Shown here: positions 1-64,000 of the stretch, in pieces
Numbering within the stretch: the stretch's first letter is position 1
How the letters are laid out: each line of letters begins with the position of its first letter
Assembly (NCBI GenBank): GCA_963711915.1
Contig: CAVQGA010000019.1
Location: 19,186 to 83,185, forward strand
Reading direction: 5' to 3'
DNA from: an uncultured Gemmatimonadales bacterium
GTDB taxonomy: Bacteria > Gemmatimonadota > Gemmatimonadetes > Gemmatimonadales > GWC2-71-9
DNA: 64,000 bases
Program-made: the position numbers and the translations under genes
Notes under the pieces: model-generated
The model's input: the letters and a program-made list of their open reading frames with translations, nothing else
What the model was told of the DNA's origin: nothing
Database searches by the model: none

Positions 1-817
1 CCTCGAACGTGGTCTGGAGAACCTGACCGATTCGGCTGGCGAACGCCCAGGCACCGGCGATGTCAAGCCCGAAGAGGCGGGTCAGGAGAACCGGCGTACC
101 CGACTCGCGAACCTGATACAGAAGCAGGGACACCGAGAATCCAGCCGTCTGCCGGGCCAGGGGACGGAGAACCGCGAGATCGAAGGACAGGTGCAGAGTC
201 GGCGCCAGACGGAGGAGGTAGAGGGTGTTGAACACCGACATCAGGATGAGGACGACGAAGATCCCAAGCTCGAAACGCCCCCGCAGCGCGAACGCCACCA
301 GACCGACGCTCTGGACCGCCAGGCTGGTTACCTCGTAACGGGAGAGCGCCGCGTAGTTGAGACTTCGCTCAAGCCGGACCCGGCATCCGACCTGGAATGC
401 CGTGAGCACGAGCGAGGCCAGAAGTGCGAGCATCCAGCCACGCCACTCCGGCGGAATCGCCGCCAGCCCGGTCACCCCCGGGGGGAGCACCAGGACCAGC
501 AGCGCCACACCCGACAGCACGAGCACGCGGAAGCCGGCGATGGCACCCAGCTCCTCGTCGGTGGTATCCACCGTCCGTCGGAGTGTGGCGGACTCGAATC
601 CTAGCTCCCCGGCAAACGACGCCAATGCCAACAGGCCGCGCACGACGCTCAGCAGGCCGTATTGGGCCGGAGTGACCAGCCAAGCGAGGAGCAGCGCGGT
701 CGGAATGCTGATCCCGCGAAAGGCGATGCCGCGGAGCAGCAGCTGGCGACTTCCGCGGACGGACTCCCCGAGGATCCTCGCGCCCTCCTCCACGGGGGTT
801 TCAGTGGTCGCGGGCAT
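1..817 (-). CDS. Polysaccharide flippase (Wzx / MOP superfamily-like), N-terminal part only; runs off the left window edge
   Basis: Own translation of the minus strand from ATG at 817 gives MPATTETPVEEGARILGESVRGSRQLLLRGIAFRGISIPTALLLAWLVTPAQYGLLSVVRG..., open to position 1 with a multi-TM hydrophobic pattern. It is absent from the ORF track because there is no stop in the window. Its start overlaps the stop of the upstream glycosyltransferase. Confidence 0.55.
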   Translation of the reverse strand, partial: MPATTETPVEEGARILGESVRGSRQLLLRGIAFRGISIPTALLLAWLVTPAQYGLLSVVRGLLALASFAGELGFESATLRRTVDTTDEELGAIAGFRVLVLSGVALLVLVLPPGVTGLAAIPPEWRGWMLALLASLVLTAFQVGCRVRLERSLNYAALSRYEVTSLAVQSVGLVAFALRGRFELGIFVVLILMSVFNTLYLLRLAPTLHLSFDLAVLRPLARQTAGFSVSLLLYQVRESGTPVLLTRLFGLDIAGAWAFASRIGQVLQTTFE

Positions 818-1928
818 CCGTCACCAGCGACTCGAACAGCCGGAGGTACTCTGCGGCCACATGACTCACGGAGTATTTCGCGAGGGTCGACTCTGGAGGA
901 CGTGCCCGGGTACCGTCGCCGGCCGCATCAACCAGGGCCTCTCCCATCGCCGTCGCGTTGCCCACGGGGATCAGGGCGCCCCAGCGGCCGCTCTCCAGAA
1001 TCTCGCGCGGGCCCGCGGGACAGTCGGTCGAAACGACGCGTGAGCCCAGGGCAAGCGCCTCGACCAAGACCGTGGGAAGGGCCTCGCTCAGCGACGAAAG
1101 CACCACGACCCGCGCGCGAGCCATGTAGCGGTAGGGATTCGCGACGAAACCCGGCAGGCGGACCTGCGCCTCGAGGCCGAGCTCCCGAATCAGCCGTTCG
1201 AGCGCCGGACGCTCCTCTCCTTCGCCCAGAATGACCAGCCGCATGGCGCGGCGACTCCGCGCGTAGGCGAACGCATTGATCAGCGTCGGCAGGTCCTTGA
1301 CCTGGGTCAGCCGGGCCACGGCCAGCACCACCGGCGGCTGGCCGGCCTCGAACCACGGGTCCGCCACCGGCTCAGCCGCGAGCGTCGCGAGGTCGGCGGG
1401 GAGGGCAGCATTGGGCATGACCCTTACACTTGCTTCCTCGAGGCCGAGGAAGCGCACAAGATCCTCGGCCGCACCCTGTGACACGGCCACCAGTGCGTCG
1501 GCGCGGGGGTACCACCTTCGCGCCAGCCACGGCAACGCCGTTCGATCCCGCCAGCCGCGGGCCCTCGACCACTCCTCGGACATGGCGACATGTGTGGCAG
1601 CGACGGTGCGGGTCTCCCCTCCGGCCAAGCACGCGGCCCACAGCGCCACGACATTGGATTGGCTGATGGCCGACACCAGCACCCCTGGCCTCGTCTCGCG
1701 GAGGTATCGGCCCAACGGCACGGTCGCAAAGGCCAGCCGGCGCGCCCGGAGGTCGACCAGTCGTACGGCGGCCGGGACGCGCTCCCGGAGCGGCCCTTTC
1801 CCCTGCGCCACAACCAAGTCCGTGGACATCCCCTGGGCTGCCAGACCCGCCGCTAGATTCACCGTGACGCGCTCGGCCCCTCCGCCGACGAGGGAGGGGA
1901 TGAAAAGCGCGACGCGGACGTTCCTCAT
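801..1928 (-). CDS. Glycosyltransferase family 4 (GT-B fold)
   Basis: Track ORF 801..1994. N-terminus MRNVRVALFIPSLVGGGAERV and C-terminal VVLSSLSEALPTVLVEALALGSRVVSTD are typical GT4. Start set at ATG 1928, which forms an ATGA overlap with the upstream methyltransferase stop. Confidence 0.85.
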   Translation of the reverse strand: MRNVRVALFIPSLVGGGAERVTVNLAAGLAAQGMSTDLVVAQGKGPLRERVPAAVRLVDLRARRLAFATVPLGRYLRETRPGVLVSAISQSNVVALWAACLAGGETRTVAATHVAMSEEWSRARGWRDRTALPWLARRWYPRADALVAVSQGAAEDLVRFLGLEEASVRVMPNAALPADLATLAAEPVADPWFEAGQPPVVLAVARLTQVKDLPTLINAFAYARSRRAMRLVILGEGEERPALERLIRELGLEAQVRLPGFVANPYRYMARARVVVLSSLSEALPTVLVEALALGSRVVSTDCPAGPREILESGRWGALIPVGNATAMGEALVDAAGDGTRARPPESTLAKYSVSHVAAEYLRLFESLVTDARDH

Positions 1929-2809
1929 GCCCGCGGCCGCCCGACGACATGGGACACGCCGGACCGATCGCCGAACCACTCGGCGGACCCGCACGGCTCA
2001 CCCGCTCTCTTGGCGACGTAGACGAATGCCGAGGCAAGGCCGGCGTGTTCCAGGAGTGTGCGCAGCCGGTCGAACCCGAAGCCGTACCCCGAGGTGACCA
2101 CGCCCTTCTGCACCGCCACCACCTCGAATCCGCACGCCCGGAACAGGCGCACCCATCGTGAGCGGCGGAAGGCCAGAAGCTCTTGCACGTGTCCCCTGGA
2201 GACCCCGTGAATTCCCGGCACCAGGAGACGTCTCAAGCGACTTCCCACTCCCTCTCGGCTGGTCTCCGTGAGTGGCGTCGCCTCGGTGCGGGCTGACTCC
2301 ACCATAGATTGGGTCGCCGGTACCTCGCGAGAAACCGCGCGCCTGGCGCGCCACCGCTCGACCGCCTGACCGAAGTGTGCGGGAACATGAAGGGATAGCG
2401 TGGACAGCTTCCAAAAAGGGCTCGGCATCACGTGGATGGTAATGCCGCCAGGCGTCAGGACCCGATGAATACCGCATAGAGCGGCGGCCGGGTCCTCCAG
2501 ATGCTCCAACATGTTCGAGGAGAACACGACATCGAACCGACGAGTGCCGAAGTGCTCCGCCAGCCGCTCGGCGTCGCACACCTCGTAGGCGAGGACCTCG
2601 TCATCGACGTTCTGAAGGATCTTGCGATCGCGATCGGTGCTGACAACCTGGCGCGCGTAGTTCGCGAGGTGACGAGCCTGAAAGGCACGCCCTGCCCCCA
2701 ATTCCAGGATGCTATCGAACGCCTTAGGCGGACAGCCCTGGAAGATCAGCCGGACCTCTCGGGTCCGCAGCTGCTTCACGTAGGCGGTCCAGTCGGTGAA
2801 CAGCGCCAC
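1925..2809 (-). CDS. Class I SAM-dependent methyltransferase
   Basis: C-terminal part of track ORF 1925..3373: ILELGAGRAFQARHLA...FDVVFSSNMLEHLEDPAAALCGIHRVLTPGGI (Methyltransf_11/25-like motifs). The upstream part of that ORF is off-frame overlap with the next GT. GTG start at 2809 is 7 nt after the GT stop. Confidence 0.75.
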   Translation of the reverse strand: MALFTDWTAYVKQLRTREVRLIFQGCPPKAFDSILELGAGRAFQARHLANYARQVVSTDRDRKILQNVDDEVLAYEVCDAERLAEHFGTRRFDVVFSSNMLEHLEDPAAALCGIHRVLTPGGITIHVMPSPFWKLSTLSLHVPAHFGQAVERWRARRAVSREVPATQSMVESARTEATPLTETSREGVGSRLRRLLVPGIHGVSRGHVQELLAFRRSRWVRLFRACGFEVVAVQKGVVTSGYGFGFDRLRTLLEHAGLASAFVYVAKRAGEPCGSAEWFGDRSGVSHVVGRPRA

Positions 2810-2816
2810 CGACCGC

Positions 2817-4052
2817 CTACATGGTTCCCCGCCCCGCGGAACGGCCCGCGGGAGCGAGGTCCGGCGATGCGCCCGGCGAGCGTGCGTCCAGGACCTCCTG
2901 GTAGGCCGCGAGCGTGCGCGCCGCCACCACGTCCGCGTGGAATCGGGCCAGTGCGATGTCGCGTCCCCGCTCTCCCATTCGCGCGCACGCCGCCGGATCG
3001 TCCAGCAGCGCCACGATGCGCCCGGCCAGGCCCGGGAGATCTCCAACATCGACCAGAAAGCCCGACCGGCCATCCTCCACCAGCTCGGGCACCCCCCCGA
3101 CGCGAGTCGCCACCACGGGGCGCCCGGCAGCCATGGCTTCGGCAATGACCATCGGCGAGGTCTCCTGGCCGGAGCACAACACCAGGCAGGTAGAGCGCCG
3201 CAGCTCTTCCAGCATGCCCGCCTGGTCCAGGCCGCCAAGCAGCACGACGCGCTGACCAAGCCCTCGTCCTTCGATCTCCCGCAGCATCGACCGATGGTAG
3301 GCCCGATCCTCGATGGGCCCGACGATGCGCAAGGTCGCCTCGGGCCGGCGGGCGAGCACGAGGGGCATGGCACGGATCATGTCGACAGCGCGCTTCCGCC
3401 GATTCAGGGCGCCGGCGAGGAGTATGCGGTCGCGCTCCCCGCATCCCTCGACCAGAAAGCATTCCTCACTCACTGGGTTCGCGATGTCGTGCAGCCGCCC
3501 AAGCAGCGAGGCCCCAAAATACCGGCGGACGTAGCCGCTGCTGATCACAATCAGATGTCGGGCGCGCCGCACGACCGCGCGCTCACAGAGGACATGGGCC
3601 ACAAGACCGCGCAGCCGCTGCATCGGCGTCCGGAAGTAGCGAGCATCCTCCCGCATGATGCCGTGGAGCGTGACGATCGTCGGGTCCCAGACCCGCAGGC
3701 ACGCATACCCATATGGCGACGATCCCACCGCATGCACGAGGTCCGGCCGCAGCGTTCCCAAGTACTTCACCAGTCGCCGGCGTAACGCGGCCTGACGGGT
3801 GACCACCTCGAAGCGGCGGTTGGTGGCGAGGAAGTGAAACTGAGCTCCTTCGAGCACGGGATGCTCGTCGGCGACGAGATCGCCAAGGCACGAGATCACA
3901 TGCAACTCGATGTCGTCGCGCCGGCGCAGACCCGCGACTAGAGCCATCGTAGCGGTCTGAACGCCGCCGGTGGCATCCCGGAGGTCACGTGGGATGTCCC
4001 CGACAAGCGCCACCCTTGTCCGCCGGTTCTGGATGGCCAGTGCTGGCGCCAT
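2817..4052 (-). CDS. Glycosyltransferase family 4
   Basis: C-terminal 411 aa of track ORF 2817..4631, from MAPALAIQNRRTRVALVG, with ...LCSGQETSPMVIAEAMAAGRPVVATRVGGVPELVEDGRSG (GT4 E-x7-E region). ATG 4052 lies 2 nt before the upstream gene stop. Confidence 0.85.
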   Translation of the reverse strand: MAPALAIQNRRTRVALVGDIPRDLRDATGGVQTATMALVAGLRRRDDIELHVISCLGDLVADEHPVLEGAQFHFLATNRRFEVVTRQAALRRRLVKYLGTLRPDLVHAVGSSPYGYACLRVWDPTIVTLHGIMREDARYFRTPMQRLRGLVAHVLCERAVVRRARHLIVISSGYVRRYFGASLLGRLHDIANPVSEECFLVEGCGERDRILLAGALNRRKRAVDMIRAMPLVLARRPEATLRIVGPIEDRAYHRSMLREIEGRGLGQRVVLLGGLDQAGMLEELRRSTCLVLCSGQETSPMVIAEAMAAGRPVVATRVGGVPELVEDGRSGFLVDVGDLPGLAGRIVALLDDPAACARMGERGRDIALARFHADVVAARTLAAYQEVLDARSPGASPDLAPAGRSAGRGTM

Positions 4053-4054
4053 GG

Positions 4055-4735
4055 TCACTTCTGGCCCACCAAGTAGACGGACGGAAAGGTTATGTGCCGG
4101 AGTCCGGTCCGGTCCAGGAACCGCACCGCCTCTGCCCAGCGTGGGTATACTTCCGTGTAGTACCGCGGGGTCACGTCCCAGACCGAGCGAAACGCTCCCC
4201 CGACTGCTCGCCGGAGCTCCGCGGCCGAGAAGCCTGCATGTGCGCCATCTTCGTTCCTGAATCTGCCCGCCAGGCGGGCACGCCAGTCGACCACATTCCA
4301 CCACACGCGCTGCCTCCACGTGGCATCCTTGCTGCCCAGATACCCGATGAGGCGACTGCGATTCGGCGTGCCGACGCAGCACACGCCGGAGACGCGCAGG
4401 ACCCGGCTCATTTCGGCGAGCGCACGGTGGAAATCCGGAATGTGCTCCAGGGCATGGAAGCAGTAGACCAGGTCGAACGTGCCCGATGGGAAGTCGAGTC
4501 GGGTAGCATCTCCCTGCCGGAGCTCCACCGCCTGCGCAGCGGCGGGGGCGAAGTCGTCCCGCAGGTCGATGCCGACGACGGCCGCGTCGAATTCCTGGCC
4601 TAGCACCGCGGCTTCCAGGCCTTCGCCACACCCCACGACGAGAATGCGCTCCGGGCCTTCATGTCCGAGCCCCCGAAGCACGCGGGCCAGAGCGGAAGTC
4701 TTCGGTTCGCGGAACGCGGTGGCCGTGCCGCTCAT
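4055..4735 (-). CDS. Class I SAM-dependent methyltransferase
   Basis: VVGCGEGLEAAVLG (motif I), FDLVYCFHALEHIPD. ATGA overlap with the downstream Wzy-like gene. Confidence 0.8.
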   Translation of the reverse strand: MSGTATAFREPKTSALARVLRGLGHEGPERILVVGCGEGLEAAVLGQEFDAAVVGIDLRDDFAPAAAQAVELRQGDATRLDFPSGTFDLVYCFHALEHIPDFHRALAEMSRVLRVSGVCCVGTPNRSRLIGYLGSKDATWRQRVWWNVVDWRARLAGRFRNEDGAHAGFSAAELRRAVGGAFRSVWDVTPRYYTEVYPRWAEAVRFLDRTGLRHITFPSVYLVGQK

Positions 4736-6126
4736 CCCGCCGGCCGGCTGCCGAAGGCGAACACCGCGGCCTCGGCTTGGGCCTGCAAGTCAGCGACCGG
4801 TACCGCGGTGATCGAAACGCGGTCCAGTTCCAGGTGCACCCGCTGGCTGAGCGCCGCGAACACCCACAGCAACGCGTTGGGCGTCAGGGTATACCGCAGC
4901 TCGACCGTCACCGCGTTCACGAGAAAGGCCAGCCCCACGAGCGTGGCTGTGAGCAGCAGTCCAGCTTGATCCGGGCGCAGCCGGGGGCGGCGGGAAAGGT
5001 ACGTTCTCACGCCCCCCAGAGTAGCGAAGCCCAGAATACCGGCATACAGGCTCCCGAAGACGATGCCGAGCTCGGCCAGGGCCGTGAGCAGCGTGTTGTG
5101 CGACCCCCCCTCCCAGAATCCCTTGCTGAAGGCGATGCTGAGAAAATGGGAGAACTCGAAGTAGTCGCTCATCACATTGCCGAAGTTTCCATAGCCGACG
5201 CCGAGCAGCGGGTGGGCGTACACCATCTCGGCCGTCGCGACGAGCAGATTCAGGCGATCATTGATGGGCTCGGATTCCTTGAGCCGGGGTACGAGCTCCA
5301 AGGAGCCGAACATGACGACCGCGACTCCCACCGCGGACAGACCAGCCAGAATGCGATACACGCCAGACCCCGGCCAGCGAAAGCAGGCCCCGACGAGAGC
5401 CATGAGCGTCAGCGCGAGGAGGACCGCGCGAGTGTCAGTGAGGTACGCCCCCACGCAGAGCAAGGTGATAACGGCGGCGGCTGCGACCCGCTGCGGACCG
5501 CGGCTGAGCGTGCGCAACAGGACGGTGGCGGCCAGGAGCTGGACCATCACCGTGCCGTTGAATGCAGCCTGAAGAAAGGGTCCCCGCGCGCGGCCGAAGT
5601 GAATTCCGACATTGGGATCGCCGATCGAGGACGGCACCAGCGCCCAGGTGAGCGACGCCTTCTCGCAGAGCGCGGTGAGCCCGAGGTAGGCGCCGAACAC
5701 CGCGAGTATCGCACAGAAGCGCCGGATGTCCCGCACCGTGATGTGCGTCCGGAGCACGATCGAATAGGCGACGGCGGGAAAGAGAAGGGCGTTGCAGAGA
5801 ACGTTGACGTCCCCCGACTCGGCGCCGCTGGCGAACCCACCGCCGAACACTCCGGAGGCGCCGGCGAACAGGGTCACGATCCAGAGCATGAGCTCCAGCC
5901 CGTGGAGCGATCCCGGCCCGGCTTTCCGGATCGCGAAGGTGGTGATGGCGAAGAGCAGCAGACCGAGGAAGAGCACCCGCTCGACGGTCACGTCGGGAAG
6001 TCCTGGCACGCCGGTCAGTCCGAAATCGCGTGTGCAGGAGAACGCGATCCACAGCGCCAGCACTGGGAGGACGACGCGCCCGGGAAGGACCGTGGTGGGG
6101 GAGGCAGCCCTACGCAAGCTGGCCAT
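4732..6126 (-). CDS. O-antigen ligase / Wzy-like polysaccharide polymerase (multi-TM)
   Basis: 464 aa, about 10-12 hydrophobic segments. HPLLGVGYGNFGNVMSDY...GGSHNTLLTALAELGIVFG resembles the Wzy_C/O-antigen ligase motif. Confidence 0.75.
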   Translation of the reverse strand: MASLRRAASPTTVLPGRVVLPVLALWIAFSCTRDFGLTGVPGLPDVTVERVLFLGLLLFAITTFAIRKAGPGSLHGLELMLWIVTLFAGASGVFGGGFASGAESGDVNVLCNALLFPAVAYSIVLRTHITVRDIRRFCAILAVFGAYLGLTALCEKASLTWALVPSSIGDPNVGIHFGRARGPFLQAAFNGTVMVQLLAATVLLRTLSRGPQRVAAAAVITLLCVGAYLTDTRAVLLALTLMALVGACFRWPGSGVYRILAGLSAVGVAVVMFGSLELVPRLKESEPINDRLNLLVATAEMVYAHPLLGVGYGNFGNVMSDYFEFSHFLSIAFSKGFWEGGSHNTLLTALAELGIVFGSLYAGILGFATLGGVRTYLSRRPRLRPDQAGLLLTATLVGLAFLVNAVTVELRYTLTPNALLWVFAALSQRVHLELDRVSITAVPVADLQAQAEAAVFAFGSRPAG

Positions 6127-6150
6127 GGCTGATCGCGGTGTCCGCCGAAG

Positions 6151-7680
6151 TCACAGCGCCCCGCGACCTGCGATGACCGCCCACGGAGTGCGCGCCAGGA
6201 TCCGCAGGTCGAGGCCCAGTGACCATTCATCGATGTACTTGAGATCCAGGGCGATCCATTGATCGAACCCGATCTCGGATCGGCCGCCGACCTGCCACAG
6301 GCCGGTCAGGCCCGGGAGCACGCTGAACCGGCGCATCAGCCACGCCTCGCTGAAATTCCGGACATCCCTGAGCGGCAATGGTCTGGGCCCGACCAGCGAC
6401 ATCTCTCCACGGAGGATGTTCGCGAGCTGCGGCAACTCGTCGATCGAGGTTCTCCTGAGGAAGCGGCCGACCCGCGTCGTGCGTGGATCTGCCCGCATCT
6501 TGAAGACGGGCCCCCCGGCATCGTTTTTGTCCTCGAGTTCGGCCTGGCGCATCTCTGCGTCCGCGACCATCGTGCGGAACTTGTGCATCGAGAACCGGCG
6601 GCGCTTGTAGCCGAAGCGCTCCTGAGAGAAGAAGATCGGCCCTGGGCTGGTCAGCTTGATGGCCACCGCGGCTCCGAGCATGACAGGGAGACAGACCACG
6701 AGCAGCACCGTGGCGCCCAGGAGATCGATGGCCCGTTTCAGCGGCAGGTTGTAGGCGTCCGGGGTCGTGCGCACGGTGATCTCGGAGCCATCGCCCGTCG
6801 CACGATACGGCCGGCCGGGCAGCGCCGGCCGGAAGACATCGCCGAGGTAGGTGCATTGGACACCCTGGCGCGCACACACCTCGAGGGTCTCCTGAATCTG
6901 CGAGTAGCACGAACGGACGGGCAGCGCGATCAGAACCTCATCGACCGAGCGCTCCATGATGATCCGGTCGAGGTGCTCCAACGTTCCCAGCACACTCGAG
7001 TGCAGCTCCTCGCTGCCGGCGTAGCCCTCGACGTCGACGAAGCCGACCACACGCGGGGGAGTGCGCCCATCGGCTTCGGCCATCTGGCGGGACACCCGCA
7101 AGGCCCGCGGGCCGCTTCCCACGATGAGCACCTCCTGCGCCATCTTGACCTGCAGCCGCGAGACTCGGCGGGCGACCGCGCGAGCCACAATACTCCCGAG
7201 CACGCTGGTGACCCAGAACGACAGCACGGCGATCAGGTCGAAGGCGCCGGTCCTGCTGATAAGCGGGAACACCAGGGCGCAGCAGCTCCCGACAGTGCAG
7301 GCAAGCACGACCCGCCACATCTCCTCGCGCGGCCGCCGGAGGACCTTCCATTCGTACAAGCCGGCCAGGTTCCAGATGGCGCGCCAGAGGACGGCGAACA
7401 CCGCAAGCAGTAGGAGGTTCTTCACGGTCAGGCGCAGCGCCAGAAACTCCGCCATGCCCTTGGGCATGTGGTTCACGTTGGTGATCACGTACGACAACAC
7501 CAGCGCCAAGGCGGCAACGACGGCGTCGCTGAAGCGATAGAGCTGCAGCAGGGGCTGGCGGTCAATCCACCGGCCCTCGGCAGCTCCGGGCGCGCTCCCC
7601 GACAGTCCAGGACGCATGGCGGCGCCGAGTCCGTCCAGGGGCGGTGCGGGATTGGGCGAGGCTGCGGGAAGTGACGTCAT
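6151..7680 (-). CDS. Polyprenyl-phosphate glycosyl-1-phosphate transferase (WbaP/EpsB-type priming sugar transferase)
   Basis: [57 protein letters not shown]...[23 protein letters not shown] is the canonical bacterial sugar transferase domain. Confidence 0.9.
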
Positions 7681-7682
7681 GG

Positions 7683-10256
7683 CTATTGGGGACCGGTCAC
7701 GTCGATGTACCGGTCGTACTGGTGGTACTGGTACGCGCGATCGTAGAGCGCGTCCTTGCGGAAATCGATATCGTTGAGCAGTACGCCCAGCACGGGGGCA
7801 CTCACGCGATTGAGCTGCTCCATCGCGTACTCCAGCGCGCCTTGCTCGGTCCAGCCCGAGCGCGCCACCAGGATGATGCCGTCCGCGCTGATGCCGAGAA
7901 GCGTGGCATCCGTGATGATGTTGACCGGTGGCGCATCGATGATGATGGCGTCGTAGTCCTGCCGGAGCTGCTGGAGCAGGGTGGTGACCGCTTCCGACTC
8001 GAGCAGTCCCGGGGCATTGGGCGGTAGCGCGCCGGTTGTGAGGTAGTCCATGGCCCCGCCGTTCTCGACCGACACCGTTCTCACCGCCTGCTCGAACGTG
8101 CTTCTGGCACTGAGCACGTCCGCGAACCCCGGCTCCCTCGCCGTCTCGAACACGGTGTGGATCACACCCCGCCGGAGATCGGCATCGATCAGGAGCACGC
8201 GAAGGTTTCGCTGTGCCAGTGTGATAGCGAAATTCACGGTGCTCGTGGTTTTCCCTTCTCCCGGCAGCGCGCTAGTGAATACCAGCACCTGCACCGGCGT
8301 CTCGGAGCGGGAGTAGGCGATATTGGTCTGCAACGCGCCGTAGGCCTCTGTCGCAGCGCCGCCCGGACCCAAGACCGTCAGGTGCCGCACCCCCGCGCGT
8401 ACCGGCGCAGGCGTGCGCGGAGTAGGCGCACGTGACGTGGGCGCGAGCGCCTCTGGCTCGGCCGCGGCGGCCGGTGGCGGACCCAAGAACGTCCAGCTCC
8501 GCTCGTGCGACACCGGCGTCGGTGCGGGGGGCTTCGATTCCTGTGCGAGCACCTCCCGAAACGGACGCTCCTTTCGAGGCTGCCCGATGAGGGCGATGCG
8601 GCCGCCGCGCTGCTCGATCCTCGGGATCAAGCCGAGCACTGGCAGGCCCGTGACCGCTAGGATTTCCTTGCGGGAATGCACCGACTTATCGAAGTACTCC
8701 CGGCCGAAGGCGACGAAGGCGCCCAGGATGAGCCCGCCCAGCAGGCCCGCAGTGAAATTCACCAGCGGCCGGGGGCTCACGGGGAGCGTGGGCGGCGCGG
8801 CGCGGTCTATCACTCGAATGCTCGCGTCCCGCATGGCCTCGGTGATCTCCGCCTCCTTGAGGCGGGTCTGCAGCATGGTGTAGATGTCCTCCAGCACCCT
8901 GGGCTTCCGCTCCAGCCGGGCCACCTGCAGCTCGGTTTCGGGGATGCCGGAGAGCTGCTGGCCGAACTGGCGCAGCCCGCTGTCGATCGAGGACACCTGA
9001 TTCGTGAGCCCCTCAAGATAGGTCGACGCGATGCCGCGCAACTGGCTCTCGAGCTCGGTGATGCGTCCTTGCAGGGCCTGGACGTCCGGGTCGCGCGGCT
9101 GCCGCCGCGCCAGGAGCGCCGTCCGCTGCTCCTCCACCTGCGCGAGCGACTGAAGCACGTCCGACGCGGCGCGATTCTGCAGCAGGCTCGGGAAGGCCAG
9201 CAGCTGGCGATAGGAGAAACCCGCGGTGGACGCCTTCGCGGCCGAGTCGCTTTCGGCCATCAGCTTGGCAAGCGCGGACCGCTCGGCCTCCATCGTACTG
9301 CGCTGGGCCTGCATCCCGACCAGCCGATTGACTTGGCTGCTCGCTTCGGCCGCGGGACTGACGACGCGATGCGCCTCCCGGTACCGCCGCAGTGCGTCCT
9401 CCGCGGTGTTGAGCTGGACGGACACCGTGTCGAGCTGCTGACGCAGAAAGACGATGGTCGAGCGAGCTTGGGTGTTCCGCACCTCCTGCCGCTGGGCCAT
9501 GAACCGATCGACAATGGCGTTCGGTACGGAGGCGGCCAGGCCCGGGTCCGGGTCCCGGTAGACGACCGTGATGACCTCCGCGTCACGATTCTGGCGAACG
9601 ATCTGGAGCATGCTGCTGATCGCGCTGGTCACCGCGCCAGGCGAATCGACGACGAGCGTGAACCGCGGGAGCCCTGCCGCCCCCGGAGCGAGGGTGAACT
9701 CAGCCCCCGCCAACCGGACCCGGTCGCCCGGCGCCACCGGTGCCCCGACTACGTTGCCCAAGGTGTCGGCGAGCGTGAACCTGCCGTCGGCGCCCTTCCA
9801 GAAGACGAACGGACCAGCTTGAGAGTCCGCCGACACCTGCGCATCCACGATGACGCGGCTGCGCGGCATCTTGCGAGGCTCCAGAACCCGAAGCCTCAGC
9901 CCGCCGAGCTTCGCGGCCTCCTCGACCAGCTTGCGGCTCCGCAGCTCTTCCATCGCGGTGGGGATCTCGCCGCCGGTCACGTAGGATCGGTAGATCTCGG
10001 GAAGGCTCGACTGCTTCTCCTCGACACTCAGGGTCGTGGAGGCTTCGTACAGTGGGGTGACGTGCCGGGTATAGAGAACGCTCGCGGTGAGGCCCAAGGC
10101 GGCGAATCCCAGCAACGAGACCCGATGCCGCGTCAGGACCGCGACTACCTCATGCAACCATTCGCTCTCCCCCTCGGGCTCGGCGAGAGGCGGCGAAGAG
10201 GGGCTTCGCAGGGGGTGCAGTGCGCGTCCCGGCGGCAGTCGCTTCACGGGCCGCAT
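7683..10256 (-). CDS. Polysaccharide co-polymerase / tyrosine autokinase (Wzc/GumC-like, PCP-2a)
   Basis: 857 aa. N-terminal Wzz-like region with coiled coils. C-terminal P-loop ALPGEGKTTSTVNFAITLAQRNLRVLLIDADLRRG and DYDAIIIDAPPV. Confidence 0.9.
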   Translation of the reverse strand: MRPVKRLPPGRALHPLRSPSSPPLAEPEGESEWLHEVVAVLTRHRVSLLGFAALGLTASVLYTRHVTPLYEASTTLSVEEKQSSLPEIYRSYVTGGEIPTAMEELRSRKLVEEAAKLGGLRLRVLEPRKMPRSRVIVDAQVSADSQAGPFVFWKGADGRFTLADTLGNVVGAPVAPGDRVRLAGAEFTLAPGAAGLPRFTLVVDSPGAVTSAISSMLQIVRQNRDAEVITVVYRDPDPGLAASVPNAIVDRFMAQRQEVRNTQARSTIVFLRQQLDTVSVQLNTAEDALRRYREAHRVVSPAAEASSQVNRLVGMQAQRSTMEAERSALAKLMAESDSAAKASTAGFSYRQLLAFPSLLQNRAASDVLQSLAQVEEQRTALLARRQPRDPDVQALQGRITELESQLRGIASTYLEGLTNQVSSIDSGLRQFGQQLSGIPETELQVARLERKPRVLEDIYTMLQTRLKEAEITEAMRDASIRVIDRAAPPTLPVSPRPLVNFTAGLLGGLILGAFVAFGREYFDKSVHSRKEILAVTGLPVLGLIPRIEQRGGRIALIGQPRKERPFREVLAQESKPPAPTPVSHERSWTFLGPPPAAAAEPEALAPTSRAPTPRTPAPVRAGVRHLTVLGPGGAATEAYGALQTNIAYSRSETPVQVLVFTSALPGEGKTTSTVNFAITLAQRNLRVLLIDADLRRGVIHTVFETAREPGFADVLSARSTFEQAVRTVSVENGGAMDYLTTGALPPNAPGLLESEAVTTLLQQLRQDYDAIIIDAPPVNIITDATLLGISADGIILVARSGWTEQGALEYAMEQLNRVSAPVLGVLLNDIDFRKDALYDRAYQYHQYDRYIDVTGPQ

Positions 10257-10258
10257 CC

Positions 10259-10888
10259 TCAGCGGGCGAGGTTGACGACAAGGCTGGCCGCAGCGGTGAT
10301 GGCCGCGGCTACCACCCAGGGGTTTCGGCTCATCCAGCCCCGTTGCGGCACGAAGAGCTGATCGCCGGCTCTGAGCGGGGTGCTGCGAATAGGAGTCTTG
10401 GCGGTCAGGGTGACGCTCAGGCGCTGGCCGCCGCGAATCAGCTCGACCTTGTCGGGCTTCCCGTCGTCCCCGACCCCGCCGGCCACCGCTAGGGCGTCCG
10501 CGATGGTCATCGTGGGGTCGACGTTGTAGAGCCCCGGTTTGCGTACCGCGCCGGAGACGTTGATGCGCCGAAGCGGGACCACGGTGATGGACGGATTCCG
10601 CAGATAGGTCTCATAGCTCTCGAGGAGTCTGCTCTTCAGCGACTCGACCGGCATACCCGTCACGGTCACGGCCCCGATCTTCGGCAGCGTTACGGTACCG
10701 GCCTCATCCACCATGAAATCGCCTGACAGATCCGGCTCGCGCCAGATCTGGACGTGAACGTAGTCGCCGGGCAGCAGTACGCCCATCCCGGGGCCGGATG
10801 ACCCCGCCGCAGCGGACTCGGTCTGAGCCTGCACCGAGAAAGTGCAGAGCGTAAGTGCCGCGACGAGACTGAATAGCCAGGGAAGCAT
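10259..10888 (-). CDS. Polysaccharide export protein (Wza-like, Poly_export + SLBB)
   Basis: MLPWLFSLVAALTLCTFSVQAQ signal, GDYVHVQIWREPDLSGDFMVDEAGTVTLPKIGAVTVTGMPVESLKSRLLESY, VSGAVRKPGLYNV. Start moved to ATG 10888, where the signal peptide begins. Confidence 0.85.
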   Translation of the reverse strand: MLPWLFSLVAALTLCTFSVQAQTESAAAGSSGPGMGVLLPGDYVHVQIWREPDLSGDFMVDEAGTVTLPKIGAVTVTGMPVESLKSRLLESYETYLRNPSITVVPLRRINVSGAVRKPGLYNVDPTMTIADALAVAGGVGDDGKPDKVELIRGGQRLSVTLTAKTPIRSTPLRAGDQLFVPQRGWMSRNPWVVAAAITAAASLVVNLAR

Positions 10889-11412
10889 TTTTGTGCCGGA
10901 TAGGGTCGCGAGAGAGTAGGCGGCAAAGCCTGCATCGTTCCCTCGCGCGAGCATACCTGAGGGGTGATCGCGACCGAAACGCGTAGCGTGCGCCGAGCGC
11001 TCTCCCGCAGGTCGACGCGGTTGCGTGGAGTTCGGACTCGGCGGGCTAGCCCTAAGCCAGGCAACCCGGGATTGAATCTGAACGTACGGCACGGTGGGCC
11101 ACGGAGGATGGGCATTTTCTGCCTACGGGTCGTCGGTAAGCCACTTTCTGAGATGCTGTTAGCTGCACCCTACTCCACTATGGACCCGGCTCAAGCCCTT
11201 CGCACAAAGCGTGAAGAGCCGACGCTTTCGCGCGTGCCCTGGGGCCGGGCTGTGGCGCGCCGGCAACTGCAATGGCTTAGACGGACGCGTCCCGCCCCCA
11301 TCAGCTTGCGCACCCGCTTAACGGCCGCGAAATTGGCGGGGATTCCCTCAGGCGGCTGGGAAGCCCTCGCCGGGCAACCAATCCGCCGACCCCCAGGTCA
11401 ACTCGCGACGGC

Positions 11413-12258
11413 ATGGCTTTGCAGTCTCCAGAGGTTCCAGTTCAGTCTCCCGCCCAGCTCCGGGAGCACTATCAGCTCGAACGCGAGCTGTCGGACAGAC
11501 TACGCCATGCCCCGAAGGGCCAGCGCCGGCTTCTATATGCTTCGGTGTATGAAGAGTTGTTCACGAGACTTCCGCATCACCCTCAACTCGTTCGCAAGCT
11601 CTCTCGGCAGGACACTCGCGAGTATGTCGAGCAACAGCTGGGATTTCTCGGTCCGTTCCTGTCCCCTGCGAGTGTGTTCCTCGAAGTAGGTGCCGGCGAT
11701 TGCGCCCTTTCACATGCGGTGGCAGGGCGGGTGAAACAAGTGTATGCCCTGGACGTGTCGGATACCATTTCGCGACAGGGCGCGCCGCCTCCCAACTTCG
11801 AGCTCGTCCTGTTCGACGGCATCGACATTCCGCTGCCGGACCATTCCGTCGATGTGGCTTACAGCAACCAACTCATAGAACATCTCCATCCTGAGGACGC
11901 TCTCGATCAGCTTCGATCCATCCACCGCGTCCTCGTGCCTGGAGGCGCGTACCTGTGCATCACGCCGCATCGCCTGTCCGGTCCACACGATGTGTCGAAG
12001 TACTTCGACAAGGTGGCGACAGGTTTTCACCTCGTCGAGTACACGCCGCTCGAGCTTGCGCGGCTTTTCCAAGCGGCCGGATTTGCCGAGCCGCGCTCCT
12101 ACCTCGGAGGACTGGGCCGCTACATTGGGATCCGGCCGGAGCTGATGCAGATGGCCGAGCTGCCGTTCCGGTTGCTGCCACGTTGGGCGAGGTCGCCGAT
12201 CTGCGCGATCAGCCGTTTTGGTTTCCTGCGTACCGTCAGGCTCGCGGTGCGGGCATGA
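11413..12258 (+). CDS. Class I SAM-dependent methyltransferase
   Basis: FLEVGAGDCALSHAVAGRVKQVYALDVS, VDVAYSNQLIEHLHPEDALDQLRSIHRVLVPGGAYLCITP. Confidence 0.8.
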   Translation: MALQSPEVPVQSPAQLREHYQLERELSDRLRHAPKGQRRLLYASVYEELFTRLPHHPQLVRKLSRQDTREYVEQQLGFLGPFLSPASVFLEVGAGDCALSHAVAGRVKQVYALDVSDTISRQGAPPPNFELVLFDGIDIPLPDHSVDVAYSNQLIEHLHPEDALDQLRSIHRVLVPGGAYLCITPHRLSGPHDVSKYFDKVATGFHLVEYTPLELARLFQAAGFAEPRSYLGGLGRYIGIRPELMQMAELPFRLLPRWARSPICAISRFGFLRTVRLAVRA

Positions 12259-12786
12259 CGGGCGGGCTCGATCGCCGGGAGCTGGAGTCACGGCGTTCTG
12301 CTCAGCTGCTCCGCGAGACCGACTTCCGGCGACCACGCCGGGATTGGGGCTGATCCAGCTGCGCTGTGGGTAAATAGAGCTGGTTCCCCGACTGGACCGA
12401 TTGAATAGCGCTCGACCAGCAGTGCCTTGAGCGAGGAGACCGCCTGCTCGCGGACAAGGGCCAGCCGATCTTGGGCAGTATCACCGTGCCCTGCTCGAGC
12501 TAAAGCTCAATGAAACAGCGGCTTCGGTGCTCTGGTGCCACCCGATTCCGGACTTCGAATGGCCCGTCGTCATCGTGTGGGGCCCGGTCCACAGGCGCTT
12601 GTGGCGGCCCCTCACAACGCCGCCGAACCCAATCTCCCAACCCATTTGTGAGCTAGCACTTGCACGTTTCCCATTCACGCCGCAAGTTGGCCCTTGGCTT
12701 GCTTGAGATGCGCCCACAGCCACGTGCCCACGCTGGACCCACGGGCCGCGAGTGGCTCCCTTGGCATCTCAAAACCGACCCGTGCT

Positions 12787-13198
12787 ATGTCTCGAGCTGC
12801 CCGTTCAGCTCTCTACGAATCCGAAGCAATTTTGCCGGGGGTGCAGCTGCCGCGAGGGCAACTTCTCCACATGCGTTCCACGCTGCGCGAGCTCCTGGCT
12901 CAGCGGGCCGGCGCGCGCGCCGGCCAGTGGCGTCAGGCGGTGCTCCGCAGTCTTCGCATCCTGACCGGTTCGGACCGGGCCGTCCTCGTGGTTCGGACCG
13001 GGCCGGAACCCGTCGCCTATGGCGAGGACGTGAGCCAGGATCTGCTGGCAGCCTACGTGCAGCGCTACGCCGACCTCGACCGGAGCCGCCTCGCGGTGCG
13101 CGACCACGGCCTCGAGACCTGGACCCTGAGCGCAGCTCTGGCCCACGGGCGAGCTCGAGCGCAGTGCCTACTACCGTACGTTCGCGGCGCCCAACCGG
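12787..13198 (+). pseudogene. N-terminal portion of a LuxR-type regulator, in a different frame from its C-terminal part
   Basis: From ATG 12787 the frame reads protein-like MSRAARSALYESEAILPG...AYVQRYADLDRSRLAVRDHGLETWTLS, then degenerates into an Arg/Pro/Gly run after about 13130. The +1 frame becomes coding exactly there (see next feature). Confidence 0.5.
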
Positions 13199-13945
13199 TT
13201 GCTCGACACGGTGGGCGTGACACTCCACTTCACAAGCCCGCGGGCCGAGGTCTGTTTCCTCTTCCACAAGACCGGGCGCTCGCTCTCGGCGACCACGGAA
13301 CACCGGCGCGAGCTGCTCACCCTGCTGCTCGAACCGATTCGGGCCGGGTTCGCCGTGGAGCTGGCGACCGAAGATCCGATCCCTCACCTGTCGTCGCTGA
13401 TCGACGTGACCGGCCAGGCCCTGGCGCTGTTCGGGATGGACGGGCGCGAGCTCAGTCAGAACCCGGTCATGCGCCGGGTGCTCGCCCAGGATCAGCAGCG
13501 CGAGGCCATCCTGGACCAGATCCGGGGCGTCGCGCGCTCGGTGCTCGACCGCGTGGCCAGCGGCGGCCAGTCCCGCGGCCGGACGCACCGGTCGGATGAC
13601 GGCACCCGGCGCGAGGTCGCCACCTCACAAGCGGCCTACCGCCTCCGGGGAAACCTGGTGGGCCGAAACGCCCTTGGCCACGGCACCGCGGTCGTGGTCT
13701 CGCTCGACCGGGTCGCCTTCCAGGTGCCCGCCCCCGACAGCATCCGCGCGCGCTATGGGCTGACCGTGCGCGAGCTCCAGGTCGCCTCGCTCCTCATGCA
13801 CCGGCTCACGAACGCCGAGATCGCCCGGATGCTCGGCATCAGTCCGCACACCGCGCGGCATCACACCGAGAGCGTGCTCGCCAAGTTCGGGGTCCGCTCG
13901 CGCGAGGCGCTGCGGCGCGCCATCACGGAAGCGCCGCCCACCTAG
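13199..13945 (+). CDS. LuxR/FixJ-family HTH transcriptional regulator (C-terminal frame)
   Basis: C-terminal LTVRELQVASLLMHRLTNAEIARMLGISPHTARHHTESVLAKFGVRSREAL is a GerE/LuxR HTH. The coding-looking sequence GELERSAYYRTFAAPNRLLD extends upstream to 13130 with no start codon. Confidence 0.8.
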   Translation: MLDTVGVTLHFTSPRAEVCFLFHKTGRSLSATTEHRRELLTLLLEPIRAGFAVELATEDPIPHLSSLIDVTGQALALFGMDGRELSQNPVMRRVLAQDQQREAILDQIRGVARSVLDRVASGGQSRGRTHRSDDGTRREVATSQAAYRLRGNLVGRNALGHGTAVVVSLDRVAFQVPAPDSIRARYGLTVRELQVASLLMHRLTNAEIARMLGISPHTARHHTESVLAKFGVRSREALRRAITEAPPT

Positions 13946-15894
13946 CCGCTCGCTCCCGGCGACTCGGCCGCCCGGGTCGCAGCCTCCCAGCCTGCGAACG
14001 CGGCGTCCAGCCGGCCGCGCGCCAGCTCCAGCTCCCGCCCGAGCTCACTCGCTCGCTTCGCGCCCTCCGGCGTCAAGTAGAGGTGTGGATCCTCGAGCTC
14101 GGCCCGGAGCGCGCCGACCCGCGCCTCCCAGTCGGCCACCAGCGTTTCGGCCTCCGCGACCACTTGCTCCGCCTTCCGTCGCGCCGCGTGCCGCTGCTGG
14201 CGCTCGTCCTCCGGACGGCGGGTCTGCTTCCGCTCCTTCACCCTCCGGAGCGACTCCGCCTCGGCCGCCGCCACGGCGGCCGCGTGGGCCCGCTCCTGGC
14301 TCGCCGCCTCCCACGCCTCGAAGCCGCCTGGATAGTCGGTGATCCGCCCCTCGTGCAGCACCCATACCCGGGTCGTGAGCCCGCGCAGGAGCGCCCGGTC
14401 GTGGCTCACCAGCAGCACGGTGCCGTCGTACGCCTCGATCGCGTCCTCGAGTGCCTCGATCGACTCGACATCGAGGTGGTTGGTGGGCTCGTCGAAGATG
14501 AGCAGGTTGGCACCCGACAGCATGATCATGGCGAGCGCCACGCGCGCCCGCTCCCCGCCCGACAGGGTCGCGGCCCGCCGCCGGACCGCGTCGCCCGAGA
14601 ACCCGAACCGCCCCAGGTGCCCCTGAATCGGCCCGCGGCCCCACTGCGGCCTGAGGTGGGCGATGATGTCGTACAGCGTCTCGTCCGCCGGCACCTGGGC
14701 CAGATCCTGGCGGTAGTAGCCGATCCGCACCGAGTCGGGAATGCGGAGCTCGCCCCCGTCGGCCGGGCGCTCGCCCGTGATGGCGCGGAGCAGCGTGGAC
14801 TTCCCCGCCCCGTTCGGCCCCACCAGCCCCACCACGTCGCCCCGCATCAGCCGGACGTCGAAGTCCCGGAGCAGTGTCCGGCCGCCGATGGCGAGCGCCA
14901 GCCGCTCGGCCACCAGCACCTGGTCGCCCCCGCGCTCGTCGGCCGCGAGTCTCAGGGCCATTGTCCCATCCTCGCCCGGCGGCGGGCTCAGGCGGCTCAC
15001 GCGCTCGAGCCGGCGCCGGCGCCCCTTGGCCTGCGCGCTGTTGGTGCCGGCGATGTTCCGGCGGATGAAGTCCTCCTCCGCCGCCAGGGTGCGGGCCTGC
15101 TTGGCGAACGCCCGCTGCTGCGAGAGCCGGCGCTCGGCGCGCTGCCGGAGGAACGACTCATAGTCGCCGGCATAGGCCACGGCGGTGCCGGCGTCGAGAT
15201 GGAGCACGTGGTCCACGACCGCCTGCAGGAACGCCCGGTCGTGGCTGATGAGCAGGACGGTGGCGTCCAGCCCGCGCAGGTAGTCCTCGAGCCAGCGGGT
15301 CGTCTCGAGATCGAGATGGTTGGTGGGCTCGTCGAGCAGGAGCACGTCGGCCGGCGCCACGAGCTGCTGGGCGAGTCCGAGGCGCCCGCGCTCGCCACCG
15401 CTCAGCCCGGCGAGCGCCCGGGTGCGCGCCTCGTCTGGATCGAAGCCCAGACCGTCGAGCACGGCGTCGATTCGCGCGGCCAGGGTGTAGCCGCCCTCGC
15501 GGTCGAACCGGTCGAGATCGCGATCGTAGGCCGCGAGCATCTGCGGCGTGCACCGGTCGCCCGCCTCGGCCAGCGCGGTCGCCTGGGCCGCCAGCGAGTG
15601 CTCGAGCGCGAGCAGTTCGGCGAACGCGCCGGCCGCCGCCTCCCAGACCGTCGTGGCCCCGGCGAAGTCTCGGTGCTGCTCCATGACGGAATAGCGGAGC
15701 CCGCTCGACCGCGCCACGGTGCCCGCGCTGGGCTCGGCTTCCCCGGTGATGAGGCGGAAGAGCGTCGTCTTCCCGGAGCCGTTCCGCCCGATGATTCCCC
15801 ACTTCTCCCCGCGCGCGACGGTAAAGGTGACGTCGCCCATGAGGCGGGTGGCCCCGAACTCGACGACGATGCCCGACAGCGATAGCTGGGTCAT
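13942..15894 (-). CDS. ABC-F family ATPase (two ABC domains plus C-terminal coiled coil; Uup/YheS/EttA-like)
   Basis: Two Walker A motifs (GRNGSGKTT, GPNGAGKST) and two signatures (LSGGERGR, LSGGERAR). No TM domain. Start set at ATG 15894, an ATGA overlap with the upstream gene stop. Confidence 0.9.
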   Translation of the reverse strand: MTQLSLSGIVVEFGATRLMGDVTFTVARGEKWGIIGRNGSGKTTLFRLITGEAEPSAGTVARSSGLRYSVMEQHRDFAGATTVWEAAAGAFAELLALEHSLAAQATALAEAGDRCTPQMLAAYDRDLDRFDREGGYTLAARIDAVLDGLGFDPDEARTRALAGLSGGERGRLGLAQQLVAPADVLLLDEPTNHLDLETTRWLEDYLRGLDATVLLISHDRAFLQAVVDHVLHLDAGTAVAYAGDYESFLRQRAERRLSQQRAFAKQARTLAAEEDFIRRNIAGTNSAQAKGRRRRLERVSRLSPPPGEDGTMALRLAADERGGDQVLVAERLALAIGGRTLLRDFDVRLMRGDVVGLVGPNGAGKSTLLRAITGERPADGGELRIPDSVRIGYYRQDLAQVPADETLYDIIAHLRPQWGRGPIQGHLGRFGFSGDAVRRRAATLSGGERARVALAMIMLSGANLLIFDEPTNHLDVESIEALEDAIEAYDGTVLLVSHDRALLRGLTTRVWVLHEGRITDYPGGFEAWEAASQERAHAAAVAAAEAESLRRVKERKQTRRPEDERQQRHAARRKAEQVVAEAETLVADWEARVGALRAELEDPHLYLTPEGAKRASELGRELELARGRLDAAFAGWEAATRAAESPGASG

Positions 15895-16238
15895 CGCCCG
15901 GTCCAGGTGCGCCAAGTGGTCTCGGCCTCGCCGACCGTCAGTTGCTGCTGCTGGCGCACGAGCGGCAGCCGGAGCATGAGTGGCTCCTCCGCCAGCTTGT
16001 CCAGCCAGCGCTCGTCGGTCAGCCGCGCGGCGCCGAGGCCGAGCTCGGCGAAGCGCCGCGAGCCGCGGTCGAGCAGCGCCTCGACGCCGAACCTCTGCGC
16101 GAAGCGCCGAAGCTCGCCGGGTGAGGCGGCCCGCTCGGCGAGGTCCACGAAATGGGTCTTGATGCGCCGCTCGGCGAAGAAGCGGAGCGCCCGCCGGGTG
16201 TCGGAACTCTTTCGGATGCCGAAGATCTGCACTTCCAT
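15891..16238 (-). CDS. ArsC/Spx/MgsR-family protein (YffB-like)
   Basis: MEVQIFGIRKSSDTRRALRFFAERRIKTHFVDL...LMLRLPLV; size and N-terminal pattern fit the ArsC family. Confidence 0.7.
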   Translation of the reverse strand: MEVQIFGIRKSSDTRRALRFFAERRIKTHFVDLAERAASPGELRRFAQRFGVEALLDRGSRRFAELGLGAARLTDERWLDKLAEEPLMLRLPLVRQQQQLTVGEAETTWRTWTGR

Positions 16239-16248
16239 GGGCGGGAAC

Positions 16249-17040
16249 TTATACCAGCACGGCCTCGCCGACCCGGAGCCGGCCGCCGGTGTCGTGCACG
16301 ACGTTCTGGCCGAAGTACACTTTGCCGTCGCGCCGGCGGTAGGTGGCGAGGGTCCTGAGCGGTTCGTGACCGCGCTCGGCCGTGTCCTGGTCCGTGGTCG
16401 TGACCACGCATCGGTCGCAGGGCTTCACGACCCGGAAGCGGAGGTCCCCGAGCTGGAAGGCACTCATGCCGTCCTCCTCGAAGGCCTGGCCGCCCGAGAT
16501 GACCAGGTTGGGGCGGAACCGGTTCATCGGCAGCGGAGCCGGCAGCCGCCGGTTGAGGTCCGCGAGCGACTCCTCCGACAGCAGGAGAAACGGAAACGCG
16601 TCGGCGAAGCTCACGCGGGTCCCGTCGGGCGCGTACGCCGGGTCCGCCGGCCGGAGGGTGTCGTCGGGCATGTAGACCAGGCTGCAGTCGGCCTCGAGCA
16701 CCTCGGAGAACCAGCGCGCCGGCCGCTCGCCGGTCCAGAGAGCGGCGCAGCGGTCGTCCCAGATCGTGACCGCGGCGCGGACGGGCCCCGCGGGCCGGAG
16801 CGGCAGCTCCAGCGGCGGCATGCCCGGCGTCCGGACCGTCATGGTCTCCTCGCCCAGCGACGGCCGCACCAGGGCCAGGCGCGGATGGGTGCGCTGCGAG
16901 AGCATCCGGCCGCTGGTGTCGACCACCATCCACCGGCGGTCGTGGCGGAGGCCGAACGCGTCCACCTCCCACTCGGCCGGCGCGAGGCCGCCGGCGGACT
17001 TGATCGGGTACACGTGCAGGGCGGCGAGGCGGAGGCTCAA
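16249..17040 (-). CDS. MOSC domain-containing protein (YcbX-like)
   Basis: LAALHVYPIKSAGG (MOSC_N), RFRPNLVISG, VKPCDRCVVTTTDQDT (MOSC Cys motif). TTG start. Confidence 0.85.
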   Translation of the reverse strand: MSLRLAALHVYPIKSAGGLAPAEWEVDAFGLRHDRRWMVVDTSGRMLSQRTHPRLALVRPSLGEETMTVRTPGMPPLELPLRPAGPVRAAVTIWDDRCAALWTGERPARWFSEVLEADCSLVYMPDDTLRPADPAYAPDGTRVSFADAFPFLLLSEESLADLNRRLPAPLPMNRFRPNLVISGGQAFEEDGMSAFQLGDLRFRVVKPCDRCVVTTTDQDTAERGHEPLRTLATYRRRDGKVYFGQNVVHDTGGRLRVGEAVLV

Positions 17041-17171
17041 GGTATCCTGCCGTTCGGGGGGTCGGGCACGGTGCCGAACAATGTAACCACCTTCTGATCG
17101 GCGACGTTCGTGAGTAGTCTACGGCAGCCGCCGGCCACCGGCGGCGCTCCACCGACCGCCCGGGTGCCCCC

Positions 17172-17726
17172 ATGGCTCGCATTCCCCCGCTCGAGTACGA
17201 CGAGGCGCCGTCCGACGCGCGCGCCGCGCACGACCACCACCAGCGCGAGGTCGGGCGCATCACCAACATGAAGCGCACGCTGCTCCACTCGGTGCCGGCT
17301 TTTCGCGCCCTCATGGAGTGGTACCCGCTGCGGGACACGGTGCAGCCGTTCCTCGGCGAGCGCCTGACCCACCTGTTCGCCCACGCGGTCTCGACCGAGA
17401 CCGAGTGCCTCATCTGCTCGACCTTCTTCCGCCGCCTTCTCATCCAGTCGGGCGAGAATCCCGACGCGCTCGAGCTCAGCGAGCGCGACCGGGTCGTCGT
17501 CGACTACGGCCGGCAGCTCGGGAAGGATGCCCACGGCGTGAGCGACGCCATGTACGCCGAGCTGGCGCGCCTGTTCACGCCGGAACAGATGGTGGCCCTC
17601 ACCGCATTCGGCGCCGTCATGCTCGCCACCAACGTGTTCAACAACGCGCTGCGGGTGGACCTCGACGGCTACCTCGAGCCGTTCCGGGACCGGGCGCGGA
17701 CCGCGCCCGCGGCGGGGAGCGCCTGA
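17172..17726 (+). CDS. Carboxymuconolactone decarboxylase / AhpD-like family protein
   Basis: 184 aa helical protein. The N-terminal MARIPPLEYDEAP...NMKRTLLHSVPAFRALMEW pattern is typical of CMD-family proteins. No exact motif check is possible here. Confidence 0.55.
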   Translation: MARIPPLEYDEAPSDARAAHDHHQREVGRITNMKRTLLHSVPAFRALMEWYPLRDTVQPFLGERLTHLFAHAVSTETECLICSTFFRRLLIQSGENPDALELSERDRVVVDYGRQLGKDAHGVSDAMYAELARLFTPEQMVALTAFGAVMLATNVFNNALRVDLDGYLEPFRDRARTAPAAGSA

Positions 17727-18529
17727 TGCTGCGCTTCGCGGGCAAGGTGGCGCTCGTCACCGGCGCCGCCCACGGACAGGGGCGCGCCGCGGCGCTGGCG
17801 CTGGCGCGGGAGGGCGCGCGCATCGCAGCACTCGACGTGGCCCGCCCGCTCGCTTATCCGGGTTATGGCCTCGGCACGCCCGACGACCTCGCGACCCTCG
17901 CCGCGGCCTGCCGCGAGCTGGGCGCCGACTGCCTGACGTTCGCCGCCGACGTGCGCGACGACGCGGCCGTGAGCGCGGCGGTCGAGGCCACCCTCCGCGC
18001 GTTCGGCCGGATCGATATCCTGTTCAACAACGCCGGCATCTGCGCCTACGGACTGGCCCACGAGCTGACCGAGGACGCGTGGGATGCGATGCTCGACATC
18101 AACCTCAAGGGCAGCTGGCTGGTGGCCCGCCGCGTGATCCCGGCGATGATCCGGCAGCGGTCGGGCGTCATCCTCAACAACTCGAGCGTGGCGGGCCTGC
18201 GCGGCATGGGCCGGCTCAGCCACTACGCCGCGTCCAAGTGGGGGCTCACCGGCCTCACCAAGTCGTGGGCGATCGAGCTCGCGCCGCACGGCATCCGGGT
18301 CAACTCGCTCCACCCGACCGGCGTCAACACGCCCATGAACGACGGCCTGGCCGCGCTCGAGGGGCTCACGCCCGGCGAGATCGCCGAGCGGTCCGCGGGG
18401 AACCTGCTGCCGGTGCCGTGGGTCGAGCCGGAGGACGTGGCCGCCGCGGTCGTCTATCTGGCGTCGGATGACGCCCGCTACATCACCGGCGCCCAATTCG
18501 TCATCGACGCCGGCCTGCTCAGCCGGTGA
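17726..18529 (+). CDS. SDR-family oxidoreductase (mycofactocin-coupled/carveol dehydrogenase-like subgroup)
   Basis: GKVALVTGAAHGQGRA, NNAGI, YAASKWGLTGLTKSWAIELAPHGIRVNSLHPTGVNTPM. ATG 17726 overlaps the TGA of the previous gene. Confidence 0.85.
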   Translation: MLRFAGKVALVTGAAHGQGRAAALALAREGARIAALDVARPLAYPGYGLGTPDDLATLAAACRELGADCLTFAADVRDDAAVSAAVEATLRAFGRIDILFNNAGICAYGLAHELTEDAWDAMLDINLKGSWLVARRVIPAMIRQRSGVILNNSSVAGLRGMGRLSHYAASKWGLTGLTKSWAIELAPHGIRVNSLHPTGVNTPMNDGLAALEGLTPGEIAERSAGNLLPVPWVEPEDVAAAVVYLASDDARYITGAQFVIDAGLLSR

Positions 18530-19838
18530 CCGCCCATGGCTGACGCGCCGCGAGCGCCAGTTCGGCTTTGAGACCCGCATGCTCCACGCCGGCCACGTGC
18601 CGGACGCGCTGGTGGGCGCCCGCGCCGTGCCGATCTACCAGACGACGTCCTACGTCTTCGACGACGCCGACACCGCGGCCCAGCTGTTCGAGCTCAAGCA
18701 GTACGGCAACATCTACACCCGCATCGGCAACCCCACCACCGCCGTGCTCGAGGAGCGCCTCGCCTCGCTCGAGAACGCCACCGGTGCCGTGGCCGTGGCG
18801 AGCGGGATGGCGGCGCAGTTCGTCGCGCTCATGACGCTGCTCTCCCCGGGGGACGAGATCGTCGCCTCGTCGCACCTGTACGGCGGAACGGTCACCCAGC
18901 TCACGCATACCTTCCGGAAGCTTTCGGTCGACGTGCGGTTCGTGGACCCCACCGGGCTGGAGCACTGGGAGGCGGCGATCACGCCCCGCACCCGGGCACT
19001 CTACGGCGAGACGGTGGGCAATCCCCGGGGGAGCATCCTCGACCTCGAGCCGCTGAGCGCGCTGGCCGTCCGGCACCGCATTCCGCTGATCGTGGACAAC
19101 ACCTTCGCCACGCCCTATCTCTGCCGCCCGATGGACTGGGGCGCCACGATCGTGGTCCACTCCGCGACCAAGTTCATCGGGGGTCACGGCAACAGCATCG
19201 GCGGGGCCGTCCTGGAGTCGGGGCGGTTCGACTACAGCCACGTGCCTGCCGTCGCCGACCCGTCGCCCTCCTATCACGGCCTCCGCTTCTTCGATACCTT
19301 CGGCCACTACGGCTACCTGATGAAGGTCCGCGCCGAGACCGTGCGCGACACCGGCGCCTGCCTGTCGCCGACCAACGCGTTCCTGCTGCTGCAAGGGCTC
19401 GAGACCCTCTCGATCCGAATGGAGCGGCACACCGCCAACGCGCTCGGTGTCGCCCGCTTCCTCCGCGACCACCCGCGCGTGGCCTGGGTGGCGTACGCGG
19501 GGCTCGAGGACCACCCCGAGCACGCGCTGGCCCTCAAGTATCTCGGCGGCCGGCCGGGCGCGGTCTTCGCGTTCGGTCTCCGGACGGCGGACGGCGACGG
19601 CCGGGCCGCGGGCCGCCGGTTCATCGACGCCCTGCAGCTCTTCTCCCACCTCGCCAACGTCGGGGACGCCCGCAGCCTCGTCATCCATCCCGCGTCGACC
19701 ACGCACCAGCAGCTCAGCGAGGACGAGCTGGCGCGCGGCGGGGTAGCGCCGGAGTTGATCCGGCTCTCCGTGGGCCTCGAAACGCTGGAGGACTTGCTGT
19801 GGGACCTGGATCAGGCCCTGCATGCGACCTTCGCCTGA
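18468..19838 (+). CDS. metY: O-acetylhomoserine/O-acetylserine sulfhydrylase (PLP, Cys/Met metabolism family)
   Basis: FETRMLHAGH...PIYQTTSYVFDDADTAAQLF...GNIYTRIGNPT...HSATKFIGGHG. True start uncertain: ATG 18468 overlaps the SDR gene by 62 nt, and ATG 18579 is the alternative. Confidence 0.88.
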   Translation: MTPATSPAPNSSSTPACSAGDRPWLTRRERQFGFETRMLHAGHVPDALVGARAVPIYQTTSYVFDDADTAAQLFELKQYGNIYTRIGNPTTAVLEERLASLENATGAVAVASGMAAQFVALMTLLSPGDEIVASSHLYGGTVTQLTHTFRKLSVDVRFVDPTGLEHWEAAITPRTRALYGETVGNPRGSILDLEPLSALAVRHRIPLIVDNTFATPYLCRPMDWGATIVVHSATKFIGGHGNSIGGAVLESGRFDYSHVPAVADPSPSYHGLRFFDTFGHYGYLMKVRAETVRDTGACLSPTNAFLLLQGLETLSIRMERHTANALGVARFLRDHPRVAWVAYAGLEDHPEHALALKYLGGRPGAVFAFGLRTADGDGRAAGRRFIDALQLFSHLANVGDARSLVIHPASTTHQQLSEDELARGGVAPELIRLSVGLETLEDLLWDLDQALHATFA

Positions 19839-20392
19839 ACACCACGCTCACCGAGGCGGAGCGGCGGCGGTATCAGGACCCGGCGGTGATCCGCCGCCTG
19901 ATCCGCGGCGCGCGCACGGTGGCCATCGTGGGCATGTCGGCGGATCCGCAGAAGGCCAGCGCGTTCGTGGCGAGCTACCTCCAGCACGAGGGCTATCGGA
20001 TCATCCCGGTGAACCCGCGCGGGGGACGGGTCCTCGGCGAGACGATCTACCCCGACCTGGCGAGCATCCCGGTCCCGGTGGACATCGTGGATGTCTTCCG
20101 GCCGCCCGCGGAGGCGCCCGGCTTCGCGCGCCAGGCCGTGGCCATCGGCGCCAAGGCGCTCTGGCTCCAGCTCCGGATCGTGAACTTCGAGGCGGGGGAG
20201 ATCGCGGCGGCGGCGGGACTCGACGTGGTGATGGATCGCTGCGTGAAGATGGAGCACGGCCGGTTCAACGGCACCCTTCACTGGGGCGGGATGAACACCG
20301 AGATCATCAGCGCGCGGAAGGGGCGGTTGTCCGGAAGCGCGCACCGCCGACGGATGAACTTGAATCGGACCCAGCGACCGCGTCGTGGGTGA
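19799..20392 (+). CDS. CoA-binding domain protein (YccU/YneT-like)
   Basis: ARTVAIVGMSADPQKASAFVASYLQHEGYRIIPVNPRG...IVDVFRPPEAAP-like...ALWLQLRIVN. The start is uncertain. Confidence 0.75.
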   Translation: MGPGSGPACDLRLNTTLTEAERRRYQDPAVIRRLIRGARTVAIVGMSADPQKASAFVASYLQHEGYRIIPVNPRGGRVLGETIYPDLASIPVPVDIVDVFRPPAEAPGFARQAVAIGAKALWLQLRIVNFEAGEIAAAAGLDVVMDRCVKMEHGRFNGTLHWGGMNTEIISARKGRLSGSAHRRRMNLNRTQRPRRG

Positions 20393-20401
20393 TCCGCGAT
20401 A

Positions 20402-20671
20402 CTAGGGATCCGTGACCCTGCGGGTGAGGTCGGTTCGATCGGTCTCCGCGACCTCCGCGCCACGAAAAATGAAGTGCCGATCGGACAGGACGCGAGGGCC
20501 ATCGTGAGGCCAGCTGCGCGCACCAGCCATGATCCCGCCGAGGATGGCGAACGACGCGCTGAGGGCGGTCACCCAGATGCCGGGCGGTATCTCCGGATAC
20601 AGATCGGCGAACGCAGGGTTCAGCAGGGCTTGTCTTCGGCCGGGGTCGGTTGACCGCCCAAGGCAGAACAA
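20402..20671 (-). CDS. Hypothetical small protein (weak call)
   Basis: Only the segment LLNPAFADLYPEIPPGIWVTALSASFAILGGIMAG looks protein-like. TTG start, no family recognised. Confidence 0.2.
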   Translation of the reverse strand: MFCLGRSTDPGRRQALLNPAFADLYPEIPPGIWVTALSASFAILGGIMAGARSWPHDGPRVLSDRHFIFRGAEVAETDRTDLTRRVTDP

Positions 20672-20791
20672 CGGCGAGTTGCCGTGCCATAGGGAAGCAC
20701 CTGGTTAGGTGACAGGGGGTGTCGAGAGTATAACTGGGGGCGGATAGCGACTTCCAGGGTGTGGCGGCGTCAATTCCTGGAAGGAGCCCAG

Positions 20792-20874
20792 TGCCCGAGG
20801 CGAGAGTCGAACTCGCACGGGGTTGCCCCCGGAGGATTTTGAGTCCTCTGCGTCTGCCATTCCGCCACTCGGGC
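20792..20874 (-). tRNA. tRNA-Leu(CAA): tRNA-Leu, anticodon CAA (type II, normal 14-nt variable arm, A73)
   Basis: Hand-folded minus strand: GCCCGAG-UG-GCGGAAUGGCAGACGC-A-GAGGA-CUCAAAA-UCCUC-C-GGGGGCAACCCCGU-GCGAG-UUCGACU-CUCGC-CUCGGGC-A. CCA is not encoded. Confidence 0.9.
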
Positions 20875-20982
20875 CTCGGGGTATCTTCGCCGGGCCCGGT
20901 CGCGATGGCAAGCACCGAGCCGGCCCTTGGTCGGACCTCGAGGAGTGCGATAGACTTCCGCAGTCTCCGACCAGGACCTGCC

Positions 20983-21540
20983 GTGCCCGTCGTTCGACCT
21001 CGCAGCTTCCATCCCTGGCACGACATCCCGACCGGCCCCCGGCCCCCCGAGGAAGTCACCGCCGTCATCGAGATCCCCACCAACGAGCGCAACAAGTACG
21101 AGCTCGACAAGGAGCTCGGCGTCTTCCGCCTCGATCGCGTGCTCTACAGCGCGATGCACTACCCCGGCGACTACGGCTTCCTGCCCCGCACCCTGGGTGA
21201 CGACGGCGATCCGCTCGACGTGCTGGTGCTGATGACTATCCCGGTCTTCACCGGCTGTCTCGTGAACGCGCGGCCGATCGGCCTGTTCCACCTGGTGGAC
21301 CGCGGTGCGGCCGACGAGAAGGTCCTCGCCGTGCCGACCGGCGATCCCTATTCCGACGGTCTCAACGACCTGGGCGACGTCCCGCCGCACTACCTGAAGG
21401 AGATCGAGCACTTCTTCCAGGTGTACAAGGACCTGGAGGGGACGCGGACCGTGACCCGCGGGTTCGAGGGCGCCCCGGCGGCGCGGGCGGCGATCGTGTC
21501 GTCGATGGAGACGTACCTGGAGAAGTTCGGGAAGGACTGA
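20983..21540 (+). CDS. ppa: Inorganic pyrophosphatase (family I)
   Basis: FHPWHDIP...VIEIPTNERNKYELD...YPGDYGFLPRTLGDDGDPLDVLVL...KVLAVP. The track ORF start (20761) overlaps the tRNA. GTG 20983 is preceded by AGGA at 6-nt spacing; ATG 20905 is the alternative. Confidence 0.9.
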   Translation: MPVVRPRSFHPWHDIPTGPRPPEEVTAVIEIPTNERNKYELDKELGVFRLDRVLYSAMHYPGDYGFLPRTLGDDGDPLDVLVLMTIPVFTGCLVNARPIGLFHLVDRGAADEKVLAVPTGDPYSDGLNDLGDVPPHYLKEIEHFFQVYKDLEGTRTVTRGFEGAPAARAAIVSSMETYLEKFGKD

Positions 21541-21582
21541 CCGGCCGGGTGGACTGATCGGCTGGGTGGTCGGATGGTCCGA

Positions 21583-21648
21583 GTCATCCTGAGCGAAGCG
21601 AAGGAGACATGACCTAAGGCATACCTCCTTCGCTTCGCTCAGCGAGAC
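21583..21648. repeat. REP/MITE-like palindromic element, copy 1 (66-bp subfamily)
   Basis: GTCATCCTGAGCGAAGCGAAGGAGACATGACC...CCTCCTTCGCTTCGCTCAGCGAGAC. The arms are inverted repeats. Lies downstream of ppa. Confidence 0.8.
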
Positions 21649-22283
21649 TCGCTACTCCCCCTCCCCCTCCCCCGCAGCGACACCGGCGGCCCCAGAATTT
21701 CCCGCCATACGAATGCCTGCCTCAACTGCCTGAGCGTGAGCGTCCGGGTAGCGATCTTGTCGGCCGGCTCCTGCCTGATCCTGGCGTCGAACGCCCTGTG
21801 GTCCGCCCCGGTCAGCGGCGCGGCGTTCGCCTCGGCGGCGGCGATCCGCTGCGCCACGATCCGCTCGGCCTCGTCGTCCTGATCCACCACGGCACGCTCA
21901 CCGCGCACCGGGCCGGACTCGAGGCTTCGCACGACGGGAGCCACCTCCAGCGACCTGCCCTCCTCCACGTCCTTCGCGGCCGGGAGCTGCCGGTCCGGCC
22001 GCCGGACGGCCGGGCCGGCCGTCTGGTCCAGGGTCCGGCCGAGCTCGCGCAGGAGCTGCTCCAGCCGCATCCCTTCGCGCTGGGTGGCGTCGGCGCCTGC
22101 CACTGGCATCCGGCCACGGGTCTGGACGACTCCGCCGCCGGGGCGTGGCCCCTGCGGAGGCGGCGTCGGCCGGGGCAGCGCGGGGGGCACACGCGGCTTC
22201 TCGGACGAGCCGCGGCCCGCCTTCGCGATGGCGTTCACCACCAGCCATCCGAGTCCGAGAAGCAGCAGTGGACCGAGATCCAC
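21639..22283 (-). CDS. Hypothetical membrane-anchored Pro-rich protein (third gene of the nfeD-floA operon)
   Basis: N-terminal TM MDLGPLLLLGLGWLVVNAIA, a Pro-rich linker, then a helical C-terminus. Its start is 3 nt after the floA stop. Confidence 0.5.
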   Translation of the reverse strand: MDLGPLLLLGLGWLVVNAIAKAGRGSSEKPRVPPALPRPTPPPQGPRPGGGVVQTRGRMPVAGADATQREGMRLEQLLRELGRTLDQTAGPAVRRPDRQLPAAKDVEEGRSLEVAPVVRSLESGPVRGERAVVDQDDEAERIVAQRIAAAEANAAPLTGADHRAFDARIRQEPADKIATRTLTLRQLRQAFVWREILGPPVSLRGRGRGSSESR

Positions 22284-22286
22284 CGC

Positions 22287-23285
22287 TCAGCTCCCGCCGT
22301 TCGGCGCGGCGTCGGCACCGCCCGCGATGGCCGTCCGCATGGTGGTATCGGCCTGCACGTTCCGGTAGCGCTGGTAGTCCATCACGCCGAGGTGCCCGCT
22401 CCGGAACGCCTCCGCGATCGCGAGCGGGATCTGCGCCTCAGCCGCGATGACCTTCGCGCGCTGGTTCTGCGCCTCGGCCTTGAACTCCTGCTCGACCGCC
22501 ACGGCGAGCGCGCGCCGCTCCTCCGCCTTGGCCTGCGCGATCCGCTTGTCCGCCTCGGCCTGGTCGGTCTGCAGCTCGGCCCCGATGTTCTTGCCCACGT
22601 CCACGTCGGCGATGTCGATGGACAGGATCTCGAACGCCGTGCCCGCGTCGAGCCCCTTGGCCAGCACGGTCTTGGAGATCAGGTCGGGATTCTCCAGCAC
22701 CGCCTTGTGCGACACCGCCGAGCCGATCGTGCTCACGATCCCCTCGCCAACGCGGGCGAGAATGGTCTCCTCGCCGGCGCCGCCCACCAGCCGGTTGATG
22801 TTGGCCCGGACGGTGACCCGTGCGAGCGCCAGGAGCTGGATCCCGTCCTTGGCCATCGCCGCCACCTTGGGCGTGGTGATGACCTTCGGATTCACGCTCA
22901 CCTGCACCGCCTCGAACACGTCGCGGCCGGCGAGATCGATCGCCGTCGCCTGCTTGTACGTCAGCGCGATGCCCGCCTTGTCGGCCGAGATCAGCGCGTT
23001 GACGACGCGCTGCACGTTGCCGCCGGCCAGGTAGTGGCCCTCGAGATCGTTGACGCTGAGCGCGATCCCCGCCTTGTGCGCGCTGATGAGGGGGAACACG
23101 ATCGCCTTCGGGTCGACCCGGCGGAACCGCATGCCGAACAGCGTGAAGAACGACACCCGCACGCCCGAGAACAGCGCCGTGAGCCAGAGCCCGAACGGAA
23201 TGAACTGGAAAAAGACGATGAGGATGATGACGGCGATGAACGCCAGCGCCAGCACCACGCCCAGACTGAGCATCGATTGGTCCAC
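22287..23285 (-). CDS. floA: Flotillin-like protein FloA (UPF0365/YqfA, SPFH superfamily)
   Basis: [30 protein letters not shown]...ISAHKAGI...[24 protein letters not shown]...IDLAGRDV matches the B. subtilis YqfA pattern. Confidence 0.9.
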
Positions 23286-23317
23286 GGGTTGCCCTCGGTC
23301 TGAAGGAAAAGAGTCGG

Positions 23318-24634
23318 CTACTGGAGGCCGCGCACGACGTGGCGGTAGCCCTCGCTGCGCACCACCCGCACCGCCCGGCCCTGCGAGACGTACTCGCCCT
23401 CGGTGACCACGTCGACCCGCTCGTGCCCGATCTGCGCCGTGCCCGCCGGGCGGAGGTCGGTCACCGCCACCCCATCCTGACCGACGAGATCGGACCGCGG
23501 GGTCGCCGCGATGTATCCGTCCGCCTGGTGAGCGCCGCCCCGGAGGAAGAGCCCCGCGAAGCGCCCGCTGTTCGGCAGGTGCCGGAGCCAGGCATAGGCC
23601 ACCGACGCCGTGATGGCGAGACTGGCGCCGAGGACGATCAGCGCCTGCGTGATGTCCGCGACCGAGGGTGAGGTCCCGACCAGCGCGAGCATCACGGCGG
23701 CGGCGAGGGCCATCAGCCCGAGCACGCCGGCCGCCCCGAAGCCCGGCAGCACGAAGACCTCGATCGCCAGTGCCAGGAGCCCCACGCCGAGGAGAATGAC
23801 TTCCTCCCAGCCGGCCAGCCCCACCAGGAAGCTCGAGCCGAAGAAGAGCCCGAGCGACGCCAGACTGATCAGGCCGCCGAGGCCGAACGCCCCGGTCTTG
23901 ATCTCGAACACGAGGCCGAGCAGGCCGAGCGAGAGGAGCAGCGGCGAGACCAGGGGGTTCGTGAGGAACCGGACGACGAGCTCCGCCCAGTTGGGAGCGA
24001 GCGACACCACGCGCGCGCCCGGGAGCCCGATCGCCGCGAGCAGCCCGGGCTCGTCGGCCGGCGCCCCCCTGGCGTAGCCCACCCGCAGAGCCTCGTTGGT
24101 GCTCAGCGTGAGCAGCTCGTCGGCCCGGTCCAGCCCGGGAATCTCGACCCGCTCGTCCACCATCGCCTCGGCGACGCGCGGGTCGAGCCCGCGCGCTTCG
24201 GCGAGGGCGCGGAACTCGCCCCGCAGCGCGGACACGATCTTCTCCGAGGCGCGCGTGCCGTTGCCGTCAACCGGCGTGGCGGCGCCGAGCACGGCGCCGG
24301 GCCGCATGTAGACCGCCCGGGCGGAGAGCGCGATCAGCGCGCCGGCGCTGTAGGCCCGTGGGTTCACGTAGGCGTAGACCGGGAGGCTCGCCCGGCCGAC
24401 CGCGTCGGCGATCCGCTCGGCGGCGTCGATCCGGCCGCCGGGAGTATCGATGTCGAGATAGACGGCGTCGGCGTGGGCGGCGGCGGCCTCGCTGAGGCCG
24501 CGGGCGATGAAGGGGGCCAGGCCGTTTTCCACGACGCCCGAGACGGGCAGCCGGTAGACCAGCGGCGTCTGGGCCGCCGCGGGCAGGGCACCTGGGACCA
24601 GCACGGCGAGCGTCAGCAGCATACGGCGCCGCAT
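23318..24634 (-). CDS. NfeD-family membrane protein with ClpP-class serine protease domain
   Basis: From [22 protein letters not shown]: ...[33 protein letters not shown], then multiple TM segments and a C-terminal OB-like domain. ATG 24634 is preceded by GAAGGA. Confidence 0.85.
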
Positions 24635-24665
24635 GGACCAATCCTTCGAGGGGGGACGCCGGAAT

Positions 24666-25169
24666 CTACTCCGGTCGGGCCCTCCGTTCCATGAACGGCC
24701 GGCGGCGCCCCAGCTCCTGCGCCCGATTGAGGAGCCGCTCCCGGAGCACCGTGATCTTGGCTCGCTGCACCGGATCGAGATACTTGGACATCTCCGCCTG
24801 CTCGCCGCGGAAGCTCTCCGCATAGCGCACACGCAGCGCCATGAGCTCGTCCGTCAGATGGGCCACGCTGTCGGGTGAGGCGGCGATGCCGGGCCTGAGC
24901 TGCTGCACCAGGGCCGATCGGAGGTCGCGCTGCCGGGCTTGCATGTCGCGTCGCGAGGCGCCGTAGCTGCCGACGGTGGTCCGGAGCCGGCGCATCTGGT
25001 CGTCCGTCAGGTCGAGCTCCTGCCGCACCCGCTGGGCATAGCGCTCGCGGACCCGGCGGCGAACCTCCTCCAGCCGGCGATGGGTGGGCTCGGGCTCCTG
25101 GGCCCGGAGCGGCACGGCTCCCGCGAGCACCAGCACCGCGAACGGCCACCAGGTCGTGAGTCGCATCAT
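24666..25169 (-). CDS. Periplasmic Spy/CpxP-family (LTXXQ motif) protein
   Basis: Signal peptide MMRLTTWWPFAVLVLAGAVPLRAQ, LTDDQMRRL motif, helical and Arg-rich. ATGA overlap with the anti-sigma gene. Confidence 0.6.
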   Translation of the reverse strand: MMRLTTWWPFAVLVLAGAVPLRAQEPEPTHRRLEEVRRRVRERYAQRVRQELDLTDDQMRRLRTTVGSYGASRRDMQARQRDLRSALVQQLRPGIAASPDSVAHLTDELMALRVRYAESFRGEQAEMSKYLDPVQRAKITVLRERLLNRAQELGRRRPFMERRARPE

Positions 25170-25756
25170 CCCTCCAATCCCGAGAGGGCGCGCGCGAGCG
25201 CGCCGTCGCCGCCGTCGTCGAGCGGGGCGTCGTCGCCGCCGGCGCTGGCGAACGGCTCGTCCAGCACGTGAAGGATCGAGTCGAGCGCCTCGACCGGCAG
25301 GCTATCGAGCTCCGGGATGGGTAGCTCGCCGGCCGCGCTCGCGGACTGCGCCGTCGCGACCACGGCCGTGTCCCCGCTCGGGTGCCCGGGCGACGGCGCG
25401 GACGCGACCGGGACCGGCGTGGGCGCGGGCTCCGGCTCCGAGCGCCAGGGCCGGACGACCAGCGCGAGCGCCGCCGCGGCGGCGAGTCCCGTCCCGAGGA
25501 ACATCCGGGCCCTGATCCGCTTCCTCGCGTGCTCCGCGGCGAGCCGCTCGCGCACGCGCGCGACGACGACCGTGGGAGCCGCCGGGCCGGGCAACGATGT
25601 CCCGAGGTTCTGGACGGCACGGACGACCGCCCATTCGGCCCGGCACTCGGCGCAGCTCGCCAGATGCCGCTCCTCCTCTTCGGTCCAGTGCGACCGGCCC
25701 GACGCGATCTCGGGCATCCGGTCGGACAAGGCGGTGCATGGCGTCGATGGCGTCAT
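25166..25756 (-). CDS. Anti-sigma factor (zf-HC2 type, single TM)
   Basis: HLASCAECRAEW (zf-HC2 pattern), central TM FLGTGLAAAAALALVV. Translationally coupled to the ECF sigma gene. Confidence 0.65.
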   Translation of the reverse strand: MTPSTPCTALSDRMPEIASGRSHWTEEEERHLASCAECRAEWAVVRAVQNLGTSLPGPAAPTVVVARVRERLAAEHARKRIRARMFLGTGLAAAAALALVVRPWRSEPEPAPTPVPVASAPSPGHPSGDTAVVATAQSASAAGELPIPELDSLPVEALDSILHVLDEPFASAGGDDAPLDDGGDGALARALSGLEG

Positions 25757-26301
25757 CGGATCAGCTCCTTCAACCGCTTCACCGCGTGGTGGTAGTGCAC
25801 CCGGGCGGCCCCAGGCGTGGTGCCGAGCGCCGCGGCGATCTCCTCGTAGCCGCTGCCCTCCTGGACCCGGAGCAGGAACACTTCCCGCTGCAGCCGTGAC
25901 AGGCCGGCGAGCCCGTCCAGCACGCGCTGCTCGGCTTCGGCCGCGGCCAGATCGGCATGGGGGTCGGCGTGGTCCGGCAGGTCCCGGTCCTCGAGCGAGA
26001 GCATCTGGCGACCCTTCCGGCGGCGGAACTCGTCCTTGAGCAGGTTGCCGCCGATGGTGAACAGCCAGCTTCGGAAGGAGGCCTCGCCCCGCCAGCGGTC
26101 GAGCGCCCGGAACGCCCGGAAGAAGGTCTCCTGCACCAGGTCGTCCACATCGCTCACGCCGGCGCCGGAGCTGTACAGGTAGCGCCCCACCGCCGCCGCA
26201 TGGCGCCGCACGAGCTCGGTGGCCGCTCGCTCGTCACCGCGACGATAGGCGTCCGCCAGGCTCGCATCTGTCGCGGGGTCGGGGGTGGCGCGCGCGCTCA
26301 T
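25753..26301 (-). CDS. ECF (group 4) RNA polymerase sigma-70 factor
   Basis: DDLVQETFFRAFRALDRWRGEASFRSWLFTIGGNLLKDEFRR (region 2); LSRLQREVFLLRVQEGSGYEEIAAALGTTPGAARVHYHHAVKRLKE (region 4). Confidence 0.9.
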   Translation of the reverse strand: MSARATPDPATDASLADAYRRGDERAATELVRRHAAAVGRYLYSSGAGVSDVDDLVQETFFRAFRALDRWRGEASFRSWLFTIGGNLLKDEFRRRKGRQMLSLEDRDLPDHADPHADLAAAEAEQRVLDGLAGLSRLQREVFLLRVQEGSGYEEIAAALGTTPGAARVHYHHAVKRLKELIR

Positions 26302-26358
26302 CCGATCCCGGGGGACGGCGGTTGGACGGTTCTGTTAAGGGGGACTACCTTAGGGACC

Positions 26359-27063
26359 ATGCGACGACCGAGCGTGATCGCCCATCGCGGCGCCTCAGGA
26401 TACGAATACGAGAATTCGAGAGCCGCGTTCCGGCGCGCCCTCATGCTGGACGCCAACGGCGTCGAGCTCGACGTGCATACCACGCGGGACGGGGCATTCG
26501 TCGTCCACCACGATCCCGACCTTCCGGGCGTCGGGCCGATCGCCGACCTCACGGAGGCGGAGGCCCGGCAGGTCCGGATCCGGAACGGCGAGACGCTGCC
26601 GCTCCTGCGCGAGGTCCTGGAGCTGGTCGGTGAGCACGAGGTCTGGGTGGAGGTGAAGACGCTGCCTGCGGCCCACGACCGGGCCCTGCTCGAGGTGCTC
26701 GACGCCGGACCCGCCCCCGGGCGCTATGCCGTCCACGGCTTCGACCACCGCGTCATCCGCCGCCTGGGCGAGCTCCGGCCGTCGCTCCGCCGGGGGATCC
26801 TGCTCTCCGCCTACCTCGACGACCCGGTCGGGGCACTGCAGGCCGTCGGCGCCACGACGCTCTGGCAGGAGTGGCAGCAGGTGGATGCCGAGCTGGTCCG
26901 GCAGGTCCACGCGGCCGGGGCCCAGATCATCGCGTGGACCGTGAACGAGGTCGGCGACATCGAGCGCCTGGGCCGCATGGGCGTGGACGGGCTGTGCGGC
27001 AACTATCCGGACCGCATCCGCGTGGCGCTCGCCGCGCGGGACGAGTCGCCCGCGCGCGCCTGA
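26359..27063 (+). CDS. Glycerophosphodiester phosphodiesterase (GDPD/UgpQ-like)
   Basis: MRRPSVIAHRGASGYEYENSRAAFRRALMLDANGVELDVHTTRDGAFVVHHDP. Start at ATG 26359; the upstream part of the track ORF is antisense to the sigma gene. Confidence 0.88.
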   Translation: MRRPSVIAHRGASGYEYENSRAAFRRALMLDANGVELDVHTTRDGAFVVHHDPDLPGVGPIADLTEAEARQVRIRNGETLPLLREVLELVGEHEVWVEVKTLPAAHDRALLEVLDAGPAPGRYAVHGFDHRVIRRLGELRPSLRRGILLSAYLDDPVGALQAVGATTLWQEWQQVDAELVRQVHAAGAQIIAWTVNEVGDIERLGRMGVDGLCGNYPDRIRVALAARDESPARA

Positions 27064-27066
27064 GCC

Positions 27067-27375
27067 TCAGACCGCCGCGGCGCCCGCGGTGGGCCGCTGC
27101 CGGCGGGCCTCGGCGATCTGGCCTTCGCGCCGCGCGATGTCGGCCTCGTGGTCGTCGAGCCGGAGCAGCAGCGCCTCCACCCGGGCCGGCTCCACCTCCC
27201 CGCCCCGCTCCCGGCGATGCACCAGCAGGCCGAGCTCCCGCGCACAGTTGTCCCGCCGCCGCCGCGCCCGCAGCAGCTCGATCTGCAGCTTGCCCTCGTC
27301 GAGTGCGGCCTGAGCCTTCTTGCTGAACGCCTCGAGCTCGTGGTTCAGGCGATCGAAGAGCGTGGACCTGGTCAT
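27067..27375 (-). CDS. Hypothetical coiled-coil protein (102 aa)
   Basis: MTRSTLFDRLNHELEAFSKKAQAALDEGKLQIELL...; ATG 27375 is preceded by GGAGGA. Confidence 0.5.
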   Translation of the reverse strand: MTRSTLFDRLNHELEAFSKKAQAALDEGKLQIELLRARRRRDNCARELGLLVHRRERGGEVEPARVEALLLRLDDHEADIARREGQIAEARRQRPTAGAAAV

Positions 27376-27473
27376 GACGTCCTCCCCGGGACATGCGCCC
27401 GCACGGCGACGAGCGGAATCGGGATGTGTCGGACCGCGCCGACCCGTACGCAACTGCCTGAATCATAAGCACG

Positions 27474-27503
27474 AAAAAGGGGGGCGCGGAGACCGCGCCC
27501 CCC
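27474..27503 (-). terminator. Intrinsic terminator of rplU-rpmA
   Basis: Minus strand GGGGGGCGCGG-UCU-CCGCGCCCCCC followed by UUUUU; an 11-bp GC stem, 24 nt after the rpmA stop. Confidence 0.8.
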
Positions 27504-27526
27504 TATGACCGTCGCGTGCGCTCCGG

Positions 27527-27799
27527 CTAGGAGGCCGCGCCCGCCGCCGCCGGATAGACCGACACCTTCTGCCGGTCCTTGTCCTTGAACTCGAACTTGA
27601 CCACGCCGTCCACCAGGGCGAACAGGGTGTCGTCGTTGGCGCGGCGGACGTTCTTGCCCGCATGGAATCGGGTGCCGCGCTGGCGGACCAGGATGTTGCC
27701 CGCGAGGACCTGCTCGCCCCCGTAGCGCTTCACGCCCAGGTACTGCGGGTTGCTGGTCCGGCCATTCCGGCTGGAGCCTACGCCCTTCTTGTGTGCCAT
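27527..27799 (-). CDS. rpmA: 50S ribosomal protein L27
   Basis: [51 protein letters not shown]. Confidence 0.97.
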
Positions 27800-27806
27800 G
27801 TCTGCC

Positions 27807-28121
27807 TCAGCCGAGCGTGACGTCGGTGATGCGGACCTCGGTGTACTTCTGCCGATGTCCGGTCTTGCGGCGGTAATTCTTCCGCCGCTTGAACTTGAAC
27901 ACGTAGATCTTGGGCTCCTTGCCCTGGCCCACCACCTCGGCGACGACCTTGGCGCCCGACACCAGCGGGGCGCCGGCACGGATGGTCTCCCCGTCGGAGC
28001 TGAGGAGGACTTCGTCGAAGGTGACCTTGGACCCCGCCTCGGCATCCATGAGCGGGAGACGGATGGTCTGGCCCTTCTCGGCCCGGAACTGCTTGCCCAA
28101 GGCCCGGAAAATCGCGTACAT
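27807..28121 (-). CDS. rplU: 50S ribosomal protein L21
   Basis: [23 protein letters not shown]...[25 protein letters not shown]. Confidence 0.97.
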
Positions 28122-28162
28122 AGGATACCCGCTTGCTGGGTGAGCTGCGACGTTAGCCGCTA

Positions 28163-28191
28163 AACTTAGATGGGGGTGTGGGTTGGGGCAA
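28163..28191 (-). promoter_or_regulatory. Candidate sigma-70 promoter for rplU-rpmA in the 88 bp left between rplU and the transposon end
   Basis: Minus strand TTGCCC-17 nt-TAAGTT. Pattern match only. Confidence 0.25.
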
Positions 28192-28220
28192 GGGGCGGAG
28201 AGGACGGAGGTGGTGTCCGG

Positions 28221-29084
28221 TTATGACCGTAACAGAGTCGCCGGGTCCATCAGGGCAACGATGTCCTTGACTGTCCAGACCTTGTCCGCCAGCCCCGATG
28301 CCATTGCCGGGGTTGTCTTAGTGCCGCCGGCGGCCTTGGTGAGCGTCTGGTGGGGCCGGCAATAGTTGTAATACAGGAAAAATAGGCTCACCGCGTGCGC
28401 GTGATTTTCGGCCTTCTTTGAGAAGCCGTTGGTCAACCTCGTGAAGCGGCGGCTTTGCATCCTGAGCGTCAGGTTGCTGCGCTCAACGTAGGAGGTGGAC
28501 ACAAGCTCCATGTCGGGGCGACCAATTAGGCGGACCTTTTCCGCGCCGATGCAAACCGGGGGCGAGTACCGGCGCGAGGCGTCGGCCGGATTATCCGTCT
28601 GCCCGTACTCCTTCACGAGCATGGCGTAGTCCACCTCGCCAACCTGGAAAGCACTCCGCACGGCGGTCAGATACATGCCGTGCCCGTCGGTCGTGAGCTG
28701 AATGCGCCGAGCCAGCCGCGAACGGAGGTCGCGCATGAACGTGATCGCGTTCTCCTGGCTCCGAGCCCCAACCAGCCACGTGAGCATCAGCTTTGAATCG
28801 CTGTCTACCGCCGTGAACGTCCAAATATCGCCGTCGCCCGGGCGGATTGCCCGGCGCTGCTTCGCGCCACAAAACGCCCAGATTTCATCCGCTTCTGCAC
28901 GGACTGTTTTCAGGTTGCGATGGGCGAGGTCCTGGTAGGTCGAAGCAAACTCCCCCGCTTCGACCAAGAGCTTCATTACCGTTTCTTTGTTGGCCCCGGT
29001 GAGCCGAGCGGTTGCCCGAATGCCGTTGCCCTCACATAGGGCGGCAATAATCGCGGCACGGCGGTCGGCGGAGAGCCTGTTCAT
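28221..29084 (-). CDS. IS1-family transposase (single ORF, ISMhu11-like organisation)
   Basis: N-terminal HTH MNRLSADRRAAIIAALCEGNGIRATARLTGANKETV. DDE core ADEIWAFCGAKQRR..WTFTAVDSDSKL..LTTDGHGMY..YVERSNLTLRMQSRRFTRLTNGFSKKAENHAHAVSLFFLYYNYCRPH matches the IS1 InsB pattern. The stop codon lies inside the left IR. Confidence 0.85.
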   Translation of the reverse strand: MNRLSADRRAAIIAALCEGNGIRATARLTGANKETVMKLLVEAGEFASTYQDLAHRNLKTVRAEADEIWAFCGAKQRRAIRPGDGDIWTFTAVDSDSKLMLTWLVGARSQENAITFMRDLRSRLARRIQLTTDGHGMYLTAVRSAFQVGEVDYAMLVKEYGQTDNPADASRRYSPPVCIGAEKVRLIGRPDMELVSTSYVERSNLTLRMQSRRFTRLTNGFSKKAENHAHAVSLFFLYYNYCRPHQTLTKAAGGTKTTPAMASGLADKVWTVKDIVALMDPATLLRS

Positions 29085-29183
29085 TGTAACGCTCAATATA
29101 GCCAAATGCTGACGCATAGTCAAGCACAATGTGTGTGCGTGGCTAGCGTGTGCGCGGTTGCACAGGATGCTACAGCACTTGAC

Positions 29184-29223
29184 CTATTAGAGCATTAGCG
29201 GTACATTACTAATGCTCTAATAG
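29184..29223. repeat. Perfect AT-rich palindrome (15-bp arms, 10-nt spacer) upstream of the transposase
   Basis: CTATTAGAGCATTAG-cggtacatta-CTAATGCTCTAATAG. Confidence 0.9.
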
Positions 29224-29302
29224 CTCAAGCCTCGACAGCACAGAGAGTTAGGGCACTAAGGCGGCGGCATCTTGGCCTCCTTGGTCGAAAGTGAAAAGAG
29301 GG

Positions 29303-29403
29303 CGGGACGTGTGGGATTCGAACCCACGGGGGCTACCGGCCTAGACAGCTTTCACCCCGTCGGATTTTGAGTCCGCTGCAATCGGCCACTCTGCCAACGT
29401 CCC
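29303..29403 (-). tRNA. Atypical tRNA gene: anticodon CAA, G73 discriminator, about 32-nt variable region (101 nt without CCA)
   Basis: Hand-folded: GGGACGU-UG-GCAG-AGUGGCCGA-UUGC-A-GCGGA-CUCAAAA-UCCGA-[CGGGGUGAAAGCUGUCUAGGCCGGUAGCCCCC]-GUGGG-UUCGAAU-CCCAC-ACGUCCC-G. U8, G18G19, U33, A37 and the T-loop UUCGAAU are all canonical. Confidence 0.7.
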
Positions 29404-29476
29404 CGAAGTTGTCTCTGCGAAGCCGCCCGGTCCCCCCAAAGGTCAGGCGGCTTTCGCATATCCTGCTGCTTCTCTC

Positions 29477-29926
29477 CTAGAGCGCGTAGATCAGACCCTG
29501 CTCATCCCGCAGAAGCCGTTTCCGGTGAACCAGGTTACTGACGGTGTTCACCACGATCCGGCGCGGGTTGTCGGAGCTGGTGTGGATGCGGCTCTCCAGG
29601 GCGTCGGCAATGTCCTCGATTCGGACACCGTGCCCGCGCTTTCCGTTCACGTAATCCAGCACCGCCTCCACCGCGCCGGGACGATCCCCGTTTTCAGCGT
29701 GCGCGACCGACGGCGGAAAGAGCTGGCTCTGCGCGATCCCGTTCACGCTCGGCGGCCCGACCGCAATCGTCGCCGCCCCCGGTACTGACACCGCCATCCT
29801 CTTGAGCGACAGCAACCATTTGCGCTCCGCCTCGATCATCTGCGCTTGCCGCTCCAGCTCGGCCAGCTTCTGGTCGATCACGGCGATGGGGATAACCTGC
29901 TCCACCTCGGCCACGGCAACCTCCAT
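29477..29926 (-). CDS. Hypothetical protein (passenger ORF; N-terminal coiled coil, possible C-terminal winged-helix)
   Basis: 149 aa. QKLAELERQAQMIEAERKWLLSLK, then AVLDYVNGKRGHGVRIEDIADALESRIHTSSDNPRRIVVNTVSNLVHRKRLL, which is reminiscent of Mrr_N/HARE-type wHTH. Resemblance only. Confidence 0.5.
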   Translation of the reverse strand: MEVAVAEVEQVIPIAVIDQKLAELERQAQMIEAERKWLLSLKRMAVSVPGAATIAVGPPSVNGIAQSQLFPPSVAHAENGDRPGAVEAVLDYVNGKRGHGVRIEDIADALESRIHTSSDNPRRIVVNTVSNLVHRKRLLRDEQGLIYAL

Positions 29927-30048
29927 GTAGGGCCAACCTTCCCAAGTGCGTTGAATTTACCTGGCGCGTGTGCGTTGCGCAAGCGCCACGGGCCAGCCGT
30001 GTGAGCGGGCTGGCCCGTGTTTCACGTGTAACAGGGTGTGTGACTGGA

Positions 30049-30291
30049 CTACTCCGGGCGGCCTCTCCATCGTGCATTGGCGGCATCCCGGGCAATGCGG
30101 GACCGTTCCTCAGGGCTCAGCTTGGCGCGTCCGCCCTTCTTGCCGCCCATTGAGCCCCGGGCGACGGCCTCCGGGTTTTTCTCGCGCTGGCCGGGCGGCG
30201 GCGTCTTTTCCGCTTGACCCGTGGCCTCCAACATGGTGCGGAACGCGATCTCGGCCACGTCGGGCCGGAGCTTGGTCGGTTTCTTCGGCAT
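30049..30291 (-). CDS. Hypothetical small basic protein (passenger ORF)
   Basis: 80 aa. The C-terminal GGKKGGRAKLSPEERSRIARDAANARW motif recurs in small phage/plasmid-associated DNA-binding-like proteins. Confidence 0.5.
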   Translation of the reverse strand: MPKKPTKLRPDVAEIAFRTMLEATGQAEKTPPPGQREKNPEAVARGSMGGKKGGRAKLSPEERSRIARDAANARWRGRPE

Positions 30292-30349
30292 GACGGAATC
30301 TAACGCCCGGCGCGGCGGTCATTGTACCAAGTCATAACCGGACATCACC

Positions 30350-30439
30350 GAGGACGGAGAGGACGGAGAGGACGGAGAGGACGGAGAGGACGGAGAGGAC
30401 GGAGAGGACGGAGAGGACGGAGAGGACGGAGAGGACGGA
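30350..30439. repeat. Perfect tandem repeat (GAGGACGGA) x10
   Basis: Counted directly; 9-nt unit. It generates the artefactual RRGRRG / SVLSVL ORFs in the track. Confidence 0.95.
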
Positions 30440-30450
30440 GCCGAAGGTAC

Positions 30451-30534
30451 TGTCATCCCGAGCGCAGGGAGGGATCTTGCCCGGGAAGGCTCGAACCCCG
30501 GCGGAGCAGATCCCTCGCTCCGCTCGGGATGACA
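30451..30534. repeat. REP/MITE-like palindromic element, copy 2 (84-bp subfamily)
   Basis: TGTCATCCCGAGCGCAGGGAGGGATCT...AGATCCCTCGCTCCGCTCGGGATGACA. Confidence 0.85.
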
Positions 30535-30553
30535 CCGCTGACCCCGGATTCCT

Positions 30554-30590
30554 TCCGTCCTCTCCGTCCCTCCGTCCTCTCCGTCCCTCC
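30554..30590. repeat. Inverted copies of the 9-mer (TCCGTCCTC/TCCGTCCC x4) on the other side of the REP
   Basis: Reverse complement of the GAGGACGGA units. Ends 8 nt from the RNase E/G stop codon. Confidence 0.85.
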
Positions 30591-30598
30591 CCTGCCCC

Positions 30599-32311
30599 CT
30601 ACGCCACCGCGTACAGCTCCGTCACGTCCCGCCCCGCCGGCCGGCTCATCAGCCGGAACTCGTCGAGCCGCATCATCGGATCGTCGCGCAGCTCGAGATC
30701 GAGACCGGTGAGCTTGGACAGCGTCTGGAGCAGTTTGGGCTCCTCCTCCAGCAGGTACAGCGCGACCTCGGGGTGCAGCCGGACCGTGAGCTGGCGCTCG
30801 CGGTGCTCGTGGCCGGCGCGCTTGAGGGCCCGCTCGAGCCGCCGGGCCACCACCTCCGGCGTGAACACCCGGCCGCTGGCCGCACACGTGGGACAATCCG
30901 TGGTCATCGAATGCCAGAGCGAGGGTCGGACTCGCTGGCGCGTCATCTCGACCAGGCCCATCTCCGAGACCGCCAGCGCCTTGGTGCGGGCGCGGTCGCG
31001 GCCGAGGTGGGTCCTCAGCTCCTGGAGCACCTTGTCGCGATTGGTGCGGGTCTCCATGTCGATGAAGTCGCACACGATGATGCCGCCGATGTCCCGGAGC
31101 CGGATCTGGCGCGCGATCTCGCGCGCGGCCTCCAGGTTCGTGCGGAGGATCGTCTTTTCGGGATCCTTCTTGCCCGTGTAGCGTCCGGTGTTGACGTCGA
31201 TGCTGATGAGCGCCTCGGTCGGCTGGATGATCAGCGAGCCTCCCGTCGGCAGCTCGACCCGGGCCTTGAACAGGTCCCGGATCTCGGACTCGATGTCGAA
31301 CTTGTCGAACAGCGGCGTCGCCTCGGTGTAGAACTGTACCCGGCCCATCAGCTCGGGATCGATCTGGTTCAGGTACTGCTCGATCTCGTTGTAGAGCTCG
31401 CGCGAGTCCACATGCAACGCGTCGACCTTGGCGCTGAAGAGGTCGCGGATGATGCCGCGCGTGAGGCTGGTCTCGCGCTGCAGCAGCGCCGGCGCCCGGC
31501 GGACGAAGGTCTTCTTCCGGTTGATCTTCTTCCAGAGCGCCAGCAGCGAGTCGATCTCCCGGCGGAAGTGCTCCTCCGTGACGCCTTCCGCCACGGTCCG
31601 GACGATCACGCCGCCGGCATCGGCGGGCAGCAGCTTGGTGACCATCTCCCGCAGCTTGGCCCGCTGCTCCCGGCTTTCGATCTTCCGGCTCACGCCCACC
31701 TTCGAGGCGTAGGGCATGTACACGAGGAAGCGGCCCGGGAGGGAGATCTGCGCGGTGACCCGGCAGCCTTTTGTGCTGATCGGCTCCTTGGTGACTTGGA
31801 CCGGAAGGGTCTGCCCCTTCTTGAGGATGTCCTGGATGTTGGGGACGGCGCGGCGGGGGGAAATCTCGCGCTGCCTGACCTCCCCGCCGTTGGCGGGGCG
31901 CTCGGTGGCGGCGGCAGCGCCGTTGCCGCGGCCGCGCCGGCGGCGCTCGCGCCCGCGCCAGCCGGCCTTCCGCTCCTGCGGCTCTTCGGCCGGAGGCGTC
32001 ACGTCCAGCGACTCCGCGCCCTCCCCTTCCGCGGCGACGGCGGGGTCGTCCTCGGCCTCCTCCGCCGGGTCCTCGTCCTCGTCGGGCTCGAGCAGGTCGG
32101 AAGCGTGGAGAAACGCGCTCTTTTCCTGACCGATGTCGACGAACGCCGCCTGGATGCCTGGCAGGACGGCCTCGACCCGGCCCAGGTAGATGTCTCCCAC
32201 CGTCCGCCGGTGGTCCGGGCGGTCGACGAGCAGCTCGACGAGACGGTCGTCTTCCAGGATGGCCACGCGGGTTTCCCGCTGGCTCCCGTTGATCAGGATC
32301 TCGCGCTTCAA
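30599..32311 (-). CDS. Ribonuclease E/G family endoribonuclease (Rne/Rng)
   Basis: MKREILINGSQRETRVAILEDDRLVELLVDR...GDIYLGRVEAVLPGIQAAFVDIGQEKSAFLH...VQVTKEPISTKGCRVT..ISLPGRFLVYMP...TEALISIDVNTG. Confidence 0.92.
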   Translation of the reverse strand: MKREILINGSQRETRVAILEDDRLVELLVDRPDHRRTVGDIYLGRVEAVLPGIQAAFVDIGQEKSAFLHASDLLEPDEDEDPAEEAEDDPAVAAEGEGAESLDVTPPAEEPQERKAGWRGRERRRRGRGNGAAAATERPANGGEVRQREISPRRAVPNIQDILKKGQTLPVQVTKEPISTKGCRVTAQISLPGRFLVYMPYASKVGVSRKIESREQRAKLREMVTKLLPADAGGVIVRTVAEGVTEEHFRREIDSLLALWKKINRKKTFVRRAPALLQRETSLTRGIIRDLFSAKVDALHVDSRELYNEIEQYLNQIDPELMGRVQFYTEATPLFDKFDIESEIRDLFKARVELPTGGSLIIQPTEALISIDVNTGRYTGKKDPEKTILRTNLEAAREIARQIRLRDIGGIIVCDFIDMETRTNRDKVLQELRTHLGRDRARTKALAVSEMGLVEMTRQRVRPSLWHSMTTDCPTCAASGRVFTPEVVARRLERALKRAGHEHRERQLTVRLHPEVALYLLEEEPKLLQTLSKLTGLDLELRDDPMMRLDEFRLMSRPAGRDVTELYAVA

Positions 32312-32518
32312 GTAGTGACCTCAGCCGCGGTGGGGCGCCGGCACACGCGCGGCACACGCCTTCGCGTCGGAATGCCGCGGCTCGCAAGGAAGTTGGTGCC
32401 TGATTCGAGCACGAGCGCGCCGCCCCGGTGAGCGGACCCGCCGGCGAGCGTACGTCAGCCCAGGGGGCGGCGCCTCAGACCTGCGCCAATTATATGTCGC
32501 ACCGAGGCTTAGGGCAAC

Positions 32519-33736
32519 TCAGTCCACCACCTGTCCCAGGATCTGCCGGGCGATGACCAGCCGCTGGATCTCGCTCGTCCCCTCGCCGATCTCGCACACC
32601 TTGGCATCCCGCATCATGCGCTCGACCGGGTAATCGGTGGTGTAGCCGTAGCCGCCGAAGATCTGGACCGCCTTGGTCGTGTTCCGCATGGCCAGCTCCG
32701 AGCAGAAGAGCTTGGCCATGGCCGCTTCCTTCTTGAACGGCTTGCCGTTCTGCTTGAGCCAGGCGGCGTGGTACAGGAGATGGGCGCCGGCCTCGAGCTC
32801 CAGCGCCATATCCGCCAGTTGGAAGTTGATGCCCTGGAAGCTGCCGATGAGCCGGCCGAATTGCTTGCGCACGCCGGCGTAGTGGAGCGCCTCGTCGTAC
32901 GCCCCCTCGGCGATGCCGAGCGAGAGCGCCGCGATCCCGATCCGGCCGGCGTCGAGGGTCTTGAGGAAGTTGATGAAGCCGTATCCGACCCGGCCCAGGA
33001 CGTTCTCCTTCGGGACCACGGCGTCCTCGAACACGAGCTCGCGCGTGTCGCTCGCGCGCCAGCCCATCTTGTCCTCCTTCTTCCCCGCCCGGACGCCCTT
33101 GATTTTGGGAAGGTCCTCGGCGTGACCGATCCCCAGGGCCCTGGTCTGCTCGAGATCGACCGTATCCTTGGTGACGATGAAGCTGGTGATCCCCTTGTTG
33201 CCGCCGCCGGGCTCGGTCCGGGCCGTCACCGAGAAGATCTCCCCGACGCCCGCGTGGGTGATGAAGATCTTGGAGCCGTTGAGGAGGTAGTGATCGCCCT
33301 TGTCGACCGCGGTCGTGGCGGTGCCGCCGGCGTCACTGCCGGCACCCGGCTCGGTGAGCCCGAAGCCGCCCATCACCTTGCCCGAGGCGAGCAGCGGGAC
33401 GTATCGGCGCTTCTGCTCGTCGGTGCCGAACTCGACGATGGGCGACGTGCCGAGGTTGGTGTGCGCGCTGATGGTGAGCGCGTGGCTCGCGTCCACCTTG
33501 GCCATCTCGTGGATCGTGATGTAGTAGGAGAGCTGGTCCATGCCGGCGCCGCCCAGCTCCTCGCTCCAGGGCACGCCCAGCAGGCCGAGCTCCCCCATGG
33601 CCTTGATGTTGTCCCAGGGAAAGGTCGAGGTGCGGTCCAGCTCGCGCGCAACCGGCGCGATCCGGGTGCGCGAGAAGTCCCGAACCATCTCGCGGACCTG
33701 CAGGTGCTGCTCCGAGAAATACAGCGAATCGTCCAT
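32519..33736 (-). CDS. Acyl-CoA dehydrogenase
   Basis: From [22 protein letters not shown]: ...[13 protein letters not shown]...ITHAG...[17 protein letters not shown]. Start ATG 33736. Confidence 0.9.
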
Positions 33737-33776
33737 GGGCCGATCGGTGATGGGGTGACGGAATGTAGTCGGGCCG

Positions 33777-36008
33777 TCAACGCCGCCCGCGGCGATCCTC
33801 CTGGCGGCGGCGCTCCTCCTCCCTGCGCTCGGCGAGGGTGAGCGGCGCGCCGCCCGCGTCGGCTGCACGCCGGTCGCCTCTCCGGCGCTCGCCCCGGCGG
33901 CGGTCGCCGCGGCGAAACTCATCCAGCTCCTGGCGGCCCCGCTCGGTCACGTAGCAAGGGCCGGCCATCAGGTAAGCCCCGGAGCCCTCGTCCTCCGCGT
34001 AGGCCACACTGCGCTCGGGCATGTCGATCAGGCCGCGCTCCCGGAGCGCCCGGAGGTGCTTGACCAGCGACTCGAAGCCCCGGCGTGCCGGCTCGCCTGC
34101 GGCACCGGGGCGGAAGACCCGCTCCCCCGCAACGATCCGCTCGAGGATCTCGGCGTCGCCCTGATCCATGGGCAGAAGATAATCTCCGGGGGAGTGAGCC
34201 GCGATCAGGCGCAACAGCTCCTCGCCGTGCTTCGCGAGCGCGCGCGGGCCCACGCCCGGGACGGTGGCGAGCGCGGCACCGTCACGCACATCGGCCACGG
34301 CGAGCGCGTCGAGGGCGGCGTTCCGGAGCACCAGGAACTCCGGCACGCCCGCGGCCCGCGCCGCGCGCCGGCGCCACGACACTAGTGCGCGGCGTCGTGG
34401 ACTGTCGGCCGGCGCGGGCGGCGCGGGCCCCCGTGCGTCGAGCGCGCCCAGGATGAGCCCGCCCCAGCGCGCGGCCAGTGCGGCGCCGACGCCGGGGACG
34501 TCGGCGAGCGCCGCGCCGTCTACCGGAGGGTCGCGGGCGAGCGCGAGCAGGACCTCGGGCTCGAGGATCGCCGCGCCCCACGGCCCCGCGCGGGCGCCGA
34601 GCGCGGCGCGAAGCCGTGTGAGCCGCGTGGCCACCGCCGGCTCTCGCGGGGCGGGAACGCTTCGCCGCCGGCAGCGGTCGCAGCCGCTGCAGGCCTCGAG
34701 CGCCTCGCCGAAGTATCCGACCAGGGCCTTCCGGCGGCACCCTCGCCCGGTGGCGTACGCCTCGACGGCGTCGATCCGCGCCTCGGCGCGCCGGCGCCGC
34801 TCGCTCACCACGGACCAGTCCACCGGTCCGCGCTCCGGCCTGAGCTCGCGCCGGAGCCGCTCCGCCGATGCCACGACATTGGCCGGCACGCCCGCGCAGG
34901 TGGAGTCGGCGCGCCAGAGCCGCTCCAGCAGCGGCCGGGGAGGAAACGTCACCTCGAGCTGGCGGCGGTGGAGCGCGGCATCGCCCCGGCGCCAGAGCAG
35001 GACGCAGCGGGCGAGCTGGCCGTCCCGGCCCGCGCGTCCGGCCTCCTGGTAGTACGCCTCCGGCGTGGGCGGAAGCGTCCAGTGGACGACGAGCCGGATC
35101 TGCGGCTTGTCGATCCCCATCCCGAACGCGCAGGTGGCGACGATGACGTCCAGGCGATCCTCCAGGAAGGCGTCGAGCGTGCGGCCGCGGCGGTCCCGCG
35201 TGAGGCCCGCGTGGTAGGGGGCCGCCCGGTGGCCGGCCTCGACCAGGGCGCGGGCGATGCCCTCGGTCAGGCTCCGCGTCGGGGCGTAGACGATCACCAT
35301 CCGGTCGTCGTCGGCCAGGAGCCGCGCGAGCGCCGCCAGCCGCTCGCGCTCACCGGCGACGGGAACGACGCCGAACCAGAGGTTGGCGCGGTCGAACGAG
35401 CCGACGTACTCGGCGAACCGGCCGGGGCGAAACCGGAGCGCGCGGGCGATGTCGGCACGCACCCCGGGCGTGGCGCTACCGGTGAGCGCCACGGCGGGCG
35501 GGCGACCGAGCCGATAGCGCGCCGCGCCGAGGGTCCGGTAGCTCGGGCGGAAGTCGTGGCCCCACTCGGCGATGCAGTGGGCCTCGTCGACCGCGAGCAG
35601 TGTGGGGGTGAGCTCGCGCTCAAAGAGCTCAGGCGTCAGCCGCGCGAGGCGCTCGGGCGACACGTACAGCAGGCGGAGGGTGCGGCTCCGAAGCGCGTCC
35701 CACACGCGATCCCGGGCGGCGCCGGCCACGCCGCTGTGCAGCGCGGCCGCCGGGATGCCCCGCGCCACCGCGGCGGCCACCTGGTCCTGCATCAGCGCGA
35801 TGAGGGGCGAGACGACCAGCGTGAGCCCACCCGAGACCAGGGCCGGGATCTGGAAGCACACCGACTTGCCCCCGCCGGTGGGCAGGATGGCGAGCGTGTC
35901 CTGTCCATTCAAAACCGATTGGATCACCGGCGTCTGGGCGGGACGGAAATCGGCGTGGCCGAAGTGGTGGCGGAGGAGGCGCCGGGCTTCGTCCATCGGG
36001 TCGGGCAT
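33777..36008 (-). CDS. recQ: ATP-dependent DNA helicase RecQ with extra C-terminal region
   Basis: [59 protein letters not shown], an RQC Cys cluster and an HRDC-like segment, then about 140 extra residues ending in an Arg/Glu-rich tail. Confidence 0.92.
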
Positions 36009-36148
36009 GGAGCGAAGATGGAAGCGCGACGAGCGAGAGCGGGCATTCGGAACCCGCTCGGTGGATCTTTGGGACGCAAAAACAGGCGACGTTGAGGGCA
36101 GAGACGGGCACCGCGCTCACGTCGGGACGGCGGCAGACTCCAATGTGC

Positions 36149-36289
36149 GTGTCATCCTGAGCGAGCCCTTCGGCGGAGTTCGCCCTGAGCACCGGCGAAG
36201 CTCAGGGCAAGCTCCGCGAGCGAAGCATCTGCTCCGCCGCGCTCGGGCCGTTCCCGGGCAAGATCCCCCGCGTTCGCTCAGGATGACAC
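36149..36289. repeat. REP/MITE-like palindromic element, copy 3 (141-bp composite)
   Basis: GTGTCATCCTGAGCGA...TCGCTCAGGATGACAC termini with an internal nested hairpin CCCTGAGC-n9-GCTCAGGG. Confidence 0.85.
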
Positions 36290-36372
36290 ATGGCCGTCAA
36301 CCGCTATACGCGAAGCTCAGGAGCAACGCTCCCGTCAATCGCCATTGGTGACGCTCAATTGGGGCCCAGATC

Positions 36373-37977
36373 TCACCCTCGCCGCGGCGCCACGAAGCGC
36401 CGCGACTGGCGCTCGTACGCCTGCGCCAGGGCGAGCACCCGCGCGTCCTCGCCCGGGAGCCCGACCACCGACAGGTTGAGCGCGGGCATCCCATCCGCGC
36501 CGAGCCCCGCGGGGACCGACACCTCCGGCAGCCCGAGCCAGTTGCCGTAGCCGAGCGCGGTGCGGATGTCCGGCCAGTTGTCGACCGCGCGGGGGGCGTT
36601 GAAGGGCATGGTCGGGTAGACCATCGCCGCGACGCCGGCCGTCCGCATCGACTCCGCGAGCGCCGGCATGACCTCCGCCCGGGACCGCGCGAACGAGCGT
36701 GCCGCCTGGTCCTCCGCGAGCGGCCGCTGGAGAAGCGGCTCGCACTCCTCGAATGTGTCGGGGAGCACGTCGTAGAAGGCGCGGTAGGCCGGGTAGCCCA
36801 GGCGCACCGCCGCGCGGGGATTGCCGGAGCGCCCGGCGAAATAGCGGTAGAGCGCGTGGGCCGTGGTGGCCGCCGACTTCGGGTCCCCTACGACGTCGCC
36901 GCGCCGGCCGGCCGCGGCGGCGAAGGCGCCTCGATAGGTCGCGAGCGTGACCGCCGGCGCGAAGGCCTCGACCGTGGCGCCCGCGGCGCGCAGATCGCCC
37001 ACGGCCCGGTCCCACACCGCGAGCGCCTCGGGCGTCATCTGCGCGCGGGGAACGTGCGCCTCGACCAGGCCCAGCCGGACGCCGGCGAGTGCATCCCCTC
37101 GCTCCGCTCGGGGAAGGCTCTCGCGGAGGGCCGCGAGCGGTGCGGCAGCCTGCCTGACGGTGCGCGCGAGGGGATCCGACGGGTCGGCCCCCGCGATGGC
37201 GGCGAGCAGGAGCGCCGCGTCCGCCACCGTGCGCGCGAGCGGCCCATGGGTGTCGAGGTAGGGCCACGTCGGGATCACGCCGGAGCGCGGCACCAGCCCG
37301 AAGGTCGGCTTCATCCCCACGACGCCGGTGAACTGGGCCGGGATGCGGTTGGATCCGCCGTCGTCGGTGCCGAGCGCCGCGAACGCCATTCCGCCGGCGA
37401 CGGCGACCGCGGAGCCCGCGCTGGACCCGCCGGGCGTGCGGGCGCCCGCGGGGTCGTGCGGGTTGAGCACCTGTCCCGTGTGGCTGCTGGTGCCGTTGCC
37501 GCGATAGGCGAAGTCGTCGGCGGCGGTCTTCCCGAGGACGACCGCCCCGGCCGCGCGGAGCCGCGCCACCTCGAGCGCGTCCCGCCGCACCGGGCCGGGG
37601 AAGAGCCGCGCCCACTCGGCGCTGGCGCCGGTGGTCGGGTACCCGTTCATGTCGTAGATCGCCTTGGCGAAGACGGGAACGCCGTCGAGCGGGCCGCGCA
37701 CCCGGCCGGCGCGGAGCCGGGCGTCGGCAGCGCGCGCCTCGGTGAGCGCAGTGCCGGAGAGCACGTCGATGGCCCGCCACCGCATCCCGTCGCCGCGGCA
37801 GCGCTCGAGCGCCCGGGCGGTGACCTCGGCGGCCGTCCACGCGCCCCGGCGGCGGCCGGCCTGGTAGTCGGCGATGGTGCCGTCGAGGGGGTCCTGGTCG
37901 GTGCGGCCGCGGACCGGAAGCGGCAGGACGACGAGGGCGGCGAGCTGGGCCAGGACTTCGCGTCGAGTCGGCGACAT
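36373..37977 (-). CDS. Amidase (amidase-signature family), probably exported
   Basis: GGSSAGSAVAVAGGMAFAALGTDDGGSNRIPAQFTGVVGMKPTFG. Start at MSPTRREVLAQLAALVVLPLP (Tat/Sec-like leader). Confidence 0.88.
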   Translation of the reverse strand: MSPTRREVLAQLAALVVLPLPVRGRTDQDPLDGTIADYQAGRRRGAWTAAEVTARALERCRGDGMRWRAIDVLSGTALTEARAADARLRAGRVRGPLDGVPVFAKAIYDMNGYPTTGASAEWARLFPGPVRRDALEVARLRAAGAVVLGKTAADDFAYRGNGTSSHTGQVLNPHDPAGARTPGGSSAGSAVAVAGGMAFAALGTDDGGSNRIPAQFTGVVGMKPTFGLVPRSGVIPTWPYLDTHGPLARTVADAALLLAAIAGADPSDPLARTVRQAAAPLAALRESLPRAERGDALAGVRLGLVEAHVPRAQMTPEALAVWDRAVGDLRAAGATVEAFAPAVTLATYRGAFAAAAGRRGDVVGDPKSAATTAHALYRYFAGRSGNPRAAVRLGYPAYRAFYDVLPDTFEECEPLLQRPLAEDQAARSFARSRAEVMPALAESMRTAGVAAMVYPTMPFNAPRAVDNWPDIRTALGYGNWLGLPEVSVPAGLGADGMPALNLSVVGLPGEDARVLALAQAYERQSRRFVAPRRG

Positions 37978-38155
37978 AGGAGGACCGGGTGCGCGCGTGG
38001 TGGCAGAGTGGCGCGGGCCGCGGACCACTCTGGAGGGTCGCAAGGACGCCTGGCGCCGTGCGCCCTCCGGGGGAACTCAGATGCCGATGGCTTGCACGCC
38101 TGAGAGAGATGCTAATCAGGAGCAAGCGATCGGCCTAGGCTGCGTGTGACAAGGA

Positions 38156-38220
38156 GTCGTCCTGAGCGGAGCGAAGGAGCCATGACCCGACGCATGCCCC
38201 TCTTCCTGCGCTCCGCGTGG
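38156..38220. repeat. REP/MITE-like element, copy 4 (right arm degenerate)
   Basis: GTCGTCCTGAGCGGAGCGAAGGAGCCATGACC..GCATGCCCC matches the left half of the 66-bp subfamily. Confidence 0.7.
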
Positions 38221-38375
38221 CTCCCACTCCCCCTCGTTGCTAGCTTACCGGCGGCTCACCCAAGGGGGCGCTCATCCAACTCACCTCCGGCCAGGCGCGC
38301 AGAATCTGGCTGCATGCCCAGGGTCTGGACACCACCGAACCCTTCGGCTCCGGCCCGCAGGCCACGCCGGCAGCA

Positions 38376-39410
38376 GTGGCGCACCTGGGCTATTTGCAGA
38401 TCGACACCATCTACGTCATCGAGCGCAGCCATCACCACATCCTCCACACGCGCATCCCTTCGTATCGGCGCGAGCATCTGCATCAGGCACAGAGCATCGA
38501 CAAGACGGTTTTCGAGTATTGGACGCACGCCCTCTCGTACCTGCCGACGGACAGCCTGCGGTTTCATGTGCGCCAGATGCGCCAGGATTGGCAGCGGCAC
38601 GTCGTCTGGTTCGGCCAGGTTTCGAACGCGGATCTGCGCAGAGTGCTGTCGCGCATCCGCAGACACGGCGCGATCACCATTCGCGACATCGACACCGACG
38701 CGCTGGTAGACAAAGACTACGCGTGGGCCAGCCGCAAGCCTTCCAAGCGCGCGCTGGAGGTGGCCTTCTACAAGGGCTTGGTGACCATTAGCCGGCGGGC
38801 TGGCATGCTCAAGACTTATGAGCTCCTGACTCGCCATTTCAGCTGGGACCGTCGGCCACGCGCAGCGACCGCAAGGGAAACGCTCAACTACCTGCTCGAT
38901 CGTGCCCTGCGATCGCAGGGGATCGTGAGTGTGGACTCGATCTGTTATCAGGACGCTCCGCGCAAACCGGCGATGAGGCGCCTGCTGGAAGCGCGAGTCC
39001 GTCGCAGGGAGCTGATACCGGTGCAAGTGGAAGGAGCGGGTCAGTCGCTGCACTGGATCCGTCCGGATGCCCTCGACACCATTCCCGATCCGGAGCGGGA
39101 GGCGATTCATATCCTGTCCCCCTTCGACCCGCTCATCATCCAGCGCAAGCGACTCCGACTCTTCTTCGATTACGAGTATCGCTTCGAAGCGTACGTTCCC
39201 AAGCACAAGCGGGTATTCGGCTATTTCGTATGCCCGGTTCTTATCGGGGATCGGATCGTTGCCGCCCTCGACCTCAAGACCGACCGGCAGCGGCAACAAC
39301 TTCTGGTGCAGCGCTGGCACTGGGTCGGCCGGGGCGCGTCCCACGATCATCGGCAGGGGGTGGAAGCGGCGTTGCACAGGTTCGAGCAGTTTCAGTTGTG
39401 TCGGAGTTAG
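38376..39410 (+). CDS. YcaQ/AlkZ-family (DUF1006) winged-helix DNA glycosylase-like protein
   Basis: GYLQIDTIYVIERSHHHILHTR...FEYWTHALSYLP...KRVFGYFVCPVLIGDRIVAALDLKTDRQ. Family-like sequence (LTSGQARRIWLHAQGL) continues in frame upstream to 38244 with no canonical start. Confidence 0.8.
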   Translation: MAHLGYLQIDTIYVIERSHHHILHTRIPSYRREHLHQAQSIDKTVFEYWTHALSYLPTDSLRFHVRQMRQDWQRHVVWFGQVSNADLRRVLSRIRRHGAITIRDIDTDALVDKDYAWASRKPSKRALEVAFYKGLVTISRRAGMLKTYELLTRHFSWDRRPRAATARETLNYLLDRALRSQGIVSVDSICYQDAPRKPAMRRLLEARVRRRELIPVQVEGAGQSLHWIRPDALDTIPDPEREAIHILSPFDPLIIQRKRLRLFFDYEYRFEAYVPKHKRVFGYFVCPVLIGDRIVAALDLKTDRQRQQLLVQRWHWVGRGASHDHRQGVEAALHRFEQFQLCRS

Positions 39411-39530
39411 ATCGAGCGCTCGCCGGTCGGCGCCGAATAACCGGCATGCGTCCACCCCTGGCCGGCACTTCGGCTGTGGCGGGCAAGACGTCCGCGGTGG
39501 CATGCTGCCGTAGAAAGGGACCGCCCTCCA

Positions 39531-39662
39531 GACGGCCGCACATCAGCTGCAAGCGACCCGCTCCGCGGTCGCCAACAATCGTTCCCTGGATCCAACACCA
39601 CGCGGCGGCGTGCAGCAGAGTCTCGCGCGGTGGCGCTTGGCGGCTACATGCGCTTGTTAGGC
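39531..39662 (-). repeat. attC-like site C (terminal; distal box degenerate)
   Basis: Ends in GTTAGGC (39656-39662). Arms CATCAGCTGCAAGCG / CGCTTGGCGGCTACATGCGC are imperfectly complementary and homologous to sites A, B and D. Confidence 0.55.
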
Positions 39663-39728
39663 GCCAACGCTTCTCAGGTCCAACTGCTCACGATTCGCCG
39701 AAGCTCGACGCGCCGCGCCCGCACCATT

Positions 39729-40082
39729 CTAGAGCACTGGGGCCGGCCCCATGATCCAGAACAACACCGCCAAGCCGCCCACGATGGCCCCCACCGTGCC
39801 CAGCAACACCAACAAACCTTGAGCCACCAGGATCCATCGCGAGTGGGGCACGGCCGCCCGCTGCTCGAGCAGCCCCCAGGCCCCTACCGCACTCGCCACC
39901 AGGACCAGTCCAGCGAGGGGGCCTCGGCGCCAGTCGGTCAGGACCACGGCCATGCCGACCACGATCCCCGCGATCGTAAGGCCGACCAAGAAGCGCTGGC
40001 GGGCATGGGACGCCCAGCCCGTGATCCCATCGTAGACCGACGGGTGGAATGGATCGTTGAAGTGTGGTGGAGAGTGGATCAT
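39729..40082 (-). CDS. Hypothetical membrane protein (cassette ORF, 117 aa, 3 TM)
   Basis: MIHSPPHFNDPF...FLVGLTIAGIVVGMAVVL...LAGLVLVASAVGAWGLL...LLVLLGTVGAIVGGLAVLFWI. ATG 40082 lies 18 nt after the attC-D box. Confidence 0.5.
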   Translation of the reverse strand: MIHSPPHFNDPFHPSVYDGITGWASHARQRFLVGLTIAGIVVGMAVVLTDWRRGPLAGLVLVASAVGAWGLLEQRAAVPHSRWILVAQGLLVLLGTVGAIVGGLAVLFWIMGPAPVL

Positions 40083-40099
40083 GAGGTCTTCCGTTTGGC

Positions 40100-40382
40100 G
40101 TCCAACGAATGGGCGCATCAGGGCGCCCCCGCCGGTCCACCGCTATGAGCGCGCCCTCCCCGGGGCGCCGGTCCACTTGGACATCAAGAAGCTGGGCCGC
40201 TTCCGTCGGGTGGGGCACCGCATCCACGGGGATCACGGCGGGCGCAGCCGCGGCAGTGGTGTGGAGGTTCTGCACATCGCCATCGACGATCGGACGCGCT
40301 TGGCCTATGCGGCGCTCTTCCCCGATGAGTCGGCGGTCAAAGCGGCGGCCTTCCTGAACCTCGCGCACAATTACAGTTAGGC
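40100..40382 (-). repeat. attC-like site D, interrupted by an IS481-family fragment
   Basis: GTCCAACGAATGGGCGCATCAGG at 40100 is homologous to the left arms of A and B, and GTTAGGC lies at 40376-40382. The interior is replaced by a transposase fragment. Confidence 0.55.
40126..40380 (+). pseudogene. Internal fragment of an IS481-family transposase
   Basis: YERALPGAPVHLDIKKLGRFRRVGHRIHGDHGGRSRGSGVEVLHIAIDDRTRLAYAALFPDESAVKAAAFL matches the conserved IS481 catalytic-core start. Both the N- and C-termini are missing. Confidence 0.7.
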
Positions 40383-40419
40383 CGCGGCCCGCACCCTCAC
40401 TCCCGATAGCCGATCCCGT

Positions 40420-41027
40420 TCACGAGCTCCACGATAGCCGCAGCACGCCGGACCTCCGACTCTGGTGCGGTCGCCTCGGGCATCCAGTAGCTGTAGGTGC
40501 GATAGCTTCCGCCTCACGAACTTCCACGACGACACTCCACCCATCGAGCCCCAGTGCCGTGCCGTTTGGGAGCGCGTCTACTCCCAGCGAGTCGAGTGGC
40601 CGCAGGGTGCCTTGCCACGACTGGCCCGCCGCGAGTGTCGCCGTGCACATCTCGTACTGGCCGCGCCGGCGTCGTGGCCCGCATCCCGCTGTCTTGTTCA
40701 AATTGGCATGCAGCTCGCGGTTGCTGATTAGGTTGTGATCGCGGTCCGCATTCGCCTCCGCGGTTCCGTCTGTGGCCCTGCTCCACCAAAGATCTTACTC
40801 CCACGCACCGAGGCACCGTCAGAGCGAATTCTCGTGAACGTCTCCGGTTCGATCAGTCCGAAGCCGACCCAGATCTGGACTTCCCGGTGACCGCTCGGTC
40901 GCTCGCTCCCAGCGTGAAGCGGTTTCACACCTACGACCCGCGCGATCTCGTCGATTCGGTACACGTAATCTTGCGCCCACGCGACCCTCGCGAGCGTGAG
41001 AGTCAAGGCAACGCAAGTGCTTACCAT
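40420..41027 (-). pseudogene. Frameshifted cassette ORF encoding a secreted hypothetical protein
   Basis: Signal peptide MVSTCVALTLTLARVAWAQ in frame 1 (to about 40790). The protein-like continuation ...YEMCTATLAAGQSWQGTLRPLDSLGVDALPNGTALGLDGWSVVVEV is in another frame. Confidence 0.45.
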
Positions 41028-41065
41028 ACCACAAGCCAGAGGAAACCTCCGCGTCCACTGCAGCG

Positions 41066-41255
41066 GCCTAACGGATGGCGCATCAGCTGCAGGCGATCAT
41101 CCGCGCGGCCGCACCGCGGCTCCGCACCGCGGGCAAGCCAGCCACGGTGGCGCTGGTCGCCTGCATGCGGAAGCTGCTCACGATCCTCAACGCGATGGCG
41201 CGCACGGGCACCACCTGACCCACCCCTGCCTGTCGGCTGCATGTGCGGGTTAGGC
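41066..41255 (-). repeat. attC-like site A (190 bp; interior carries an IS110/IS1111-family 3' remnant)
   Basis: GCCTAAC (41066-41072) ... GTTAGGC (41249-41255). The arms TGGCGCATCAGCTGCAGGCGATCAT / CCTGTCGGCTGCATGTGCGGG are complementary with bulges. Confidence 0.6.
41075..41218 (+). pseudogene. C-terminal remnant of an IS110-family transposase
   Basis: ...LRTAGKPATVALVACMRKLLTILNAMARTGTT* matches the conserved IS110/IS1111 C-terminus (AGKP.KVAL.ACMRKLL..LNAM). Confidence 0.6.
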
Positions 41256-41606
41256 GGCCCGGCCGGTGTGCTCGGCGATGGTCGCGCTCAGGTGAGCCGC
41301 GGTGTGTTGGACCTCAGGCCATTCCGGGTGATCTGCGCCCAGATGACCTGCGGCAAGTTCCTGAGTTAACGCGCGACAGAACTCGGCCGCACGGCGCAGC
41401 CGAAAGCGCTCCGCCGTGGCTCGTGGCGCCTCCGCCCCGGCTGCGGTAAGCAACGCCCAGACCCGGAGCCGGATCTCGTCGACAGTGCTCTTGAATTCCG
41501 GTAGGCCGTCAGGCGGAACCTCCCCGGCGTCCAGTCGACTCTCCAGATCCTGGAGGATGATGCGCATTCGTGCGAGTTCCTCTTGCACTGTGGCGGCCAT
41601 CGGCAA
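41250..41606 (-). CDS. Hypothetical helical protein (cassette ORF, 118 aa)
   Basis: MPMAATVQEELARMRIILQDLESRLDAGEVPPDGLPEFKSTVDEIRLRVWALL... The stop TAA lies inside the GCCTAAC box of site A. Confidence 0.5.
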   Translation of the reverse strand: MPMAATVQEELARMRIILQDLESRLDAGEVPPDGLPEFKSTVDEIRLRVWALLTAAGAEAPRATAERFRLRRAAEFCRALTQELAAGHLGADHPEWPEVQHTAAHLSATIAEHTGRAA

Positions 41607-41742
41607 GCCTCCTCGAGAGGAGAAGCAGAAGCGGGCGGCGGTCTGGACTGTCCCGAATCCTACCGACTTCCCGGACGCCTCAAAAGCCTTCGTAGCATGG
41701 CGGTGCGTCCGACGTTATGTGACCAGGCTGAGATGTGGGTCC

Positions 41743-41879
41743 GCCTAACGACTGGCGCATCAGCAGCAGGCGATCATGCCGGCGTCCGCACAAATAGACG
41801 TTCCGCGTCGGCCTCGAGGAGCGGCGCGCCCGCGTAGCGCCGGCCCGTCCGGCCTGTCGGCTGCATGCGCGGGTTAGAC
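41743..41879 (-). repeat. attC-like site B (137 bp, intact)
   Basis: GCCTAAC (41743-41749) ... GTTAGAC (41873-41879). CTAAC/GTTAG, GCGCAT/ATGCGC and CAGC/GCTG pair, with unpaired bases between them. Confidence 0.6.
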
Positions 41880-41916
41880 AGCACGTTGGTACAGTCTCAG
41901 CTGATCGGTAACACTT

Positions 41917-43168
41917 TGTTCTCACCTGATGGGTGACACCTCCATAACCTAGGGGCCTCAGAGGAGGCCCCGATGCCCTGGAGAGTCACGTCACCCATGC
42001 ATGAGCGCCAGCGATTTGTGCTCGACGCCGAGCACAGCCCTGCATCCTTCGCCGAGCTCTGCCGGCGTTACGGCATCAGCCGCAAGACCGGCTACAAGTG
42101 GCTCGAGCGCTATGCCCGCCTCGGGCCCGAGAGCCTTGCCGATCGCTCGCATCGGCCCCAGTGCTGCCCTCACGCCACCGCGCCTGCCCTCATCCGCGAG
42201 ATCCTCCAGCTGCGCAAGTCCTGGCGCTGGGGCGCCCGCAAGCTCCACCAGCTGCTCCTCGACACCCACCCGGCTGACGAGGTCCCCGTCCGATCGACGA
42301 TTCACCGCATCCTCGTCCAGCATGGCCGCGTCCCACGCCGCCGCCGCTCGCAGCGCCGAGCTCATCCGGGCCCGCCGCGGACCCCGATCACCGGCCCGAA
42401 TGCCGTCTGGTCGGTTGACTTCAAAGGCCAGTTCAAGCTGGGCGATGGCCGCTACTGCTATCCGCTCACGGTCCAGGATGTGTACTCCCGGTATCTCCTG
42501 GCCTGCGAGGGCCTCGATGGCCCGCGCCTGCAGCCGACGCAGCGGGTTTTCCGCCGCTTGTTTCGCGAGTCTGGCCTCCCGGCGCGCATCCGCTCCGATA
42601 ACGGCCAGCCGTTCGCCTCGTGCGCGCTGGGTCGCCTCTCCCAGCTCAGCGTCTGGTGGCTCCAGCTCGGCGTCCGCCCCGAGCTCATCGAGCCCGCCTC
42701 ACCCCAGCAGAATGGCCGCCACGAACGGATGCATCGCGATCTCAAGGCCGAGACCACGCGGCCGGCGGCCGGCTCCCTCCGCGCCCAGCAGCGCCGCTTC
42801 GACGCCTTTCGGCGTACCTTCAACGAGGTGCGCCCCCACGAGGCGCTCGGGCAGCGCCGGCCCGCTACGCTCTACACGCCGTCCGACCGCCTCTATGTGC
42901 CGCGGCGGCCGCCGATCACCTACCCCGAGCACTTCGAGGTCCGGCGCGTCTCCACCAACGGCGGCATTCGCTGGAACCGGCGCTGGGTAAACGTCTCACA
43001 CATCCTGGCCACGCTGCCGGTCGGCCTCGAGCCCCTCACGACCGGGACGTGGAACGTCTTCTTCGGTCCCATCCACCTCGGGGGGCTCGATGAACACGAC
43101 TATCGCATTCACGACCGCCGAGGTCGAATCCAGCGCGAACGCCACCTGTCACCCATCAGGTGAGTACA
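41917..43168 (+). mobile_element. IS481-family insertion sequence (1252 bp)
   Basis: IRL TGTTCTCACCTGATGGGTGACA (41917-41938) and IRR TGTCACCCATCAGGTGAGTACA (43147-43168), 21/22 complementary, with TGT...ACA termini. A second, degenerate copy of each IR lies just outside (41895-41913; 43171-43189). Confidence 0.85.
41973..43163 (+). CDS. IS481-family transposase (HTH + rve integrase core)
   Basis: FAELCRRYGISRKTGYKWLERY; WSVDFKGQF..YPLTVQDVYSRYLLA..IRSDNGQPF...PQQNGRHERMHRDLK (DDE). Confidence 0.92.
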   Translation: MPWRVTSPMHERQRFVLDAEHSPASFAELCRRYGISRKTGYKWLERYARLGPESLADRSHRPQCCPHATAPALIREILQLRKSWRWGARKLHQLLLDTHPADEVPVRSTIHRILVQHGRVPRRRRSQRRAHPGPPRTPITGPNAVWSVDFKGQFKLGDGRYCYPLTVQDVYSRYLLACEGLDGPRLQPTQRVFRRLFRESGLPARIRSDNGQPFASCALGRLSQLSVWWLQLGVRPELIEPASPQQNGRHERMHRDLKAETTRPAAGSLRAQQRRFDAFRRTFNEVRPHEALGQRRPATLYTPSDRLYVPRRPPITYPEHFEVRRVSTNGGIRWNRRWVNVSHILATLPVGLEPLTTGTWNVFFGPIHLGGLDEHDYRIHDRRGRIQRERHLSPIR

Positions 43169-43197
43169 CCTGTCACCCATCAGTTGAGACGTTCAGT

Positions 43198-43500
43198 TCA
43201 CCGGGGATTAACTGCAATCCAGGCTGCCACGAGTTTGCGATAGTCTAGGAACGTGAGTTCGGCTGGCCGTAGACCTTCCCGTTTACACATGAACGGCAGT
43301 TGCCTTCTGAACTCGACGTACCGCGCTGCAAGAGTCGAAGGCCCGGAATCTTGCTGTGAGAGGGTAGGTTGGCCTGGAGCCGGTTCCGCACTGCCGTAAG
43401 TGCCTGACTGACCTCGTTCGCGTGGGCACGAATATCCTGCCCTGAGATGTCGGAGCAGAAGATCTGATACCTGTAGCGATCCCGGTCCAAGATCAGGCAT
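43198..43500 (-). pseudogene. Frameshifted hypothetical cassette ORF
   Basis: Protein-like stretches lie in two frames: DRDRYRYQIFCSDISGQDIRAHANEVSQALTAVRNRLQ, then YVEFRRQLPFMCKREGLRPAELTFLDYRKLVAAWIAVNP. Separated from its attC (site B) by the IS481 element. Confidence 0.4.
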
Positions 43501-43505
43501 GACGA

Positions 43506-43571
43506 GTCATCCTGAGCGCAGCGAAGGAGCCATGACCGTAGGCATGCCCCCTTCGCTTCGCTCAGGGTGAC
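43506..43571. repeat. REP/MITE-like element, copy 5 (66-bp subfamily)
   Basis: GTCATCCTGAGCGCAGCGAAGGAGCCATGACC...CCCCCTTCGCTTCGCTCAGGGTGAC. Confidence 0.85.
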
Positions 43572-43607
43572 TCCCCGACGCAAGCAGCCGCGCCGCGCCG
43601 GCGGTGG

Positions 43608-44474
43608 TCATGCCTGGGGCCGGGCGTCCATGCCGAAGTCGGCTTCGATGCGATCGTACCACGCGGCGTCGTCGAGGCCGCCCATCGCCACCCACGCCTC
43701 GTCACTCATCCCCCGGCGCCAGCCCAGGAACGGCTCGGCGTCCGGCCCCACCGGATGCCGGAGCTGCGCGGTGTCGCCCACGGCGATCTCGAGAATCTTG
43801 TCGGCGACCACCGCAGGGGACACCGGAGACTTGAGCGCCGTGGTGAACAGGGCCGCGATTCGGCGCTGCTGGGAATACGGGGTCGGGGCTCGCGCCGTCC
43901 CGATGTTCCTGGCCATCTGGGTGTCGATGATCCCCGGCTCGACAATGGCCACCCGGATGTTGAACGCCTTGCCCTCCTGGGCCAGGCACTCGCTCAGCGC
44001 TTCCAGCGCGAACTTGGACGCAGTGTACGCGGCCATCGGCGCCACGGCGACGTGTCCCGCGACCGAGGCGACGTTGATGATGCATCCACTCCGCCGCTCT
44101 CGCATCGCCGGCAGGACGGCCTGGCAGCACCGGATGACCCCGAAGTAATTCGTTTCCATGACCGCGCGGAACTCCGCCAGCGGCAGCTCCTCGACCGACC
44201 CCAGGCGCTCGATGCCGGCGTTGTTGACCAGCACGTCGATCGGGCCGATCTCGCGGTCGATCCTCGCCATCGCGTCGCGCACCGAGGCATCGGTGTCCAC
44301 ATCCATCGGGATCACGGTGATGGCGAGACGCTCCCGCGCGGCGGCTTCCGCCAGCGCGGGGGCGCCGGCCGGGTTGCGCATGGTGGCGGCCACACGGTGG
44401 CCGGCCCGGGCACACGCGAGCGCCGTGGCCAGGCCGATGCCGGTGCTGCTCCCGGTGATCAGGACGGTCGTCAT
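43608..44474 (-). CDS. SDR-family oxidoreductase (classical)
   Basis: VLITGSSTGIGLATA, NNAG, YTASKFALEALSECLAQE. Confidence 0.88.
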   Translation of the reverse strand: MTTVLITGSSTGIGLATALACARAGHRVAATMRNPAGAPALAEAAARERLAITVIPMDVDTDASVRDAMARIDREIGPIDVLVNNAGIERLGSVEELPLAEFRAVMETNYFGVIRCCQAVLPAMRERRSGCIINVASVAGHVAVAPMAAYTASKFALEALSECLAQEGKAFNIRVAIVEPGIIDTQMARNIGTARAPTPYSQQRRIAALFTTALKSPVSPAVVADKILEIAVGDTAQLRHPVGPDAEPFLGWRRGMSDEAWVAMGGLDDAAWYDRIEADFGMDARPQA

Positions 44475-44764
44475 GTGGTTCGCTCCAGGGGATGGGGGTC
44501 GAACACTAAGGATGCATCGCTAGCGGACGGGCCGCTGTTCCCGGGCCTGTCGCCTGGGGGCGAGGGTTCGGCCGCAGAGGGCGCGCTCCACCAACTTACG
44601 TGCCTTCCCGCGTTCCGGGAGAGGAGTCGCCCGGCAGACAGATCGGTCCTGCGCTGATGAATTAACTTGCGACATTGGCCCCCGATTCGGCCCGCCGCGT
44701 CGCGCGCCCGCGCGCCCGCCCGGCGACTGGAGACCAGCTTTTTACAGTCGGGGAGCTGTCATCT

Positions 44765-44863
44765 GTCATCCTGAGCGGAGCGAAGGATCGGCCCGGGCAT
44801 GCGAGTGAGCCTCAGGCTCCCACTCGGTCCACCGACCCGATCCTTCGCTTCGCTCAGGATGAC
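44765..44863. repeat. REP/MITE-like element, copy 6 (99 bp)
   Basis: GTCATCCTGAGCGGAGCGAAGGATCGG...CCGATCCTTCGCTTCGCTCAGGATGAC. Confidence 0.85.
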
Positions 44864-44890
44864 TCGGACCACCACGAAGGAGACCCATCC

Positions 44891-45691
44891 ATGACCACGA
44901 CTACCCAGACGACGACCCACCGCACCGGCACCCGCGACGAATGGCTCGCCGCCCGGCTCGCGTTGCTCGAGGAAGAGAAGGCGCTGACTCACCGGGGCGA
45001 CGAGGTGGCCCGCCGCCGCCAGGCGCTGCCGTGGGTCCGGGTGGACAAGCCGTACCGGTTCGAGACCGAGGAGGGCCCCGCCGCGCTGGCCGACCTCTTC
45101 CGCGGCCGCTCGCAGCTCCTGGTCTACCACTTCATGTTCGGTCCCGACTACACGGCGGGATGCCCGGCCTGCTCGTCGATCGCGGACGGGTTCAATCAGT
45201 CGGTCCCCCACCTGGCCCACCACGACGTGATGTTCTGGGCGATCTCGCGGGCGCCGCTGGCCAAGCTCCAGGCCTACCGGCGGCGGATGGGGTGGAGCTT
45301 CCCCTGGGCGTCCTCCGGCGGCAGCGACTTCAACCTCGACTTCCACGCCGGCCTCACCGAGGAGCAGCAGCGCACGGGCAATTTCGAGTACAACTACCGC
45401 CCGGGCACCCCCGCCCCGCGTGCCAACGAGACCGGCACCACCGGCGCGTCGGCGCCGCCGGGAGCGGAGTTCGCGGCGATGTCGGGCGTGGACTGGGCGA
45501 CGTACATCCGCGAAGAGCCCGGGATGAGCGCCTTCGCCCTCGAGGACGGCGTGGTCTACCACACCTACTCGGCCTACCAGCGCGGCCTGGACACGCTCTG
45601 GCCCATGTACCAGTGGCTCGACCGGGCGCCGCTCGGCCGGAACGAGACCGGCCTCTGGTTCCGGCGGCGGGACGAGTACCCGAAAGGGTGA
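44891..45691 (+). CDS. DUF899 thioredoxin-like family protein
   Basis: RDEWLAARLALLEEEKALTHRGDEVARRRQALPWVRVDKPYRFETEEGP..LADLFRGRSQLLVYHFMFGPDY..GCPACS. ATG 44891 is preceded by GAAGGAG; the upstream part of the track ORF is REP-derived. Confidence 0.8.
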   Translation: MTTTTQTTTHRTGTRDEWLAARLALLEEEKALTHRGDEVARRRQALPWVRVDKPYRFETEEGPAALADLFRGRSQLLVYHFMFGPDYTAGCPACSSIADGFNQSVPHLAHHDVMFWAISRAPLAKLQAYRRRMGWSFPWASSGGSDFNLDFHAGLTEEQQRTGNFEYNYRPGTPAPRANETGTTGASAPPGAEFAAMSGVDWATYIREEPGMSAFALEDGVVYHTYSAYQRGLDTLWPMYQWLDRAPLGRNETGLWFRRRDEYPKG

Positions 45692-45799
45692 GGCGAGCGC
45701 GGGATCTGTCTCTGCGGTCCAGAGAAGTGAGCATCCGCGAAGTGAGGCCCGCCGGATAATCCGAGTCAGCTCGACTCGGCGAAACGCCCCAGCCGGCGA

Positions 45800-47023
45800 T
45801 CAAGGGCGACTGAACACCGCCCCGTGCGGGATCGCCTTCGCGTTCCCGCCATGGGGCCAGGTCTTGTCATCCATCCGGAAGCCGGGCTCGGTCGCCCCTT
45901 GCTCCCGGAAACGCTCATCGAGCGACAGCCGCCCGGTCGCGGAGTCGAAGCGCGCGATCATCACGCGATGCTTGAGGCTGCCGTAGCCGGTGATCACCAC
46001 TCGTCGCTGGTCCTCCGAAATGGCGATCCAGTGCGGCACGTCGTCCGGGCCGAGCGTGACGCGGCCCGCCTCATGCGGAGCGGAGGGATCGCTGATGTCG
46101 AGGCTCACGACGGCGCTCCAGGCGGGAACGGTCACCAGGTAGTAGTGCCCCGAGATGACCGGGATGGCGCAGTACGTCCCCGCCTTCCGGGGGAACGACG
46201 CCACCAGGCGGGCCGATGGTGCGTCGCTCTCCAGGCCCTCCATTAGGTACAGCCCGCAGGCGAAGGTGGAGACCAGGACGGTCCGGCCGTCGGCCAGGAC
46301 CCGCGGCTCCGCGGTCATCATCGACTCATCGCCGGCCGGGCCGTTGGGCAGCGTGATGGTGTGGAGCGGCGTCAGGTCGGAGAGCCGCCAGATCTGGAGC
46401 TGGCGCGAGGCGGGGGACGATCCGTGCATGTCGGTCGTGGTCGTCACGATCCGGTCGAGCCTGGGGACGATGCCGGCGCTGTAGACCCGTGTCTCCGGAT
46501 CGAGGCCCGGAGTGTCGGCCGAACCGGAGCGCACCGGCTGCCCGGCGGGCGTCAATTCGACGAGCCCGCCGGGCGTCATGCCGGCCGGCCCATGCCGCAT
46601 CTGGAAGGTCGCGAGGACGTGGCCGTCGGGCAGCCGGAGGAACGAGTGCGGGTGGCTGTAGCCCTCGACGTCGCCGAACTGCCCGGCGAGGCGGGGATGG
46701 CCGGGGTTGGTCAAGTCGAAGATGAAGCTCTCGCCCGAGCCGAAGCCGTTGGCGAAGAGCTGCCGGTCGGCCGGCAGCTCGTGCTCGGTATGGTGCGGCC
46801 CGTTATGGAGGCCCGGCACCGGGAGCGTGGTGACGAGACGGCCGTAGCGGGCGGAGTCCTCGCTGACGTCGAGGACGGCGAGGAAGTCGGGCTTCGTGGA
46901 GTCGGCGGATCCGGTCCACAGATAGAGATACGTGGGTGCGGGCGCGGGCCTGGCCGGTGGGCGGGGGCCGCAGCCGAGCAGTGAGAGGAGGGCTGCCGCC
47001 AGAACGCTTTTGATCGTCGTCAT
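45800..47023 (-). CDS. Beta-propeller lipoprotein, selenium-binding protein (SBP56)/methanethiol-oxidase-like
   Basis: Lipobox LLSLLGCG. YLYLWTGSAD...DFLAVLDVSEDSARYGRLV..LPVPGLHNGPHHTEH resembles the SBP56 N-terminus. Family call is tentative. Confidence 0.5.
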   Translation of the reverse strand: MTTIKSVLAAALLSLLGCGPRPPARPAPAPTYLYLWTGSADSTKPDFLAVLDVSEDSARYGRLVTTLPVPGLHNGPHHTEHELPADRQLFANGFGSGESFIFDLTNPGHPRLAGQFGDVEGYSHPHSFLRLPDGHVLATFQMRHGPAGMTPGGLVELTPAGQPVRSGSADTPGLDPETRVYSAGIVPRLDRIVTTTTDMHGSSPASRQLQIWRLSDLTPLHTITLPNGPAGDESMMTAEPRVLADGRTVLVSTFACGLYLMEGLESDAPSARLVASFPRKAGTYCAIPVISGHYYLVTVPAWSAVVSLDISDPSAPHEAGRVTLGPDDVPHWIAISEDQRRVVITGYGSLKHRVMIARFDSATGRLSLDERFREQGATEPGFRMDDKTWPHGGNAKAIPHGAVFSRP

Positions 47024-47065
47024 GCCGTTCCTCAGCCTGGGGTTGCCGCACAAACGGAAGCCCGG

Positions 47066-47221
47066 TCAGCGTCGCTTCCGCTTGGCGGCCTTGGCGCCCT
47101 GCTTTCCCAGCGCCGCGCGGGTCTTCTTCGGAAGTCGGGAGATGGTCTTCTTCGTCCTGGCGGCCTTGGCGGCCCGCTTGATGTTCTTTCGTGCCGCCGC
47201 CTTCTGCTTTGCCGTCGCCAT
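47066..47221 (-). CDS. Small Lys/Ala/Arg-rich basic protein (51 aa, histone H1-like composition)
   Basis: Below the ORF-track size cutoff. Own translation gives MATAKQKAAARKNIKRAAKAARTKKTISRLPKKTRAALGKQGAKAAKRKRR, preceded by GGAGGA at 5-nt spacing. Confidence 0.5.
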   Translation of the reverse strand: MATAKQKAAARKNIKRAAKAARTKKTISRLPKKTRAALGKQGAKAAKRKRR

Positions 47222-47289
47222 TGGTCCTCCATTGTAAGGGATTCACCTGGTGTTCGCGCAACGAGCCGCGCATCAGCCACGGGCCACGC

Positions 47290-47727
47290 TCAGACCGCGC
47301 CGTCGAGGTGCTCGCGCAGCGGCCGGTCGTCCCGCACCATGTGATCGCTGATATGGAACACGTCCGCCAGTCGCTCGTGCTCCAGGGCCTCCGCTCGATC
47401 CAGCATCCGGCCCAGCAGCGCGATCCCGTTCCAGGGCGACTCGGCCGCATCCACCACCGTGACCTGGTACTCCGACTCGGCGGACCGCAGTCGAAGCGCG
47501 ATGGCGACGCGGTCCCAGGGCCTCGAGCCCTCGCTCCAGTCGCCGACCGATACGACCGCGTCGACTACGCGCGGCTCATGCCCCTCTCCGAAGCGCGCGT
47601 AGTAAATGGCGTAGGCATCCCCGTCTTCGTAGACGAAGCGCGTCAGCGACCTGGTGAGGCCACCGCAGCACTCACACTTCACGGCGCTGGGTTCGGAGAA
47701 TTCAATGGTCAGCATGAAGGCTCGCAC
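47290..47727 (-). CDS. Hypothetical protein
   Basis: 145 aa with protein-like composition (LTIEFSEPSAVKCECCGGLTRSLTRFVYEDGDAYAIYYARF...). No family recognised. Confidence 0.5.
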   Translation of the reverse strand: MRAFMLTIEFSEPSAVKCECCGGLTRSLTRFVYEDGDAYAIYYARFGEGHEPRVVDAVVSVGDWSEGSRPWDRVAIALRLRSAESEYQVTVVDAAESPWNGIALLGRMLDRAEALEHERLADVFHISDHMVRDDRPLREHLDGAV

Positions 47728-47980
47728 GGAACGAGGTCCGGGACCTCAATCGCCCGTGACATGCTCGGGGCCCTGCGCCCGGCCCGCCACGGGCGCCACC
47801 AGCAGGACGATACCGAGCAGGGCTCTCGACAATTCCGGGTCCCTGTGCCCTGCAGCGCCCAGGTCCGCCGGTGCATCATGCCGTCAGGCGATTTCCTCGA
47901 GAGCCCAACCGCCAGGCAACGCCCGAGCGGAGTCTTGCGACTGTCCGGCCGATCGGCTGCGCCGGCTGCCCGGCTCTGGG

Positions 47981-48190
47981 TCAGCCGCCATTTCCGGGGC
48001 GCTCCTGCCTGGCGCGCCGCACGGCCTGCATCCATGACACTCCTGCAGTCATACTCAGTCCGATGATCGTCAGCAGGTGCACCAGTCTGAGCGGCTCACC
48101 AAGCCGCGCCATGCCGGTGGCGACGGCAAGCATGAGCGAGAGACCGGCGAGCACAAGCGCGGGTATGGCAGATCGAGTACTGGGTCTCAT
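47981..48190 (-). CDS. Hypothetical small 2-TM membrane protein
   Basis: MRPSTRSAIPALVLAGLSLMLAVATGMARL...LLTIIGLSMTAGVSWM. Confidence 0.35.
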   Translation of the reverse strand: MRPSTRSAIPALVLAGLSLMLAVATGMARLGEPLRLVHLLTIIGLSMTAGVSWMQAVRRARQERPGNGG

Positions 48191-48275
48191 CTGGTGACCT
48201 GGGTTAGCTGCGTAACGACCGGCCAAGCGGCTGCAACCCACCGCGTGCCCGCGTGCGATGTCGACGCATCCGTGA

Positions 48276-48827
48276 CTAGGTGGCGCGCCGCGAGACCTGC
48301 CCGTGTTTCGCCTGATTAAAGGCCTTGGAATGACCTCGTGGAATGGTCAAGGTCTGCCACTCACTCCCTGCCCAATGCTTTGCCAACAGTACGATCTGCC
48401 CGACGTGGTACGCCAAGTGACTGAGGTGACGGGTGAGCGCTTGGGCAACCGTGTGTGGTTCAGCGCGAATGTAGATCGTTCGCCGCAAGTCGCCGGGCGT
48501 CAACGCTTCCACGGTCGCGGCAAGCAGATCCCATGCGGTGGTCCATCGATCCAACAGGTGCGCGCGTGTGTCGTGCGAGTGAACCTCAAACTCACCGTCC
48601 CGGTCACGGTCGGGCTTCTCGCCATCGGAGGTCAGAAAGTTTGTGCATCGGGACAGGAGATTGCCACTTATATGCTTGACGGTAATCGCGATGCTGTTGG
48701 TCTCTGGATCGAGCGCCTTGGCAAAGTCATGGTCACCGACCTGCGCCATGGCCTGCTCCGCGGTGCTGCGAAGCTTGGCAAACTGGGTCCGCATGCCGAC
48801 CAGATACTCGTGGTGGAAATCAGACAT
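48276..48827 (-). CDS. DinB-superfamily protein (DUF1572-like)
   Basis: MSDFHHEYLVGMRTQFAKLRSTAEQAM...NSIAITVKHISGNLLSR...LSHLAYHVGQIVLLAKHW. Confidence 0.7.
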   Translation of the reverse strand: MSDFHHEYLVGMRTQFAKLRSTAEQAMAQVGDHDFAKALDPETNSIAITVKHISGNLLSRCTNFLTSDGEKPDRDRDGEFEVHSHDTRAHLLDRWTTAWDLLAATVEALTPGDLRRTIYIRAEPHTVAQALTRHLSHLAYHVGQIVLLAKHWAGSEWQTLTIPRGHSKAFNQAKHGQVSRRAT

Positions 48828-49333
48828 GACTCAACCTCGGACGGCGTAACCGGGATGCCTGCACGTCCATCTCACCCCTATCCGCATTCACGCCCTGCCG
48901 GAGTCTCCGCGCCATCCACGGCCACTGGTCCAACCGCGTCAGGACTGCTCCGCTCTTCCCGCGGCCGCTCCCCAGCCCAGGGGCCACCTGCTTTGACCAT
49001 CCGCAAATCTGTCAGGCCGGCGCCGCGAGGCGGCCAGTCTAATATGACTTCATCGGGGGTGGCCCGTATAGCTTCGCAAGCAACTCCTTGCCGCTCTGGG
49101 CGTGGAGTGGCCGCGACCTGGCGAAGCGCGCCGGCGCGGGAGGCCGAGCTGGGGGATTGGGAGGGGAGCCATGTCGAGCTCGACCTCACAGGCGGTCGTC
49201 AGAATGGTCAACGTGTCTTTTTCACTCAGGACAGTTTCGACCGCTGGCCTCTGGAGAGGACGGAATGGCTTGCCTGAAGCGGTGCTTGGGAAGGCGTCCG
49301 GCCCTCCAGGTGGCAACTGCGCGACTCTGCGCC

Positions 49334-49371
49334 AGAAAAGGCAAGAGCCGCCCGCGGTTCACGGGCGGCTC
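49334..49371 (-). terminator. Intrinsic terminator after the first OMP gene
   Basis: Minus strand GAGCCGCCCG-UGAACCG-CGGGCGGCUC followed by UUGCCUUUUCU. Confidence 0.7.
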
Positions 49372-49390
49372 CTGGACGCTGGGAGGAGGC

Positions 49391-49963
49391 TCAGACGCCG
49401 CCGCCACCGCCCCCAAACCGAACCCCCACGCTGATCGGAATGAAGTGGAAGTCGGAGCCGGTCACGAACACGTTGTGGAACCGACCTTCGACGAAGAATG
49501 ACGTGGCCGACGAGCCGAAGTTGAAGCCGGCGCCGGCATTGACGCCGAACTTGGTCTGGGAGGCGGAAGGGAAATTGTCAGGCTTCGCCTTGACGTTGTA
49601 AACCCCACCTCCGCCGATCAGATACGGGCGGAACTTCGTGTCGGGCGAGACACTGAACTCGTACACGACGTTCGCCGTGCCGTTGATGATCTGCTCCTTG
49701 CCGTCAAAGCCGGTCTTGGCCGCATCGAACTTCAGTTGCTGATACATCCCATCGATTCTGAACCCCACGGGGCTCGAGGCGGGCTTGAACTGGACCAAGG
49801 CCAGGCCGTGCCACCCGGTCTTGAGCCCGGTGCCGGACGACCCGCTGGGGATCGTGACGCCGCCGCCGAGACCGAATTGGACGGGCGTCTGCGCGGCGAG
49901 CATTGTCGCACCGACGCTGAGGCCCAGGCCAATGGAGAGAGCAGCTTTCGCGAAGCCCTTCAT
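49391..49963 (-). CDS. Outer-membrane beta-barrel protein (OmpW/OmpA_membrane-like small porin family)
   Basis: Signal MKGFAKAALSIGLGLSVGATMLAAQ, alternating beta-strand pattern, C-terminal ...IPISVGVRFGGGGGGV. ATG 49963 is preceded by GGAGGAAG. Confidence 0.7.
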   Translation of the reverse strand: MKGFAKAALSIGLGLSVGATMLAAQTPVQFGLGGGVTIPSGSSGTGLKTGWHGLALVQFKPASSPVGFRIDGMYQQLKFDAAKTGFDGKEQIINGTANVVYEFSVSPDTKFRPYLIGGGGVYNVKAKPDNFPSASQTKFGVNAGAGFNFGSSATSFFVEGRFHNVFVTGSDFHFIPISVGVRFGGGGGGV

Positions 49964-50171
49964 ACTTCCTCCTTCTGACGATGCCGGTTCGGATTGAGCA
50001 GGGGAAAGACCGATGCGAGTCAGCCGGATGCAGGATCCGGCCGGCGGTAACCTGTGGGGGCAATAGTAGTACCACATTTCCCAGATACAAGATGTCGCGG
50101 AGGAACGTTTGGACCGCGTGCCTCCTCCCTACCGCACATCAGCCGCCCCGGGGGGGCGGCCGATGGTGAGA

Positions 50172-50206
50172 GTCACCCTGAGCGCAGCGAACGGGCCCAG
50201 GGTGAC
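50172..50206. repeat. REP-related short hairpin, copy 7
   Basis: GTCACCCTG-AGCGCAGCGAACGGGC-CAGGGTGAC. Confidence 0.6.
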
Positions 50207-50232
50207 TCGTCGGGAGGTTTCGCAACGCACTC

Positions 50233-50793
50233 TCAGTGACCGCCGAAGCGAATCCCGACCGTGATCGGAATGAACGTCGCGTCCTTGCCGGACGTGAACA
50301 CGTCGTGGAACCGTCCCTCCACGAACAGTCCGGCGCTTCCCGCCTTGAAATCGAACCCCGCGCCGCCATTGACACCGAACTTGGTGGTCGATCCCGTCGT
50401 CGAGAAGTTGCCGCCGACGGTGCTGCTGCCCGTGCCCTTGAAGTTGTACACCCCGCCGCCGGCGATCAGATAGGGCCGGAAGCGACTCTCCTCGGACGTC
50501 TTGAACTTGTACACGACATTACCGGTCCCGATCAGGAAGCGCTCGTGACCCGAGAACCCGTCGAACGGATACTGGTGATATTGGCCATCGATCTGAAATC
50601 CAACCGGCGATCCCGTCGGCACGAACGAGACCGCTGCCAGACCCATCCAGCCAAGCTTGGTGGCGTCGTTGAACGTGCCCAGCGGATTCGCGATCCCGCC
50701 GCCCAACGAGAACTCGGCCCCCTGGGCGTGCAGCGCCGATGCGCTCACCATCAGGCCCAGAGCGAGTGCCGCAACGGCCTTCGGAACCCTCAT
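50233..50793 (-). CDS. Outer-membrane beta-barrel protein, paralog of 49391-49963
   Basis: Signal MRVPKAVAALALGLMVSASALHAQ. Colinear with the neighbouring OMP (...RPYLIAGGGVYNFK..., ...FIPITVGIRFGGH). Strong AAAAGGAGGAGG RBS. Confidence 0.7.
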   Translation of the reverse strand: MRVPKAVAALALGLMVSASALHAQGAEFSLGGGIANPLGTFNDATKLGWMGLAAVSFVPTGSPVGFQIDGQYHQYPFDGFSGHERFLIGTGNVVYKFKTSEESRFRPYLIAGGGVYNFKGTGSSTVGGNFSTTGSTTKFGVNGGAGFDFKAGSAGLFVEGRFHDVFTSGKDATFIPITVGIRFGGH

Positions 50794-50917
50794 ACCGCCC
50801 CTCCTCCTTTTAGGTAGAACGGGACACCGGGTTCGATGCCCGCGCGCGTGGACCCGCTTGCAATCGGCGGGCCGCAGGCAAACTAGCTTCGGCCGCGCAC
50901 GCGCCATGTGACCAGGG

Positions 50918-51106
50918 TCACACCGGCGGGCCATCCCGTCGCTGAAGGAGGCGGACGATCAGCGAGCCGGCGAGGAGCGCGATCGCGGCCCAGGTGAGGC
51001 GCCGGTCCTCGAGCGCGACCGCCAGCAGCGCCGCCACGAAGCCGGCCAGCGACAGCCCGACGCGGAGCCCGGTGAACCGCCTCGAGAAATCGGGGAGGAC
51101 GCTCAT
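50918..51106 (-). CDS. Hypothetical small 2-TM membrane protein
   Basis: MSVLPDFSRRFTGLRVGLSLAGFVAALLAVALEDRRLTWAAIALLAGSLIVRLL. ATGA overlap with the enoyl-CoA hydratase stop. Confidence 0.45.
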   Translation of the reverse strand: MSVLPDFSRRFTGLRVGLSLAGFVAALLAVALEDRRLTWAAIALLAGSLIVRLLQRRDGPPV

Positions 51107-51867
51107 TGCTTGAGGAACTGCGCGATCGCCGCGCGGAAGTCGGGTGTCTCCCGCGCCAGGGCGTTGATCCGGGCGCCGAGCGCGATGCCATCGTCCAGCG
51201 TCCGGCCGTCGAGCTGGTAGAAGAGCTGCTTGGTGAGCGCGAGGGCGGAGAGGCTGGCCGAGGCCAGGGCGCCGATCTGGGCGCCGGCCTCCCGGTCGAG
51301 TTCGGCGTCCGGCACGACCCGCGCGACGAGCCCCACGGCCTGGGCCTCGCCGGCGGCCAGGACCCGGCCGGTGAGCACCATGTCGAGCGCGACCTTCTCG
51401 CCTACCGCGCGCCGGAGCAGGGTCATCACCATGGCGGGCACGAATCCCCGCTGGATCTCGGGGTAGCCGATCTGCGCGCCGGCCCCGGCGATCGCGAGGT
51501 CGCAGGCGGTGACCAGCCCCGCCCCACCGGCCAGGGCCCGGCCCTGCACCACCGCCACCACCGGCTTCGGCAGGCTCCGGATCCGCGAGAACAGCGTCCC
51601 CAGCCGAAGCGCCGCCGCCTCGTTCTCGGCCAGGCTGAGCTCGGCCGACGCCAGCAGCTCCTCGAGGTCGGCGCCGGCGCAGAAGTCGCGCCCCGCGCCC
51701 CGCATCACCACCACCCGGACGTCGGCGTCGAGATCGGCGCGCTCGAGCCCCGCGTGGAGCGCGTCCACCAGCGCCGCGCTCAACGCGTTCCGCTTGTCGG
51801 GCCGGTCGAGCGTGAAGGTGAGGACGCCGGCCTGGAGCGCGGTCTGGAGGGGGGCCGCGCCGGTCAT
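51103..51867 (-). CDS. Enoyl-CoA hydratase/isomerase (crotonase) family
   Basis: VLTFTLDRPDKRNALS...VVVMRGAGRDFCAGADL...PVVAVVQGRALAGGAGL. ATG 51867 overlaps the upstream stop. Confidence 0.88.
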   Translation of the reverse strand: MTGAAPLQTALQAGVLTFTLDRPDKRNALSAALVDALHAGLERADLDADVRVVVMRGAGRDFCAGADLEELLASAELSLAENEAAALRLGTLFSRIRSLPKPVVAVVQGRALAGGAGLVTACDLAIAGAGAQIGYPEIQRGFVPAMVMTLLRRAVGEKVALDMVLTGRVLAAGEAQAVGLVARVVPDAELDREAGAQIGALASASLSALALTKQLFYQLDGRTLDDGIALGARINALARETPDFRAAIAQFLKQ

Positions 51868-52241
51868 CGGGGAACGAGCCGCCGGGCGAGCGCGACGGGC
51901 ACCGGGATCTCCATCCGGAGCAGGGCCGTGGAGTACACCTTTCCCTGCGCGTCGGTCTTGAGCGAGATGGTGCCGCCGCCGTCGAGCGCGTCGTGCAGCA
52001 GGAAGTTGAGCGCACGCAGGTTCGGCAGCTCGAACCGGTCGACCGAGCTCACCATGCCCTTGAAATGCCGGGCCACGCGCGCGGTCGTGACCTCGCGCAC
52101 CAGGAGGTCGTAGTACGCGGGCTCGAGCGCGATCAGGCCCACGTTGGCGGTATTGCCCTTGTCCCCCGAACGCGCGTGGGCCAGATAGCGGAGCTGCACC
52201 GGGCGGGTGGACGCCCGCTTGACGGCTTTGGCCACGGTCAC
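51864..52241 (-). CDS. AtuA-associated small protein (DUF4387-like)
   Basis: [66 protein letters not shown] start at 52241 or 52235, after GGAGG. Confidence 0.65.
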
Positions 52242-53623
52242 GCCTCCAGGATGTCCACACGCACGTGGGGCTCGATCTCCCGCCGGTCGATGAGCGCCGG
52301 CCAGTAGGCCACCACCTCTTCGACCGCGGGCCGCCCGCCGGCGAAGCCGGTGACGCTGGGCGGGCCGGTCAGCACCAGCGGCGCGATCTCGCGGGTGAAG
52401 CGCTCGACCGCGGCCCGCTCCCGGCCCCGCACCCCGACCCGGAGCTGCACCTCGGGCAGGTCGGGGCCGGGGCGACCGCTCAGCCGGCCGTGGGTGGCGT
52501 CCACGCCGACGTATTCGGTGAGGATCTGCTCGAACTCGAGGCCGAGGTCGGCGAGCCGGCGCCGGAGGACGGCGTCGGCCGCCTTCGCTTTGTCGTACGC
52601 CTCGGGCCAGGCGTACACCAGCGTGCCGACCGCCTTGTAGCCCCAGAAATACGCGATCGACACCTTGAGCATCGGCGTCCGCGGCCCGCCCCGGATGCCG
52701 CTCACGTGCACCCGGTTGCGCCCGGCCTGCCGAAGCTGGATCGTGGTGAAGTCGGCGACGCCGTCGGGCGTGATGTAGCTGTGGGGATCGCCCATCTCGT
52801 ACACGAGCTGCTCGGTGACCGACGCCACCGAGACGACGCCGCCGGTCCCGGGGTGCTTGGTGATGACGAAGCTCCCGTCCGGCGACGCCTCGGCGATCGG
52901 GAAGCCGGGATCGCCGAGGCCCTTCACGCTCCGCCAGCCCTTCAGCAGGTTGCCGCCCGATGCCTGGGCGCCGCACTCGATGATGTGCCCGGCCACGGTG
53001 CCGGCCGCCACCTTGTCCCAATCCTCGGGCGACCAGCCGAACTCGTGGAAGATCGGGCCGAGCGTGAGGCCGGTGTCGGTCACCCGTCCGGTCACGACGA
53101 CGTCGGCCCCGCCGCGCAGCGCCTCGACGATCGGCGCCATGCCCAGATAGGCGTTCGCGCTCAGGACCTTGTCGCGCACGTCGGAGAGCGGGCGGCCGGT
53201 CTCCATGTCGCTGAGCGGGTGCCCGCGGGCGATCAGGTCGTCGAGCCGCTCCAGGATGTCGTCGCCGGAGACGAGCCCGACCCGAAGCCGCCGCGGCAGC
53301 TTGAGCCGCCGCGCGACCGCCAGCACCGCCTCGGCGCACCCGCGCGGATTGACGCCGCCGGCGTTCGAGGTGACCCGGATGCCGCGCTCCACCACGTCGG
53401 GCAGGATGCGCTCCATGAGCGGCACGAAGTCGCGGGCGTACCCGGCGGACGGGTCCCGGGACTTCTGCTTCTGCATGATGGACATGGTCACCTCGGCGAG
53501 GTAGTCCATCATCAGATAGTCGATCGGGCCGCCGCGCACTTGGCGCACCGGCGCCTCGAGCCAGTCGCCCCAGAAGCCCTGCCCCGCCGCGATCCGGACG
53601 ACGTCCTTCCGCGCCGCGCTCAT
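52238..53623 (-). CDS. Acyclic terpene utilisation AtuA-family protein (DUF1446)
   Basis: [42 protein letters not shown]...[11 protein letters not shown]. Confidence 0.8.
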
Positions 53624-56505
53624 GGCACCAGCGCCCGGCCCGGCGGGGCCAGCTCGACCTCGCGGGTCCAGCTCCGGCCGTCGGCGCGCGCCACCAGCAG
53701 GCCGAGCGGCACGAATTTGGGACCGAGCGGCCAGGGAGGCGCCGGAAGCGTGAAGTCCGCCGTCGCGGTGGCGTGCGGCGCGATCGTCTGCTTCGTCGTG
53801 TCGGCCCGGGCCAGCACCACGGAGGTGTCGGCGTAGACCCGGATCGAGGTGCGGAGGCTCCAGCGCTGGTCACCGCTCGCGTCGGCGAAGCCGGGGAACA
53901 GGCCCAGCGTCACGGGAACGTCGCCGTGGCCCTCGGGCAGCTCGACCTGCAGCCGGCCGAAGGCGTAGTTGAGCGGCTGCTTTCCGAGCTGGTGCCCGAG
54001 CGAGTCGAACAGAGTCACGCCGAAGTCGGTGAACCGGTCCCACTGCGCCCGGTCCATCGTGATGTCCACCACCACGCCGCGGGACCAGCGCGGGACGACG
54101 AACGGAATCCGCTGTTCCGCCGAGCCGGTGGCCGAGACGCTCTCGACCCGGGCCGCGCCGCCGAGATGCATCCCCACCTGAGCCTCGACCGGAACGGCGG
54201 TGACGTTGGTCAGCGAGGCGCGCACCGACTCGCCGCGGCGCGTCGCGCGCAGCAGGAGCGGCGACTGGCTCACGCTCACCGAGGCGGTGAGGGCCTGGTT
54301 GGGCGGTGCCACGACCACCGCCTCGTATGGGCCGGTCACGACGTCCCGCGAGTCGGCCTCGTACTCGGCCGATTGCGGGCCGAAGCCGGCGGGGCGCGCG
54401 CTCTCGTCGCGGAACGGCATCCCGTCGGGCTCGTGCAGGAAGGCCAGCGCGCGGTCGGCGCGCCCGCCGGTCTCGACCGTGAGCAGGAAGGGCCGTCCGC
54501 TGTCCGCCTGGAAGAAGGTCCGGAGCGTCGTGCCCGCGCGGAGTGTCACGCTGTCGCGGAGCTTCTGCGTGCCGGCCGCGAGCGGCGCCGCCGCGGCCAC
54601 CGTAGTGACCAGGCGGAACGCGGGTCCGGCCATCGAATCGCCGGTCCAGCCGGTGACCGTCCCGACGTAGGCGCCGGGGGCCGCGAGGCCGCGGCGCGCG
54701 ACCTTGAGCCGGACCGCGGTCCGCGGGCCGCGCAGCGCGAGCGTCGCCGGCGCGGTGAGCCAGGGCGCGTCGCTTCGCAGGGCGTAGGTGGTCGCCGGCG
54801 CCCCGGCCGGCGCCTCGATCTCGAACTCCTGCACCGTGTCCGTCGTGCCCCCGACGCCGCGCAGCAGCGCGCCCGAGACGTCACCCGGGCCGACGGCGCG
54901 GACCTGGAGGTCGGGGACCGGAGCCGCGGTCGACAGCCAGCGGTAGGCGCGATCCACGTCGGCGAGCCCCGAGCCCTCGTCGATGATCGTGGCACCCGGC
55001 GTGGGCTGGGCGGTCACCATCAGCGCCTGGCGGATGTCGCGGGCCGTGGGCGTGCGCCCCGCCGGCTTCATCGCCGACAGGAGCAGCGCGACGATCCCGC
55101 TCGCGTGCGGCGCCGCCATGCTGGTGCCCTGCTCCACCTCGTCGCCCGCATTCCAGGCCGGCACGGTGCTGTAGGCGACACCGGGCGTCACGAGGTCGGG
55201 CCGGGTGAGCTCGCCGCCGCGCGCGCTGAAGTACGCGAGCAGGTCGGCCGACGGCGCGCCGTTGACGCCCGGCGGGAGGAAGCTGCCCGGCAGCGTGGCG
55301 CCGACGCTGAGCGCGCGGATGGCGCTGCCGGGGGCGCCGATGGTCGAGAGGCCGGGCCCGTCGTTGCCCGCGCTGATCGCGAGCACGATCTCCGGGTGCT
55401 GGCCCAGCACCGAGTCCACGAGCTCGTCGATCCGCGCCTGGCCCTCGATCTGGTTGCCGACGCCGAAGCTCATGTTGAGCACGAGCGGCAGCCGGCGCGC
55501 CTGGGCGAAGCGGATGGCATAGTCGATCGCCCGGAGCTTGCTGCCGGTGGTCGAGATGCCGCCTTGCGCGTCGTTCGCGATCTTGAGGCCGAGGAGCTGG
55601 GCGCCCGGCGCCACGCCGTTGAACCCGGGAACGCCGTAGAGATCGTGCCCCGCGGCGATGCCGGAGACATGTGTCCCGTGGCCGAAGGTGTCGAAGAAGA
55701 GATCGAGCGTCGGCGCGCCGCCCTGCTCGCCGAGGTTGGCCGCGACGTTGACCTTGGGCACGGCGCCCTTGGGCGCCCAGCCGAAATGCTCGCGGCCGGC
55801 GAGGTAGTCGCGGACCGGCCGCTCGCCGGCGAGCGAGCCGTCGCCATCGGTATCCGCCACGAGCACCCAGCCGTCGCTGGCGCGGACCACCACGATGGGC
55901 AGCGTGTCCCGCACCGCGCCGTTCCCGTTGAGGTCCGCGGCCGGCAGCTCGCCCAGCGGGATCTCGGCGATGGTGCCAGCGTAGTACGGTCCGGCGGTGT
56001 TGAGCCCCGCGACCCGGCCGAACCCGCCGAGGGTGTGCCCTCCGATGTCCACCGAGTCGCCGCGGGGCGTCACCCGGGCGAGCGCGACGGCGCCTTCGCC
56101 CGAGAAATCCCGCAGGTCGAGAATCTTGGGATTGCCGGTGCTGGTGCTCTCGAGCCCGGCAACGCCCGGATCGATGCCGGTATCGATGATGCCGATGAGC
56201 ACGCCGCGGCCGTCGAAATCGGGGTGGGCGCGCAGGAACCGGTCCACGCCGGTGCTGGCGAGCGGCATCCAGCCGTGGGCATACGCCACGGCCGGCGGCG
56301 CGACCCGTCGCACCGAGTCGTGGGCCGGCGCGGCGGCCGGGCCGGTGTCCGGCCTGACCGCGGCGGGCCGGCGCAGCGACACGGAGTCGGCGCGGGGCGC
56401 GGGCACCGGCGCCGAGGCTTCGTGGTGCCCCGGAGCGCAGGCAAGGGCGAATATGAGGGCACCGGCGAAGAGACGCGTCGGGGGCATGCGAGTCCTAGGG
56501 AGCAT
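53620..56505 (-). CDS. Secreted S8-family (subtilisin-like) serine peptidase, large multi-domain
   Basis: [13 protein letters not shown] (Asp), [11 protein letters not shown] (His), [11 protein letters not shown] (Ser). Start at [25 protein letters not shown]; the upstream 43 codons of the track ORF are REP sequence. Confidence 0.9.
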
Positions 56506-56530
56506 CACGGAGGTTCGTTGACAGCATGGT

Positions 56531-56612
56531 GTCATCCCGAGCGGAAGCGAGGGATCTACTCGCCCGGGTTCGAACTCGGCCCAGCAAGATCCCTCGCTCC
56601 GCTCGGGATGAC
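56531..56612. repeat. REP/MITE-like element, copy 8 (same subfamily as copy 2)
   Basis: GTCATCCCGAGCGGAAGCGAGGGATCT...AGATCCCTCGCTCCGCTCGGGATGAC. Confidence 0.85.
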
Positions 56613-56667
56613 AGAGGACAGGTGACAGCCGCAAGGGACAGCCCTCCGCCCGACCACGTGACTCCCA

Positions 56668-58311
56668 TCAGCGAAGGGAGGCCGAGTCCTGCGGCGGCAG
56701 CACGAACGGACCGAGGTGGGGCCCGGCGAAATTGGCGGCGACGCGCAGGGCGAAGGCGAGCAGGTCGCGGGTCTCCTCGGGCGTGACGATCGCGTCCACG
56801 TGGCCGCGCGCGGCGGCGTAGCGCGCGTCGAGCTGGGCCTCGTAGTCGGCGCGCATGGAGTCGACCGACGCCTTGACCTCGGGCGCGATCTCGCGCCGCT
56901 CGCGCTGGGCGCGCTCGATCTCGGGGCCGTGGACGGCCATCACGGCGGACTCGCCCTCCATCACGCCCATCCGGCCGGTGGGCCAGGAGAGGATGAAATC
57001 GGGATCGAACCCCTGCCCGGCCATGGCGTAGTAGCCGGCGCCCGAGGCGTGATTCACGGTGAGAACGAGCTTCGGCACCAGGGCGGTGGCCATCGCCTCG
57101 ACGAACCTCGCGCCGGCGCGGATGATGCCGCTGTGCTCGGCCTCGGGGCCGACCATGAACCCGCTCACATCCTGCACGAAGAGAATGGGCAGGTGCTCGC
57201 GGTTGGCCGTCTCGATGAAGTAGGCCACCTTTTCGGCGCTGCCGGTGTAGACGATCCCGCCGAAGCGGGGGCGCTCGTCCGGGCGGCCCTTGATGACGCC
57301 GCGCTGGTTCGCGATGACCGCCACGGGCCAGCCCTCGATGTGCGCGTGCCCGCAGATCATCTCGCGGGCCACGCCAGGCTGGAACTCGTCCAGCGCGCCG
57401 CCGTCGAGCAGGGCCTCGAGCACGTGGCGCATGTCGTAGGACAGCCGGTGGTCCCGCGGCAGCATGTCGTACAGGCTCTCGGGCGGGCGCGACGGGGGCA
57501 GCGGTGAGCGGACCTGGTGCCGGATGCCGTCGAGCCGGGGCAGCCGTGCGACATACTCGCGGATCCGGACGAGGCAGTCGGCGTCATTGGCCGCGCGGTA
57601 GTGCGCGACGGCGCTCAGCTCGGTGTGGGTCACCGCCCCGCCCAGCGTCTCGGCGTCGATGGTCTGGCCGGTGGCGCCCTTCACCAGGTTCGGGCCGCCG
57701 AGGCCCATGAAGGTCGTTCCCTCGACCATGAAGATGACGTCCGACAGCGCGGGCAGGTACGCGCCACCGGCGATGCAGCTCCCCATCACCGCGCTGATCT
57801 GCGGCACGTGCAGGTAGCGCCGCATGATCGAGTTGTAGTAGAAGATCCGGGCGGCGCCGTACTGGCCCGGAAAGACCCCGCCCTGGTAGGGCAGGTTCAC
57901 CCCGGCGCTGTCCACGAGATAGATGATGGGAATCCGCTGGCGCATGGCGACTTCCTGCGCGCGGAGGATCTTGCGGATGGTCTCGGGCCACCAGGAGCCC
58001 GCCTTCACCGTGGCGTCGTTGGCCACGACGACCGCTTCGCGGTCCCCGACCACGCCCACGCCGGTGATCACGCCCGCGCCGGGTGCCTGACCGTCGTACT
58101 GATCGTAGGCCACCAGCAGCCCGAGCTCGAGCCAGGGCGAGCCCGGGTCCAGCAGGCGCTCGACCCGCTCGCGCGGCGCGAGCTTGCCCTGCTGGTGCAT
58201 CTTGGCGACGCGCGCCGCTCCGCCGCCGGCGCGGAGGCGCTCGGCCAGGGTGCGGTACTCGTCGGTGAGCGCCCGGAGGCGGCTCACCGCTCGAGGTGTT
58301 CGGACGCCCAC
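56668..58311 (-). CDS. Acyl-CoA carboxylase carboxyltransferase (beta) subunit (MccB/AtuC/PccB-like)
   Basis: [28 protein letters not shown]...[41 protein letters not shown] at 58287 (GTGA overlap) is an alternative start. Confidence 0.9.
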
Positions 58312-58712
58312 GAGGTGATGTAGGTGACGAGATCCGACGTGGGCGTCCCCGGCCCGAACAGCCGGCCGACGCCCCGGGCGCGCAGTGCCTCCATGTCGTC
58401 GGCCGGGATGATCCCTCCGCCAGTGACCAGGACGTCCGGCCGGCCCATGTCGTCGAGCAGTTGCCGGACGCGAGGAAACAGCGTCATGTGGGCGCCGCTC
58501 AGGATCGAGAGCCCGACGACGTCCACGTCCTCCTGCACCGCCGCGGTGGCGATCATCTCGGGCGTCTGGTGCAGGCCGGTGTAGACCACCTCCATGCCGG
58601 CGTCGCGCAGCGCCGCCGCCACCACCTTGGCCCCGCGGTCGTGGCCGTCGAGCCCCGGCTTGGCGACGAGCACGCGGATCGGCCGCGCCGGCGGCCGGAC
58701 AGCAGCAGTCAT
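58284..58712 (-). CDS. Cobalamin-binding subunit of methylmalonyl-CoA mutase-family enzyme
   Basis: [57 protein letters not shown] (DxHxxG B12 motif). Confidence 0.92.
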
Positions 58713-59413
58713 GAGGCCAATCTCTCCTTGAGCAGGTCGTCCACCAACGCGCCGAGGGAGCCGACGGCGGCGCAGCCGGGCGGCGCCGAGGCCCCCGGGG
58801 GAACGAGCAGCACGGCCGGAATCCCGGCGGCGTTGGCGCCGATCACGTCCACGTCGTACAGGTCGCCCACGTAGAGCGCCTCGGAGGCCCGGACGCCGAG
58901 CACCTCCAGCGCGGCCCGGAAGATAGCCGGATCGGGCTTCTCCACCCCGGCCAGAGTCGAATCCACGACCACGTCGAAGTACCCCCTGAGACCGGAGGCC
59001 TCGAGCGCTTCCTCGACCCGGCCGTCGCTGTTCGAGACCACGCCGAGGCGGAGTCCGGCCCCGCGCAGGCGCGCGAGCGCGTCGTGGGTGTCCGCGGCGA
59101 TGCCGGTCCAGAGGTGGCCCTCGGCGTGCAGCCGCGTGAGCGTATCGCGGACCTTGTCGAGACGGGCCGCGGGGACGCCGGCCGCGAGGAAGAGCGCTTC
59201 CAAGTATGCCGCGGCGCGCTCCCGGTCGGTCGCGCGGGCCCGCTCCATGGAGCGCGCCGCGATCGACCGGCCCTCGGCCAGCCCGGCCCCGGTGAGCGGC
59301 AGACCCACCGCCGCGCCGACCGCGTCGGCCATTCTCCCGTAGTCGAGAAAGAGCAGCGTGTTGCCGGCATCGAACAGCACCGCCCTCAGTGGAACGCGCG
59401 TGTCGGTCGTCAC
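58709..59413 (-). CDS. HAD-superfamily hydrolase (subfamily IA)
   Basis: [10 protein letters not shown] (motif I), VVSNSD (II), [27 protein letters not shown] (IV). Confidence 0.85.
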
Positions 59414-59417
59414 GCGC

Positions 59418-60554
59418 TCAGCGGAAACGGAGCAGTCCGGCCAGGCCCTCGACCGAGGTGCGGGCGTCGGGCTCGTAGACGACGTTCACCTCGACCCCCT
59501 GGCGCAGGGCCTCTTCGATCGCGTCGTCGACCACGTCGAGCACCGCCAGCGGCTCCCCTTCGTCCCGGCACTCGCGCTCGGTCCGCGCCAGGCGGCCCGA
59601 CTCGCCGCAGCGGAATCCCGGCTCGCTCGCGTCGGCGTCGACCAGGAGCGAGCGCACCTGGCCGCGCGCCAGGGCGCGGAGGGTGCGGTCGAGGCCGTTC
59701 ACCGCCCACCCGCTGCCGAGACCCTCGAGCATCTCGTGCACGGCCGCGCGCTCGGACTCGCGCTCCCAGGCCTCCCGCACGGCCAGCGTGGCGGCGTGCA
59801 CCGCGGCCGGCGTGGCCTCCTTCAGGTTGAGCCGCGCCGTCCCGATGACGCGCTCGACCAGGTAGTTGTGCAGGAACGGCTCGACCGCCCGGGCCTCGCT
59901 GCCCGTGCCGGCGAGCACCAGCCCGTGGGCCGGCTGCCGCCGATCGATGGCGAACAGCTCGCGGGCCACGGCCTCGAAGTGGCGCTGCTTCTCCTGGCGG
60001 ATCCGGTTGTGGTAGGTGTGCTCGCCCCACATCGTGCCGGCCTGACCCCCGCGGAAGCGCCTGCCGCGGGTGTTGTCGGCCCGCAGCCCGGACAGCTCCC
60101 GGGTCTCGTAGGCCGTGACCTCGAAGAACCGGGCCGCGGTCCGGTCGAGCACCACGGTCAGCAGCCGTCCGAACTCCTCCTCGACCGACGCCAGCTCGCG
60201 CACCAGCGGCGAGCGGTCCACGGCGAGACGCGAGCGGTGAACGACCGGCAACGCCAGGGCCTCGAACAGGCCGATCCCCTCGCACGCGAAGATCGCGAGC
60301 CCCTGGGTCGAGGGCAGGTTGTTCGGCGTGCGGACATACTGCTGGACCCGGTCGAGGTCGCGCGCGATCTCCTCCTGGATCGGGCGCTCGAGCCCGAGCC
60401 GCGGCAACGCCTGCATCGCGGCCCGGACCCGGTTCTTGAGCTTGATGAGGTATTTCCCGCGGCTCCGATCCCGCGGCTCGAGCTTCAGGTAGCAGGTCAC
60501 CACGCGGTGCGGCCCGACCTGGACCGCCGTCAGCCGCGCGAGCCGCTCCGCCAC
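59418..60554 (-). CDS. Bacterial eRF1/Pelota-like (baeRF-type) protein with GGQ motif
   Basis: Real part of track ORF 59418..61352, starting at GTG 60554 after GAAGGAGG. Three-domain layout with FRGGQAG (about 60042-60050) and a C-terminal ...GLDRTLRALARGQVRSLLV...VVDDAIEEALRQGVEVNVV resembling the eRF1/Pelota domain 3. Confidence 0.65.
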   Translation of the reverse strand: MAERLARLTAVQVGPHRVVTCYLKLEPRDRSRGKYLIKLKNRVRAAMQALPRLGLERPIQEEIARDLDRVQQYVRTPNNLPSTQGLAIFACEGIGLFEALALPVVHRSRLAVDRSPLVRELASVEEEFGRLLTVVLDRTAARFFEVTAYETRELSGLRADNTRGRRFRGGQAGTMWGEHTYHNRIRQEKQRHFEAVARELFAIDRRQPAHGLVLAGTGSEARAVEPFLHNYLVERVIGTARLNLKEATPAAVHAATLAVREAWERESERAAVHEMLEGLGSGWAVNGLDRTLRALARGQVRSLLVDADASEPGFRCGESGRLARTERECRDEGEPLAVLDVVDDAIEEALRQGVEVNVVYEPDARTSVEGLAGLLRFR

Positions 60555-60621
60555 GGCCGGCGCCGCCTCCTTCGCCCGTCCCCGCCCGTTGCCGCCCGGC
60601 TTGAGCGCCGTCCGCCTGGCT

Positions 60622-62330
<1,709 letters not shown>

Positions 62331-62334
<4 letters not shown>

Positions 62335-63407
62335 ATCCGTTCGCCTTGTTTGAGCCCTTCGACCACCTCGGCCGCCACCTCGTACGGACTCACCCGCCCC
62401 GCCACGATTTCCTCCAGCCGGCCGGCGATGCGCTCGTCCGCGCGGGTCTCGTCCCAGACCCAGCGCCGGGTCGCGCGGTCCACGACCTCGCGCGTGCGGT
62501 CGAGCAGGCGCCGCCGGCGCCGCTCGGCGAGCGTGCCGCTCCGGGCAAGCCACTCGTGGTGCCGCTCGAGCGCCTCGATCAGCTCGGCGACGCCTTCGCC
62601 TTTCGCCGCGACCGTGAGGACCACGGGCTGCTGCCAGGGCGGCGCGGCGGGCGGCGAATCGAGGGGGGTCTCGCCCGCGCCGTTGCCGGCGCCCTCGGCC
62701 CCGCGGGCCACGCGCACGCCGGCCCGGATGCCGTGGTGCGCCGGGACGTGGCGGAACGCGTTGCCCCGGCGGATGCCGAGCGTGATCTCGATCTCCTGCC
62801 GCAGCTTCTCGGCGCCCGGGCGGTCGGCCTTGTTGACGACGAACAGGTCGGCGATCTCCATGATGCCGGATTTGAGGGTCTGGATCCCGTCGCCGGACTC
62901 CGGTACCAGCACGAGGACGGTCGCGTCGGCCATGCGGGCCACGTCCAGCTCGGACTGCCCGACGCCGACGGTCTCCACCAGGATGCGGTCGAATCCCGCC
63001 GCATCGAGCAGGTCGCAGACCTCGCGGGTGGTCGTGGCCAGGCCGCCCAGCGAGCCGCGGCTCCCCATGGAGCGGATGTACACCCCCTGGTCGAGCGCCA
63101 CGGATTCCATGCGGATGCGGTCGCCGAGCAGGGCGCCGCCGGTGAAGGGGCTGGTGGGGTCCACGGCGACGACGGCGACGCGGAGCCCGGCCTGTCGGTA
63201 GGCCCCGATCAGGCGTTCGACGAGCGTGGATTTGCCGGAGCCCGGCGGCCCGGTGATCCCGATGCGGCGCGCCCGGCCAAGCAGGGGGTGGGCCTCGGCC
63301 AGCAGGCGCTCGAATCCGGGCCGGCCGTTCTCGACCACCGAGATCGCGCGTGCCAGGGCGGCCGTATTGCCGGCCTGCAGGCCCGCGAGCAGGAGGTCGG
63401 GATCCAT
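62331..63407 (-). CDS. meaB: Methylmalonyl-CoA mutase-associated G-protein chaperone MeaB/ArgK
   Basis: [19 protein letters not shown]...[24 protein letters not shown]...VVNKADR. ATG 63407. Confidence 0.9.
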
Positions 63408-63454
63408 GCTGAAAAGTCGCCTGCCGCCGGGGCGGAGGCAAGCGAGCGGCAGGC

Positions 63455-64000
63455 TCACCCGGCGTCGTCCGCCGAGTCGTCTATGTGCAACTCCTTCTTG
63501 GCGGTCCAGTTGATGATGACCACCAGGAAGACGCCCACAACCAGGGCGCCGAGGAGCCAGAGCTGAACCCGGCGGACCTTGCCCAGCAGCAGCGTGGCGC
63601 TGCCGCTCACGAGGTACCCCAGGCCCGTGAACACCCCGGCGCCGACCACGGCGCCGATGCCGTCGATCGCGACGAACTTGGCGAGGGCCAGATTGTGGAG
63701 TCCCCAGAACAGCATGCTCGCGGCCTTGGTCCCGTAGACGAACCGGGCGGCGATGAGCTCCGCCGGGCCCATCCGGCGCGCCAGCGCCTCGATCCGATGC
63801 CCGACCCGGCGGTACAGCCCTCCCGCCCGGAACCGGGGTCCCCGCACCCGGCCGAGGGTGTACCAGGCGAGATCGCCGACGAAGCTGCCGATGGCGCCGG
63901 CGCCGACGGCGAGGGCGAAGGGGAAGTAGCCGAGATGGGCGGCCACGCCGGCCAGGATCAGGGTGAAATCACCTTCGATGGCGGAGCCCAGGAGCACGGC
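63455..64000 (-). CDS. DedA/SNARE-associated family membrane protein (probably N-terminally truncated by the window edge)
   Basis: [19 protein letters not shown]...[17 protein letters not shown]; multi-TM. The frame is open to the right edge. Confidence 0.6.

Follow-up and report, generated by a model that had tools for sequence, protein, structure and literature searches.

A cargo-carrying IS1-family element with an irregular class-II tRNA gene and a predicted winged-helix protein, inserted upstream of rplU in a Gemmatimonadales bacterium

Results

Anatomy of the element

In a Gemmatimonadales bacterium, the spacer between rng and rplU holds one structurally intact IS1-family element of 2.1 kb, of the cargo-carrying kind. 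It occupies positions 28209–30349 of the window (the whole 64,000-nucleotide stretch of DNA that was analysed) and sits just upstream of the ribosomal-protein gene rplU. The features of the element and its immediate surroundings are as follows.

28163–28191, minus strand: native rplU promoter, TTGCCC-17-TAAGTT, intact, 17 bp outside the element
28200–28208: flanking direct repeat on the rplU side, GAGGACGGA, identical to 30350–30358; putative 8–9-bp target duplication
28209–28227: terminal inverted repeat, transposase end, GGTGGTGTCCGGTTATGAC; contains the transposase stop codon
28221–29084, minus strand: IS1-family DDE transposase in one ORF, 864 bp including the stop codon, 287 aa, N-terminal HTH
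29095–29123, minus strand: transposase promoter, TTGACT-17-TATATT, 10/12 to consensus, 10 nt before the ATG
29178–29198 and 29209–29229: long hairpin (palindrome) with 21-bp arms (20/21) around a 10-nt loop, flanked by the tRNA and the transposase promoter
29256–29270, minus strand: mini-ORF MPPP, with AAGGAGG upstream
29303–29403, minus strand: irregular class-II tRNA gene, 101 nt, anticodon CAA, G73, no encoded CCA
29417–29457, minus strand: G+C-rich hairpin between the ORF149 stop codon and the tRNA
29477–29926, minus strand: ORF149, cargo protein of 149 aa, with a predicted long N-terminal helix, disordered linker and C-terminal winged helix
29987–30019, minus strand: hairpin after ORF80, where minimal elements have a terminator
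30049–30291, minus strand: ORF80, small basic protein of 80 aa, a backbone gene of the IS1 subgroup
30331–30349: terminal inverted repeat, ORF80 end, reverse complement GGTGATGTCCGGTTATGAC
30350–30440: native 9-bp tandem array and insertion target, GAGGACGGA repeated 10.1 times without mismatch; the flanking repeat on this side is its first unit

An earlier note on this DNA had described an IS1-family element inserted between the RNase E/G gene and rplU, and the element ends, a Pfam DDE_Tnp_IS1 match in the transposase and empty sites in relatives all bear this out. The inverted-repeat pair reads GGTG[G/A]TGTCCGGTTATGAC and is 19 bp long (18/19 identical), slightly more than the 17 bp (16/17) first given; no further copy was found elsewhere in the window, for a chance expectation of 0.01. 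The element ends in GGTGGTG on the transposase side (28209) and in GGTGATG on the other, and the ORF80-side end is almost matched by GGTAGTGTCCGGTTATGACTTGGTACA in the related loci L002 and L003. According to ISfinder, IS1 ends follow the consensus GGnnnTG, with GGTGATG in IS1 itself. The ends seen here, GGTG(A/G)TG, agree with this consensus, and relatives have GGTAGTG. The identical 9-mer reported outside both ends is indeed present, at 28200–28208 and 30350–30358. Because the target is a 9-bp tandem array, a duplication at this element is unprovable and 8 bp cannot be told from 9 bp; the note had recognised the first point while favouring 9 bp, but 8-bp target duplications accompany GGTAGTG... 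ends in eight relatives (L018, L038, L078, L080, L021, L117, L141 and L119). The G+C content is 55–65% within the element and 65–75% in the flanks.

The 864-bp transposase gene, correctly delimited before, encodes a protein that scores 36.1 bits against Pfam DDE_Tnp_IS1 (PF03400, cut-off 24.1). Against the NCBIfam IS1 equivalog NF033558 it reaches 61.6 bits, under the 100-bit cut-off and over residues 19–162 only. There are at least 7,995 homologues, the named ones being IS1 family transposases, and 58 of the 59 positions conserved at 95% or more are retained. By family membership, transposition would be of the IS1-type DDE kind, with an 8–9-bp target duplication. The element has in common with the IS1 family this DDE domain, flanking repeats of 8–9 bp (here a putative target duplication) and a gene for a small basic protein that precedes the catalytic ORF. 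It differs from classical IS1, which makes its transposase through an insA/insB′ overlap and a −1 frameshift; the window element lacks both and has a single ORF. Moreover, ORF80 stands as a separate gene with a putative terminator behind it, and its product lacks a zinc finger and any match in Pfam. The promoter of the transposase is separate, too, and bears an operator. The NCBIfam score places the element in a distant IS1 subgroup and not in classical IS1. Its closest counterparts in the family are probably the single-ORF and ISMhu11-type subgroups. The latter includes elements of up to 4.6 kb with two ORFs, and the size range and two-ORF layout of the window element fit that subgroup in a comparison by description only. 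Extra internal DNA is found in some IS1 family members, as it is here.

As the transposase promoter ends 10 nt from the ATG, with no Shine-Dalgarno sequence in between, the transposase mRNA may be leaderless or near-leaderless. In minimal relatives, the homologous promoters bear the operator palindrome ATGCTTGAGCGCTCAAGCAT. These minimal elements are ordered ORF80, terminator, promoter with operator and transposase ATG, with about 100 bp between the two genes, whereas in the window element ORF80 lies 965 bp upstream of the transposase start. In 78 of 160 related loci, tblastn detected an ORF80 homologue that lies just inside the transposase-distal inverted repeat and precedes the transposase. 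The protein carries the motif ...KNPAAVALGRxGGxKGGKARAxxLTxEERSxIAxKAAxARW, and residues D11, G53, G54, R74 and W75 are invariant in its alignment (A3). One homologue, on a Mesorhizobium loti plasmid, is annotated as 'histone H1'. These sequence comparisons indicate a shared backbone made of the GGTG(A/G)TG... inverted repeats, ORF80 with its hairpin, a transposase promoter with a predicted transcript start at or next to the ATG and a single-ORF DDE transposase; ORF80 is, on this evidence, a conserved backbone gene and not a passenger.

Since the 80-aa ORF belongs to the backbone, the true cargo amounts to about 40–43% of the element and not to the 60% that the earlier note had assigned to passenger DNA. 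It comprises ORF149, the 101-nt class-II tRNA (CAA) and the long hairpin. The 80-aa ORF, the 149-aa ORF, the atypical tRNA and the mini-ORF are co-oriented as claimed, all on the minus strand; the palindrome had been called perfect and is not, with arms complementary at 20 of 21 positions. Hairpins at the same position in L125, L129, L130 and L132 have a common base, CTTGAGCTA...TAGCTCAAG, and differ in their upper stems. The long hairpin would probably terminate transcription of the cargo, or may act as an operator.

The cargo slot extends from the ORF80 terminator to the transposase promoter. Its contents in relatives are of toxin-antitoxin, restriction-modification or other defence type, and include HTH_3 with Peptidase_M78, MqsA with SecB, PIN_10 with HTH_66/DUF433, a HipA-like kinase, methylases with an Mrr nuclease and a STAND NTPase. 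The backbones of L002, L003 and L008 are 80–83% identical, yet their cargo differs. This arrangement resembles transporter IS (tIS), whose inverted repeats enclose passengers that have no part in transposition and are carried along: ORF149 and the tRNA are placed likewise, and relatives with the same backbone lack these two or carry other passengers, such as toxin-antitoxin, methylase or regulator genes. It departs from tIS in that the cargo is confined to one fixed slot between two backbone genes, and in that a tRNA recurs in the slot at a fixed distance from the transposase promoter, in 15 of 131 clusters (95% identity).

Insertion site and rplU expression

The rplU ATG is at 28121, and the left end of the element is 87–88 bp away, in line with the 88 bp reported earlier. 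The rng–rplU region was compared in three relatives whose RNase G is 93–94% identical. Their spacers, of 78, 238 and 128 bp, contain no IS, tRNA or ORFs. The earlier note had set this comparison as a test that could refute its view, and the empty spacers favour mobility over ancestral passengers. In the same relatives (L082, L083 and L084) the rplU promoter is kept as TTGCC[C/T]-17-TATG[T/C]T, and in L083 an equivalent array, CGCCCTCTC repeated four times, adjoins it. Because the spacer of close relatives is empty, with a native 9-bp array and rplU promoter alike, the sequences indicate a true and recent insertion that hit the native array 17 bp upstream of the rplU promoter.

It had been proposed that rplU is expressed either from the TTGCCC-17-TAAGTT sequence or by read-through from the transposase. 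Conservation of the promoter in empty sites supports the former and makes rplU independent of transposase read-through. We conclude from the sequence that rplU expression should be unharmed by the insertion, and the practical point for this genome is that the rplU-rpmA promoter survives it intact.

The tRNA gene

The tRNA gene matches Rfam RF00005 with 50.3 bits (threshold 29) over the full model (1–71), and was not called by ARAGORN at default settings. It has a 7-bp acceptor stem and a 5-bp T stem (a 7/5 cloverleaf; an eighth acceptor pair would be U-C), with 20 of 21 cloverleaf pairs intact and a normal 7-nt anticodon loop with U33 and A37. Its predicted free energy is no better than that of shuffled sequences (z = −0.53). 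The variable arm, of about 30 nt with an internal loop, exceeds that of any normal tRNA-Ser. Such an over-long arm with an internal loop could block charging of the tRNA.

Alignment and a constrained fold give the tRNA several serine-type marks, namely G73, G2-C71, G15:C48 and the long variable arm. The bacterial tRNA-Ser set (long variable arm, G73, G2-C71) is thus present together with an anticodon that is not serine, and the bacterial tRNA-Leu set (A73, A15-U48, no G73) is absent. By comparison, the host tRNA-Leu(CAA) at 20791–20874, about 8 kb away, has A73, C2-G71 and A15/U48. G73 is an antideterminant against LeuRS and TyrRS, C2-G71 of tRNA-Leu is one against SerRS, and the anticodon plays no part in serine identity (Giege and Eriani 2023, PMC9976931); these identity rules were worked out in E. 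coli and further model systems and not in Gemmatimonadota. The 5′ half resembles phage tRNA-Ser and tRNA-Tyr genes, with 25/25 identity to phage tRNA-Ser genes in the D-arm, and no match was an annotated tRNA-Leu. Exact-pattern scans of metagenome and viral collections returned no second copy of the tRNA sequence.

ORF149

ORF149 has no match in Pfam or NCBIfam, and 38 distant, full-length homologues were aligned (A1). The AlphaFold model has a mean pLDDT of 84.6, and residues 85–148 are modelled as H85–95, H103–110, H121–134, E138–140 and E145–148, the H-H-H-beta-beta order of a winged helix. In Foldseek, target-normalised TM scores of 0.6–0.75 were obtained with linker-histone, cullin WHB and Rpa2 winged helices, and lower scores of 0.35–0.42 with the larger Fur and BlaI-type regulators; E-values were only about 0.03. 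The model therefore points to a small winged-helix protein of DNA-binding type and generic fold, whose N-terminal helix is probably a coiled coil for dimerisation. The coiled-coil and possible wHTH suggested for the 149-aa ORF in the earlier note agree with this model. The protein may be a transcriptional regulator of the tRNA.

Recurrence in related elements

A tRNA gene is present 119–235 bp upstream of the transposase, on the same strand, in 19 of 144 loci, corresponding to 15 of 131 transposase clusters at 95% identity. Eleven further IS-linked tRNAs, from metagenome loci and L059, are at or above the Rfam curated threshold (38.9–66.2 bits), which is also reached by the window tRNA and by those of L021 (55.0) and L005 (29.4). 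The four complete tRNA-bearing elements have inverted repeats and 7–8-bp target duplications. Between ORF80 and the tRNA, ORF149-family proteins are encoded in three of the elements, L117 (E 2e-16), L005 (4.5e-12) and L132 (5e-4), and the L005 tRNA also has a CAA anticodon. The exact cargo, this tRNA with this ORF149, was found only at the window locus. We see from these comparisons that an ORF149-family protein with a tRNA forms a recurrent module and not a random assortment. Such a pairing of a winged-helix protein with an irregular tRNA, at the same position in related elements, has hardly been described.

In four orthologous tRNAs with the anticodon ACU, 9 of 11 variable base pairs have changed on both sides, with a single unpaired cell, and the anticodon loop CUACUAA is invariant. 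These alignments show that orthologous tRNAs of sister elements are under structural selection. About one element lineage in nine carries an irregular tRNA of this selected kind. Sister elements have anticodons such as ACU, or GCU on class-I bodies, which are foreign to standard bacterial tRNA sets; the class-I tRNAs read AGY and have arginine-type marks (A20, C35, U36, A73). Other class-II IS tRNAs differ in discriminator, which is U in L005 and C in L163; the group thus follows no single identity rule. The tRNA of L059 has an extra loop, and L145 has tandem irregular tRNAs.

Discussion

Overall, the data are best explained by a recent insertion of a cargo-carrying IS1-family element whose module consists of ORF149, an anticodon-switched tRNA of serine type and a long hairpin, a reading to which we assign a probability of about 60%. 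Because marks of SerRS type that block LeuRS (G73, G2-C71, G15:C48, long variable arm) sit together with CAA, the tRNA, if expressed, would most likely be charged with serine and read UUG leucine codons. This would parallel the missense allo-tRNAs (Mukai et al. 2017) and the AGY-reading class-I tRNAs of sister elements.

A real though minor possibility is that the tRNA does not serve decoding and belongs to a cargo module akin to toxin-antitoxin or defence systems. It could replace, or serve as a decoy for, a host tRNA that is targeted by an anticodon nuclease or by a toxin that modifies tRNA, or else be a toxic mistranslating RNA held silent by the winged-helix ORF149. The slot of relatives does house PIN, HipA-like, MqsA/SecB, HTH with Peptidase_M78, restriction-modification and STAND NTPase genes, and irregular tRNAs have been seen beside toxin-antitoxin systems (Mukai et al. 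2017, PMC5389517). In the same work, activity in translation was lacking in six allo-tRNA(UAU) variants, two of which killed E. coli (PMC5389517). The invariant anticodon loop of the ACU group would suit recognition by an anticodon-specific protein as well as decoding. However, the window element has no toxin-like gene, and ORF149 is only a generic winged helix. Nor is a classical addiction scheme implied, since a repressor is powerless against stable tRNA molecules once they exist, and the complete cloverleaf, T-loop and acceptor stem go beyond the needs of an anticodon-loop decoy.

We consider it quite unlikely that the gene encodes a supplementary tRNA-Leu(CAA) of the ordinary kind, which would accept leucine and boost the decoding of the rare UUG codon for element or host. 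The anticodon CAA does sit in a normal loop, and L005 pairs a second CAA tRNA with an ORF149 homologue. All four UUG codons in the three element ORFs (two in the transposase, one each in ORF149 and ORF80) are at leucine positions. The three in the transposase and ORF149 coincide with highly conserved leucines, L38 of ORF149 being nearly invariant; this favours a leucine-inserting tRNA, or at least an element independent of recoding. The three identity marks, by contrast, are opposite to the leucine set that is fully displayed by the host's own tRNA-Leu(CAA), a gene that the host thus already has. Since the ACU anticodons, and GCU on class-I bodies, are non-standard in sister elements, codon supplementation also fails for the group.

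Very unlikely is a functionless, hitch-hiking cargo, in which a decaying tRNA pseudogene and an orphan ORF149 were trapped by illegitimate recombination. The confinement of the exact cargo to this locus, the lack of a homologue in exact-pattern scans, the ARAGORN rejection and the unremarkable folding energy could be read in this way, but the Rfam score and near-complete cloverleaf, the 38 full-length distant homologues and confident fold of ORF149, the protein–tRNA pairing in three other elements and the compensatory substitutions in orthologous IS tRNAs argue against it. That the block, tRNA and ORFs included, is native to the rng–rplU region and not mobile has position alone in its favour and practically no weight, being refuted by the uninterrupted spacers of the three close relatives and opposed by the fall in G+C within the block and by the inverted and flanking repeats that bound it.

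The anticodon-switched, serine-type reading can be extended to the group in a speculative and rather doubtful form, in which a widespread IS1 subgroup uses anticodon-switched tRNAs as a switchable mistranslation device in its own biology. UUG or CGN would be read by serine-type bodies, and the serine codons AGU/AGC by class-I bodies that bear arginine marks, in each case from a fixed place upstream of the transposase promoter and often with a coiled-coil/winged-helix regulator. Such a device might act as a cargo that is toxic or of abortive-infection type, on a par with the toxin-antitoxin genes of the same slot, or might impose a private decoding rule on which the element's own genes begin to rely. 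A hint of the latter comes from AGU codons where the transposase has conserved Lys/Arg residues: there are four in tRNA-bearing elements and none in others (where a single AGC occurs). If true, this would also explain the irregular tRNAs of soil metagenomes.

Known natural mistranslators include the tRNA-Ser(CAG) of CUG-clade yeasts and the tRNA-ProA/ProRSx pair of Streptomyces. In these, as in the tRNA proposed here, a body for an anticodon-blind synthetase bears an anticodon that belongs to a different amino acid. They differ in being chromosomal genes, with a dedicated synthetase for the Streptomyces tRNA, whereas the window tRNA is carried by a transposable element, next to the gene of a winged-helix protein, and its mistranslation is predicted. 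Phages, plasmids and integrative elements also carry accessory tRNAs, and the 5′ half of this tRNA is akin to phage tRNA-Ser and tRNA-Tyr. Here, by contrast, a 2.1-kb IS carries a single tRNA with a mismatch between predicted identity and anticodon. The gene is neither part of a codon-usage set nor an integration target, and lies inside an element flanked by putative target duplications.

An IS is usually viewed as a transposase with its ends, whereas the IS1 subgroup described here has a defined slot that shuttles toxin-antitoxin and defence genes. For IS-borne tRNA passengers, our literature search yielded one hint (Mukai et al. 2017, PMC5389517) and no actual description. In that work, allo-tRNAs from soil metagenomes were associated with toxin-antitoxin genes and a 'transposon-related protein', and the (9/3) allo-tRNAs included UUG readers with serine-type marks and a Leu anticodon (Mukai et al. 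2017, PMC5389517). Like these, the window tRNA has a long variable arm and an anticodon at odds with its predicted identity; the serine-type identity that allo-tRNAs combine with a non-serine anticodon is here predicted from sequence marks only. Allo-tRNAs have a 12-bp acceptor branch (8/4 or 9/3), in contrast to the canonical 7/5 of the window tRNA, and the IS1 context, fixed position, ORF80 backbone and ORF149 partner are undescribed in that paper. The elements thus offer a genetic home and vehicle for the irregular or "missense" tRNAs of soil metagenomes, by which altered decoding might spread between bacteria, and a compact 2-kb unit of tRNA, candidate regulator and transposase makes irregular-tRNA function testable. 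At one related locus (L051), a true (8/4) UAU allo-tRNA is found near an IS1-family element but beyond its end, at a distance of 59 bp.

Insertion of the element between rng and rplU

The DNA lying between rng (RNase G) and rplU, at 28209-30349, is a genuine and recent insertion of an IS1-family element. Its parts and immediate flanks are as follows.

Features of the element and its flanks (window positions)
28209-28227 and 30331-30349: terminal inverted repeats, GGTG[G/A]TGTCCGGTTATGAC, 19 bp, 18/19 matching
28221-29084, minus strand: transposase, 287 aa
29178-29229: palindrome with 21-bp arms, 20/21 complementary
29256-29270, minus strand: mini-ORF MPPP (ATG CCG CCG CCT TAG)
29303-29403, minus strand: tRNA (Rfam RF00005, 50.3 bits; missed by default ARAGORN)
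29477-29926, minus strand: ORF149, 149 aa
30049-30291, minus strand: ORF80, 80 aa
Abutting both element ends: flanking repeat GAGGACGGA, its rng-side copy being unit 1 of the 9-bp array
30350-30440, rng side of the element: perfect 9-bp tandem array, 10.1 copies

An earlier note had named the ORFs, tRNA, mini-ORF, palindrome and transposase as co-oriented parts, and every one was found, on the minus strand. The palindrome, described there as perfect, is imperfect, its arms pairing at 20/21. The inverted repeats that the note gave as 17 bp (16/17) are present but extend to 19 bp (18/19), and the same 9-mer was confirmed outside both ends. No further copy of the 19-bp repeat was found within the window, against a chance expectation of 0.01. 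The G+C content is 55-65% within the element versus 65-75% outside it.

Comparison of the intergenic region in relatives, which the earlier note had proposed, favours the insertion of a mobile element. By its RNase G relatives, the host belongs to the Gemmatimonadales. In three relatives with RNase G 93-94% identical, the rng-rplU spacers are 78, 238 and 128 bp long and hold no IS, ORFs or tRNA, so that the site is empty in 3/3. One of these loci, L083, has the window architecture minus the element: a hairpin, a 9-bp array (CGCCCTCTC x4) and, directly thereafter, CCCTTGCCCCAACCC...TATGTT. The only other occurrence of the element is in L001, a Logan contig from another read set that is identical including the flanks; being the same locus, L001 was rejected as an independent second copy.

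A candidate rplU promoter at 28163-28191 (TTGCCC-17-TAAGTT) reads TTGCC[C/T]-17-TATG[T/C]T in the relatives. Since it is conserved at the empty sites, it is native and intact. It had been suggested that rplU depends either on this short remnant or on transcripts leaving the transposase gene; such read-through is unnecessary.

The rng-rplU spacer itself (30350-30590) is a large imperfect palindrome, in which 9-bp arrays of opposite orientation (GAGGACGGA x10 versus TCCGTCCTC-like x4-5) stand on either side of a 27-bp-arm hairpin at 30451-30534 (GTCATCCCGAGCG...CGCTCGGGATGAC). The same spacer architecture with different repeat units is seen at L083 2027-2266. This palindromic spacer could represent a terminator of rng that has expanded, or else a small repeat element.

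A conserved backbone with a cargo slot

The transposase scores 36.1 bits against the Pfam IS1 DDE model, whose cut-off is 24.1, retains 58 of the 59 positions with at least 95% conservation in a 156-sequence alignment, and has at least 7,995 homologues, the named ones all being "IS1 family transposase". We fetched 160 loci with transposase relatives, 80 from genomes and 80 from metagenomes; in 78 of them the transposase is preceded by a co-directional ORF80 homologue. ORF80 is small, basic and well conserved (...KNPAAVALGRxGGxKGGKARAxxLTxEERSxIAxKAAxARW). It has no Pfam or NCBIfam match, and a homologue on a Mesorhizobium loti plasmid is annotated 'histone H1'.

In minimal elements, which lack cargo, ORF80 and the transposase are separated by ~100 bp, comprising a rho-independent terminator and then TTGACA-ATGCTTGAGCGCTCAAGCAT(ATT), ~7 nt and the ATG. 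A perfect 20-bp palindrome, ATGCTTGAGCGCTCAAGCAT, spans the spacer and -10 box in L032 (862-963), L034 (4885-5001), L106 (790-900) and other minimal elements. The minimal layout implies that the transposase mRNA would be operator-controlled and leaderless, and that read-through transcripts would not yield protein. The window transposase has a homologous promoter, TTGACT-17-TATATT, 10 nt before its ATG. A conserved TAGATT box also lies 5-8 nt before the ORF80 ATG, both in the window (30291-30349) and in its closest relatives L002, L003 and L008, and the ORF80 transcript may be leaderless too, starting near the inverted repeat.

The left ends of relatives were located by motif and fuzzy searches, since in some elements additional DNA separates ORF80 from the inverted repeat. 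GGTAGTG... ends with 8-bp target duplications were identified in L018, L038, L078, L080, L021, L117, L141 and L119, and ORF80 lies inside the clean ends in every such relative. Its presence in 78/160 loci, the layout of minimal elements and its location within the ends together show that ORF80 and the promoter are not passengers. The claim that the 80-aa ORF is passenger DNA is therefore abandoned, and with it the estimate of 60% passenger DNA: the cargo slot, which runs from the ORF80 terminator to the transposase promoter, occupies ~860-925 bp in the window, or 40-43% of the element.

Among relatives, the ORF80-transposase spacing ranges from ~100 to 3,467 bp. By Pfam, slot cargo includes HTH_3 + Peptidase_M78 proteins (eight loci); an MqsA-like antitoxin with a SecB-like chaperone; PIN_10 with HTH_66/DUF433; a HipA-like kinase with DUF3037; N6/N4 or C5 DNA methylases, one with an Mrr-like nuclease; a STAND NTPase; and P63C, DUF6941 and an SDH-type protease. 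The backbones of L002, L003 and L008 are 80-83% identical to that of the window element, and the inverted repeat of L002 and L003 nearly equals that of the window, yet their cargo is quite different, which indicates that cargo turns over faster than the backbone diverges. In some complete elements, an extra 0.9-1.3 kb lies between the ORF80-side inverted repeat and ORF80 (L021 2075-3426, L141 1855-2897, L119 2036-2893), so there is a second cargo position besides the slot. In an acidobacteriotal locus (L041 3335-10827), three ~2.56-kb IS1-family copies are arranged head to tail with abutting inverted repeats, each having ORF80, a STAND-type NTPase and a transposase.

tRNA genes as recurrent cargo

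A co-directional tRNA gene precedes the transposase start by 119-235 bp in 19/144 loci with enough upstream sequence, or 15/131 transposase clusters at 95% identity, as judged with ARAGORN, our own covariance model and Rfam. Eleven further IS-linked tRNAs, from metagenome loci and L059, reach the Rfam curated threshold (38.9-66.2 bits), as do those of the window (50.3), L021 (55.0) and L005 (29.4). The transposases of tRNA-bearing elements share 44-90% identity, so tRNA carriage does not reflect one recent clone.

Four of the elements with a tRNA are complete, each having its two inverted repeats and a target duplication of 7-8 bp: L021 (3.8 kb, GCAAGCCC), L117 (2.2 kb, CTTACCGG), L141 (3.0 kb, CACGCAAC) and L024 (2.7 kb, GTAAGGG). 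Their tRNAs are therefore carried inside the elements. The alternative that the tRNA served as an insertion target or attachment site was rejected on this ground, and also because the cargo lies 5' of the tRNA, not 3'.

Anticodons of the IS-borne tRNAs
ACU: L021, L105, L113, L145
GCU, class-I bodies: L024, L111, L125, L129, L130
GUU: L141
ACG, 89-nt class-II body: L162-L166
UGU, extra stem-loop: L059
CAA, class-II bodies: window, L005
Irregular anticodon loops: L117, L132

The ACU elements have transposases 72-90% identical where comparable (L021, L105, L113). Among the four ACU tRNAs, 9/11 variable stem pairs change on both sides, with one cell unpaired, and the anticodon loop CUACUAA is invariant. 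These two patterns provide good evidence, from sequence comparison, that a folded, anticodon-dependent RNA is under selection. The anticodon corresponds to serine codons AGU/AGC, yet these class-I tRNAs carry the bacterial arginine marks A20, C35, U36 and A73; compared by eye with E. coli tRNAs, the ACU bodies look close to tRNA-Arg(ACG). Most class-I GCU tRNAs share C35, U36 and A73, with A20 confirmed in L130 only; that of L125 appears to be without A20, and that of L129, at a contig end, is without a D-arm. No bacterial tRNA-Ser is known to be class I. Discriminator bases vary among the class-II IS tRNAs.

A winged-helix companion of the tRNA

ORF149 has no Pfam or NCBIfam match, and a word-indexed protein search returned only itself; an exhaustive search found 38 small proteins at 26-54% identity, most near full length. 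In the AlphaFold model built on this 38-homologue alignment (mean pLDDT 84.6), residues 14-44 form a long helix at the N-terminal side, and a disordered linker leads to a winged helix at the C-terminus (85-148), which bears only generic resemblance to those of linker histone, Fur, BlaI and Rpa2. A family profile finds a member in exactly the interval from ORF80 to the tRNA in L117 (E = 2e-16), L005 (4.5e-12; also with a CAA tRNA) and L132 (5e-4); in L085, a further member adjoins an IS1-family transposase. In L141, L163, L113 and L059, the ORF that occupies this interval has an N-terminus that reads by eye as coiled coil, with no homology detected. The recurrent order is thus ORF80, coiled-coil/winged-helix protein, tRNA, hairpin, then promoter and transposase, and we consider ORF149 a regular companion of the tRNA. 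It is most likely a DNA-binding regulator of the tRNA.

Long stem-loops occupy the position of the window hairpin in L125, L129, L130 and L132. They share a common base, CTTGAGCTA...TAGCTCAAG, that echoes operator half-sites of the transposase promoter, and their upper stems differ yet are still paired. The window palindrome also contains a promoter-like TTGACC-17-TACATT (9/12; 29179-29207, plus strand), antisense and directed towards the tRNA. Between tRNA and hairpin sits the MPPP mini-ORF, with a strong Shine-Dalgarno sequence, AAGGAGG, 6 nt upstream (29256-29282 together, minus strand). Ribosomes could stall on such a polyproline leader, but the spacers of 12 other elements with a tRNA yielded no equivalent.

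Identity of the window tRNA

The Rfam alignment gives the window tRNA a canonical 7/5 cloverleaf.

Structure of the window tRNA
Acceptor stem: GGGACGU/ACGUCCC
D-arm: GCAG-AGUGGCCGA-UUGC
Anticodon arm: GCGGA-CUCAAAA-UCCGA (U33, CAA, A37)
Variable arm: ~30 nt, with a 5-bp basal stem, internal loop and small distal stem
T-arm: GUGGG-UUCGAAU-CCCAC
3' end: discriminator G; CCA not encoded

Allowing introns, ARAGORN proposed Asp(GUC) with a 22-nt "intron", which was rejected given the regular anticodon stem-loop in the Rfam alignment. An allo-tRNA in the structural sense was likewise rejected, the 8/4 and 9/3 folds being impossible for this sequence. The exact acceptor-stem and T-arm pattern had no match in metagenome or viral collections, nor did blastn find a match in E. 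coli genomes.

An ordinary host tRNA-Leu(CAA) lies 8 kb away (20791-20874, minus strand). It has A73, C2-G71 and A15/U48 where the IS tRNA(CAA) has G73, G2-C71 and G15/C48, so that two CAA tRNAs with opposite identity marks lie within 9 kb. In bacteria, leucine identity is set by A73 together with the tertiary pair A15-U48, whereas serine identity depends on a long variable arm and G73, the anticodon being ignored; tRNA-Ser has in G73 an antideterminant for both LeuRS and TyrRS, and tRNA-Leu has one for SerRS in C2-G71 (Giege and Eriani 2023, PMC9976931). The annotated phage genes that match the 5' half of the window tRNA are those for tRNA-Ser (with up to 25/25 identities in the D-arm) and tRNA-Tyr, and never tRNA-Leu. 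The best reading is of a serine-type tRNA with a leucine anticodon, which would most likely be serylated and able to read UUG.

The possibility that the window transposase needs recoding by this tRNA was rejected. All four UUG codons of the element fall at leucine, two in the transposase and one in ORF149 at strongly conserved positions, the latter being the nearly invariant L38 of its family; the element thus does not depend on recoding. In ACU/GCU elements, AGY codons occupy conserved K/R transposase columns in 3/196 cases versus 2/4142, a nominal enrichment (Fisher p ~8e-4). AGU at sites where most of the 156 homologues have Lys/Arg is confined to tRNA-bearing elements: L105 (4001-4855; ACU tRNA) and L130 (1169-2005; GCU tRNA), with a fourth case in L117 (4001-4855; irregular anticodon loop). 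Because the events are few, the statistic takes no account of phylogeny and AGR-to-AGY is a one-step mutational path, we do not rely on this enrichment and regard it only as a lead.

Taken as sequence evidence, these data identify the cargo as a selected, recurrent module of tRNA and winged-helix protein within an intact, cargo-carrying IS1-family element. Its benefit may be mistranslation, a toxin-like or defence role, or action as a decoy.

Relation to known systems

Insertion sequences that carry passenger genes form a known category, and ISfinder includes two-ORF members of the IS1 family that exceed 1 kb, the ISMhu11-type subgroup. Our literature search (ISMhu11, IS-borne tRNAs, IS1 with tRNA) found no paper on tRNA genes as IS cargo and no description of the fixed slot, of ORF80 as a backbone protein or of ORF149 as a partner. 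The interest for IS and tRNA specialists lies mainly in the family-wide pattern, and less in the single window copy.

Irregular tRNAs have been described near toxin-antitoxin genes in acidobacterial metagenomes; one overlaps a 'transposon-related protein', and a link to transposable elements was speculated (Mukai et al. 2017, PMC5389517). Two of our loci recall the polycistronic and 'E-loop' irregular tRNAs of that study: L145 (1056-1242, minus strand), where irregular tRNA genes with the anticodons ACU and ACG form a tandem pair, and L059 (4767-4855), whose tRNA(UGU) has its extra stem-loop between the D and anticodon arms. Finally, a textbook (8/4) allo-tRNA(UAU), with an 8-bp acceptor, a 6-bp D-stem with 4-nt loop and a 4-bp T-stem, occurs in Terracidiphilus (L051 3241-3327, minus strand); an IS1-family element of 3.6 kb (3386-6952) has its left inverted repeat 59 bp away, so that the tRNA is adjacent to that element, not inside it.

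Follow-up and report, generated by a model that had tools for sequence, protein, structure and literature searches.

An IS1-family transposon in the window (the whole stretch of 64,000 nucleotides analysed here) carries as cargo a tRNA gene with a serine-type body and the anticodon CAA, which reads UUG. Our main reading, to which we give a probability of roughly 0.45, is that this tRNA travels with a small protein gene, ORF149, and that it would be charged with serine and cause low-level or conditional misreading of leucine as serine at UUG. The gene itself, its serine ancestry, its carriage by the transposon, the selection acting on its cloverleaf and the recurrence of the tRNA-protein module in other elements are observations, and are described first.

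The preliminary description of this region had taken the tRNA to be transposon-borne, and the boundaries agree, since 19-nt inverted repeats and a perfect 9-bp repeat lie on either side of a segment containing the tRNA, the IS1-family transposase and two small ORFs (Table 1). The element ends are GGTGGTG and GGTGATG, which we take to fit the GGnnnTG pattern of IS1 (ISfinder); those of its relatives are GGTAGTG...AGTTTGAA. A 9-bp target duplication (8–9 bp) is the norm for IS1. The GC content of the transposon is 0.57–0.66, as against approximately 0.70 in the flanks. The transposase matches Pfam DDE_Tnp_IS1 (PF03400) at 36.1 bits (cut-off 24.1), and its best NCBIfam match is transpos_IS1 at 61 bits, under the equivalog cut-off of 100. 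It has approximately 8,000 homologues, the closest of which (80–88% identical) come from soil metagenomes and Gemmatimonadota MAGs. The classical InsA/InsAB' two-ORF layout with a programmed frameshift is absent and a single 287-aa ORF stands in its place, an arrangement that presumably fits the single-ORF or passenger-carrying IS1 subgroups. The intact transposase, near-perfect repeats and perfect target duplication make the transposon look recently active. A Logan contig (L081; 2,199 bp) is 100% identical to the element, flanks included, and is therefore from the same genome; this element was found in one genome only. When the whole element was compared by BLAST with a plasmid collection, only short IS1 transposase matches in Rhizobiales plasmids were returned, and none were found in phages.

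Table 1. Features of the tRNA-bearing transposon and the host comparator tRNA (window coordinates).
Feature	Position	Strand	Remarks
IS1-family transposon	28209..30349	-	2,141 bp; inserted between an rne-like gene and rplU-rpmA
9-bp target-site duplication GAGGACGGA, copy 1	28200..28208	.	Direct reading
Terminal inverted repeat, transposase end GGTGGTGTCCGGTTATGAC	28209..28227	.	19 nt, 95% complementary to 30331-30349; overlaps transposase stop codon
IS1-family DDE transposase (MNRLSADRR...)	28221..29084	-	One ORF, 287 aa
Sigma-70-like promoter of transposase, TTGACT-17-TATATT	29095..29123	-	10/12 matches; 2 sites found vs 0.3 expected
21-nt perfect-like inverted repeat CTTGACCTATTAGAGCATTAG / CTAATGCTCTAATAGCTCAAG	29178..29229	.	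Operator-like, 95% complementary; upstream of transposase promoter
Shine-Dalgarno GGAGG and mini-ORF ATG CCG CCG CCT TAG (MPPP*)	29256..29280	-	32 nt 3' of tRNA
tRNA	29303..29403	-	101 nt; tRNA-Ser(UGA)-type body, 7/5 cloverleaf, G73, CCA not encoded
Variable region CGGGGUGAAAGCUGUCUAGGCCGGUAGCCCCC	29328..29359	-	32 nt, between anticodon stem and T stem
Anticodon CAA (reads UUG)	29367..29369	-	Loop CUCAAAA; same loop in diverged homologue L004
GC-rich hairpin GCGAAAGCCGCC...GGCGGCTTCGC	29417..29457	-	Between ORF149 and tRNA; without T tract
ORF149	29477..29926	-	149 aa; N-terminal long helix, linker, C-terminal winged helix
ORF80 (...GGKKGGRAKLSPEERSRIARDAANARW)	30049..30291	-	Small basic protein; just inside cargo-end repeat
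Terminal inverted repeat, cargo end GTCATAACCGGACATCACC	30331..30349	.	Partner of 28209-28227
9-bp target-site duplication GAGGACGGA, copy 2	30350..30358	.	Also unit 1 of 9-nt tandem array
Host tRNA-Leu(CAA), comparator outside element	20792..20874	-	A73, A15-U48; ARAGORN and Rfam (55.6 bits)

The tRNA can be read directly. Its acceptor stem is GGGACGU/ACGUCCC (7 bp), position 8 is U, the D stem is GCAG/UUGC (4 bp), the D loop is AGUGGCCGA and contains G18G19, the anticodon loop CUCAAAA provides U33, CAA and A37, and the T arm GUGGG-UUCGAAU-CCCAC (5 bp) is accompanied by discriminator G73. The tertiary positions U8, A14, G18G19, U33, purine 37, T loop UUCRANY and G53-C61 are all intact, and the sole exception among the conserved cloverleaf features checked is pair 27-43, a G.A mismatch; an eighth acceptor pair would be U.C. 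Rfam model RF00005, for which the gathering score is 29, matches the gene end to end (29403..29303, model 1–71) with 50.3 bits (E = 8e-8), and model R1, whose training set includes this tRNA, scores it at 62.7 bits. The complete 7/5 cloverleaf with its U8, G18G19, U33, A37 and T loop, and the CAA anticodon with a G discriminator, are thus as first described. So is the 32-nt variable region, said to form a 4+6-bp helix with a 5-nt bulge, which can fold into ∼4 bp, a 5–6-nt bulge, 5–6 bp and a 6-nt loop. The predictors proposed for checking the gene were divided; RF00005 supports it whereas ARAGORN misses it, an omission for which the 32-nt arm is the probable cause. The sole tRNA that ARAGORN called (20791-20874) is the normal tRNA-Leu(CAA) with A73 noted earlier outside the element; it lies on the minus strand and is also recovered by Rfam.

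The variable-arm insert GCUGUCUAGGCC approximates the reverse complement of the D-arm bases GGCCGAUUGCAGC, and because it pairs with the D arm a competing non-cloverleaf fold is predicted. The unconstrained minimum-energy fold has −43.4 kcal/mol and the cloverleaf −37.5 kcal/mol, making the cloverleaf 5.9 kcal/mol less stable. A tRNA-Sec-like reading (UCA within CUCAAAA, with an 8/5 branch) was also considered and rejected, as the structure is 7/5 with a 4-bp D stem and the anticodon CAA, whereas tRNA-Sec has an 8/5 (13-bp) acceptor branch, a 6-bp D stem and a UCA anticodon; the tRNA-Sec model RF01852 gave no match reaching its gathering score.

By base-for-base comparison the body descends from a tRNA-Ser(UGA) lineage with its anticodon switched to CAA. 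Over positions 8–43 and the T arm it is identical at 51 of 54 nucleotides to L176, which ARAGORN calls tRNA-Ser(tga), and the three differences are U34C and G35A, both in the anticodon, and C43A. Three further tRNA-Ser(UGA) genes are identical at 44–47 of the 54. The acceptor stem differs from that of L176 at five of seven pairs, with pairing kept at every one; pair 3-70 is G-C here and A-U in both L176 and E. coli. Direct reading shows G73, G1-C72, G2-C71 and C11-G24, together with G15-C48 and a D loop of the Ser format. The E. coli SerRS identity set comprises G73, G1-C72 and G2-C71, and C11-G24, and a regular tRNA-Ser has a variable-arm stem of ∼5–7 bp in the right orientation; the anticodon is no identity element for SerRS. 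A non-serine anticodon (CAA rather than NGA or GCU) would therefore affect the name of the tRNA and not its chargeability, since SerRS ignores the anticodon.

The host tRNA-Leu(CAA) has the same anticodon loop and likewise lacks an encoded CCA, but it matches the transposon-borne gene at only 41 of 53 core positions and 2 of 15 in the acceptor, and its D loop is shorter by 1 nt. The tRNA has G73, as does the homologue L004, and not A73, and G15-C48 in place of A15-U48; from the E. coli identity work of Asahara, Himeno, Shimizu and Normanly, bacterial LeuRS reportedly requires A73, and A15-U48 is said to be a leucine feature. We initially favoured an origin from a host-type tRNA-Leu(CAA) on account of the shared anticodon arm and base of the variable arm, and dropped it because true tRNA-Ser(UGA) genes proved to match the tRNA exactly in the D arm, the anticodon stem and the T arm.

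Related elements were searched for further tRNAs using a custom motif scanner and a covariance model, which were needed because the tRNAs are too diverged in sequence; nhmmer and short blastn searches of the related loci with the tRNA gave nothing useful. A tRNA is present at about 20 of the 142 related transposase loci (20/142), 119–234 nt upstream of the transposase and on the same strand, and in tRNA-bearing elements it always has the cargo ORF on one side and the promoter of the transposase on the other. The closest transposase relatives (81–88% identical) lack a tRNA and have restriction-modification or HipA genes as cargo; the tRNA is therefore dispensable for transposition.

The diverged homologue L004 has the same CUCAAAA loop, G73 and a long arm. 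Relative to the window tRNA, 7 of its 20 stem pairs have both partners changed and no pair has just one changed, from which it follows that the RNA is under selection. In an alignment of 25 different tRNAs associated with ISs, pairing is kept in 95.9% of pair cells and double changes occur at 19 of the 20 pairs. The feature is a real tRNA gene, retained by selection. The variable regions of L004 (18 nt) and L173a (about 20 nt) form regular 6-bp arms, and by this comparison the 32-nt length is a peculiarity of the window copy and no family trait.

In approximately 15 of the 20 copies, including the window's, the anticodon loop is canonical, being 7 nt long with C32/U33 and A37/A38 in place. Body and anticodon disagree in many of the tRNAs, and in several ways. 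L173 has the same Ser scaffold with the anticodon UUA (ochre; a 'tRNA-Stop'), L157/158/160/161 have a related Ser scaffold with ACG, L172 and L173 have Leu-like class II bodies with UGG, and Arg-like bodies with A20 in sister elements carry ACU or GCU. The synthetases for Ser, Leu and Arg do not read the anticodon, or read it only in part. The mismatches fall mostly on Ser, Leu and Arg bodies, as would be expected of tRNAs that are still chargeable; CGA (L112), an apparent CGC (L127) and GGA (L042) are off this pattern because C35 or A20 is absent. An allo-tRNA(UAU)-like 8/4 gene is present in L050, ∼1.7 kb from an IS1-family transposase. We considered whether the ochre-reading L173 sibling rescues an in-frame stop in the neighbouring IS1595 transposase, but this is not supported because the two transposase ORFs lie in different frames (a frameshift).

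Homologues of ORF80 were found by tblastn upstream of the transposase in approximately 50 of 80 related loci and in every tRNA-bearing one, and on this evidence ORF80 is a core gene of the IS clade. ORF149 was modelled with AlphaFold2 (mean pLDDT 70) as a helix at residues 14–46 and a winged helix at 83–148, and it belongs to a small family with the motif S.NPRR..NT..NL..R. An exhaustive phmmer search of 1.84 billion representatives was required because a k-mer-indexed protein search returned no close relative of ORF149 other than itself. This gave 40 matches at E <= 1e-3, most of them 103–198 aa and many full-length, with two being low-complexity matches to proteins of >1,300 aa. Family members adjoin odd tRNAs in L171, L172 and L173/L174, and the family lies beside mismatched tRNAs at four of seven distinct loci; that the tRNA and a winged-helix protein together form a cargo module which recurs had gone unremarked in the preliminary description. 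L170, another locus of the family, has TIR cargo, and no transposase was seen there. When the coiled-coil/winged-helix cargo ORFs from different ISs were compared by jackhmmer, no cross-homology was found, so their relatedness rests on architecture and a HARE-HTH match (for the L127 ORF; weak for L049). Neither ORF80 nor ORF149 matched a defence or named family in PADLOC or NCBIfam, and ORF80 has no Pfam match.

UUG accounts for 4 of the 43 leucine codons in the element's genes compared to 3 of ∼230 (about 1%) in neighbouring host genes. All four lie at conserved leucines, one of which is the sole residue that never varies in the ORF149 family. Recoding of UUG in this element was rejected since homologues show leucine at every element UUG position, and efficient insertion of serine would therefore harm the element itself. 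The earlier proposal of an allo-tRNA-like gene, in which a Ser-type tRNA bears a Leu anticodon, is supported as to the body and by the anticodon switches of the sister genes. There is no sign of UUG recoding in the element. The UUG enrichment would suit a correct leucine decoder better, and the bulged arm, the competing fold and the position of the UUGs argue for activity that is probably weak, conditional or non-decoding.

Expression, serylation and decoding by the tRNA, and any benefit that it may bring, are predicted as follows. The tRNA would be co-transcribed with ORF149, which we propose because the promoter scan detected no promoter directly upstream of the tRNA, and would be freed by RNase P and 3' processing, with CCA added post-transcriptionally as in the host's own tRNAs. 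Following RNase P cleavage, the GC-rich hairpin would form the 3' end of the ORF149 message. The released tRNA is most likely a substrate for SerRS, because recognition by that enzyme depends on G73, on the first pairs of the acceptor stem and on a long variable arm, and not on the anticodon, though it may be a poor or regulated one because of its bulged 32-nt arm. Bulges in the variable arm, even single ones, made allo-tRNAs SerRS-rejecting and abolished their serylation (PMC7590224). Ser-tRNA(CAA) would then compete with the host tRNA-Leu(CAA) at UUG, giving low-level or conditional Leu-to-Ser misreading, and the tRNA would be one of a wider IS1- and IS1595-associated set in which body and anticodon disagree.

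The surroundings of the tRNA suggest another explanation, which we regard as somewhat unlikely. It holds that the gene specifies a tRNA-shaped, selected RNA that does not decode, and which could be a processing or insulating mark for RNase P/Z, a decoy for tRNA-targeting enzymes, or a ligand of ORF149. In the processing version, an RNase P/Z cut would detach the transposase unit from the cargo message, which would then have the upstream hairpin as its end. The constant position of the tRNA fits this, as do the analogous GC hairpins without a T tract 5' of the tRNA in the window, L004, L049 and L020, and the retention of only the acceptor/T 'top half' in L049, L134, L023a and L171b, where the D and anticodon parts are degenerate. 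A Shine-Dalgarno sequence with an M-P-P-(P)-stop mini-ORF recurs beside the tRNAs, with similar copies in L020, L120 and L125 (4 matches in 11.3 kb, compared to 17 in 2.03 Mb overall), and suggests a regulatory leader. L020 and L023 also have inverted repeats comparable to the operator-like one, again upstream of the transposase. In the ligand version, the enlarged variable arm would be a handle for the ORF149 winged-helix protein. The bulged, oversized arm and competing fold of the window copy are consistent with a non-decoding RNA, and engineered V-arm tips can serve as aptamers that bind a protein and thereby sequester the tRNA (PMC7590224). A signal for RNase P/Z alone is nonetheless disfavoured because it needs neither a conserved anticodon loop nor D and anticodon stems, and the loop is canonical in most copies and the stems are full, with compensatory changes. 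The anticodons are also non-random, with mismatch to the body found mainly where the synthetase tolerates it. A link to decoding is further hinted at by the AGT codons of transposases in ISs with ACU/GCU tRNAs, which number 2.75 per gene versus 0.93 in the others (Mann-Whitney p = 5e-5, a comparison that ignores phylogeny).

A more elaborate proposal, which we consider unlikely, is that IS1/IS1595 transposons spread a two-part module composed of a coiled-coil/winged-helix protein, from the ORF149 family or one of its look-alikes, and a chargeable anticodon-switched tRNA, for deliberate, conditional misreading of codons, whether sense or stop. The role of the protein would be to regulate or sequester the tRNA, in this element possibly via the enlarged arm, and the poly-proline mini-ORF would be a sensor. 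If so, the module could be an addiction, stress or anti-invader device acting on codons that are rare in the host.

It is less probable still that the gene is a decaying hitch-hiker, a tRNA-Ser pseudogene captured once and now neutral, in which the anticodon, the arm and the 27-43 mismatch are damage. ARAGORN rejects the tRNA, the arm insert resembles an inverted partial D-arm copy and favours a non-tRNA fold, the element is confined to one genome with its nearest transposase relatives lacking a tRNA, and sister elements hold degenerate tRNA remnants. However, the core is that of a working tRNA-Ser except for the anticodon, position 43 and the arm, with universal tertiary positions intact, and the five acceptor pairs changed relative to L176 are all still paired. 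L004 independently retains CAA, G73 and a long arm through seven compensatory pair changes, and the transposon carrying the window copy looks recently active. Finally, a genuine leucine tRNA supplementing UUG, which is rare in the high-GC host and commoner in the lower-GC element, would agree with the UUG counts, the conserved leucines and the shared anticodon loop, but is very improbable given a body that is tRNA-Ser and not tRNA-Leu, G73 and G15-C48 in place of the leucine nucleotides, and the normal tRNA-Leu(CAA) already in the host.

Serine misreading by tRNAs of this general kind has precedents. Allo-tRNAs with serine identity and non-serine anticodons insert serine in E. coli, and are linked to transposable elements and toxin-antitoxin systems, with one pseudogene overlapping a 'transposon-related protein' (Mukai et al. 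2017, Nucleic Acids Res 45:2776; PMC5389517). They resemble the window tRNA in being natural, in coming from soil bacteria, and in their long variable arm, G73 and non-Ser or stop anticodons, and some are degenerate or inactive (PMC5389517). However, allo-tRNAs are 8/4 or 9/3 with Sec-like long D and anticodon stems, whereas the window tRNA is a canonical 7/5 whose core is almost identical to an ordinary tRNA-Ser(UGA). It also lies inside an IS1-family transposon, is paired with a winged-helix family, and has an arm that is much longer and bulged. The E. coli supD/serU amber suppressor and the tRNA-Ser(CAG) of CTG-clade yeasts likewise combine a Ser body with an altered anticodon to which SerRS is blind, and in those yeasts a Leu-box codon, CUG, is read as serine, in some cases ambiguously and against a competing Leu tRNA (PMC6041473). 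These are chromosomal, and are either lab mutants or changes of the code that have become fixed, with codon usage adapted across the genome. The window tRNA, in contrast, is mobile cargo in a host that keeps its tRNA-Leu(CAA), and the UUGs of the element still mean leucine.

The tRNAs of phages and mobile elements, which serve in codon supplementation or escape from anticodon nucleases, are similar as fast-evolving accessory cargo with unusual loops, although in phage tRNAs body and anticodon normally match. IS1-family elements with passenger genes are known, which we take to be the single-ORF and ISMhu11 subgroups of ISfinder. They share with this element a single-ORF DDE transposase, GGnnnTG ends, a 9-bp duplication and variable cargo upstream of the transposase, which in sister copies is restriction-modification or HipA/kinase. 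In the literature searched, neither tRNA cargo within insertion sequences nor the combination of tRNA and winged-helix cargo was found described.

Natural tRNAs in which charging identity and anticodon disagree are rare, and are the raw material of code change and deliberate mistranslation. Anticodon-switched tRNAs are already known in nature, and a canonical 7/5 Ser-to-CAA tRNA inside a transposon is new among them, with an ancestry from tRNA-Ser(UGA) to CAA that can be read base by base. Its location in a defined and apparently active transposon suggests a route by which such tRNAs pass between genomes, and mobile elements may spread tRNAs capable of misreading the genetic code. The comparative set of ∼20 tRNA-bearing transposons, with its ochre sibling, Leu-type tRNAs with Pro anticodons, Arg-type tRNAs with Ser anticodons, and recurrent protein and mini-ORF, makes it possible to ask whether bacteria tolerate or use mobile missense and nonsense suppressors, how these are restrained, and whether they play a part in conflicts between element and host. 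Scaffolds with tolerated arm and D-loop insertions may also aid genetic-code engineering.

Together with an IS1-family transposase, the window tRNA is enclosed by 19-nt terminal inverted repeats and a perfect 9-bp direct repeat, confirming that it is transposon-borne, as the preliminary description had claimed. The features of the element and of the related tRNAs are listed in the table. The GC content of the element is ~0.57–0.66 as compared to ~70% for the genome, and its insertion site lies between an rne-like gene and rplU-rpmA. ORF149, which encodes a 149-residue winged-helix protein, and the exact window transposase were found together elsewhere only on a 2,199-bp contig, which is 100% identical including the flanks and belongs to the same genome. 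Relatives of the transposase number in the thousands, the nearest being 80–88% identical and derived from soil metagenomes and Gemmatimonadota MAGs, which makes Gemmatimonadota the probable affiliation of the host. Directly outside the cargo-end repeat is a tandem array of ~10 copies of a 9-nt unit that is exactly the target-site duplication; either the IS hit a pre-existing repeat, or the array and the insertion are connected.

Features of the window element and its flanks, and tRNAs at comparison loci (L numbers)
Feature	Position	Strand	Remarks
Terminal inverted repeats, 19 nt	28209-28227 and 30331-30349		pair I13
Direct repeat GAGGACGGA	both sides of the inverted repeats		direct reading
ORF80	30291..30049	-	first in minus-strand order
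ORF149	29926..29477	-	after ORF80
GC hairpin	between ORF149 and tRNA		minus-strand order
tRNA	29403..29303	-	
Acceptor stem			7 bp, GGGACGU/ACGUCCC, then U8; direct reading
D arm			4-bp stem GCAG/UUGC; loop AGUGGCCGA with G18G19; direct reading
Anticodon arm			4-bp stem plus G27.A43 mismatch; loop CUCAAAA (U33, CAA, A37); direct reading
Variable region	29328-29359	-	32 nt; direct reading
T arm, discriminator			GUGGG-UUCGAAU-CCCAC; G73; direct reading
Mini-ORF MPPP* with Shine-Dalgarno	29256-29280	-	after tRNA
Operator-like inverted repeat	between mini-ORF and transposase promoter		minus-strand order
Sigma-70-like promoter	between operator-like repeat and transposase		predicted
IS1-family DDE transposase	29084..28221	-	single ORF; Pfam PF03400 above cut-off
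Tandem array of GAGGACGGA	30350-30440		related site 28193-28209
Hairpin, 27-nt arms	30451-30534		flanked by inverted copies of GAGGACGGA at 30550-30588
Host tRNA-Leu(CAA)	20792-20874		A73
Mini-ORFs elsewhere	L020 3245-3256; L120 1846-1857; L125 908-925		
ACU	L020 3303-3376; L100 3303-3376; L108 3285-3358; L140		Arg-like class I; T loops AUCGUGC (L020, L108), AUCGUCC (L100)
GCU	L023; L106; L125; L171		Arg-like class I
GCU	L120; L124		C20 (L120); 5'-truncated, position 20 unreadable (L124)
CGA	L112		Arg-like class I
CGC, apparent	L127		Arg-like class I; shortened loop
ACG, 89 nt	L157 656-744; L158 3249-3337; L160 2396-2484; L161 1064-1152		Ser-like class II; C73
UUA	L173 1761-1851 (same in L174)		Ser scaffold of window tRNA; G73; ARAGORN 'tRNA-Stop'
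UGG	L173 1865-1947 (same in L174); L172 1808-1893		Leu-like class II; A73; Pro-type loop with G37 (L173)
GUU	L136 3309-3381		G73; body and anticodon agree; T loop GUCAGGU
UGU	L058 3267-3355		body and anticodon agree; 19-nt insertion in D-loop region
UAU, 86 nt	L050 1742-1827	-	G73; long arm; 8-bp acceptor GGAAGGCG/CGCCUUCC; 4-bp T stem

The window tRNA matches the Rfam tRNA model (RF00005) end to end with 50.3 bits (gathering score 29; E = 8e-8), and direct reading on the minus strand bears out the previously described 7/5 cloverleaf, U8, G18G19, U33, A37, CAA anticodon, G discriminator and 32-nt region between the anticodon and T stems. The ordinary host tRNA-Leu(CAA) with A73 was likewise recovered by ARAGORN and Rfam; ARAGORN, run on the window, did not call the transposon-borne gene. 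Neither gene encodes CCA, so its absence from the window tRNA is normal for this genome. Unconstrained folding yields as its minimum (−43.4 kcal/mol) a rod-like alternative instead of the cloverleaf (−37.5 kcal/mol), more stable by 5.9 kcal/mol, because the variable-arm insert GCUGUCUAGGCC is close to the reverse complement of the D-arm bases GGCCGAUUGCAGC (29375-29387, minus strand). This 22-nt insert may have arisen as a partial duplication in inverted orientation, or may act as a conformational switch.

The window tRNA has a serine-tRNA body. Searching IMG/VR contigs with a pattern that combines its D and T arms retrieved five tRNAs, all of which ARAGORN types as tRNA-Ser(tga). In the tRNA alignment (A4) it is identical to the tRNA-Ser(tga) of contig L176 at 51/54 positions (bases 8–43 and the T arm), the three differences being C43A and the two anticodon changes that convert UGA to CAA (U34C, G35A); the acceptor stems differ in five of seven pairs, with pairing kept in all. 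By comparison, the host tRNA-Leu(CAA) shares 41/53 core positions and 2/15 in the acceptor and discriminator, and has A15-U48 where the window tRNA has G15-C48. The window tRNA carries G73, G1-C72, G2-C71 and C11-G24, which are the E. coli SerRS set, and deviates at pair 3-70.

A second IS copy with the same layout is present on the minus strand of a Gemmatimonas MAG (L004), in the order repeat, ORF80 homologue, coiled-coil/winged-helix-like ORF, hairpin and tRNA. Its tRNA retains the CUCAAAA loop, G73, the T arm and a long arm, here of 18 nt with a regular 6-bp stem; the 32-nt arm is peculiar to the window copy. Between the two tRNAs, 7/20 stem pairs are changed on both sides and none on one side only, which together with the shared features shows that CAA, G73 and the long arm are maintained. 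The window tRNA is thus under selection, with this combination conserved.

A covariance model built from 14 tRNAs was run on 160 loci encoding relatives of the window transposase. Upstream sequence was sufficient at 142 of these, and 20 of the 142 (~15 distinct) have a same-strand tRNA that precedes the transposase by 119–234 nt; it lies inside the element where inverted repeats were found (L020, L058). In this set 95.9% of cells are paired and 19/20 pairs show two-sided changes, figures that are partly trivial since the set mixes several tRNA families. Mismatches between body and anticodon are frequent, among Arg-like (GUAGCUCAAYUGGAUAGAGCGCC, with A20), Ser-like and Leu-like tRNAs alike. Under established identity rules, the anticodon plays no part for SerRS and LeuRS, and ArgRS requires C35 together with U36 or G36, which the ACU and GCU anticodons retain, so that most of the mismatches seen would leave the tRNA chargeable; exceptions are the CGA, CGC and GGA (L042) tRNAs with G35, and those of L120 and L042, which lack A20. 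These comparisons make the window tRNA one example of tRNA cargo that recurs in IS1 and IS1595 elements and includes a stop-codon reader.

Several of these tRNAs have further peculiarities. The ochre-reading (by anticodon) and UGG tRNAs of L173/L174 directly precede an ORF149-family gene and adjoin an IS1595-family transposase. The ACG tRNAs, whose anticodon corresponds to Arg codons and which have a C discriminator, occur on four peat-bog metagenome contigs, preceding the transposase by 163 nt, three being identical and that of L157 differing by one T-stem base; at many invariant Arg positions of these transposases the codon is CGC. The T loops of the ACU group are non-canonical, and the L058, ACU-group and GUU-group tRNAs score 54–80 bits despite their unusual features.

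ORF149 matches nothing in Pfam, NCBIfam or PADLOC, and its family is small (40 representative clusters at E <= 1e-3; alignment A3). The AlphaFold2 model (mean pLDDT 70) has a long helix at the N-terminus and a winged helix at the C-terminus. Odd tRNAs adjoin an ORF149-family gene in four of the seven distinct loci that could be fetched: the window (CAA), L171 (GCU and a degenerate second copy), L172 (UGG) and L173/L174 (UUA and UGG). An IS1-family transposase is present in the window and L168, and an IS1595-family transposase in three of the seven, L172, L173/L174 and the tRNA-less L175. Other tRNA-bearing ISs carry ORFs of ORF149-like architecture, one with a HARE-HTH match (L127), with no sequence homology detectable among these winged-helix-like cargo ORFs.

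In the elements with the most similar transposases, the cargo slot lacks a tRNA and is occupied by restriction-modification or HipA/kinase genes; the tRNA is therefore not needed for transposition. Taken with the TIR-domain gene that forms the cargo of L170 (an ORF149-family locus whose contig shows no transposase), this indicates that the slot holds conflict-type cargo, and the IS clade seems to serve as a carrier of conflict or defence genes. In L162–L167 (transposases 83–86% identical) the slot lies between the ORF80 homologue and the transposase, and is filled by a XamI-like endonuclease with an Eco57I-type methylase, a methylase with an S subunit, or a HipA_2 kinase with a Ser/Thr kinase. 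ORF80 encodes a small basic protein with the conserved C-terminal motif GGK.GG.ARA..L..EER..IA.KAA..RW; it matches no Pfam, NCBIfam or PADLOC family, has homologues in ~50/80 loci as the constant gene just inside the cargo-end repeat, and may play the part of an InsA-like regulator in the element. Four elements have, no more than 50 nt from the tRNA, a strong Shine-Dalgarno and a mini-ORF, ATG-(CCN)2-4-stop (MPP*, MPPP* or MPPPP*), found 4 times in 11.3 kb as compared to 17 in 2.03 Mb overall, with tRNA anticodons that differ among elements. Pro-Pro-stop peptides are classical ribosome-stalling and termination-pausing signals, so the mini-ORF may be a regulatory leader.

Do these tRNAs decode? 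Most IS-borne copies have canonical anticodon loops, which speaks for a link to decoding. Transposase genes of ACU/GCU-bearing ISs (L020, L100, L108, L023, L106, L120, L124 and L125) use AGT ~3 times more often (2.75 per gene versus 0.93; Mann-Whitney p = 5e-5, uncorrected for phylogeny), and AGT falls at Arg/Lys-conserved columns in 3/22 cases as compared to 1/131 elsewhere, the single case being L112, which itself has an Arg-like tRNA. A 99%-conserved serine is also encoded by AGT in five of the eight, making the signal ambiguous; the pattern may reflect ambiguous AGU decoding or lineage bias.

For the window tRNA, the hypothesis of serine insertion at UUG is strengthened by its ancestry and SerRS features but tempered by its bulged arm and by codon evidence. 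All four UUG codons of the element are at conserved leucines: L40 (90%) and L217 (99%) of the transposase, L38 of ORF149 (the only invariant column of A3), and the ORF80 motif RTMLEATG. In E. coli, bulges turned long-arm tRNAs SerRS-rejecting (PMC7590224). The codon positions, the bulge and the more stable competing fold all count against efficient UUG-to-Ser misreading. So does the frequency of UUG, which is ~7-fold commoner among Leu codons in the element (4/43) than in neighbouring host genes (3/~230). A serious rival is a non-decoding role, as processing punctuation beside the upstream hairpin, as a protein ligand or as a decoy. We favor a functional RNA that is probably SerRS-chargeable, albeit weakly or conditionally.

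The nearest described entities are the allo-tRNAs, soil-derived tRNAs of Ser identity with non-Ser or stop anticodons and inactive variants (PMC5389517), which their authors link to transposable elements and toxin-antitoxin systems (PMC5389517; review PMC7609411); one allo-tRNA pseudogene overlaps a transposon-related ORF (PMC5389517). The window tRNA shares with them Ser identity features and a non-Ser anticodon, but lacks the 8/4 or 9/3 architecture by which allo-tRNAs are defined and so falls outside the group; it is a canonical 7/5 tRNA-Ser derivative. An allo-tRNA(UAU)-like tRNA is present in a Terracidiphilus (Acidobacteriota) MAG (L050), ~1.7 kb from an IS1-family transposase on the opposite strand. 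The searchable literature yielded no report of insertion sequences that carry a tRNA as cargo, nor of the winged-helix partner. Natural anticodon-switched tRNAs of Ser identity are already known; this one is tied to a defined transposon family and a protein partner. The main value added here is that the window tRNA belongs to a recurrent tRNA cargo of IS1/IS1595 elements, stop-codon reader included.

Follow-up and report, generated by a model that had tools for sequence, protein, structure and literature searches.

Evidence for a partly decayed integron gene-cassette array without its integrase on a probable Gemmatimonadales chromosome

The 64-kb stretch of DNA analysed here (the window) very probably carries an integron gene-cassette array without its integrase (CALIN), on what is probably a Gemmatimonadales chromosome. 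The array is genuine and partly decayed, an ordinary CALIN of the known class from a little-studied phylum, the Gemmatimonadota. A preceding sequence-only reading had taken its repeats for integron attC sites, and that reading is supported by the occurrence of the same repeats in tandem arrays, by integron integrases (IntI) next to such arrays in relatives, by attC geometry, and by the cross-detection of class 1 attC sites; of the checks suggested with it, those carried out all spoke for it. A CALIN is defined by at least two attC sites with no integron integrase within 4 kb; the window holds three sites supported by our covariance model (CM R1, below) and no intI in 64 kb. Searches by tblastn with IntI1 and a Gemmatimonadales IntI as queries gave no match in the whole 64 kb, even at E<=10, so that the window does not hold a complete integron with intI, attI and promoter beside the array, and the CALIN label is right because the window is without an integrase. 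The place where intI would be expected, at 43.6-44.6 kb (-), is taken up by a REP element (43503-43575) and a short-chain dehydrogenase (SDR) gene (43608-44474, Pfam adh_short), in agreement with the earlier description.

attC sites in the window

CM R1 derives from 110 sites, all of them in other genomes, and the whole window was searched with it with filters off. The sites are as follows.

39527-39662, + strand: attC site C, the distal (last) site of the array; CM R1 54.5 bits, E 5e-13; nhmmer E 8e-12
40100-40382, + strand: remnant of attC site D; left box GTCCAAC and left arm at 40100-40125, terminal GTTAGGC at 40376-40382
41066-41255, + strand: attC site A; both arms intact, boxes GCCTAAC/GTTAGGC; nhmmer full length, E 1e-12
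41743-41879, + strand: attC site B; intact, 137 nt; R' GCCTAAC, R'' GTTAGAC; CM R1 114.2 bits, E 5e-29

Four related sites had been proposed. While B, C and A are family members by CM or nhmmer, D is a fragment only, and neither method detected it as a site in a search of the whole window. Its left arm AACGAATGGGCGCATCAG belongs to a motif matched four times in the window (0.06 expected), its interior (about 40120-40365) is an IS481-family transposase fragment (NCBIfam IS481, E 3e-13), and on its right side GTTAGGC alone survives; site D is a remnant. Site A was matched by CM R1 at 41066-41177 (30.2 bits), and in place of its centre (about 41108-41218) stand the final ~35 codons of an IS110-family transposase, a C-terminal fragment recognised with E 4e-7. 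Both conserved arms occur as exact copies twice in the window, in A and B, against none expected in shuffles.

All sites had been described as starting with an RYYYAAC box, which holds for A, B and D but not for C, which begins 4 nt earlier than proposed (39527) and whose R' box has degenerated to TCCAGAC with loss of the AAC triplet; its R'' box is GTTAGGC, and the site is probably dead. With the exception of C, the end boxes follow RYYYAAC...GTTRRRY and retain the triplet. The R'' box of A is a perfect complement of the box of B, and that of D of the box of A. The predicted recombined (bottom) strand of the sites is the + strand of the window, and measured at the AA|C crossover points the cassettes are 573, 966 and 677 bp long, close to the ~575, 965 and 680 bp first estimated.

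A repeat family in arrays of Gemmatimonadales relatives

Sites B, C and A belong to a ~137-nt repeat family with consensus boxes GCCTAAC...GTTAGGC and hundreds of copies in Gemmatimonadales MAGs. A genome scan matched 119 8-kb blocks, mostly from such MAGs, and nhmmer on 855 kb of related loci returned 431 matches, arranged in same-orientation tandem arrays: among the 76 loci with at least two matches, 73 carry them on a single strand and only 3 on mixed strands. The median site spacing is 681 bp, with up to 12 copies per 8 kb, and the arrays reach tens of kb (e.g., CAVWRM010000001.1 3.680-3.704 Mb and CAVSPJ010000003.1). At 192 of 283 sites a top-strand ORF, on the strand opposite the pattern strand, stops close to the box, as against 95 for the pattern strand, and in 15 cases the TAA of GCCTAAC serves as the stop codon.

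In at least four loci (L114, L054, L026 and L060) the array adjoins a bona fide integron integrase, 53-56% identical to IntI1 and of constant geometry, the 3' end of intI facing the array and the gene reading in the same direction as the cassette ORFs. The integrases of L114 and L054 score 422 and 423 bits on NCBIfam TIGR02249 (cutoff 265), and intI genes or fragments were also found in L026, L060, L042, L051, L100, L019 and L015. A search for further copies of the arms and for intI had been proposed from the sequence, and relatives supplied both; the association of the family with an integrase is seen in relatives and not in the window. In the related arrays, the R'' box of a site fits the box of the right neighbour better than that of its own site (24 cases against 7; p = 0.003) and better than that of the left neighbour (27 against 8; p = 0.002). 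This preference for the neighbour is a cassette-junction signature.

These data bear on the possibility that the repeats are the termini of an IS110/IS1111-type element, or else a MITE descended from such an element, which we regard as highly improbable. Site A does enclose the C-terminal fragment of an IS110 transposase, the right arm GTCGGCTGCATGCGC is so like the IS110 codons GTCGCCTGCATGCGG that the CM took that coding sequence as the right arm, and locus L078 holds a full IS110 copy ending directly beside a site. However, that copy lies outside the adjacent site, and at no place in the data was an intact IS found framed by two arms; the copies follow one another in tandem on one strand, at cassette spacing and with one ORF each; the arrays adjoin integron integrases; the pairing of end boxes with the neighbouring site is unexpected of a transposon end or a MITE; and the model cross-detects class 1 attC. 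The sequence-only reading had named arms recurring as IS110/IS1111 termini, together with the lack of an attC model match, as what would refute it; across the 855 kb of related loci this is not what the arms are, the matches standing in co-oriented arrays without a transposase between arms, and the IS-end or MITE explanation is largely refuted.

Hairpin structure

The attC reading is further supported by structure. In a hairpin of 24 pairs, 96.3% of cells are paired, compared with 19-32% in slid controls, and compensatory changes are seen at columns 28/136 (37 sequences) and 29/135 (25 sequences). Judged from these alignments, a predicted imperfect hairpin with R and L boxes is conserved as structure, with support from the compensatory changes. 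In attC sites, the extrahelical bases at position 16 and at 23/24 are separated by a 6-bp stem and belong to the arm that faces the AAC triplet (Nivina et al., 2016; PMC5027507). Read from the 3' end of the + strand, the present family shows C at 16 and T at 23 as bulged bases, with GTCGGC in between; the bulged bases remarked on earlier are therefore at canonical places, with the 6-bp stem and on the arm opposite the triplet. The base at 16 is C in 257 of 260 sites, where the usual first base is G; since the attC of blaVIM-2 likewise has C at 16, this is a tolerated variant. The attC sites of mobile integrons have a bottom strand that is more stable and enriched in purines, and neither was found in the present family: mean fold energy is -34.8 kcal/mol for the predicted bottom strand and -35.3 for the other, 47 of 122 sites have the more stable fold on the bottom strand, and the composition of that strand (C 0.37, G 0.31) is not purine-rich.

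A host palindrome or terminator family of the REP/BIME type, with no link to integrons, could also produce intergenic hairpins after ORFs, as the sites are, and in this GC-rich DNA single sites fold with no better energy than shuffled sequence does. This explanation is nevertheless hardly tenable, because the true REP family of the genome differs from the repeats in sequence and is a separate, dispersed palindrome with 11 matches across the window, occurring as inverted pairs, whereas the attC-like family keeps to a single region and a single direction, has RYYYAAC/GTTRRRY boxes and extrahelical bases at canonical positions, and is tied to IntI in relatives.

Cassettes and insertion sequences

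Within this attC array, the window fits the tandem pattern of co-oriented sites and ORFs, with the one minus-strand ORF per successive site that had been noted at the outset.

39729-40082, - strand: cassette ORF c4; 117 aa, hydrophobic, GC3 0.85
40383-41065, - strand: cassette c3; coding region split into three overlapping ORFs (40420-40701, 40514-40816, 40728-41027)
41250-41600, - strand: cassette ORF c2; 116 aa, stop codon supplied by the TAA within the R'' box of site A
41888-43196, + strand: intact IS481-family IS; transposase 41973-43163, inverted repeats
43197-43502, - strand: remnant of cassette c1; ORF 43198-43500, GC3 0.49, frames broken
43503-43575, no strand: REP-like palindromic element of the host, at the expected attC place of an SDR cassette

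Searches in Pfam matched no family to c4, c3 or c2, and profile searches matched none to the c1 remnant. The ORF c4 starts at 40082, 17 nt from the D box, and the stop codon of c2 does fall in the GCCTAAC box as TAA, both much as first described. Homologous ORFs of c2 sit in cassettes of L099 (37% identity, E 2.5e-22) and L010. Damage had been claimed for two of the four ORFs, and two were found broken: c3 is either frameshifted or a pseudogene, and the c1 ORF (43198-43500), given its GC3 of 0.49 and broken frames, is probably a pseudogene. From its sequence, c2, between sites B and A, alone still looks mobilisable, and would require IntI in trans.

Three IS-derived sequences lie in the array, as the sequence-only reading had it: the IS481 fragment in D, the IS110 C-terminal fragment in A, and the intact IS481-family element, whose transposase matches Pfam rve, HTH and LZ_Tnp_IS481 and scores 214 bits on NCBIfam IS481. 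The intact element is inserted 8 nt beyond the R'' box of site B, between c1 and the attC of c1.

As a separate observation, the position of the IS481-family element is always 7-8 nt outside an attC site.

Extent and origin of the array

The array probably reaches past 43583, and eroded attC relics suggest that it once extended to about 48 kb.

43608-44474, - strand: short-chain dehydrogenase (SDR) gene; Pfam adh_short
44497-44574, + strand: possible short degenerate attC upstream of the SDR gene; GTCGAAC...GTTCGGC, complementary boxes
47256-47285, + strand: attC left-arm relic GCGCAACGAGCCGCGCATCAGCC, directly adjoining the stop codon of ORF 47290-47727(-)
47859-47961, + strand: attC relic; CM R1 15.6 bits, E 0.015, model positions 18-127

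An SDR homologue, 83% identical, sits as a cassette inside an attC array in L027, and the gene in the window is probably a former cassette. The stretch 44497-44574 is put forward as a degenerate attC only tentatively: its right-arm similarity is 65% and its fold pairs both ends (z -1.7), and CM R1 missed it in the whole-window search. The relic at 47859-47961, just upstream of the stop codon of ORF 47981-48241(-), comprises the centre and inner right arm without L and R boxes.

Two routes to such an array were considered. Insertion of cassettes off target at a secondary site, by an IntI encoded elsewhere in the genome and with no decay of a resident integron, would correspond to mechanism (i) of Cury for CALINs, as PMC8618304 summarises it, and the distal end of site C, G|TCTGGA and not G|TTRRRY, is possible at a non-canonical target. 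We consider this route unlikely, given several cassettes, three IS-derived sequences, broken ORFs, attC relics to about 48 kb with the SDR gene (a cassette elsewhere) lying among them, and a GC content that is atypically low throughout the whole 38-51 kb stretch. The cassettes, IS sequences, broken ORFs, relics and SDR gene together better fit an old, long array than a recent off-target insertion. Other samples with this array are 99.8-99.96% identical over it, and no variation in cassette content was seen at the locus because the only other samples holding the array are near-identical.

As we infer, the array most probably arose when part of a sedentary chromosomal integron eroded or was rearranged. 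Each cassette consists of one minus-strand ORF and, after it, an attC of the lineage-specific ~137-nt family. From the known integron mechanism, the + strand as single-stranded DNA would fold into an imperfect hairpin of R box (GCCTAAC/GTTAGGC), asymmetric spacer, L box (GCGCAT/ATGCGC), bulged C at 16, 6-bp stem, bulged T at 23 and a long variable top. By analogy, the tyrosine recombinase IntI would cut between A and C of the 5' box, leading to cassette exchange. In relatives, intI lies upstream of the cassettes and reads in the same direction, in the so-called inverted integrase layout. In the window, the integrase side is gone and the array is in decay: B is intact, A retains its arms around what remains of an IS110 sequence, an IS481 fragment has destroyed D, C is without its AAC triplet, two cassette ORFs are broken, and an IS481-family element stands beside B.

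Comparison with known attC sites and integrons

In 75 kb of class 1 integron plasmids, the top matches of CM R1 were the attC sites of blaVIM-2, aadA2, aadA16, aac(6')-Ib, aadB and gcuF, and all its matches there are on the bottom strand; Rfam holds no attC family. The present sites share with those of class 1 cassettes (blaVIM-2, aadA2, aadB, aac(6')-Ib) the box order, the extrahelical positions 16 and 23 with 6-bp spacing, and a common segment (...AGCCGAC... / GTCGGCT...). They differ in length, class 1 sites being 57-72 nt with a short top against ~137 nt, and lack the G at 16 and the purine-rich, more stable bottom strand of most class 1 attC.

In their length, strong within-lineage similarity, arrays of tens of kb in relatives, and extrahelical bases on the arm facing the AAC triplet, the sites resemble those of sedentary chromosomal integrons, of which the Vibrio cholerae repeats (VCR, ~130 nt) are an example. 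The sequences are unrelated, however, and the present family has two extrahelical bases (C16, T23), as in attCaadA7, where VCR have three. Unlike in VCR-type integrons, intI in the relatives reads in the same direction as the cassettes. Chromosomal integrons with an inverted integrase have reportedly been described, for example in Treponema denticola; this layout is matched by the relatives L114, L054, L026 and L060 only, the window being without intI.

The IS remnants in the array, and an intact IS at a fixed position and orientation relative to attC, recall the mobile elements that target attC, namely the IS1111-attC group and the group IIC-attC introns. The present element is instead a DDE IS481-family IS, unlike the DEDD IS1111-attC elements or the IIC-attC introns, and lies 7-8 nt outside attC, whereas those elements lie within the site.

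The closest likeness in kind is to the CALIN class (2016), as described in PMC8618304: at least two co-oriented attC sites at cassette spacing with no intI nearby, cassettes mostly of unknown function, and signs of decay and IS insertion. The present array differs from the class as described there in its host phylum, the Gemmatimonadota, and in that it probably continues as eroded relics.

Architecture of the window array

The region that a sequence-only reading had described as a gene-cassette array of the CALIN type (a cluster of attC sites without an integron integrase) is supported by our analysis as an integron cassette array without integrase, and as an ordinary case of a known class. 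No intI gene is present in the entire 64-kb window, so that the label CALIN applies as defined by Cury et al. (given in PMC8618304), and Gemmatimonadota are already listed among the integron-bearing phyla (PMC8618304), so that arrays of this kind are known. A covariance model of sites from other genomes (R1), trained on an alignment (A1) of 110 sites from which the window sites were excluded and run without filters over the entire window, recovered three of the four proposed sites.

Features of the array, read from high to low coordinates, the direction of the cassettes (ORFs c1-c4 on the minus strand)
43197-43502, minus strand: c1, cassette remnant with a poor coding signal
41888-43196: intact IS481-family element
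41743-41879: attC site B; R1 114.2 bits, E 5e-29
41250-41600, minus strand: ORF of c2, its stop codon being the TAA of the A box
41066-41255: attC site A, both arms preserved, flanking the final ~35 codons of an IS110 transposase; R1 30.2 bits at 41066-41177
between A and D, minus strand: c3, broken into three frames
40100-40382: remnant of site D, with an IS481 fragment; no R1 match
39729-40082, minus strand: ORF of c4
39527-39662: attC site C, 5' box now TCCAGAC; R1 54.5 bits, E 5e-13

Site A was found at full length (41066-41255) by nhmmer (E 1e-12). The arms TGGCGCATCAGCnGCAGGCGATCAT and CCTGTCGGCTGCATGnGCGGGTTAG each occur as two exact copies in the window (69.6% G+C), at A and B, where shuffles expect 0, and C is a divergent member whose arms are 85 nt apart, as in B. 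For the left-arm motif AACG-N3-6-GCRCATCAG the window contains four matches where 0.06 are expected: those at D, A and B, plus one not anticipated, at 47260. The earlier claim of four related sites with conserved arms therefore stands for A, B and C but not for D, a remnant of ~25 nt of left arm and the terminal GTTAGGC; similarly, the proposed RYYYAAC/GTTRRRY boxes hold as the family consensus GCCTAAC...GTTAGGC and fail at the 5' box of C. Cassettes measured from crossover to crossover are 677, 966 and 573 bp long, close to the 680, 965 and 575 bp first estimated, and the c2 stop codon within GCCTAAC and the three IS-derived sequences (the intact IS481-family element, the IS110 fragment in A and the IS481 fragment in D) were likewise read correctly. 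Rfam, which holds no attC family, returned only two tRNAs over the window at gathering thresholds (minus strand, 20792-20874 and 29303-29403).

Related arrays and integrases

The right arm GGCTRCATGYGCKKGTTAG, scanned against one genome per species, matched at least 119 blocks of 8 kb, mostly from Gemmatimonadales MAGs, and many of the blocks listed contain 3-10 copies on the same strand; the blocks listed do not include the source genome. A profile of the site detected 431 copies in 855 kb of the blocks listed, with a maximum of 12 per block; strands were mixed in 3 of the 76 listed blocks with two or more copies, and the spacing between copies had a median of 681 bp (interquartile range 554-972 bp). 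When adjacent blocks of the same contigs are included, the arrays reach tens of kb.

At array ends, tblastn with an IntI1 query (100% identical to annotated IntI1) revealed integrase homologues 53-56% identical to IntI1, or fragments of them. Those of the related loci L114 and L054 score 422 and 423 bits with the NCBIfam "integron integrase" model TIGR02249 (cutoff 265). Together with L026 and L060, these loci share a geometry in which the 3' end of intI points toward the array and intI and the cassette ORFs are read in one direction, which is the "inverted integrase" arrangement; in L114 a GTTAGGC follows ~70 nt past the intI stop, with the first ORF and attC coming after it. The position held by intI in these relatives is occupied in the window by a host REP element and an SDR gene, on the side where the integrase had been expected.

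Given a crossover inside the box, one expects the 3' end box (R'') to be complementary to its neighbour's 5' box and not to that of its own site. In the related arrays R'' pairs better with the right neighbour than with its own box (24 vs 7, p = 0.003) and better with the right than with the left neighbour (27 vs 8, p = 0.002), which argues against a MITE or REP origin, since neither would be expected to show such pairing. It is very improbable that the repeats belong to the host REP family, the true REP family being a different, dispersed, inverted-pair repeat. That palindromic family (core GTCATCCTGAGCGnAGCGAAGGA, often in inverted pairs) has 11 matches in the window against 0 expected, with copies at 21583-21648, 30452-30533, 38156-38178, 43506-43571, 44765-44863, 50172-50194 and 56590-56612.

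That the repeats are the ends of IS110/IS1111 elements, or a MITE, can hardly be maintained either: the array, integrase and junction evidence is all contrary, no transposase lies between two arms, and a full IS110 copy in the related locus L078 lies outside the neighbouring site. That element (reverse strand; 221 bits with NCBIfam IS110) abuts the attC 5' box with its 3' end, its transposase ORF stopping ~20 nt before the left box, and over 115 nt the DNA encoding its transposase C-terminus matches the fragment in site A at 90% identity. The codons for VACMRK in the IS110 transposase, GTCGCCTGCATGCGG, are so like the attC right arm GTCGGCTGCATGCGC (41145-41169 vs 41845-41869 and 39628-39652) that the covariance model took them for the right arm when aligning site A; the likeness may be due to chance or tied to the arrival of the IS fragment in A.

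Homologues of c2 are found in cassettes of two related loci (L099 and L010), while tblastx searches of the related loci with c1, c3 and c4 yielded low-complexity noise only. Other contigs with cassette c2 itself were only near-identical copies of the window array. Two short Logan contigs, L120 (ERR11596060) and L121 (SRR26546168), both ending inside site B, carry the segment corresponding to window 39288-41872 at 99.8-99.96% identity; this unchanged array in two other sequencing runs indicates that the organism recurs in other samples.

Structure and strand of the sites

A hand-drawn structure of 24 pairs leaves 96.3% of cells paired, against 19-32% with slid partners, and compensatory changes occur at two pairs, in 37 and 25 sequences. 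The plus-strand consensus is GCCTAAC-GAnnn-GCGCAT-CAGC-T-G-CRRGC ... GCYYG-(T)-CG-GCTG-(C)-ATGCGC-KK-GTTAGGC. According to Nivina et al. (2016; PMC5027507), the AAC triplet sits in the 5' box of the bottom strand of attC, while the extrahelical bases are on the facing arm, at positions 16 and 23/24, with a 6-bp stem in between. In our consensus, numbering from the plus-strand 3' end places a bulged C at 16 and a bulged T at 23, likewise 6 bp apart, and on this structural model the plus strand of the window is therefore the bottom strand, in agreement with the minus-strand ORFs and with the bottom-strand matches to class 1 attC sites. The attC architecture first proposed, bulged bases included, is thereby borne out. 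In the relatives, an ORF end adjoins the box on the cassette-ORF strand at 192 of 283 sites and on the other strand at 95 of 283, the TAA of GCCTAAC serving as stop codon in 15 cases.

Position 16 is C rather than G in 257 of 260 sites. When the two strands were compared, the bottom strand was neither purine-rich nor more stable, and the expected bottom-strand bias in fold energy was absent. In DNA this rich in G+C, folds of single sequences were no better than those of shuffled sequence and are therefore uninformative.

Extent, erosion and origin of the array

An 83%-identical homologue of the SDR gene (43608-44474) forms one of the cassettes of an attC array in the related locus L027 (592-4702), and the SDR gene was probably once a cassette itself; a REP-like copy occupies the expected place of its attC. 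Just upstream, at 44497-44574, a short hairpin with complementary boxes GTCGAAC/GTTCGGC might be a short degenerate attC-like site. Two relics lie further out: at 47256-47285 a left arm only, adjoining the stop of ORF 47290-47727 (minus), and at 47859-47961 a centre and inner right arm (partial R1 match, 15.6 bits, E 0.015), just upstream of the stop of ORF 47981-48241 (minus). These relics suggest that the cassette array once reached ~48.3 kb, and we infer that a longer array has eroded, of which the one first recognized is the best-preserved end. The array appears to sit in a variable island, 38000-51000: G+C content there is 0.59-0.73 (mostly <0.70), against ~0.74-0.78 in adjacent core genes, and among the small minus-strand ORFs are three of 145, 86 and 183 aa, the longest encoding a DUF1572/DinB protein.

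The present state most likely arose through loss or rearrangement of the integrase end; a second scenario, in which the cassettes were placed by off-target insertion, appears unlikely. Close homologues of the flanking AlkZ gene, examined for an empty site, proved to lie in unrelated contexts. This AlkZ/YcaQ-like DNA glycosylase gene (38241-39441), with ~100 nt upstream, shares 92-95% DNA identity with the metagenome contigs L134 (9901-11028) and L135 (9865-11065), where its neighbours are completely different and attC sites are lacking, and Terriglobales MAGs are likewise named as sources of homologues with >80% amino-acid identity; the gene resembles a single-gene unit that has recently been mobile. 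The window presents a decaying array and serves mainly to illustrate how CALINs are eroded by inserted IS elements, REP elements and point decay.

An IS481-family element beside attC

The most promising lead is the IS481-family element. In the window (41888-43196) and in ten loci from ten MAGs (L010, L011, L014, L025, L050, L065, L068, L069, L072 and L074), these elements sit between a cassette ORF and the attC of that cassette, and each of the 11 left ends is found 7-8 nt outside the R'' box (GTTAGRC end), in one orientation. Because the loci were selected for attC content, 11 of 11 is no measure of exclusivity to attC; such sampling does not account for the fixed distance of 7-8 nt. Two subfamilies, ~66% identical, are represented, and no target-site duplication could be made out. 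On this positional evidence the chances seem even that the family is a lineage of DDE insertion sequences, so far undescribed, that inserts site-specifically next to attC. Our literature search for attC-targeting elements returned only IS1111-attC elements and group IIC-attC introns; the IS481-family element would, if so, be a third kind, one that parts cassette ORFs from their attC sites and adds to the decay of arrays.

Comparison with known integrons

Gemmatimonadota are common in soil. The published accounts consulted list integrons for this phylum without describing them; the attC family of the Gemmatimonadales, its strand polarity and the layout of its chromosomal integrons are now documented. 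A MAFFT alignment (A2) of nine class 1 attC sites misplaced the 3' arms of long sites, and R1 was used instead for the reciprocal test. In 75 kb of plasmid DNA with class 1 integrons, it matched best the attC sites of blaVIM-2 (21.1 bits, E 6e-4), aadA2, aadA16, aac(6')-Ib, aadB and gcuF, all on the strand opposite the cassette genes, that is, the bottom strand. The blaVIM-2 site has C at position 16, like the Gemmatimonadales family. The rules drawn from attC sites of mobile integrons are a G at position 16 and a more stable, purine-rich bottom strand, and the Gemmatimonadales family departs from both; the canonical geometry of the extrahelical bases is kept, yet the G16 and purine-skew rules known from clinical integrons are broken, which bears on the generality of these rules.
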